Part shown: in pieces, positions 1 through 30,652 of the stretch
Layout: the number at the start of each line of letters is the position of its first letter
Position numbering within the stretch: the first letter of the stretch is position 1
Program-made: the position numbers and the translations under genes
Source of the DNA: Myxococcota bacterium
Lineage (GTDB): Bacteria > Myxococcota_A > Polyangia > Polyangiales > Sandaracinaceae
Reading direction: 5' to 3'
Length of the DNA stretch: 30,652 nt
NCBI GenBank assembly: GCA_036149055.1
Contig: JAYZQJ010000068.1
Span: 1 to 30,652 of the forward strand
Notes under the pieces: model-generated
The model's input: the letters and a program-made list of their open reading frames with translations, nothing else
What the model was told of the DNA's origin: nothing
Database searches by the model: none

Positions 1-13
1 GCGCTGGTCCGGT

Positions 14-281
14 GCGGCCCGCCTCCATCCCGCCGCCTCCCCTCCACTTGGCGGCTTTGCGTCTTTGCGAGAGATAAATTGCAGCCGACGAGACCTCCTC
101 GACCAGCGACAGCGCGGCCAGCCTCCATCCCGCCGCCCAACCCTCTGCGTCTCTGCGACTCTGCGAGAGATCAAATGCAGCCAACGAGACCCGCCAAGGC
201 GCGGCCAGCCTCCACCCCGCCGCCTCCCCACCCCTTTGCGGCTTTGCGCCTTTGCGAGAGATAAGTTGCAGCCGACGAGAC
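14..281. repeat. Three degenerate tandem copies of a ~77-81 bp intergenic repeat (14-94, 114-190, 201-281)
   Basis: Each copy reads GCGGCC[C/A]GCCTCCA[T/C]CCCGCCGCC...(CT[T/C]TGCG-like 9-nt period x3)AGAGAT...TGCAGCC[G/A]ACGAGAC. The linkers between copies are 19 and 10 nt. The array lies 3' of the minus-strand gene that ends at 305. Confidence 0.9.
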
Positions 282-304
282 TGCCCCGATCGAGAAGGAG
301 GTCT

Positions 305-1546
305 TCAACCGGAGCAAGGGGGGACGTCGAAGGTGACGACCTCCTGGCACCAGCTGCGGGAGCCGGGGCCGCTGGTGAAGCACTGGGAGCCGTTCGCGGG
401 GCCCTCGAAGCGGCCGGTGAGCACCACCGTCTCGCCGCAGGCGTGCAGGGTCACGCGGTAGTCGACCGGGCGCCCGGAGATGCAGCTCTCGTAGTGTGAG
501 ACGTTGACGCGGTAGGTGCCGGCCGGGGCGCGGTCGCGCCAGTAGACGTGCTCGTTGTCGACGCCCATGTTGCTGCCGCAGGCGGCGTTGGCGTCGAGGT
601 CGAGGTGGCCGCCGCTCGAGGCGTCGCGGTTGCCGTAGTAGACCGTCTGGCCCCCGGGATCGGTCACGTAGAGATCGAGATCGGTGGGCTCGCTCATCCA
701 GAGCGTGACCTCGACCTGACCGGCGCCGACCGCGATGACCCGGAGGGGACGGGACACGGGCGCGCTCACCCTCCCCTGGCCGTCGACCGCGGCGATGCGC
801 ATCGTCACCGGGAACGACTGCCCGGACTGGAGCGACACGCCGTCCGGCATGATCGGCGACGCGATGGCGAAGTGCACCGTCGCGCCCTCGGAGCCGGCCG
901 CGCTGATCACGCCGAGCTCCGTCGGCACGGTGGCCGGCAGATGGAAGTGGCCGGGGTAGCCGACGAAGTCGACGAGGTAGGCCTGCACGTCGGTGCCGCC
1001 GGCTGCGTCCCGGGCCCGGACCAGCGCCCGGGAGGGGGTGCGCGAGAGCACGGTGAGCTCGCGGCCCGCGTCCTCGCCGGGATCGTGCGAGACGGTCGGG
1101 CCGCCGGGGCTCGGCGCGGTCATCGGCGCCGGCCGGAGCTCGGCGCCGGGCACGATCCAGGGGCTGTCCACCGTGCGCCCGGTGATGACCTGCCCCGGCT
1201 GGATGGTCGGGAGCAGCCGGCCGCTCGGGACCATGCTCTGGATACGTGTGTAGGGGCCGGGACGGTAGCGACGGGACATGTCGTCCCGGGGCGGCTCGTC
1301 GGGGGGCCGCGGCGGCGCGTCGGGCGCGTCGGGCGCGTCGGGATCGTCGGGATCGTCGACGACGGTGACGTCGTCGGGCGCGTCGCCGCCCCAGTGGGCG
1401 AAGCGGTCGGCCGCCCCGAACACGAGCCCGAGCGCGCCGATGGCGATGACGAGGCCGACGCAGCCGAGGCCACAGCCGGTCAGGAAGCGCGAGGTCGAGG
1501 ACGGGCCGTCGTCGCCCGGATCGCTGAGCCTGATTCGCCGTGCCAC
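305..1546 (-). CDS. Membrane-anchored protein with C-terminal YfaP/DUF2135-like domain (413 aa)
   Basis: N-terminal hydrophobic helix (GCVGLVIAIGALGLVFG) and a D/P-rich linker. The C-terminal VTLWMSEPTDLDLYVTDPGG...LDLDAN...NEHVYW...GTYRVNV pattern is typical of YfaP/DUF2135. TAAGCT lies 6 nt upstream of the GTG start. Confidence 0.75.
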   Translation of the reverse strand: MARRIRLSDPGDDGPSSTSRFLTGCGLGCVGLVIAIGALGLVFGAADRFAHWGGDAPDDVTVVDDPDDPDAPDAPDAPPRPPDEPPRDDMSRRYRPGPYTRIQSMVPSGRLLPTIQPGQVITGRTVDSPWIVPGAELRPAPMTAPSPGGPTVSHDPGEDAGRELTVLSRTPSRALVRARDAAGGTDVQAYLVDFVGYPGHFHLPATVPTELGVISAAGSEGATVHFAIASPIMPDGVSLQSGQSFPVTMRIAAVDGQGRVSAPVSRPLRVIAVGAGQVEVTLWMSEPTDLDLYVTDPGGQTVYYGNRDASSGGHLDLDANAACGSNMGVDNEHVYWRDRAPAGTYRVNVSHYESCISGRPVDYRVTLHACGETVVLTGRFEGPANGSQCFTSGPGSRSWCQEVVTFDVPPCSG

Positions 1547-1593
1547 GGCCGGAGCTTACCCGCCGGCGCGCCTCGCCGCGGTATGCTCTTCGC

Positions 1594-2439
1594 GTGCGGC
1601 GAGCCGTTCTGCTCTCGATCTCACTCCTCCTCGCCGGCTGCGCGCTCGACCGCTCGGGCCTGGCGCTCCCCGAGGCCGGGCCCGTCGGCGTGGACGCGGG
1701 CCGTCGGGACGGCGGGCGCGACGGGGAGCAGGACGCGTCGACCCGGGACGCGGGGACGAGCGACGATGACGCGGGCGGCCGGGACGCGGGGCCGCGTGAC
1801 TCCGGTCTACAGGACTCCGGGCTGCCCGACTCCGGCCTGCCCGACGCCGGGATCGGGTTCTGCCAGGAGGGCGCCCTCGCCGCCTGCGTGACCTGCGAGG
1901 GCACCACCGCCGATCGCTCGGCCGCCGCGCGCTCCGTGGACAGCGACGCCGGGTTCGGCGCCGGCCCGGTCGGGAGCGCCTGCGTGCTCGGCGCCGGGAC
2001 GCGCTTCGTCGTCGCCCACGGCGCGGGCTTCCCGAGCGTCGCCATGACCCTCGAGGCGTTCGTGCGCGCCGACGCGGTGCCGAGCTCGGGCCGGGCGGGG
2101 ATCGCCGATTGGGACGGGGTGTTCGGCGTCTTCGTCTTCCCGGGCGGTGATCTGCGCTGCACGGCGGGCGGGGCGACGCTGTGGGGGCGCGGCGCCATCG
2201 CCGCCGGTCGATGGACGCACGTGGCGTGCGTGGCCGACGGCGCCCGCGCGCGCCTCTTCGTCGACGGCGTGCAGGTCGACGAGTCCGCGATGGACCCGCT
2301 GCGCAGCTCGACCGCGCCGCTGCGGATCGGCGAGGACTCGCCGGGCGGCGGCGATCAGCTCGTCGGCGCGGTGGACGAGCTCCGGCTCTTCTCCTCCGCC
2401 CGCAGCGCGGCCCAGATCGCCGCGGCGGCCGCGCGATGA
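1594..2439 (+). CDS. LamG/concanavalin A-like domain lipoprotein (281 aa)
   Basis: Start moved to GTG 1594, which gives the signal peptide/lipobox VRRAVLLSISLLLAG-C with TATGCT 6 nt upstream. DAG/DSG linker, then LamG motifs MTLEAFVR, GRWTHVACVADG...LFVDG and GAVDELRLF. Confidence 0.85.
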   Translation: MRRAVLLSISLLLAGCALDRSGLALPEAGPVGVDAGRRDGGRDGEQDASTRDAGTSDDDAGGRDAGPRDSGLQDSGLPDSGLPDAGIGFCQEGALAACVTCEGTTADRSAAARSVDSDAGFGAGPVGSACVLGAGTRFVVAHGAGFPSVAMTLEAFVRADAVPSSGRAGIADWDGVFGVFVFPGGDLRCTAGGATLWGRGAIAAGRWTHVACVADGARARLFVDGVQVDESAMDPLRSSTAPLRIGEDSPGGGDQLVGAVDELRLFSSARSAAQIAAAAAR

Positions 2440-2969
2440 GCGGGGTGCTCGGCGTCTTCACGGGCGGCGCCTCCCGGCGCATGGGGCGCCCCAAGGCGCT
2501 GCTGACGCATCGAGGGCAGACGCTGGTGGAGCGCGCGGTCGCGCTCGGCCGCGAGGTGGGGCTCGAGGTGGTGCTGGTCGGGCGGCGCCCCGAGCTGTCG
2601 CATCTGCCCTGGCCCGCGATCGCCGACGACCCGCCGGGCGTGGGGCCGATCGGCGGGCTGCGGGCCCTCGTGCGTCACGCGGCGGGGCGGCCCGCGATCG
2701 CGCTCGCCTGCGACATGCCCTTCGTCGACGCGGCCGACCTGCGCGCGCTCCTGTCGGCCGAGGGCGTCGTCGCCGCGCCCCGCCGCGCCGGCCGCTGGGA
2801 GCCGCTGTGCGCGCGCTACGGACCGGAGGCGCTGGCGGTGCTCGACGCCCAGCTCGCCGCCGGGGAGCACGCGCTGTGGGCCCTGCTCGAGGCGGCCGGA
2901 GCGACCGAGGTGACGCTGCCCGCCGATCACCTGTCGGACTGGGACGCGCCCGAGGACATCGACGCGTAG
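2436..2969 (+). CDS. mobA: Molybdenum cofactor guanylyltransferase MobA-like (177 aa)
   Basis: Motifs GGASRRMGRPKALL, GPIGGL, ALACDMPFV and EPLCARY. The ATG overlaps the stop of the upstream gene (ATGA at 2436-2439). Confidence 0.85.
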   Translation: MSGVLGVFTGGASRRMGRPKALLTHRGQTLVERAVALGREVGLEVVLVGRRPELSHLPWPAIADDPPGVGPIGGLRALVRHAAGRPAIALACDMPFVDAADLRALLSAEGVVAAPRRAGRWEPLCARYGPEALAVLDAQLAAGEHALWALLEAAGATEVTLPADHLSDWDAPEDIDA

Positions 2970-3340
2970 GCGGCGCGGAGCTTGTCGTGTTTGCCGCGCG
3001 ACGCGTAGGCGTGCAGCGCGTAGCGCGCCACCGGAGAGAGGCTCGGCCACTCCGGCACCTCGCCGAGCGCGGCCGCGACCTCGGGCGACGGGCGGTCCCG
3101 GGGCGGATCCGACGGAGGCGTGATCGCCTCGGCCTCCGGGTGCGCGCCTTCGATGAGCTCGCGCACCCGCACCACGTCCACCTCGTCCTCGGCGCCGAGG
3201 CCCACGATCGCCTGCCGGGCGAGCAGGCTGAGGCCCTGCCAGCCGCGGAGGGAGAGCTTGCGGCCGGCGGCGTCGAGGGCGCGGCGGCCGGCCCAGGGCA
3301 CCAGGGTGAGATCGTCGTCCTCGAACGGCAGGCGTCGCAC
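2927..3340 (-). CDS. Nitrate reductase-associated protein family-like (Nitr_red_assoc/NarM-like), ~137 aa
   Basis: PFE...LTLVPWAGRRALDAAGRKLSLRGWQGLS...R and W..LSPVARYAL match the family pattern as I recall it. Start placed at GTG 3340 because TACCGT lies 6 nt upstream; the alternative start is ATG 3358. Confidence 0.65.
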   Translation of the reverse strand: MRRLPFEDDDLTLVPWAGRRALDAAGRKLSLRGWQGLSLLARQAIVGLGAEDEVDVVRVRELIEGAHPEAEAITPPSDPPRDRPSPEVAAALGEVPEWPSLSPVARYALHAYASRGKHDKLRAAYASMSSGASQSDR

Positions 3341-3378
3341 GCGCCCACGGTAGCGCATTCGAGTGCTACGTCTCTCGG

Positions 3379-4290
3379 GTGCTCGGTGAGGTCTGGCAGA
3401 CGCTGCGCGAGACGGTGCGCGCCTTCAACGCGCGCGGCGGGCGGGTGCTCGGCGCGGCGACCGCGTTCTACGCGATGCTGTCGGTCGCGCCGATGCTGCT
3501 CCTCGCGATCGCGGTCACCGGCATGGTCACCAGCGAGGCGTCGGCGCGCGCCGAGGTGGTGCGCGACGCGTCGATCTGGGTCGGGCCGCGCGGCGCGGAG
3601 CTGCTGCGGGAGCTCCTCGCGCGCCTCTCGGACGGCGGCCACGGCCCCTTCGCCAGCGTGCTCGGCGGGGTGCTCGTGCTCTACGCCTCGCACCGCCTCT
3701 TCGCCCAGATGCGCTACTCGCTGAACCACATCTGGGGCGTGCAGGAGGAGTCGGCGCGGGGGCTCTCGAAGAAGGCCCTGAAGCAGGCGCGCAAGCGGCT
3801 GAGCGCGCTGACCATGGTGCTGCTGGTGGTGATCTGCGTGGCGACCACCGTGCTGCTGAAGGCCGGGCTGCACGCCGCGTCCGACTGGCTCGCGCTCGAT
3901 CTGAGCGGGAGCTGGCGCGCGCTCGAGCTCGGCGTGTCCTTCCTCGTGCTCACCGCGCTCTGCGCCGCCTCGTTCAAGGTGCTGCCGGCGGTCGAGCTCG
4001 GCTGGCGGGACGTCGGCGTCGGCGCGCTGGTCACGTCGGTGCTCTTCAGCGCCGGGGCGGCCGCCATCGGCTGGTACCTCGGCACCAAGAGCACCGAGTC
4101 GACCTACGGCGCCGCCGGCTCGCTCGTCGCGGTGCTGCTGTGGTCGTACTACTCGGCCCAGGTCTTCTTCTTCGGCGCCGCCTTCACGCGGGTGTGGGCC
4201 GAGCGCCACGGCGCGGGGATCGAGCCGTCCGAGGGCGCGGTCTGGCTGGTGGCCGAGGCGCCGGAGCGCGCCCGCGATCAGCGCCCCTGA
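3379..4290 (+). CDS. yihY: YihY/virulence factor BrkB family membrane protein (303 aa)
   Basis: Motifs GAATAFYAMLSVAP, LNHIWGV and STYGAAGSLVAVLLWSYYSAQVFFFGAAFT, with multiple TM helices. Confidence 0.9.
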   Translation: MLGEVWQTLRETVRAFNARGGRVLGAATAFYAMLSVAPMLLLAIAVTGMVTSEASARAEVVRDASIWVGPRGAELLRELLARLSDGGHGPFASVLGGVLVLYASHRLFAQMRYSLNHIWGVQEESARGLSKKALKQARKRLSALTMVLLVVICVATTVLLKAGLHAASDWLALDLSGSWRALELGVSFLVLTALCAASFKVLPAVELGWRDVGVGALVTSVLFSAGAAAIGWYLGTKSTESTYGAAGSLVAVLLWSYYSAQVFFFGAAFTRVWAERHGAGIEPSEGAVWLVAEAPERARDQRP

Positions 4291-4610
4291 ACCGGGTACT
4301 TGGCCCGGTTCTTCGCCAGCTTGCGCACCATCGCCTCGCGCAGGTCGATGCCGGCGCGGTCGCAGAACATCAGCAGGCAGATGGCGACGTCGGCCGCCTC
4401 GTCCTGGAGGCGTGAGGCGTTGTCGGGATCGGCGCAGAACCGATCGGCGTCCGCGTTGTCCACCCACCGGAGCTCGGCGGCCAGCTCGCCGGCTTCGCTC
4501 ACCACCGCCATCGCGAGGTTCTTGGGATCGTGGAACCGCTCCCAGTCTCGCTCACGCACGAACGCCCGGATGTCCTCGAGCACCTCGTCCAGCCCTTCCA
4601 GGTCCAGCAT
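4278..4610 (-). CDS. MazG-like nucleotide pyrophosphohydrolase (dCTPase-like), ~110 aa
   Basis: FVRERDWERFHDPKNLAMAVVSEAGELAAELRW...DEAADV...KLAKNRAKYP. Start placed at ATG 4610 (or GTG 4613). Confidence 0.9.
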   Translation of the reverse strand: MLDLEGLDEVLEDIRAFVRERDWERFHDPKNLAMAVVSEAGELAAELRWVDNADADRFCADPDNASRLQDEAADVAICLLMFCDRAGIDLREAMVRKLAKNRAKYPVQGR

Positions 4611-4629
4611 CACCGTGCACGTTTGCCAC

Positions 4630-4670
4630 CGTGTCGCCTCATGCGCACGCGTGTCGCCAGAATGCCGCAC
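4630..4670. promoter_or_regulatory. Direct repeat (CGTGTCGCC..ATGC[C]GCAC x2, 20-bp period), candidate activator binding site
   Basis: CGTGTCGCC occurs at 4630-4638 and 4650-4658, about 80-115 bp upstream of the inferred sigma54 start site. Confidence 0.45.
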
Positions 4671-4720
4671 CGGATCCGCCGCACCCCGGTTCTGGGGACC
4701 CGAAATGGGCCTGCAACGGA

Positions 4721-4736
4721 TGGCACGAGGGCTGCA
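4721..4736 (+). promoter_or_regulatory. Sigma54 (-24/-12) promoter
   Basis: TGGCACGAGGGCTGCA against the consensus TGGCACG-N4-TTGCW, with exact GG-N10-GC spacing. It is intergenic and followed by an RBS and a short ORF. Confidence 0.7.
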
Positions 4737-4763
4737 CTACCTCAGGGCCTGATGGAGAACGCC

Positions 4764-4841
4764 ATGAAGACCCTGATTCGATTCTTCACCGCTCGCATGA
4801 GCTACCGCGCTCACATGATGCGCGCCGTCGCCACGGCGTGA
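4764..4841 (+). CDS. Putative 25-aa small protein MKTLIRFFTARMSYRAHMMRAVATA
   Basis: GGAG at 4754-4757 lies 6 nt before ATG 4764, directly downstream of the sigma54 box. An alternative in-frame ATG is at 4752 (29 aa). Confidence 0.5.
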   Translation: MKTLIRFFTARMSYRAHMMRAVATA

Positions 4842-4863
4842 AGGCCGCAGCTGCCCGAACCGA

Positions 4864-4894
4864 GGCGGAACGTCACGCTCGTGACGTCACCGCC
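4864..4894. terminator. Hairpin between convergent transcripts (no U-tract)
   Basis: GGCGG-A-ACGTCAC-GCTC-GTGACGT-CA-CCGCC forms a two-part stem between the small-ORF stop (4841) and the TPR gene stop (4908). Confidence 0.4.
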
Positions 4895-4907
4895 GCAGCC
4901 CGTGACC

Positions 4908-7900
4908 TCATGACTCGCCGATCGACTCGAGGAACTGCGCCGCCTCGCTGAGCGAGTCGTCTTCCAGCCGCGCGCGTCGCGCCCAGAGCACGGCCTTCTG
5001 CTGATCCCCCTGGCGGTGCGCGATCTGCGCCTGCCTCAAGAACGCCAGCGCCTTGCTCATCGGCCCCGGCGTCTTCTGCAGGGTGACCACCCGGAGCGCC
5101 TTCAGCGCCGTGTCGTCGTCGCCCAGCTCCATCGAGAGCTCGGCCAGCTCCGCCGCCACGTCGCCGTTGTTTTTGTCGGCGTCGAGCGCGACGCTGAGCC
5201 ACTCCTTCTGGGTCTCGGCGTCGCCGCTGATGCCGGCGATGCGGGCCATGCGCAGCTGCATCGCCGCGAGGTGCGGGCTGCGGCGGCGCTTGAAGCCGTT
5301 GATCGCCTCCTGGAGCAGCTCCACCGCCTCCTGGAGGCGGCTGCTGCCCATGTAGGCGTCGGCCAGCGCGATGGTGAGGTCGTGGTCGTCCGGCTGGATC
5401 GCGGCCGCCTGGGCGAGCGGCTCGAGCGCCGCCTCCGCCTCGCCGACCTCGTTCAGCAGCTCGCCCGCCCGCCGGAAGGCCTCGAAGCGAGCCTCGGCGT
5501 CTTCGGCCGCGTGCGCGTCCTGCAGGACCATCTCGGCCAGCTCCCGCTTGGCGCCGATCTCCTCGTAGAGGCTCTTGAGCGCCTCGCGCAGGGGCCCGGA
5601 GTCGGGCTGGTGGTGCAGGGCGTACTCGAGGCCCGGGCGGGCCTCGGCGGGCGCCCCGATCTTGCGGCACGCGTCGAGCAGACCGAGCCCGGCCTGGACC
5701 TGGGCCTCGCCCTCCTCGACCTCGAGCAGCCGCGCGTCGTGCCGGGCGACCTCACCCCAGCGCTCGGCGGCCTCGTCGACCGTGCGCAGCTGCCGGAGCG
5801 CGTCTCCGTCGCGGGGATCCCGCTCGACCCACTCGGCGAGCACGTCGCGGCCCTGCTCGGGGTTGCCGGCCTCGGTCAGCACGCCGGCGAGCCGGTGCGT
5901 GGCCGCGCGCTCGGCGTCGAGGTCGCCCGCGTGCGCCGCGTCCCGGCGCAGCTGGTCGAGCCCGGCCACGAGGTCCTGCGCGGTGTCCGCGGCCGAGATG
6001 GCGTAGGCCTCCTCGAGGTCGGTGACCGCGGGGGCCGCGTTGCCGAGGGCCAGCTCGAGGCGGGCCCGCAGCCGGAGCAGGTGCGCTCGCTCGGCCCCCG
6101 GCTCCTGGAAGCGCTCGAGCGCGGTGGCGACGTCCTCGGCGGCCGCGGAGTGGAGCCCGGCGGCCGCGAGATCGGCGACGAGCGCCTCGAGCAGCGCGAG
6201 GTCCTCGGGCGCCTTCTCGAGCGCGCCGCGCATCACCTCCGCCGCCTTGGACGGATTCTGGAGCTGCTCGCGGTAGATCTCCGCCGCCTCGCGGAAGCGG
6301 GGGAGCGCCTCCTCGGCCGTCTCGCGGTTCGCGGCGTCGTAGCGCACCGTCTCGGCGAGCTGATCCCACTCCTCGCGCTCGCGGTAGTACGCCTCGAGCT
6401 GGCCGCGCAGGGTCGCGTCGCCCGGGGCCGCCTTGAAGCCGAGGTCGAGCGCGCGGGCCACCCCGTACTCGTCGTCGAGCTCGCGGTAGAGGCCCATGAG
6501 CTCGTTCGCGAGCTTCGCGCCCTCCTCGCCGCTGGAGACGGCGAGGAGCCGCTCCATCAGCTCGGCCCGCTCGCGCGGGTCGGCGCCCTCGCCGTAGTGC
6601 GCGAGCAGGGCCTCGAGGAGGGGCGCGCTCTGGGCCGCCCAGTCGAGCCCGCCGCGGTAGAGCTCCACCGCGCCCGCCGGGTCGTGGGGCTCGAGCAGCT
6701 TGCCCATGCGGAGGCTCAGCTCGACGATGGTCTCGACGTCCTGACGGTCGCGGGCCCGGTCGAGCTGCCGGTGCAGGAGATCGACGAGCCGCTGGTCGTC
6801 GCCGGTCGCCTGGAAGATGTCGGCCAGGCGCTGCGCCGCCTCGACGTGATCCGGATCCTCGTCGAGCACGTTGGTGAGGATGACCACCGCCTCGTCCTGC
6901 GCCTGCTCCACGTCGAGGAGGAACTTCGCGTAAAACATGCGCAGCTCGTTGCGGTCGCCCGGATCGAGCAGGGCGTCGAGCGTGGTGGCCACGACCTCCT
7001 CGAGCCCGTCGCGATCCTGCAGCTTGGCGTAGACGCCGGCGAGCGGCTCCCAGAGCTCGCGGTTGCTCGGGTCGGAGCCGAGCAGCTCGCGGTAGGTGCT
7101 CGCCGCGAGCTGGAGGTCGCCGCCGTCCTGGCTCGCGAGGTCGGCCACCCGCATCCAGAGCCGGAAGGCCTCGTCGCCCTCGGCGACCTCGGCCGCCGCC
7201 CGCATGTGGGTGATGGCCGCGCCGACGTCGCCCGCCGCCGCGCGCCGGTCGGCGAGCGAGATGGGCACCCAGAGCGCGTCCCGCAGGCCGCCCTCGGACT
7301 CGCGCGCGATGTCGAGGCCGCGGGTGAGGAGCGCCTCGGCGCGGTCTCCCGCCTCCACCGCGTCCGCCCGCTCCACGCCCTCCCGGACGTGCTCGAGCGT
7401 GGCGTCCGGGCGCGCGGCGCGCCGCTCGAGGAAGTCGAGCACCATGGCCGGGTCGCCCGACGCGCGCGCCACCTCTTCGTAGAGCGCGAGGAGCGCGTCG
7501 TGCTCGGGCGCGTGCGCCGCGGCGGCCTGGAGGATGGCGCCGGCGCGCCCGTAGCGGGGCTCGCGCTCGAGGGCGCCGTTCAGGGTCTCGAGGCCGGCGT
7601 CGACCTCACCCCCGGCGAGCTGCACCTCGGCGATCCGGTAGAGCGCCTTGGTGCGCGCCTCGTTCGGGACCTGCGCGGCGTCGGCGTCGACGAGCTTGCG
7701 CAGGACGCGCACCTCCTCGGCGCCGTCCCCGCGGGCGTCGGCCACCCGGGCGAGGGACTGCCAGGCCTCGACCACGCGCTCGCCGAGCTTCTCGACGCGC
7801 TGGTAGAGCTCCGACGCCGCGTCGAGATCGCCGAGGTCCTCCTCGGTGACCCGGCCGAGCCGGAGCAGGATGCCGGCCGCGAACGGGCCGTCCTTCTTGC

Positions 7901-10900
7901 GGCGGGCGCCGCTCGCGAGCTCCTCGAGCAGCTCGGCGTAGCGCTGCACCTGACCCATGCCGTGGGCGAGGTCGCGGGCGCGCCGGTGCAGCGACGGGAG
8001 CTCGGGGGCGAGCTTGACCGCGGAGAGCAGCGCCTCGAGCGCCTCGTCCTTGCGGCCCTGGTGCTCGGCGAGGATGTGCGCGCGGTGCGCGAGCATCTTC
8101 GCCTCCGACTCGGGGGCGTCGACCGCCTCGAGCCGCTTCTCGATGGTGGTGAGCGCGAGCTCCACCTCGCCGCGGGCGAGGAGGTCCTTCTCGAGCCGCT
8201 CGGCCTCCGCGTCGTGCTGCGCGGCCGTGCTGAGCGCGGTCTCGAGCAGCTCCTTGGCCTGGGCCTCGTCCTCGTTGTCGCGGGCGAGGAGGCTCAGCTC
8301 GTAGAGCACCTCGGAGGCGCCCACCTGCACGTCCGGCGCGCCGGGATCCTGGCGCCGGACGACGAGGAGGAGCGCGCGGTAGGACTTCTCGGCCTTCTCC
8401 CGCTGCCCCGCCTCGCGCGCCATCTGACCGGCCATGCGCAGGATGCCCGGGTGGCTCATGTCCATCTTCCGGGCGGACTCGAGCTCGCTCATCGCCTGCT
8501 CGAGGTCTCCGCCCGCGTGGGCCACCTGGGCGAGCTGGTAGTGCACCGCGGCGCGCTCGGGCGAGCGACGACGGCCGAACGCCTCGATCTGCGCCTGCAG
8601 GATCTCGCGCGCCTCGTCGAGCCGCCCCGCGACCCGGAGCCCGAGCGCGAGCTTGCTCTTCAGGGTCTGGTCGTCGGGCGCGATCTGCACGCCCATCTGG
8701 AGGACCGGGATGGCCTGATCCGGCTGCTCCAGCTCCTCCTCGTAGAGCTTGGCGGCCTCGCGCACGTAGGCGAGGCGCGTGGCCTCGTCGGTCTCGTGCG
8801 GCGCCCCCTCCGCCAGGAGCCGCGCGAGCGGCTCGAACGCCTCGTCGGCGCGGTAGAGGTCGGCGAGCCGCGCCCGGGCGTCCGACGCCGTCGGGTCGGC
8901 GGCGAGCACCCGCTCGAAGACCCGCGTGGCCTGCTCGCGGTTGCCGGCCGCGAGGTGCGCGTCGGCGAGCCGCAGCGCGACCTGGGTGCGCTCCGCGTCC
9001 TCCGACGCCTCGAGCCGCCGCTGCAGCCACTCGGCCGCGACGCCCGGCTCGTTGCGGGAGAGGTGCAGGCGCGCGAGCGCGTCGAGCGAGGGGATCGACG
9101 GGATGATCGTGACCACCCGGCGGTGCGCCTTCAGCGCGCCGTCGATGTCGCCGAGCGGCTCCTCGAGGAGCTGCGCGGCGCGAGACCAGAGATCGGCGGC
9201 CCGGCCGGCGTCTCCCTGCTGCTCGACCTCGGTCGCCTGCGAGGTGAAGAGCTCGCCGAGCTCGTCGTGACGCCCGCGGGCGGCGAGGATCTCGGCGAGG
9301 CCCTCCACCGACGCCTCGTGGCCCGGCTGCTCGGCGAGGTTGGCGCGGAGCGCGCCGATGCGGCCGCCCTGCTGCTCGATGAGCCCGAGCACCCGCGACA
9401 CCTCGAGCCGCACCGCGAGGCGCGTCTCCGGGTCGAGGTCGAGCTCGAGCTGACGCTGCCGGAGGGCGAGCAGCTCGGGGAAGCGGCCGCGCTCCTCGAG
9501 CAGCACGCCGAGCTGGGTGACCGCCTCGGCGTCCTCGACGCTCTCGTCGACCACGCTCTGCAGGAGGCGCAGCGCGCGGTCCTGGTCGCCGAGCTGGTCG
9601 CGGCAGAGCTCGCCGGCGCGCCGCCGCATCTCCCGCGAGGCCTCCGGGCTCACCGGCATGCGCGCTCCGTCGACGAGGAGGTCGACCGCGCGCGCGGTCT
9701 CCCCGGCCTCGAGCGAGAGCCGGACCAGCTCGTCCTGGGCCCAGACCGCCATCTCGCCGGCCGGGCGCTCCCCGGTGGCCTCGCCGGTGCCCTCCCAGAG
9801 GCGCCGCGCGCCGCGGAGGAGGCGGTCGAGGATGGTGGCGGCGAGCTGCGCGTCGCCGACCGGATCGAGCGCCGTCTTGGCCGCGTCGTAGAGCGGGTCG
9901 AGATCGTCGGGGAAGTTGTCCGCGAGCTTGAGCAGCGTCTCGACCAACGGGCGACCGGGGCTGCGCCACTGGAGCCGCGCGAGGTCCCGGAGGGTGTCGG
10001 TGTGCCGCGGCTCGTGAGTGAGCGCGCGGTGCAGCGCCGCCTCGGCCGCCTCGAGATCCTCGGCCTGATCGCGGAGCCAGGTGCCGACCCGCGCCTCGAG
10101 CGCGCGGCCGAGCTCTCCGTCCACCTCGCCGGCGAGCGGGATGGCGGCGGCGGTGCCCGCGGCGAGCGCCGCGAACGCGCCCGCCTCGGAGGCCTTCGCC
10201 TCGATCGAGGCGAGCAGGTCGTCCTGCATGGCGTCCTTCGCCACCGCGCAGCGCACGAGCGCCTTGGCCGCGCCGCTCCAGTCGCCGGCCGCGCCGCCGA
10301 CCCGGATCGCCTCGGCGGCGACCTCGGCGTCGTGGGGCACGAGGGACTGGGCGGAGAGCCAGGCGGCGAGCGCCGCCTCGGCGTTGTCGAGCCGCTCCTC
10401 GCTGATGCGCGCCTGCTGCTTCCGCAGCGCCGCGGCGCGCTCCTGGCGCGTCTCCGAGAGCGCGGCCGCCGCCTCCCCGAGCGCGTCGGCCGCCTCGGAC
10501 CAGCGCTCGGTCCCGAGGGCCAGGCGGAGCAGCTCCGCCTCCAGCTCCGGGTTGGCGGGGGCGAGGCCGAGCGCGCGCCGGATGGCGTCGAAGGCCAGGG
10601 CCGGCTGCTCGGCGCGCTCCTCCTGGAGCCGGGCCGCCTCGCGCAGCAGGTCGACGCGCTCGGCGTCGTCGAGGGCGTGATCCAGCCGCGGCTCCAGGAG
10701 CGCGAGGGTCTGCTCCCAGTCGTCGGCCAGCTCGTAGGCGGTGGCCAGGCCGCGCACCGCCGAGCCCCGCGCCTCCTCCACGTCGAGGAGCTGCCGCAGG
10801 CCCTCCTGGGCGCGCTCGAGCCCCGGCACCATCTGGATGGCGCGGTGGTAGGCCTTGGCCGCCTCGTCGAGGCGCCCGAGGTGGCTGCGGCACACGTCGC

Positions 10901-12701
10901 CGACGCGCGCGAGCACCTCCGCCGCCCGCGCGGCGTCGCGCTCGGAGGCGCGCCCGAGCAGGGCGTAGATCTCGTCGAAGCGCTCGGCGCGCACGAGGAG
11001 ATCGAAGAGCGCGTCCACCGTCTCGGCGTCCTCGCCGAACTCCTCCTGGATCTGGTGCCAGGTCTGGATGGCCTCGCCGATCTGCTCCAGGCGCGCGGCC
11101 TGGGTGTTGGCGATGCGCGCGAGATCGAGCCGGCGCTGCAGCGCGGGGACGTCGGCGCCCACCCGGCGGCGGAGCGCGTCGACGTGGAGATCCCAGCGCT
11201 CCTCGCGCTCGGTCAGCTCGATCATCGCGTCGAGCGCCTCGAGATCGGAGGCGTCCGCCTCGAGCCGGCGCTGCCAGAAGCCGAGGGCCCGCTCGCCCTC
11301 CCCGAGCCGGTCGGCGAGACGCGCGCACTGGCCGAGGACGCGGCGGCTCTCGACCGGATCGGTCTCGAGCTCGGCGAGCTCCTCGAGGACCACCAGGCGG
11401 TCCGCGTAGCGCTCGGCGTCGTCGAGGAGCTTCTCGACCCGCCGCGCGACCGTCAACTTGGTGTTCGGGCGCGCATCCGCCGCGAGCACCCGCTGGTAGA
11501 GGGCGATGGCGCCCTCCTGATCGGCGAGCCGACCGGAGCGCACGTCGCCCGCCTCGACGAGGAGCGCGTACTGGCGCGGGCCGGGCTCGGCCGCGTCGGC
11601 CGCGGCGACGAGGGCCTGCGCGTAGGTCTCGTGCGCGCCCGCCTGGTCGGCGAGGTGCGCGAGCTGCTCCTGCGCGTCCTCGGCCGCGGGGTCCTGGACG
11701 AGCACCGCCGCCCAGTGGGTCATCGCCTCGCCCGACTCGCCGCGCGCCGCGACGCGCCGGCCGAGCTCGCGGTGCAGGGCGAGCTTCTCCTCGCCGGCCG
11801 CGAAGCCGAGCGCGACCCCGACGACCCGGATCACGTCCTCGGCCCGATCGGCGGCCTCGTAGCGCTCGCGCAGCAGGTCGAGCGCGCCCCGGCGCACCTC
11901 AGGCGCGGCCTCGCCCTGGGCGACCACGCGCTCGAGCAGCTCGAGGTTGGGCGCCTCGTCGGCCCCCGACTCGAGGAGGCCGCGCACCTCGCTCAGGGTG
12001 GAGGCGGCGTCACCGAGGTTGTCGAGGTAGCAAGCGGCGATGCGCTGCCGCATCGCGAGCGAGTCGGCCTCGGACGCGCCCTCGGTCCCGCGGCGCCAGA
12101 GCTGGATGAGCTCCTCCCAGCGCTGCTGGCGCTCGAGGAGACGCTCGAGGCTGGAGACGAGCTGGCCGTCGGAGGGGCGCAGCGCGAGGAGCTGCGAGAG
12201 GTAGTCGATCGCCCGGTCGGGGGCGCCCGCGAAGTCCTTGGCGAGCTGCGCGGCCTCGTCGAGCAGCTGCTCGCGACGCGCGTCGTCGCCGGCCGCGGCG
12301 AGGCAGCTGTCGTAGATGGCGAGCAGCTCGGACCAGCGCTCGCCGACCGTGAGCACGACCGTCACCCGCTGGAGCGCCCAGTCGGCCTCGGGATCGATCT
12401 CGAGCACCCGCGACAGGACCTGGACGAGGTGAGGCGAGTCCTCGGCGAACCACTGCTCGTGGAAGCCGGCCGCCCGCTGCCCCAGGGACTCCGCGAGGTC
12501 CCGGCTCAGATCCTGCGCGAGCACCGACCGATAGAGCGCGCCGACCTCGTCCGGGCGCTGGGTCTGCTCCGCCAGGTCCTCGAGTCGGTCCCAGCACGCG
12601 TCGTTCTCGGGATCCGCTTCGGCCGCCGCCAGCGCCTCCGCGAGCTGGTCCCCAGCCTCCGAGCCCGTCACGCCCCCCTCGCGGGGAAGATCCTCTGCCA
12701 T
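4908..12701 (-). CDS. Giant tetratricopeptide-repeat-like alpha-solenoid protein (~2597 aa), myxobacterial AgmK/GltI-like architecture
   Basis: Uninterrupted ORF rich in A/E/L/R, with recurring TPR-like units (A..LY.RVL..DP....A...L..L). No signal peptide or TM helix seen. Start moved to ATG 12701, which has GGAG upstream. Confidence 0.85.
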   Translation of the reverse strand: MAEDLPREGGVTGSEAGDQLAEALAAAEADPENDACWDRLEDLAEQTQRPDEVGALYRSVLAQDLSRDLAESLGQRAAGFHEQWFAEDSPHLVQVLSRVLEIDPEADWALQRVTVVLTVGERWSELLAIYDSCLAAAGDDARREQLLDEAAQLAKDFAGAPDRAIDYLSQLLALRPSDGQLVSSLERLLERQQRWEELIQLWRRGTEGASEADSLAMRQRIAACYLDNLGDAASTLSEVRGLLESGADEAPNLELLERVVAQGEAAPEVRRGALDLLRERYEAADRAEDVIRVVGVALGFAAGEEKLALHRELGRRVAARGESGEAMTHWAAVLVQDPAAEDAQEQLAHLADQAGAHETYAQALVAAADAAEPGPRQYALLVEAGDVRSGRLADQEGAIALYQRVLAADARPNTKLTVARRVEKLLDDAERYADRLVVLEELAELETDPVESRRVLGQCARLADRLGEGERALGFWQRRLEADASDLEALDAMIELTEREERWDLHVDALRRRVGADVPALQRRLDLARIANTQAARLEQIGEAIQTWHQIQEEFGEDAETVDALFDLLVRAERFDEIYALLGRASERDAARAAEVLARVGDVCRSHLGRLDEAAKAYHRAIQMVPGLERAQEGLRQLLDVEEARGSAVRGLATAYELADDWEQTLALLEPRLDHALDDAERVDLLREAARLQEERAEQPALAFDAIRRALGLAPANPELEAELLRLALGTERWSEAADALGEAAAALSETRQERAAALRKQQARISEERLDNAEAALAAWLSAQSLVPHDAEVAAEAIRVGGAAGDWSGAAKALVRCAVAKDAMQDDLLASIEAKASEAGAFAALAAGTAAAIPLAGEVDGELGRALEARVGTWLRDQAEDLEAAEAALHRALTHEPRHTDTLRDLARLQWRSPGRPLVETLLKLADNFPDDLDPLYDAAKTALDPVGDAQLAATILDRLLRGARRLWEGTGEATGERPAGEMAVWAQDELVRLSLEAGETARAVDLLVDGARMPVSPEASREMRRRAGELCRDQLGDQDRALRLLQSVVDESVEDAEAVTQLGVLLEERGRFPELLALRQRQLELDLDPETRLAVRLEVSRVLGLIEQQGGRIGALRANLAEQPGHEASVEGLAEILAARGRHDELGELFTSQATEVEQQGDAGRAADLWSRAAQLLEEPLGDIDGALKAHRRVVTIIPSIPSLDALARLHLSRNEPGVAAEWLQRRLEASEDAERTQVALRLADAHLAAGNREQATRVFERVLAADPTASDARARLADLYRADEAFEPLARLLAEGAPHETDEATRLAYVREAAKLYEEELEQPDQAIPVLQMGVQIAPDDQTLKSKLALGLRVAGRLDEAREILQAQIEAFGRRRSPERAAVHYQLAQVAHAGGDLEQAMSELESARKMDMSHPGILRMAGQMAREAGQREKAEKSYRALLLVVRRQDPGAPDVQVGASEVLYELSLLARDNEDEAQAKELLETALSTAAQHDAEAERLEKDLLARGEVELALTTIEKRLEAVDAPESEAKMLAHRAHILAEHQGRKDEALEALLSAVKLAPELPSLHRRARDLAHGMGQVQRYAELLEELASGARRKKDGPFAAGILLRLGRVTEEDLGDLDAASELYQRVEKLGERVVEAWQSLARVADARGDGAEEVRVLRKLVDADAAQVPNEARTKALYRIAEVQLAGGEVDAGLETLNGALEREPRYGRAGAILQAAAAHAPEHDALLALYEEVARASGDPAMVLDFLERRAARPDATLEHVREGVERADAVEAGDRAEALLTRGLDIARESEGGLRDALWVPISLADRRAAAGDVGAAITHMRAAAEVAEGDEAFRLWMRVADLASQDGGDLQLAASTYRELLGSDPSNRELWEPLAGVYAKLQDRDGLEEVVATTLDALLDPGDRNELRMFYAKFLLDVEQAQDEAVVILTNVLDEDPDHVEAAQRLADIFQATGDDQRLVDLLHRQLDRARDRQDVETIVELSLRMGKLLEPHDPAGAVELYRGGLDWAAQSAPLLEALLAHYGEGADPRERAELMERLLAVSSGEEGAKLANELMGLYRELDDEYGVARALDLGFKAAPGDATLRGQLEAYYREREEWDQLAETVRYDAANRETAEEALPRFREAAEIYREQLQNPSKAAEVMRGALEKAPEDLALLEALVADLAAAGLHSAAAEDVATALERFQEPGAERAHLLRLRARLELALGNAAPAVTDLEEAYAISAADTAQDLVAGLDQLRRDAAHAGDLDAERAATHRLAGVLTEAGNPEQGRDVLAEWVERDPRDGDALRQLRTVDEAAERWGEVARHDARLLEVEEGEAQVQAGLGLLDACRKIGAPAEARPGLEYALHHQPDSGPLREALKSLYEEIGAKRELAEMVLQDAHAAEDAEARFEAFRRAGELLNEVGEAEAALEPLAQAAAIQPDDHDLTIALADAYMGSSRLQEAVELLQEAINGFKRRRSPHLAAMQLRMARIAGISGDAETQKEWLSVALDADKNNGDVAAELAELSMELGDDDTALKALRVVTLQKTPGPMSKALAFLRQAQIAHRQGDQQKAVLWARRARLEDDSLSEAAQFLESIGES

Positions 12702-12821
12702 GATGTCTCCGCCTCTTGCTCGACCAACCGCAAATCCCGCACCACGGGACACCCCCCGGGGCATGGACCGAGGAGGATACCAGCCCACGGGGCCCGTGAT
12801 CGACGGCTTTGTGACGACCGC

Positions 12822-14732
12822 TCAATCGCGGAGCAGGCGCTCGATCTCGTCCAGACCGAAGGGCTTCTGCAGCCGCCGGGGGCGCTCGTGCTTGAGGAAG
12901 TCGCGGGCGCGGGTGGTGAACGCGCCGCCGGTCATGAAGACCAGCTTGGGGAGCAGCTGGGGCATGCGGTCCCGGATGGCCTCGTAGACGTCCATCCCGC
13001 TCACCTCGGGCATCATCAGGTCGCAGAGCACGAGGTCCCAGTCGCGGTCCTCGGCCAGGATGTCGAGCGCCTCGCGCCCGCTCCCGGCGATCTTCACGTC
13101 GAAGCCGTCCCCGAGCGCGATCGCCAGCGACTCCGCGAGCTTCACCTCGTCGTCGATGACCAGCAGCCGCCCCGCCCCCGCAGGCGCGTCCGGCTCGGTG
13201 TCGCGCACGTCGGGCACGGCGGCCATCGCCTGCCCCGCGGCCGCCGGCAGCTCCACCCGGATGGTGGTGCCCTCCCCCGGGGTGGAGCGCGCCACCCGGA
13301 TGTCGCCGCCCGCGCTCGTGACGATGCCGTGGCAGATCGACAGCCCCAGCCCGGTCCCGACCCCCTTGGGCTTGCTGGTCCAGAAGGGCTCGAAGATGCG
13401 CTCGACCGGGCCGGTCGGGATGCCGGCGCCGGTGTCCTCCACCTCGATGACCAGCTCGCCGCCCTCTTGCTGGATGCGGAGCGCGATGCGGCCGGTGCCC
13501 TCGCCCTTCTCCTCGATGGCGTGGGCCGCGTTGACCAGCAGGTTGACCAGCACCTGCACGAACCGGGTCTCGCTCCCGAGCACGCGCGGGAGCGCGTCGG
13601 CGATGTCGACCACCAGCTCCGCGCGGTGCCGGATCTCGTTGTGCGCGAGGTTGATGGCGGTCTTGGCCACCCGGCCGATGTCGACCAGGAGCCAGCTGCC
13701 CTCGTCGCCGCGGGAGAAGGTCTTCAGGTCGCTGGCGATCACGCGGACCCGCTCCACTCCGTCCTCGGCGTGGGCGACGCTGTCGAGCACCTTGTCGAGG
13801 TGGGACGCGTCGCCGTCGTCGCGGAACCGGGTGATGGCGCGGCGCGCGACCTCGAGGCTGGTCCGCACGTAGGCGAGCGGGTTGTTGATCTCGTGCACGA
13901 CGCCCGCCGCGAGCCGACCGAGCGAGGCCATCCGCTCCCCCTGAGCGAGGCGCGCCTCGATCTCGCGCCGGTCGGTCACGTCGTCGACGACGCCGACGCC
14001 GCCCTCGACCCGACCGTCGCGCAGGATGGGCGAGAAGAGCGCGCGATAGTACCGGCTGCGGTTGCCGGTCACCGACGTGTACTCGCCCTCGTAGTAGCCG
14101 TCCCGCCCCTCGGTGGCCTCGCGGATGGCGGCGGCCACGCCCTTGTTGGGCAGCGTGAGCATGTCGAGGCCCAGGACGCGCTCGCGGGTGGAGCCGAGCT
14201 GTTCCAGGAACACCTCGTTGCAGTCCGTGACCCGCCCCCGCGCGTCGAAGTGGAGGACCCCGACCGGGACGGCGTCGAACACCTTCTGGTAGGTGCTCTC
14301 CGGGCTGGGGTTCTCGCCGTACTCCAGCTGCAGCGGGTCGGTGGCGAGGTCGATGTCCTCGGTCGGAGGGCGGAAGACCGCGACCACCGCGACCTGGCCC
14401 GGCCCGATGGTGCTCGTCGAGACCCGGGCCACCTGGTGGATCTCCACCCCGTCCGAGCGGAGCATCGGGACGCGCACCGGGCGGCCCATCGTCCGGTAGC
14501 GGGTGGCCAGCCAGTCGAAGAAGGGCTCTCCCTCCACCTCGCGCAGGCGCTCCGGGACGAGGCTCGACGCCTCGCGCCCGATCAGGGCCTCCGCGGTCTC
14601 GGCGAAGAGGGTCGCCGCGGCCGCGTTGACGTAGAGCACGCGCCCATCCGGACCGCGCACGAGCACGGGATCGGCGAGCGCGTCGAGCGTGGCCTCGGCC
14701 GAGGTCGATGCTGGCATGCGGGGCCGACCCAT
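12822..14732 (-). CDS. Cytoplasmic hybrid histidine kinase PAS-PAS-HisKA-HATPase-REC (~636 aa)
   Basis: Two PAS-like segments (VLYVNAAAATLF; VTDCNEVF...DDVTDRR), H-box AGVVHEINNPL, N-box QVLVNLLVNAAHA, DTGAGI, IFEPFWTSK and GTGLGL. The receiver has VIDDE...CDLMMP...KPF. Start at ATG 14732 with TAGAGT 7 nt upstream. Confidence 0.93.
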   Translation of the reverse strand: MGRPRMPASTSAEATLDALADPVLVRGPDGRVLYVNAAAATLFAETAEALIGREASSLVPERLREVEGEPFFDWLATRYRTMGRPVRVPMLRSDGVEIHQVARVSTSTIGPGQVAVVAVFRPPTEDIDLATDPLQLEYGENPSPESTYQKVFDAVPVGVLHFDARGRVTDCNEVFLEQLGSTRERVLGLDMLTLPNKGVAAAIREATEGRDGYYEGEYTSVTGNRSRYYRALFSPILRDGRVEGGVGVVDDVTDRREIEARLAQGERMASLGRLAAGVVHEINNPLAYVRTSLEVARRAITRFRDDGDASHLDKVLDSVAHAEDGVERVRVIASDLKTFSRGDEGSWLLVDIGRVAKTAINLAHNEIRHRAELVVDIADALPRVLGSETRFVQVLVNLLVNAAHAIEEKGEGTGRIALRIQQEGGELVIEVEDTGAGIPTGPVERIFEPFWTSKPKGVGTGLGLSICHGIVTSAGGDIRVARSTPGEGTTIRVELPAAAGQAMAAVPDVRDTEPDAPAGAGRLLVIDDEVKLAESLAIALGDGFDVKIAGSGREALDILAEDRDWDLVLCDLMMPEVSGMDVYEAIRDRMPQLLPKLVFMTGGAFTTRARDFLKHERPRRLQKPFGLDEIERLLRD

Positions 14733-14818
14733 CCCGACGACTCTATCGCCTCGCGGGCGCGGGGGAAACGAGCAGCCGCGGGACACGCGCGCTATGCTCG
14801 CCCGCGGAGGTCCGGCAC

Positions 14819-16579
14819 ATGCGTACCCTCGTCTTCTTTGCTTGCACGATCTCGGCGCTGCTCCTGGCGGGGTGCGGCGCGCGTTCCATCCTCTCGATCG
14901 ACGGCGATCCCGACGCGTCGACGCCCCCCTCCGACGCGAGCGTCGACTCGGGCGTCGACTCCGGCGTCGATTCGGGGCCGCCTCCCGGCAGCCTGACGGT
15001 CGACTGCGGCATGCCCGAGCAGTTCACCACGCCGCGCCGCGCGATCACCGTCGAGGCCTCGGCCGAGAGCAGCGCCGGGGTCACGGCCCAGGGCTGGTCG
15101 GTCATCGGCAGCCCGCCCGGCAGCGCCCCCGACTTCGCCATCGACAGCCCCTCCACCGCCACGCTCACCCCCGACCTCGAGGGCGACTACCTGCTCCGCT
15201 TCGACGCCGAGGATCGCCGCGGCGACACCGCGAGCTGCGAGGTGGTCGTGCACGCGGTGGTCGGCCCGCCGGTCGCGATCTGCCCCGACGGCGATCAGCG
15301 GACCCTGCAGGACGAGCCGCTGGTCCTGGTGGGCGACGGCTTCGACGACGACTTCGTCGTCTCCTACCAGTGGGAGCTGGTGGACGCGCCGCCCGGCGCC
15401 TCGCCCAGCCTCACCGGCGCCGACTCCCCGGTGCTCGAGTTCCGCTCCCGCCAGCGCGGGCGCTACGTGCTGCGGCTGACGGTGATGGACCCGGACATGG
15501 CGACCGACTCGTGCGAGGTCGGGGTGCTCGTCACCGGGCCCCCGGAGGTCAGCTGTCCGCCCGACCAGACCGGCCCGACCCGCCAGCCGATCCGGCTGAG
15601 CGCCACCGCGATGGACGACCTCGGGATCGTGAGCCGCCGCTGGGAGGTGCTCCGCCGCCCGTCCCGCTCCACCGCGGAGCCCAGCCCGACCGACACCGAC
15701 GCCACGACGATCACCCCCGACCGCGTCGGCGACTACACGCTCCGGTTCACGGCGACCGACGTCGAGGGCCTGAGCGCCTCGTGCGAGGTGGACGTCACCG
15801 CGACTCCGTCGCCGCCGACCCTCACCTGCCCCGGCATGATCCTGACCGAGCCGCTCCGGCCGACGCCGGTGAGCGTGAGCGCGGTCGACGACGGCACGGT
15901 CGTGAGCTGGCGCTGGCGCTTGACCGACCAGCCGGGCGGCTCGGGGGCCGGCGCGCCGAGCCCCGCCAACGCGCCGATGACCACCTTCACCCCGGATATC
16001 GCCGGCGTCTACGAGCTGACGGTGACCGCCACCGACGACGACGGGCTCACCGCCATGTGCACGGTGCGCGTCGAGGCGGGCAACGTGGACGGGCTCCGGG
16101 TGGAGATGTTCTGGGACACCGACCGCACCGACATGGACCTCCACCTCATGCGCCCCGGCGGCACGAGCTGGGAGACGATGGACGACTGCTACTACGGCAA
16201 CTGCGACCGTGGCGCGGTCCTGAACTGGGGCGGGCCGGGGACCGACGACAACCCGCGCCTCGACATCGACGACACGAACGGCTTCGGCCCGGAGAACATC
16301 AACATCTTCCGGCCGGTCGCCGGCACGTATCGCGTCGGGGTCTACAACTTCAGCGGCGTCGGCCCGAACCGGGTCACGGTGCGCGTCTACTGCGGCGGCT
16401 CCGACACGATGCCCCGCCAGACCTTCGGCCCGGTCGCCCTGCGCGGGAGCGGCCCCGGCGGCAACCAGTTCTGGCGCGTCGCCGACGTCGCGATCGACGC
16501 GGCCGGCGGGTGCAGCATCACCGACCTCGCGGGCCCGGGCGGCCCGAACGTCGGTCCCTTCAACCGCTCCGTGCGGTGA
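14819..16579 (+). CDS. Lipoprotein with four PKD/Ig-like repeats and C-terminal YfaP/DUF2135-like domain (586 aa)
   Basis: GGAGG RBS at 14806-14810 and lipobox LLLAG-C. Four ~90-aa repeats (W....P.GS......TPD..G.Y.L...A.D....SCEV), then LRVEMFWDTDRTDMDLHL...LDIDDTNGFGPENINI...GTYRVGV. Confidence 0.8.
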   Translation: MRTLVFFACTISALLLAGCGARSILSIDGDPDASTPPSDASVDSGVDSGVDSGPPPGSLTVDCGMPEQFTTPRRAITVEASAESSAGVTAQGWSVIGSPPGSAPDFAIDSPSTATLTPDLEGDYLLRFDAEDRRGDTASCEVVVHAVVGPPVAICPDGDQRTLQDEPLVLVGDGFDDDFVVSYQWELVDAPPGASPSLTGADSPVLEFRSRQRGRYVLRLTVMDPDMATDSCEVGVLVTGPPEVSCPPDQTGPTRQPIRLSATAMDDLGIVSRRWEVLRRPSRSTAEPSPTDTDATTITPDRVGDYTLRFTATDVEGLSASCEVDVTATPSPPTLTCPGMILTEPLRPTPVSVSAVDDGTVVSWRWRLTDQPGGSGAGAPSPANAPMTTFTPDIAGVYELTVTATDDDGLTAMCTVRVEAGNVDGLRVEMFWDTDRTDMDLHLMRPGGTSWETMDDCYYGNCDRGAVLNWGGPGTDDNPRLDIDDTNGFGPENINIFRPVAGTYRVGVYNFSGVGPNRVTVRVYCGGSDTMPRQTFGPVALRGSGPGGNQFWRVADVAIDAAGGCSITDLAGPGGPNVGPFNRSVR

Positions 16580-16676
16580 GGGGGCCGCCGCCCTCGGAAA
16601 TAGAGGGCCCGCCGTCACCCGTCGAACGGTCGAGAACCTGCGGTCCGTCAGGCCCCTGGTTATCCTTTCAGCGGTC

Positions 16677-19600
16677 GTGATGTCGCACCTCAGCAAGCTG
16701 TCCCCCTGGCTCGGGCTCCTCGCCCTCGGCGTCTCGGCGTGCAGCGGCGGCGCCGCCGAGGGCACCAGCGCGCCCGGCCAGGAGGCCTCCGAGGGCGCCG
16801 AGGCGCGGAGCTGCGCGGAGACGGCGCCCGCGCCCGACCCGCTCCCGAACGTGACCGACCGGCACCGCGATGTGTCCACCTGGATCGCGCGGGCGGGCGA
16901 GGACGCCGACACGCCCCTGCTGACGCCGGCCCAGATCGCCGCCCACAACCAGGCGCTCACCCACGACCCGGACAACGGGCTGCCGATCGACCGCCCCTCG
17001 CTCGCCGCCGCCCCGGACGCCGCGCGCCTCGCCCGCGAGGTCGGCGAGCGGCTCGGCTACATGCGGGAGAAGCTCGGCTCCGGCGACTACGTCGACGCCG
17101 AGGGCGCCCGGGTCGAGCCCGCGGTCTTCGCCGACGCCGAGCTCCGCGTGAGCCCCGAGCTGCGGATCGCGCTCGAGGAGCTCTCCTTGCGCTGCGGCCC
17201 GCGCGCCGCCGGCCTCTACAAGGTCCCCGTCGACCTCGACTTCGACCGCAACAACTGCTCCACGGTGCGGCCGCAGGAGCCGGTGCAGGTGTTGATGCGC
17301 TGGCCCAACGGCATGGCGCTCGCCCGCACCCGCTACGCCCTCGGCTGGCTCCCCGCCGACGCGCCCCTCTCGCCGCCGATCGCCCCGGAGGCGCAGCGCG
17401 CGGTCCTGCGAGGCGCCCCGATGCAGCTCGCCGCCGGCGCGCCGCTGACCTCGGGCGACGGCGCCCAGCTCCAGCTCGAGCACGCGACGCTGGTCCCGCA
17501 GGACCCGGAGGATCCGGCGCGGGTGCTCTTCGCCGACGCGGCCGGCCTGCACCGCGCTCCCTCGGCGGGCCTGAGGCCGGCGACCCGCCCGCTGACGCGC
17601 CGCGCGTTCCTCGAGGAGGCCTTCTCGCACCTCGACCGCCCGTACGGATGGGGCGGACACGCGGGCGGCCTCGACTGCTCGCGCTTCGTGATGGACGTGC
17701 TCGCGACCTTCGGGCTCGAGCTGCCCCGCCACAGCGGCCGGCAGGCCCACAGCGGCACCTTCACGCTGCCGCTCGAGGGCGTGACGGAGGACGAGGAGCG
17801 GCTCCGCCTCCTCGACGCCGCGGCGCGGCGCGGGATCGTGCTGCTGCACTTCCCGGGGCACATCATGGTCTACCTGGGCCGCGACGACGGCGGGCGCCCC
17901 TACGCGATCCACGCGTTCAGCGAGTACGTCGAGCCGTGCGAAGGCGACGACGAGACCCTGCGCCGCGTGGACCGGGTGGCCGTCAGCGACCTCAGCCTCG
18001 GCGCGGGGAGCAGCCGCGGCAGCTTCCTGGAGCGCGTCACCCAGGTCGTGGTGCTCGGCGCGCGGATCGGCCCGGAGCTGATCGGCGTCGCGGCGGCGCG
18101 CGACCCGGCGCCGGTGGTGATCCCCGAGCCCGACCGCTGCGACGACAGCCTGGCGGTGCGGGTCTTCCGCTCGCCGGAGCGACCGCACCCGGGGCAGCCG
18201 ATGCGGGTGATGGTCACGTCGACCGAGGAGCTCGGCCCGGTGCAGCTCGCGCTCCTGGACCCGAGCGGGCGGCGGCACACGCCGGAGCTCCGACGCCTCG
18301 GCGGCCCGCCCTTCACCTACTGGACGCAGGTGGAGGCGCCCGAGGCGGGGCGGTGGACGGCGGCCCTCGGCGACGGCACGAACGTGCACGCCTGCGAGCG
18401 CATCACCGTCACGCCCTACCCCGCGCAGCCGGAGACCGTGCACCCGGAGGTGGTGTGGGAGCCTCGCTACCGCTGGGAGGCCGACACCGAGGCGCTCTTC
18501 AGCGCGTTCGTGGAGCGGCTCTTCGACTACCCGGTCGACGAGGAGCTGACCTGGCCGAACCTCTCGGTGCTCCTGCTGGACGAGGAGCGCAACCTGCTCT
18601 TCGACCACTTCTCGCGGGGCGAAGAGGAGCGCATCCCGCTCCGGCCGGACTGCGCCGACCTGCCGTACTTCCTGCGCACCTACTTCGCGTGGAAGATGCG
18701 GCTGCCGTTCGCCTACCGGGTCTGCACCCGCGGCCGGCACGGGCGCCTGCCGACCTGCGAGGAGGAGATCCGGACGCCGCAGTGGGCCCACGAGCAGGTC
18801 GACGCGGTGGAGGCGTTCCGCGCCTTCATCGTGACGCAGGTCAAGCGCGGGGTGCACAGCGCGAGCGGGCGCACGCACCCCGAGGACTCGAACACCGCGC
18901 TCTACCCCGTGCCCATGACCCGGGAGGCGCTGCGCCCCGGCACGGTGTTCGCCGATCCCTATGGACACCTGCTGGTGGTGGCGCGGTGGCTGCCGCAGGG
19001 CGACGACGCGTACGGCATCCTCGTCGGCGCCGACGCCCAGCCCGACGGCACGGTGGGCCGCCGCCGCTTCTGGCGCGGGTCGTTCCTCTTCCACCCCGAC
19101 ACGACCCACGTCGGCGCCGGCTTCAAGGGCTGGCGCCCGGTCGTCTACAACCGACGAGAGCAGGCTTACACCGCGCTGCCGAACGAGGAGATCACGGCGC
19201 GCGCCGGCTACACGCCGTTCTCGCTCGAGCAGTACGAGGGCACCACCGACTCGTTCTACGAGCGCATGGAGGGCCTCATCAACCCGCGCCCGCTCGACCC
19301 GGTCCAGGTGCAGCTCTCCTTGATCGACGCGCTCGACGAGTCGATCGCGCGGCGGGTGGTCAGCGTGGACAACGGCGAGCGCTGGATCCGGGACAACCCG
19401 AGCCGGACGATGGAGATGCCCGAGGGCGGCGCGATCTTCCAGACGGGCGGTCCGTGGGAGGAGTACTCGACGCCGTCCCGCGACATGCGGCTCCTGATCG
19501 CGATGGACACGGTGACCGGCTTCCCCGAGGTCGTGCGTCGCAACCCGGCGCGCTTCGGCGTGACCGACGTGGACGCGGCGGTCGAGCGGGTCCGCGCCCG

Positions 19601-19865
19601 GCAGCAGGAGGAGCTCCGGCGCCGCACGTTCGAGTACGTGCGGAGCGACGGCCGGAGCCAGCAGCTCTCCCTCGCCGACGTCATCGCCCGCGCCCGCGGC
19701 TTCGAGATGTCGTACAACCCGAACGACTGCATCGAGGTGCGCTGGGCGGCCCCCGAGGGGAGCCCCGAGCTCCAGAGCTGCCGCCGCCACGCCCCCGCCG
19801 AGCAGCGCGCCCGCATGCGCGAGTACCGCCCCTGGTTCGCCGAGCGTCGGCGCCCGATATACTGA
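16677..19865 (+). CDS. NlpC/P60 family peptidoglycan endopeptidase-like lipoprotein with large C-terminal extension (1062 aa)
   Basis: Lipobox LGVSA-C and an SH3-like region, then PYGWGG...GLDCSRF (C334), FPGHIMVYLG (H395) and AIHA (H412). An Ig-like segment and a second DC/GH-containing domain follow. Confidence 0.88.
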   Translation: MMSHLSKLSPWLGLLALGVSACSGGAAEGTSAPGQEASEGAEARSCAETAPAPDPLPNVTDRHRDVSTWIARAGEDADTPLLTPAQIAAHNQALTHDPDNGLPIDRPSLAAAPDAARLAREVGERLGYMREKLGSGDYVDAEGARVEPAVFADAELRVSPELRIALEELSLRCGPRAAGLYKVPVDLDFDRNNCSTVRPQEPVQVLMRWPNGMALARTRYALGWLPADAPLSPPIAPEAQRAVLRGAPMQLAAGAPLTSGDGAQLQLEHATLVPQDPEDPARVLFADAAGLHRAPSAGLRPATRPLTRRAFLEEAFSHLDRPYGWGGHAGGLDCSRFVMDVLATFGLELPRHSGRQAHSGTFTLPLEGVTEDEERLRLLDAAARRGIVLLHFPGHIMVYLGRDDGGRPYAIHAFSEYVEPCEGDDETLRRVDRVAVSDLSLGAGSSRGSFLERVTQVVVLGARIGPELIGVAAARDPAPVVIPEPDRCDDSLAVRVFRSPERPHPGQPMRVMVTSTEELGPVQLALLDPSGRRHTPELRRLGGPPFTYWTQVEAPEAGRWTAALGDGTNVHACERITVTPYPAQPETVHPEVVWEPRYRWEADTEALFSAFVERLFDYPVDEELTWPNLSVLLLDEERNLLFDHFSRGEEERIPLRPDCADLPYFLRTYFAWKMRLPFAYRVCTRGRHGRLPTCEEEIRTPQWAHEQVDAVEAFRAFIVTQVKRGVHSASGRTHPEDSNTALYPVPMTREALRPGTVFADPYGHLLVVARWLPQGDDAYGILVGADAQPDGTVGRRRFWRGSFLFHPDTTHVGAGFKGWRPVVYNRREQAYTALPNEEITARAGYTPFSLEQYEGTTDSFYERMEGLINPRPLDPVQVQLSLIDALDESIARRVVSVDNGERWIRDNPSRTMEMPEGGAIFQTGGPWEEYSTPSRDMRLLIAMDTVTGFPEVVRRNPARFGVTDVDAAVERVRARQQEELRRRTFEYVRSDGRSQQLSLADVIARARGFEMSYNPNDCIEVRWAAPEGSPELQSCRRHAPAEQRARMREYRPWFAERRRPIY

Positions 19866-19872
19866 GTTTGTT

Positions 19873-20112
19873 GGAGGGTTTGGGGCAAACCCTCCCCCCA
19901 TTGGGCAAAGCGCCAATGGGGCCCCCCTCCCGACTCCGTCGGCGCCTCGCGCTTCGCGCTCGCGCCGCGACCCCAGCGACGGGGCGCTGGGGGCCCCTGC
20001 GGCTCGCGCTCGCGCTGCGCGCGAGCTGGCCGCCCGCTGCCGCGGGATCGAACACAGGTGGTGGTGCGTGCGGCGACCTCGCTGCGCTCGTCGCCTGCCG
20101 TCGTCTCAGGTC
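19873..20112 (+). repeat. Multi-hairpin dispersed repeat element, copy 1 (REP/MITE-like)
   Basis: 19898-20053 matches the reverse complement of 30498-30652 with 3 substitutions and 1 indel, and looser similarity continues to about 20112. It contains several perfect stems. Confidence 0.85.
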
Positions 20113-20114
20113 GC

Positions 20115-20245
20115 TAGCGGCAGCGAGACCGCCAGCGGCAGCGAGACCGGCAGCGGCGGCGGGGAGCGGCAGAGGCGGCGGGGAGCGGCAGAGGCGGCGG
20201 GGAGCGGCAGCGGCAGCGAGACCGGCGGCGGCAGCGGCGGCGGCA
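20115..20245. repeat. GGCAGC/GGCGGC-based low-complexity tract including a 19-nt unit x~3
   Basis: GGCGGCGGGGAGCGGCAGA at 20155, 20174 and 20193 (the last copy is 18/19). The flanks are GCGGCAGCGAGACC repeats. Confidence 0.8.
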
Positions 20246-20525
20246 GCGAGGCCAGCGGCGGCAGCGGGCCCGAGAGCGGGCTTGGCGCCGGGCCTAGCTA
20301 TTCCTCCTCGCCTCCCACCTCCCTCCTCCCTTGATCTGCGTCGACCACGAGGGCGTCGGATTCGGGCTCGGTCTCGGACTCGGCAGCGGCTGCGAGGCCG
20401 GCGACGGCAGCGGGGCCGAGAGCGGGCGCGGCGCCGGGCCTGGCTATTCCTCCTCGCCTCCCACCTCCCGCCTCCCTCGATCTGCGTCGACCACGAGGGC
20501 GTCGGATTCGGGCTCGGTCTCGGAC
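20246..20525. repeat. Tandem duplication of a 134-bp unit (20246-20379 and 20392-20525; 146-bp period)
   Basis: Both copies contain GCTATTCCTCCTCGCCTCCCACCTCCC..CTCCCT.GATCTGCGTCGACCACGAGGGCGTCGGATTCGGGCTCGGTCTCGGAC. Confidence 0.9.
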
Positions 20526-20537
20526 GGGTCGACGGGG

Positions 20538-21251
20538 TCAGGAGAACTCGGTGCGCCTGCCGTGGGACTCCATGAGGCGGTCGTACTCTTCGAAGAGGGT
20601 GTTGCCGTTGCTCGCGCGCGGGAGGTCGACGCCGAGCACGCGCGCGGTGAGGAGGCCGCTCAGGGCGACCACGCGGTCGCGCTCGTTGTAGCGGCTGATG
20701 CTGCGGAGGTTGTGCATGCTCCTTTGCAGCGTGGAGACGAGGCGGTCGGTGATGCGGCCGGGGACCTTCGGGATGCCGAAGCTGTCGGGCAGCTCTCCGG
20801 CGAAGCGGCCGATCGGGGGCTCGAAGTCGTCGTCGCCGGCCGCGCGGCGGGCCTCGGCGCGCTCGGTGGCGAGCTCCAGGTAGGCCTCGAGCACGCGGTG
20901 AATCTCGGCGTTGTCGAACGGCTTGGCGATGAAGGTGACCCGGAGCTCCCGGGTGCGGCGCTCGATCCGGACGTCGTCGGTGCCGGTGACCAGCGCGATG
21001 AGCATGTCGGGGTTGCTGCGCCGGAGGTACTCGCCGAGCAGGAGGCCCTCCATGCCCGGGAGGTTGTGGTCGAGGAAGGCCACCTGGAAGGTCCAGACCG
21101 GCAGCAGCTCGAGGGCCCTCTCGGCCGACTCGGCGGTGATGGCCTGGTGGCCCTCGCGGTGGATGATCTCGGCGAGCAGCTCACGCATCGCCGGGTCATC
21201 GTCCACCACCAACACGTCCAGCTGGTTCGGGACCTCCGCCGCTTCCGCCAT
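20538..21251 (-). CDS. Response regulator: receiver domain plus unrecognised C-terminal domain (237 aa)
   Basis: VLVVDDD...AFLDHNLPGMEG...LVTG...FIAKPF, with a GGAGG RBS upstream. Confidence 0.88.
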   Translation of the reverse strand: MAEAAEVPNQLDVLVVDDDPAMRELLAEIIHREGHQAITAESAERALELLPVWTFQVAFLDHNLPGMEGLLLGEYLRRSNPDMLIALVTGTDDVRIERRTRELRVTFIAKPFDNAEIHRVLEAYLELATERAEARRAAGDDDFEPPIGRFAGELPDSFGIPKVPGRITDRLVSTLQRSMHNLRSISRYNERDRVVALSGLLTARVLGVDLPRASNGNTLFEEYDRLMESHGRRTEFS

Positions 21252-21303
21252 GTCACCCTCCCCGGCCGCCGGCGCGGCCGAGAGAACGATAGCGAAGCCT
21301 GGC

Positions 21304-22566
21304 CTAGAGGCTCAACGTCCACAGAAAGAAGAGCGCGAAGGCGGCCTGGAACGCGATGCAGGCCCAGCTCGCGGCGAGGAGCCAGCGCGCCGGGCGGTGG
21401 GCCGGGCCGACCTCGGGGCTCGTCACCGCGCGGTGGTTCAGCAGGCTGAGCAGCGGCGCCGAGAGGAACGAGAGCGTGGTCGCCAGGTCGATCAGGGTGC
21501 GCATCGAGCTCGCGAGGAACGCCAGGATCACCAGCGCGCCGCCGGTCACCGCGATCAGCGAGACCCAGTAGACCGGCGTACGGTCGGAGCGGCGGCCGAC
21601 CGGCTCGTCGGCCTCGGCGCGCCGCCACCGATCGGCGAGCACGCTGAGCGCGCGGGGGAAGCCGTCGACGACCGTCAGGGTGGTCGAGAACATCGTCGCG
21701 AAGGCGGCCGCGCCGATGAGGGGGCGCGCCCACTCGCCGAGGCTCTCGGTGTAGAGCGAGATGAGCTGGGCCGCGAACGCGCCCGGGCTCCCCTCGACCT
21801 CGACGCCTCCCGCGTGCAGGACCCCCGCGCCGAGGATCACGAAGCAGAGCGCGAGGAGCGCGGTGCCGACGTAGCCGACGTGGAAGTCGAGCGACGACTC
21901 CTGCGCCGAGGGCGCGTGCCCGGTCTGCGCGCGGCGGGCCAGCGTCCAGAGGCTCTGCCAGACCGAGACGTCGATGGCCGAGGGCATCCAGCCGACCAGC
22001 GCCGCGCAGAACGCCACGTCGCGCAGGCCGAGCTCGGGCACGAGGGCCAGGGTGCCCCACTCCACCTTCGGCAGGACCAGCGCGGTGGCGACCAGGGTCG
22101 AGATCGCGAGGAGGCTGACCACCACCTTGCCGACTCCGTCGAGCGCGCGGTAGCCGCCGCTCGCGACCAGCCCGGCGCAGATCACCAGCAGCCCCGCGCT
22201 CAGCGCCAGCGGCGAGGCGTCGATCCCGAAGAGCACCTTGGCCAGCCCGGCCGTGACGACCGTCACCGCGGCTTGCACCGTGAACATGGTCCCGAAGGTG
22301 AGCACCGCGTAGAGCGCGAGCGCCCAGCGGCCCTGACGGCGGTAGCCCTCGAGGAGCGACGTGCCGGTGGCCGCCGCGTAGAGCGGCCCGAACCGGAAGC
22401 CGGGGTACTTGGTCAGGTTGGCGAGGAGCACCAGCCCCACGAGGGCGAGCCCGTAGACCGCGCCGGCGCGGGTCGACTGTACGAGGTGCGACACGCCGAC
22501 CGCGGCGCCCGTGAAGAGGACGCCGGGGCCGAGGGCACGCAGGAGGTTCGGGCTGCGCTCGCTCAC
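21304..22566 (-). CDS. NRAMP-like / APC-superfamily transporter (420 aa)
   Basis: LGPGVLFTGAAVGVSHLVQSTRAGAVYG, KYP, ALVGWMPS and FATMFSTTLTVVDGFPR, with about 11 hydrophobic segments. Confidence 0.8.
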   Translation of the reverse strand: MSERSPNLLRALGPGVLFTGAAVGVSHLVQSTRAGAVYGLALVGLVLLANLTKYPGFRFGPLYAAATGTSLLEGYRRQGRWALALYAVLTFGTMFTVQAAVTVVTAGLAKVLFGIDASPLALSAGLLVICAGLVASGGYRALDGVGKVVVSLLAISTLVATALVLPKVEWGTLALVPELGLRDVAFCAALVGWMPSAIDVSVWQSLWTLARRAQTGHAPSAQESSLDFHVGYVGTALLALCFVILGAGVLHAGGVEVEGSPGAFAAQLISLYTESLGEWARPLIGAAAFATMFSTTLTVVDGFPRALSVLADRWRRAEADEPVGRRSDRTPVYWVSLIAVTGGALVILAFLASSMRTLIDLATTLSFLSAPLLSLLNHRAVTSPEVGPAHRPARWLLAASWACIAFQAAFALFFLWTLSL

Positions 22567-22633
22567 GACCGGCGGAGCCTACCCGGGTCGCGCCCCGCTT
22601 GGGAGTGGCCTCGGCCGGCGCTATGGACCCCGC

Positions 22634-23092
22634 ATGTCCGACTGGCGCGAGAACCTCATCACCGACGACGCCGAGATCCTCGCCATCGCCCGCGGCGCGC
22701 GGCGGGTGGCGGTGCTGGGCATCAAGCCGGAGAGCCACGGTGGCCAGCCCGCGCACTACGTGCCCGCCTACCTCGCCGGCGCCGGGGTCGAGGTGATCCC
22801 CGTCCCCGTCTACTACCCCGAGGTCACCGAGATCCTCGGCCGGCCGGTGCACCGCGACGTCGCCAGCGTGCCGGGCCCGATCGACATCTTCGACGTGTTC
22901 CGCCGCCCCGCCGACGTGCCCCCGCACGTCGACGACCTCATCGCCGCGCGCCCGGCGTGCGTCTGGCTCCAGCTCGGCATCCGCCACGACGAGGCCGCCG
23001 AGCGCCTCGCGCGCGCCGGGGTCCGGGTCGTCCAGGACCGCTGCCTGCTCGTCGATCACCGCCGCGCGGTGGGCGGTCAGCGCGGCGCGTAG
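22634..23092 (+). CDS. CoA-binding protein (YccU-like, CoA_binding_2), 152 aa
   Basis: RRVAVLG...HYVPAYL...IPV...PIDIFDVFRRP...VWLQLGIRH...AGVRVVQDRCL. Start moved to ATG 22634. Confidence 0.9.
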   Translation: MSDWRENLITDDAEILAIARGARRVAVLGIKPESHGGQPAHYVPAYLAGAGVEVIPVPVYYPEVTEILGRPVHRDVASVPGPIDIFDVFRRPADVPPHVDDLIAARPACVWLQLGIRHDEAAERLARAGVRVVQDRCLLVDHRRAVGGQRGA

Positions 23093-24330
23093 GTCATCTC
23101 GACCACGCCGGACGCGTACTCGTCGACCGCGCCGCCGGCGACGCGCGCGTCTCCGGGCTCCGGGTTCATCGCCCAGAAGAAGCGCCGGTAGGTGGCCATC
23201 GCCCGGAAGGTGACGTCGTCCACCTGGAGGCCCATGCCTCCGTCGACGTCGACGCCGCCCCCGGTGGCGCGCGGGAACCAGGCCTCGCTGGTGAGCTCGC
23301 CGCCGGTGAAGGGGTGCAGGTAGGCGCCGCCGCCCGAGAAGAAGAGACCGAGCCCGATGTCCCACCGGAAACCCGCGCCGGCGCGCACCGCGTGCAGCTC
23401 GACGTTCGGGATCTCCGGGCGCGGGGTCAGCTCGTCGGCGTCGTGAATGGTGAAGACCTGCGCCTGGTAGCCGGCGTCGGCGTGGAGCGAGACGTCGTCG
23501 ATCCGGACGCGGTAGCGCGCGCCGATGCCGAGCGACCAGCTGTCGGTGGGGAACGCGGTGCCGTTGTCGGCGATCGACGCCACCCCGACCGCGAAGTCCG
23601 CGGTGGTGACCACGCTGAGGCCGTCGAGCGGGCTCGCGTCGAGGTGCACCCCCGGGAAGTACTCCACCCCGAGGCGCACGACCGGCGCGGCCGGGAGCAC
23701 GTAGGGGCGCAGCACGAAGAACAGGTCGTCGTTGTAGGTGAAGGAGCGGTGCGTCACCGCGAAGCCGGCGGTCATCGCGATCGGGGCCGGCCGGTCCGAC
23801 GGGTCGTTGGCCGCCGGCGGCTCGGGCGCCGGAGTCGCGGCGGCCTCGGGCGCCGGCGCGGGCGTCTCGAGCACCACCGGCTCGACCTCGACCACCTGCG
23901 TCGCCGGGATCGCGTCGAGGGCGGCCGCCATGTCGGCGCTCGCCCAGCGGCGGATCTGGCGCCCCAGCGCGCCGAAGCGCCGCGCGGAGAAGCGCTCCTC
24001 GACCACCACGTCGCCCGCCCGGTCGCGCACCGTGACCTCGGCCGCCCAGCGCCGCCGGACCCGCCCGACCCGGCCGCTGATCACCGCCCGCGCGTCGAGC
24101 GCGTCGAGCACCTCGGGGCTCTGGAGCGGGCGACCGTCCGCCTCGCGCGCCGCGCGCCGCCGCGGGATCGCCTCGAGCGAGGACGCGGAGACGCCGCGCA
24201 GGACCTGCCGCCGGATCTGCCGGGCGCGCGGGCCCTCGAAGTCTTCGACCACGACGCCGGGCTGCGCCGAGGCGGGGAGCGCGGAGAGCGCGAGCCCGAG
24301 GCCGACCAGGCATCCGAGCGTCCAGCGCAT
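23077..24330 (-). CDS. Secreted protein with N-terminal alpha/beta domain, Pro-rich linker and C-terminal putative outer-membrane beta-barrel (417 aa; GltC-like architecture)
   Basis: Signal peptide MRWTLGCLVGLGLALSALPASA-Q and a PAPAPEAAATPAPEPP linker, then alternating amphipathic strands (VRLGVEYFP, WSLGIGARYRV, VRAGAGFRWD, FRAMATYRRFF). The ATG overlaps the upstream stop (TGATG). Confidence 0.7.
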   Translation of the reverse strand: MRWTLGCLVGLGLALSALPASAQPGVVVEDFEGPRARQIRRQVLRGVSASSLEAIPRRRAAREADGRPLQSPEVLDALDARAVISGRVGRVRRRWAAEVTVRDRAGDVVVEERFSARRFGALGRQIRRWASADMAAALDAIPATQVVEVEPVVLETPAPAPEAAATPAPEPPAANDPSDRPAPIAMTAGFAVTHRSFTYNDDLFFVLRPYVLPAAPVVRLGVEYFPGVHLDASPLDGLSVVTTADFAVGVASIADNGTAFPTDSWSLGIGARYRVRIDDVSLHADAGYQAQVFTIHDADELTPRPEIPNVELHAVRAGAGFRWDIGLGLFFSGGGAYLHPFTGGELTSEAWFPRATGGGVDVDGGMGLQVDDVTFRAMATYRRFFWAMNPEPGDARVAGGAVDEYASGVVEMTYAPR

Positions 24331-25211
24331 CACGGCGTCAGCTCCAGCCGATCGACCCGCGCCCAGGCGTTCGCCTCGGCCGCGCCTTCGATCACGATCG
24401 TGTCCCCGGGGGAGAGCGCGACGTCGACCGGGCCGAAGGCGCGGGGCTCCAGGCCCTCGGCGGCGAGCGGATAGGTCTCCTCGAGGACCACCTCGCCGGC
24501 CACCCGCACCGTCACGCGGGGCGCGCCGTCGCTCTCGGTGACCCCGTGGAGGCGCAGCGCGTAGCTCCCGGCGGCGCCCTCGAAGGTGGCGGTCGCGGTG
24601 CCGCTCGTCGTCCCGTCGGGGAGCCGGATGAGGGTGGCGTCGGCGGTGTCGACCACGTAGCCGTTCAGGGTCATGGCCTCGGCCTGCAGGGTGACGGTCT
24701 CGGGGGCGGGGCCCACGCCTCCGTCCGGCGGGGGCTCGTCGCCCGCGTCGCCGGCCGGCATGACGCCCGCGTCGCTCGGCACCTCGAGCCCGGACAGGTC
24801 GGCCAGGTACTGCTCGAGGCAGGCCCGCTCGGTGCCGTTGAGCGGCGGCAGGCCCTGCGGCATCGGGTCGCCGCAGGCGGGATCTTCGCCGAGCTTGTCG
24901 AGGAGGTAGGACTGGCCGAGATCGGTCGGGTGGATCATCGGCCGGCCGTCGCACTCGACGCTGGTCTGCTCGAGGAGGCGGCCCCCCACCCCGGCGGTGG
25001 TCAGGTCGAGGCCGGCCGCCGCGAGCGTGGGCCCGCCGGTGTGACAGCCGAGCGTGCCGCAGGTCCGGGCGAACAGATCCTGCTCCACGTCGAAGCTGGG
25101 CGGGCAGGCCCCGGCGGCGGCGGCGCGGAAGCGCGCGGGATCTTCGATCGAGCCGGGGCAGCCGGTCAGGGCGGCTGCGGCGAGGAGGAGCAGGGTGAGG
25201 CGCGCGGCCAT
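24330..25211 (-). CDS. Lipoprotein with cytochrome c-like domain (CX4CH) and C-terminal CBM-like beta-sandwich (293 aa)
   Basis: Lipobox ALTG-C, then CGTLGCH...GLDL...SYLLDKL...CGDPMP and a DAG linker. The end reads LQAEAMTL...GSYALRL...WARVDRLEL, resembling a CBM6/35 galactose-binding-like fold. Confidence 0.65.
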   Translation of the reverse strand: MAARLTLLLLAAAALTGCPGSIEDPARFRAAAAGACPPSFDVEQDLFARTCGTLGCHTGGPTLAAAGLDLTTAGVGGRLLEQTSVECDGRPMIHPTDLGQSYLLDKLGEDPACGDPMPQGLPPLNGTERACLEQYLADLSGLEVPSDAGVMPAGDAGDEPPPDGGVGPAPETVTLQAEAMTLNGYVVDTADATLIRLPDGTTSGTATATFEGAAGSYALRLHGVTESDGAPRVTVRVAGEVVLEETYPLAAEGLEPRAFGPVDVALSPGDTIVIEGAAEANAWARVDRLELTP

Positions 25212-25225
25212 CGAGGCTCCCCCTC

Positions 25226-25240
25226 ACAAGGCCCGTGCCA
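25226..25240 (-). promoter_or_regulatory. Possible sigma54 promoter (variant -12)
   Basis: The minus strand reads TGGCACGGGCCTTGT: a perfect -24 element and TTGT instead of TTGC. It ends 14 nt before ATG 25211. Confidence 0.45.
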
Positions 25241-25362
25241 GCCCCCGACGGGGACGGTGCACGCGTGATCCGGGGGCGCGGCGGGAGCGCGGAGCATTCC
25301 ATGTTCCAGGCGGAGCCTCTCGCGCTCCGGCAAGAACGGCGGGCCGCTGGTAGGCTCCCGCC

Positions 25363-25967
25363 ATGCGCGCGTCCCTCGCGGCCCTGGCCGCTCTCGCCCT
25401 GCTGACCGCCTGCGACGGCGGCGACGCCCCGGCCGACTCCGGCCTCACCCGGCCCGACGCCGGCCCGCCGGACGCGCCGCGGGTGCGCATGGCCTGGCGG
25501 GTGCGCTGCAACGACGGGGTGTGTCCCCCCGAGGAGCCCCCGGTGCGGAGCGTCGACGCCGAGGACGGCCAGGACGGCTTCGAGGTGGCCTGCGACGTGA
25601 CGCTCGAGGGCGACGAGCGACGCATGAACCTCACGGTGCGCTCGCCCGAGGGCTGGGGCCTGGAGGTCCGGGGCGCGAAGATGGAGCCGATGGGGGTGCG
25701 CCTGGTCGGCTCGCTCTGCCAGATCCGGATCTTCGAGCCGGACGACGTCGACCTCTTCACCCCGTGCTCGAGCAACCCGCCGACGCCCGAGCGCGCCTGC
25801 CAGTTCCAGCGGCTGGACATCAGCGAGAACGAGGGCTTCCCCAGCCTCACCGGGGAGCTCCGCTGCGAGGCCGCCCCCGCCGAGCGCGACGCGACCCGCC
25901 TCCGCGACGTCACCGCCCCCGCCTCCAGTGGCTTCGCGGAGCTCGTCTTCCAGGGCTGCGACGGGCT

Positions 25968-25971
<4 letters not shown>
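25363..25971 (+). CDS. Cys-rich hypothetical lipoprotein (202 aa)
   Basis: Lipobox LLTA-C, a DSG/DAG linker and eight further cysteines. TAGGCT lies 6 nt upstream of the ATG. Confidence 0.75.
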
Positions 25972-27494
<1,523 letters not shown>

Positions 27495-27547
27495 CCGTCC
27501 GGAGTATACGGTTGTCGCCCCTCCGCCAGGCGCACTACGTTCGACCC

Positions 27548-28741
27548 ATGGGATTCGAACCGCGCCCGGAGCTGCAGGAGCAGCTCGACCGCATCCGCCG
27601 CTTCGTCGACGACGAGCTGCTGCCGCTGGAGCCGAAGCTGCTGGCCGAGGGCTTCGTCGCGTGCCTGCCCGACCTCGAGGAGAAGCGCCGGAAGGTGCGC
27701 GAGGCGGGCCTCTGGGCGCCGTGGCTCTCGGCCGACCACGGCGGCATGGGCATGCCGCTCATGGACTTCGCGTACGTCTCCGAGGTCCTCGGACGCACCC
27801 CGATCGGGCACTACGCGTTCCACTCGCAGGCGCCGGACGTGGGCAACATGGAGCTGCTCCTGCACGCCGGCAGCGACGAGCAGAAGGAGCGCTTCCTGGC
27901 GCCGCTCGTGCGCGGCGAGGTCCGCAGCTGCTTCGCGATGACCGAGCCGGAGCACGCCGGCAGCAACCCGGTGTGGATGAGCACCGTGGCCCGCGCGGAC
28001 GGCGACGACTACGTCATCGACGGCCACAAGTGGTTCACCACCTCCGCCGACGGCGCGTCGTTCGCGATCGTGATGGCGGTGACCGACCCGGAGGGCGAGC
28101 CGCACGCGCGCGCCTCCCAGATCCTCGTGCCCTGCGACGCGCCGGGCTTCGAGATCGTGCGCAACATCTCGGTGATGGGCCACCCCGGGGGCGGCTGGGC
28201 GAGCCACAGCGAGGTGCGGCTCACCGGCGTGCGGGTCCCGCAGGCCAACCGGCTCGGCCCCGAGGGCTCGGGCTTCATGCTCGCCCAGACCCGGCTCGGG
28301 CCGGGGCGGATCCACCACTGCATGCGCTGGATCGGCATCTGCGAGCGCGCCTTCGAGCTGATGTGCCGGCGGGCGACGAGCCGGGAGATCGCGCCGGGCA
28401 AGAGCCTCGGGACGCGCCAGATCGTGCAGGCGTGGATCGCGGAGAGCCGGGCCGAGATCGACAGCGCGCGCCTGATGGTGCTGCACACCGCCGAGCAGAT
28501 CGATCGCCACGGCACCTTCGCGGCGAAGAACGAGATCTCGCTGATCAAGTTCCACGTCGCCGGCGTGCTGCAGCGCGTCGTCGACCGCGCGCTCCAGGTG
28601 CACGGGGCGCTCGGCATGACCGACGACACCCTGCTCGCCTTCTGGTACCGCGAGGAGCGCGCCGCGCGCATCTACGACGGGCCGGACGAGGTCCACAAGA
28701 TCAGCGTGGCCAAGCGCATCCTCCGCCAGTTCGGCGGCTGA
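27548..28741 (+). CDS. Acyl-CoA dehydrogenase (ACAD10/11-like subfamily), 397 aa
   Basis: APDVGNMELL, SCFAMTEPEHAGS, DGHKWFTT, AQTRLGPGRIHHCMR, ALQVHGALG and RIYDGPDEVH. Start at ATG 27548 with TACGTT 6 nt upstream. Confidence 0.95.
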   Translation: MGFEPRPELQEQLDRIRRFVDDELLPLEPKLLAEGFVACLPDLEEKRRKVREAGLWAPWLSADHGGMGMPLMDFAYVSEVLGRTPIGHYAFHSQAPDVGNMELLLHAGSDEQKERFLAPLVRGEVRSCFAMTEPEHAGSNPVWMSTVARADGDDYVIDGHKWFTTSADGASFAIVMAVTDPEGEPHARASQILVPCDAPGFEIVRNISVMGHPGGGWASHSEVRLTGVRVPQANRLGPEGSGFMLAQTRLGPGRIHHCMRWIGICERAFELMCRRATSREIAPGKSLGTRQIVQAWIAESRAEIDSARLMVLHTAEQIDRHGTFAAKNEISLIKFHVAGVLQRVVDRALQVHGALGMTDDTLLAFWYREERAARIYDGPDEVHKISVAKRILRQFGG

Positions 28742-28752
28742 CGCGCTTCCTT

Positions 28753-28780
28753 ACAGGGCCCTTTCACCCGGGGGCCCTGT
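28753..28780. terminator. Inverted repeat after acyl-CoA dehydrogenase (possible terminator/stabilising stem)
   Basis: ACAGGGCCC-N10-GGGCCCTGT is a perfect 9-bp stem, with no U-tract. Confidence 0.4.
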
Positions 28781-28801
28781 CGGTGAATACTGAGCCGGAG
28801 T

Positions 28802-30400
28802 TTGTTCGCGACCGGCGACGTCCTGGGGAGCTACCGGGTCCTGGCGCACCTGCGCTCGGGCGGCATGGCCGATCTGTACCTGGCGCGGCGCGAGGGGGCC
28901 GCGGGCTTCCGGCGCCTGGTCGCCATCAAGGTCGTGCACCCGCGGCACGCCGAGGACGAGCACCTCGTCCGGATGTTCCTCGACGAGGCCCTGCTCTCGG
29001 CCCGGATCGATCACCCGAACGTGGTGCACGTCGAGGACCTGGGGCAGCTCGACGAGACCTACTTCCTGGTCATGGAGTACGTGCACGGCTGCTCGCTCGC
29101 GCAGCTGATGCGGGTGCTCGGCCGGATGAAGCGGCGGCTGAGCCCGCTGGTCGCGGTCGCGATCGCGGCCCGGGTGGCCGAGGGGCTGCACGCGGCCCAC
29201 GAGACCACCGACGACGGCGGCGAGCTGGTGAGCCTCGTGCACCGCGACGTCAGCCCGCAGAACATCCTCCTCAGCCACAAGGGCCACGTGAAGCTCATCG
29301 ACTTCGGGGTCGCCAAGGCGCGGCTGCGGAGCGAGGAGACCAACGTCGCCATGCTCAAGGGCAAGGTTCGCTACATGCCGCCCGAGCAGGCGACCACGGG
29401 CCTCGTCGACCGGCGCAGCGACGTGTACTCCCTCGGGATCGTGCTCTGGGAGATGCTGACCATGCGGCGGCTCTTCGCGGGCAAGAGCGAGTTCGAGGTG
29501 CTGCTCAAGGTCCGCGACCCGAAGGTCGAGCCGCCGAGCCGCTACGTCGCCGACATCCCGAAGGAGCTCGACGACGTCGTGCTCGCCGCCCTCGCCCCGG
29601 ATCCCGAGGACCGGCCGAAGAGCGCGAAGGTCTTCCGGCGCATGCTGGCCCGCGCGGTGCCGCGCTCGATGGTGCTCGACAGCGCCCACCTCGCGGAGCT
29701 GATGCTCTCGGTGGTCGGCGACGAGCTCGAGGAGGTGCAGAGCGAGCTGCCGGAGGAGGTCAGCAAGCTCCTCCAGGCCGAGCAGCTGCGGGTCACCCTC
29801 ACCGAGCTCGAGGAGCGCGGCAAGGAGGAGGAGACCACCGAGAGCGCGGTCGAGATCATGACCGTGCACTCGGACCTCGCGCTGTTCGACGTGGACGAGC
29901 TGGACGAGAGCCCGGAGGGCGGGCCGATCCCCGCCAGCCACACCCGGCCCGGCAGCCCGAGCGCGATCCACCAGCGATCGGCCGAGATGAGCGCCGAGAT
30001 GGTCGCCGAGGCGGCGGCGGCCCCGACCGAGGACGACGCGGACCCGACGGTGGTGGGCGACGTGCCGCCCGGGGTGCTCGAGGTCTACCGGGCCGCGCGC
30101 GCCGCGAGCCAGCTCGAGCACGACACCGAGACCGACGACCTGCCGACCGTGCCGCGGCGCGCGGCGGCCCAGATCCCGGCGCCCTCCGCCCTGCCTCCCC
30201 AGGTGCTCTCCCCCGCCGAGCGCGCGCGACGCTCCGCGCTGGCCTCGCGCCTTCTGATCGCGGCGGCCGCCCTCGCGGTCTCGATGCTGGTCGGCGGGCT
30301 CGTCGCCATCGCCTGGCTGATCGGCGGCGCCGGCGACGCGCCGTCCGACCCGGTGATCGAGCCGGGGCGCGCGGCGACCCAGGCTCAGCCCGCGGACTGA
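28802..30400 (+). CDS. Hanks-type Ser/Thr protein kinase with C-terminal TM helix (532 aa)
   Basis: GGMADLY, VAIK, HPNVV, VHRDVSPQNIL, DFGVAK, YMPPEQ and DVYSLG, then an acidic linker and the TM segment LLIAAAALAVSMLVGGLVAIAWLI. The TTG start is uncertain (in-frame stop at 28784). Confidence 0.93.
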   Translation: MFATGDVLGSYRVLAHLRSGGMADLYLARREGAAGFRRLVAIKVVHPRHAEDEHLVRMFLDEALLSARIDHPNVVHVEDLGQLDETYFLVMEYVHGCSLAQLMRVLGRMKRRLSPLVAVAIAARVAEGLHAAHETTDDGGELVSLVHRDVSPQNILLSHKGHVKLIDFGVAKARLRSEETNVAMLKGKVRYMPPEQATTGLVDRRSDVYSLGIVLWEMLTMRRLFAGKSEFEVLLKVRDPKVEPPSRYVADIPKELDDVVLAALAPDPEDRPKSAKVFRRMLARAVPRSMVLDSAHLAELMLSVVGDELEEVQSELPEEVSKLLQAEQLRVTLTELEERGKEEETTESAVEIMTVHSDLALFDVDELDESPEGGPIPASHTRPGSPSAIHQRSAEMSAEMVAEAAAAPTEDDADPTVVGDVPPGVLEVYRAARAASQLEHDTETDDLPTVPRRAAAQIPAPSALPPQVLSPAERARRSALASRLLIAAAALAVSMLVGGLVAIAWLIGGAGDAPSDPVIEPGRAATQAQPAD

Positions 30401-30451
30401 CTCGAGAGGTGGCAAATAATGGCGCCGGGGCATCCCCCCGCTTCCACGACT

Positions 30452-30652
30452 GACCTGAGACGAGCGCGGCGAGGTCGCCGCACGCGCCACTCGAGTCGTT
30501 CGATCCCGCGGCAGCGGGCGGCCAGCTCGCGCGCAGCGCGCGCGCGAGCCGCAGGGCCCCCAGCGCCCCGTCGCTGGGGTCGCGGCGCGAGCGCGAAGCG
30601 CGACGCGCCGGCGGAGTCGGGAGGGGGGCCCCATTGGCGCTTTGCCCAATGG
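30452..30652 (-). repeat. Multi-hairpin dispersed repeat element, copy 2 (inverted, truncated by window end)
   Basis: Reverse complement of 19898-20112, nearly identical over 30498-30652. Confidence 0.85.

Follow-up and report, generated by a model that had tools for sequence, protein, structure and literature searches.

A gap of 297 bp between a MazG-like gene and a giant TPR gene contains a sigma54-type promoter box, and the question raised by this locus is what that promoter serves. The window, i.e. the whole 30,652-nucleotide stretch of DNA that was analyzed, belongs to a 9.9-Mb genome of the Sandaracinaceae (G000). The initial annotation proposed a hidden unit composed of a repeat, a box, a GGAG, an ORF and a hairpin, and every one of these elements was located again at the same positions. 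The length of the gap holds given a MazG-like start at ATG 4610, which is the start chosen by the gene callers (110 aa).

Layout of the intergenic region

Both flanking genes lie on the reverse strand. The MazG-like nucleotide pyrophosphohydrolase gene (4278..4610; Pfam PF12643, E 9e-8) is divergent from the small gene, while the gene for the TPR-repeat protein (4908..12701, 2597 aa; Pfam TPR families) is convergent, with its stop 66 nt from that of the small gene. On the forward strand the direct repeat CGTGTCGCC occurs at 4630 and 4650 with a 20-bp period (best-conserved motif 4626-4635), and 4626..4670 is a predicted upstream activating sequence. It is followed by the sigma54 -24/-12 box TGGCACGAGGGCTGCA (4721..4736), which reads TGGCACG-N4-CTGCA (GG-N10-GC) and from whose spacing the transcription start is predicted at 4747. 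The segment 4752..4757 comprises a Shine-Dalgarno GGAG (4754-4757) and an overlapping in-frame ATG at 4752. The small protein gene (4764..4841, same strand) encodes 25 aa, MKTLIRFFTARMSYRAHMMRAVATA, with 4 Arg, 1 Lys and no Asp or Glu. A GC-rich inverted repeat with a CGTCAC-N4-GTGACG core, to which no strand is assigned, lies at 4864..4894.

Based on ungapped comparison with the congener of G000, G001, identity was 49/50 in the repeat, 13/17 in the box and 70/78 in the ORF, against 24/48 in the spacer and 9/24 just downstream of the ORF. The GTGTCGC-N13-GTGTCGC pattern of the repeat has a single occurrence in the G000 genome. The alternative ATG at 4752, which would give a 29-aa form predicted by some gene callers (P0001/P0002), is present only in G000 and G001. 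A 103-aa ORF (4530-4841) was rejected, its upstream codons being unconserved and locus L047 (L numbers denote loci) having an in-frame stop just upstream.

Coding evidence and range of the family

The end of the TPR gene was inspected in 19 relatives, and five loci with an ORF of 23-27 aa, carrying the same motif behind a TGGCAC box, were identified. An HMM search added the copy in G010. Three metagenome loci came from a codon pattern, all of them with the box, the mazG-like gene and the TPR gene in the same order. The copy in G002 was missed by the HMM and was recovered only through its box beside mazG. The peptide is encoded at the matching locus in 8/32 Sandaracinaceae genomes and at the three metagenome loci (11 loci), and three further short protein calls bring the family to 14 sequences. 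The carriers found are metagenome-derived. Two of seven genome loci and five of ten metagenome loci matching the pattern were dropped for having neither box nor synteny, and another two of the ten metagenome loci were near-copies of G000 and G001.

Alignment of the 14 sequences gave the motif M-K-x-L-h-R-F-[FL]-h-A-R-x-x-Y-R-A-R-h-x-R-A. From the conserved Met the proteins are 23-30 aa long, stops occurring 23-30 codons after it in 11/11 loci. R11 and R15 are invariant; R6, F7 and R20 are each found in 13/14 sequences (the exception at position 7 is Tyr), position 14 is Tyr in 12 and Phe in two, and Lys never occurs at positions 6, 11, 15, 17 or 20.

The initial annotation had suggested comparing orthologous intervals for box, ribosome-binding site and frame; the box was kept in 11/11 loci, and the divergence was of the codon type. 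Identity by codon position was 0.61/0.75/0.47 among ten sequences, and pN/pS was 0.55 in frame vs 0.76-1.78 in the other five frames. Because four of the ten sequences in these main statistics had been found via the peptide itself (G010 by HMM, three by codon pattern), the shuffle test was repeated on the six synteny-only copies. In these the amino-acid identity was 0.49 vs 0.36 +/- 0.04 in column shuffles (reached by 1/3000), while 2/3000 shuffles reached the observed identity without G001 and 0/3000 for all ten, and the held-out G002 copy had a profile score of 35.2 vs -7.1 +/- 9.7 for its own shuffles (2/20000); relatives are not independent, so that the P values of the column-shuffle and profile tests overstate the case. 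The other 76 sigma54-box ORFs of G000 had profile scores of at most 5.8. Strain SNPs in the ORF, seen in two studies, fall at 4811 and 4826 and are both synonymous. There is no indel in codons 2-23, while the leader length and the 3' region vary freely. By these comparisons, selection acts on the amino-acid sequence of the predicted peptide.

The sceptical explanation is a chance ORF behind a chance box, kept merely by lying between two conserved genes. G000 does contain 188 loose sigma54-like boxes, eight of which have an ORF of at most 50 aa behind them. However, the spacer and the downstream DNA have diverged where the repeat, box and ORF have not, and the unit outlasted two rearrangements. 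On C143 (65668-65683, minus) and C254 (58813-58828, minus) of G000, sigma54 boxes are likewise followed by short ORFs, hydrophobic and of 25 and 36 aa, and for these no matching DNA was found in 5/5 relatives. The divergent spacer, the score of the held-out G002 copy and the 0 reversed-pattern controls (below) make chance hardly credible. The ORF is very probably a functional gene under a sigma54 promoter, and the proposed stand-alone unit with a predicted upstream activator site and a cationic product is supported by box and frame in 11/11 loci and by GGAG before the ATG in 9/11.

The promoter-plus-codon pattern was matched in 8/32 genomes of the family vs 0 reversed-pattern controls, and two of the misses within carrier genera were genomes just 82% and 86% complete. 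Outside the family no credible member was found among 369 genomes of the order and 398 of the phylum sample, which, as the HMM missed G002, means 'not found' rather than 'absent'. The 14 promoter-pattern loci outside the family were all inspected and dropped as chance; reversed-pattern controls gave more loci than these (8 and about 20). Among the 14 is a locus in G165, a genome from a different family of the order, which proved to be the signal peptide of a lipoprotein: from L094:1532 onward a sigma54-driven lipoprotein is encoded, and the n-region of its signal peptide resembles residues 7-15 of the micro-protein, a likeness taken as chance. HMM matches numbering two in the family, five in the order and two in the phylum were also put down to chance after inspection. 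G000 has no paralogue (next HMM match E 0.31), and look-alike starts on its C106 and C76 belong to longer proteins, either membrane-bound or exported. Among 1.84 billion representative proteins searched there were five matches, three of them new and all of 24-84 aa, and no longer homologue; the only longer match was the G010 copy with an over-long called start (8000 candidates scored).

A tree of the last 499 residues of the TPR neighbor (midpoint root, two short rows) placed the 11 carriers and the non-carriers G004 and G014, which are sister genomes, on one 100/100 branch. The carrier label needs two changes on this tree, which fits a single gain and a single loss. Being confined to this one well-supported branch, the small gene is a candidate for recent gene birth. 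Unpublished genome G023 is counted as a non-carrier in this tree and in the 32-genome tallies, and no conclusion rests on it.

As judged from sequence, the small ORF represents a genuine family of small proteins that had no name before, narrow in range and preceded by a conserved sigma54-type promoter. What had been a guess from a single sequence is now a defined family with a conserved promoter, a predicted activator site and invariant residues. The expectation that standard annotation would miss the gene was right in part. The exact 25-aa form and six orthologues are absent from a collection of 15 billion proteins, but several copies have been called with longer starts, unnamed or as 'hypothetical'; gene callers either overlook the small gene or annotate it, without a name, with an extended N-terminus. 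Scanning for sigma54 boxes thus finds small genes overlooked by profile searches and gene callers. No account of such a family, or of myxobacterial micro-proteins driven by sigma54, appeared in the literature listings and abstracts searched, and catalogues like sORFdb (PMC11796252) could hold a copy.

Promoter, neighboring genes and 3' region

A sigma54 box precedes the ORF in 11/11 loci, 13-61 nt upstream of the ATG. The predicted leader is about 2 to 50 nt long, and two of the 11 loci look leaderless (ATG at about +3). The strict sigma54 boxes of G000 usually have CTGC at -12 and often an ATG 22-28 nt later, and the unit in the window is alike. The sites of enhancer-binding proteins (bEBPs) lie 80-150 bp upstream of sigma54 promoters, and here the predicted activator repeat spans about -121 to -77 relative to the predicted start. 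A Gibbs search identified the motif MCRnCGYGTS 84-96 bp before the box in 7/9 non-redundant members, with a 9-mer score of 59.9 vs 51.0 in the best of eight shuffled sets; it is weak in G005 and L051, and palindromic models came close to shuffles (56.7 vs 54.6). From the motif to the start codon of the mazG-like gene the distance ranges over 15-71 nt (15-33 nt in four of the mazG-adjacent loci), and in G010 the motif moved along with the inverted small-gene unit. The fixed distance to the box, the variable distance to the mazG start and the co-travel in G010 suggest that the repeat motif is likely part of the sigma54 promoter, and 4626..4670 is predicted to be a site for a sigma54 enhancer-binding protein.

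For the Nla28 regulon of Myxococcus xanthus, boxes of the type TGGCACG-N4-TTGC are described that are accompanied by tandem half-sites within about 25 bp of each other (PMC9765219). The window resembles these promoters in its type of box, which has one mismatch to TGGCACG-N4-TTGC(T/A), and in its tandem repeat with a period of 20 bp; unlike them, its motif does not match the half-site CT(C/G)CG(C/G)AG of Nla28 (PMC9765219). The motif was not enriched before other sigma54 boxes of G000 (4/188 at >=10 bits vs 1.4% at random places), so no regulon indicates a pathway. The best other match in G000 (C69:48843-48858, minus, 15.2 bits) lies 77 bp before a weak box and precedes a possibly leaderless 223-aa lipoprotein-like ORF; it is within chance for 188 boxes. 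The window also encodes, at 25968-27494 (minus) and 21 kb off, a sigma54 enhancer-binding protein with a PocR sensory domain, for which no link to the small-gene promoter was found.

Eight of the 12 listed runs of RNA libraries were examined, all as assembled contigs, and five of the runs cross the promoter. Depth is flat along one 10-kb contig that spans the locus. Contigs end at 4759 (X4) and 4783 (X8); both ends derive from a single sample and cannot mark a transcription start. The best-matching libraries are seawater metagenomes.

The initial annotation had argued that the next gene is convergent and that no large gene can be the target of the promoter. This stands for the window and for 9/11 loci, in which the TPR gene is directly convergent, but a co-directional gene follows in G002 and G010. 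A leader peptide (attenuator or arrest) was rejected on the same grounds, the next gene being convergent in 9/11 loci and the two co-directional cases having differing genes. The MazG-like gene adjoins the small gene in 10/11 loci; in G011 (93% complete) no mazG-like match was found although the peptide is present. Neither the MazG-like nor the TPR gene is a constant companion of the small gene, and the unit was kept through two rearrangements.

Several observations concern the neighbors themselves. A conserved TGCTA-type element ends 10-11 nt before the mazG-like ATG in L024, L025, L043, L047, L051, L057, L054 and L058 (CGCTA in L058), a position which suggests that the mazG-like mRNA is leaderless and starts from an extended -10 promoter; in the window itself the element is degenerate. 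The cluster name of the TPR neighbor is 'tetratricopeptide repeat protein [Sandaracinaceae bacterium]'. Other giant TPR ORFs of 1737-3865 codons, related to the 2597-aa protein, are present on C157, C142, C252, C167, C181 and C125 of G000. An assignment of the neighbor as GltI/AgmK was unsupported, the 3856-codon paralogue on C157 being only 31% identical in the C-terminal part. In G010 (L057) the small-gene unit is inverted and another gene is inserted, and the last 99 codons of the TPR neighbor (L057:4251-4548) align in two frames, through a frameshift or an assembly error.

The RNA itself could be the active product, either as a small or dual-function RNA or through transcription that reads on, antisense, into the giant TPR gene at its 3' end; the ORF would then be secondary. 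Region 4860-4900 folds better than all 200 shuffles (z -2.83), the hairpin of L047 is strong too (z -5.75), and in G017, L043 and L051 the small-gene stop is 2-4 nt from that of the convergent gene, so that the two mRNAs must overlap; the same spacing leaves no room for the hairpin there. The 3' regions of G001, G005, G008, G010, G011 and G002, however, fold like shuffles (z -0.3 to -1.4), and the RNAalifold consensus of ten sequences has only 7 pairs and -4.5 kcal/mol. Third codon positions are the least conserved, the unit is kept also where the TPR gene is not opposite to it (G002 and G010), and Rfam gave no match near gathering (best 20.2 and 15.1 bits vs gathering scores of 60 and 45).

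A precedent is the Pxr sRNA of M. xanthus, which is driven from sigma54. Like the unit as predicted here, Pxr is transcribed on its own as a short RNA in an intergenic gap, and its range is narrow and lineage-specific (PMC5568312). Pxr is described as non-coding, with three conserved stem-loops, and adjoins the bEBP gene nla19 (PMC5568312). Unlike Pxr, the small gene has a conserved frame and no conserved structure, no adjacent bEBP gene and no Rfam match. The sRNA or dual-function alternative of the initial annotation is therefore not upheld, given the lack of conserved structure, the variable leader length and the absence of the hairpin in three members, and an RNA as the active product is decidedly improbable.

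The inverted repeat has no U-tract and no terminator-like sites were found in it (0). Its core is present in 4/10 members (G000, G001, G005 and L047), and the repeat is dispensable to the predicted unit. The core recurs at other intergenic sites of G000 and may thus be a DNA site; the repeat is possibly a stem at the 3' end of one or the other convergent mRNA, or a site of DNA binding. GTGAC/GTCAC half-site arrays (GTGACGTCAC, often with N4-GTGAC) were identified at C279:93990, C263:13124, C127:1031, C186:9632 and C196:12348 and in the window at 4870-4889, and are possibly the site of a DNA-binding protein. On C279 of G000, a sigma54 box follows about 70 nt downstream of the array. On C127, positions 870-1052 comprise a 46-aa hydrophobic ORF and then a dense GTGAC array, and positions 1212-2780 a 522-codon gene whose start is FHA-domain-like by eye.

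Possible action of the peptide

The core of the peptide is 23% Arg and 0.6% acidic over the 14 sequences. The net charge of the peptide is +5 to +7. AlphaFold2 drew a single helix (pLDDT 90.8, pTM 0.43), as it does for most short peptides. On a helical wheel, L4, F7, F8, R11, Y14, R15, M18 and position 22 share the sector of 220-340 degrees, placing the invariant arginines within the hydrophobic face. Aromatics and arginines fixed on one face suggest a specific groove rather than a lipid surface. Apparently some 25 residues have an entire sigma54/enhancer circuit to themselves, and this argues for a regulatory role that depends on a signal.

On balance we favor a bEBP-switched sigma54 promoter whose helical, arginine-rich product would dock on, and regulate, a specific acidic protein partner. 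On a signal, one of the 64 bEBPs of G000 (eight relatives have 37-88 bEBP domains) would bind the repeat and open the promoter at 4747. A short mRNA, about 100-160 nt here and leaderless in two relatives, would be translated from ATG 4764, and the peptide would remain cytoplasmic and fold as a single helix upon binding. The face formed by L4/F7/F8/R11/Y14/R15/M18 would then fit an acidic, hydrophobic groove of the partner and tune or block it, as IF7 blocks glutamine synthetase or as DUF1127 proteins bind PhoR.

In cyanobacteria IF7 (gifA) is a small basic inhibitor with its own tightly regulated gene, and its conserved arginines are the binding determinants for the acidic site of the enzyme (PMC6316151); it serves as a model for possible action. 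Unlike the micro-protein, IF7 is a 7-kDa protein under NtcA control. IF7/IF17 gave no sequence match to the micro-protein, there is no link to nitrogen genes at the locus, and nothing in its context singles out glutamine synthetase as the partner.

Besides proteins, arginine-rich helices also bind RNA and membranes. A membrane-active role on anionic lipid head groups, whether as self-toxin, as membrane modulator or as antimicrobial against prey, would agree with the positive net charge, with the amphipathic first 11 residues (hydrophobic moment 0.29-0.55) and their aromatic cluster. Residues 11-22, on the other hand, have nearly no moment (0.02-0.14), and the invariant arginines lie in the hydrophobic face. 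Lipid binding is usually less strict about Arg vs Lys, and no such swap is seen at five positions in the 14 sequences. An h-region is lacking, and in none of the loci mapped does a transporter, protease or immunity gene adjoin the small gene. Predatory myxobacteria do secrete antimicrobial proteins (PMC8538405), yet we regard a membrane target as unlikely. A type I toxin or small membrane protein was rejected, no membrane span being found in ten members (best 19-residue Kyte-Doolittle mean -0.33 to 0.89).

The peptide might also bind RNA, the ribosome or another polyanion via its arginines, in the manner of the DUF1127 protein CcaF1. The Arg content, the fixed spacing of R6-R11 and R15-R20 and the conserved Tyr/Phe, suited for stacking, fit such a role. 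DUF1127 (which we take to be PF06568) has an acidic L-x-D-x-G end. This end is lacking in the micro-protein, which shares with the DUF1127 proteins its shortness, Arg-richness and charge but is about half their length, has no Pfam DUF1127 match in 14/14 members and ranges over Sandaracinaceae rather than alpha- and gammaproteobacteria. Against RNA binding also stand the absence of any RNA-binding family match at E up to 10, a conserved hydrophobic patch (4, 5, 7, 8, 9) occupying half of the helix and the lack of a conserved co-transcribed sRNA. Small DUF1127 proteins (Agrobacterium SDPs, YjiS, CcaF1) are reported to bind PhoR or RNA (PMC12501420), CcaF1 binding RNA (PMC12501420; PMC8034643); for the micro-protein a polyanion target is doubtful.

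Family searches gave no Pfam match in 14/14 members at E up to 10, apart from GRIP in one member (E 0.13, 12.6 bits vs a cut-off of 24.4), and no NCBIfam match in the 6/6 members scanned; PHROG, PDB and ESM Atlas returned nothing usable for the peptide. Likenesses to the LYR and IQ motifs and to Flp-pilin leaders had no Pfam support and were set aside.

A more far-reaching reading is a two-level switch, in which a bEBP on the repeat would shut the divergent leaderless MazG-like promoter and fire the sigma54 unit, the helix arginines then plugging the acidic active site of the MazG-like enzyme. We regard this as a long shot. A predicted complex between the peptide and a MazG-like dimer had a score of 0.00 and a mark of 0.32, which speaks neither for nor against it. 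If true, the switch would mean that a micro-protein which arose in a single myxobacterial lineage is dedicated to inhibiting the sanitising of the nucleotide pool.
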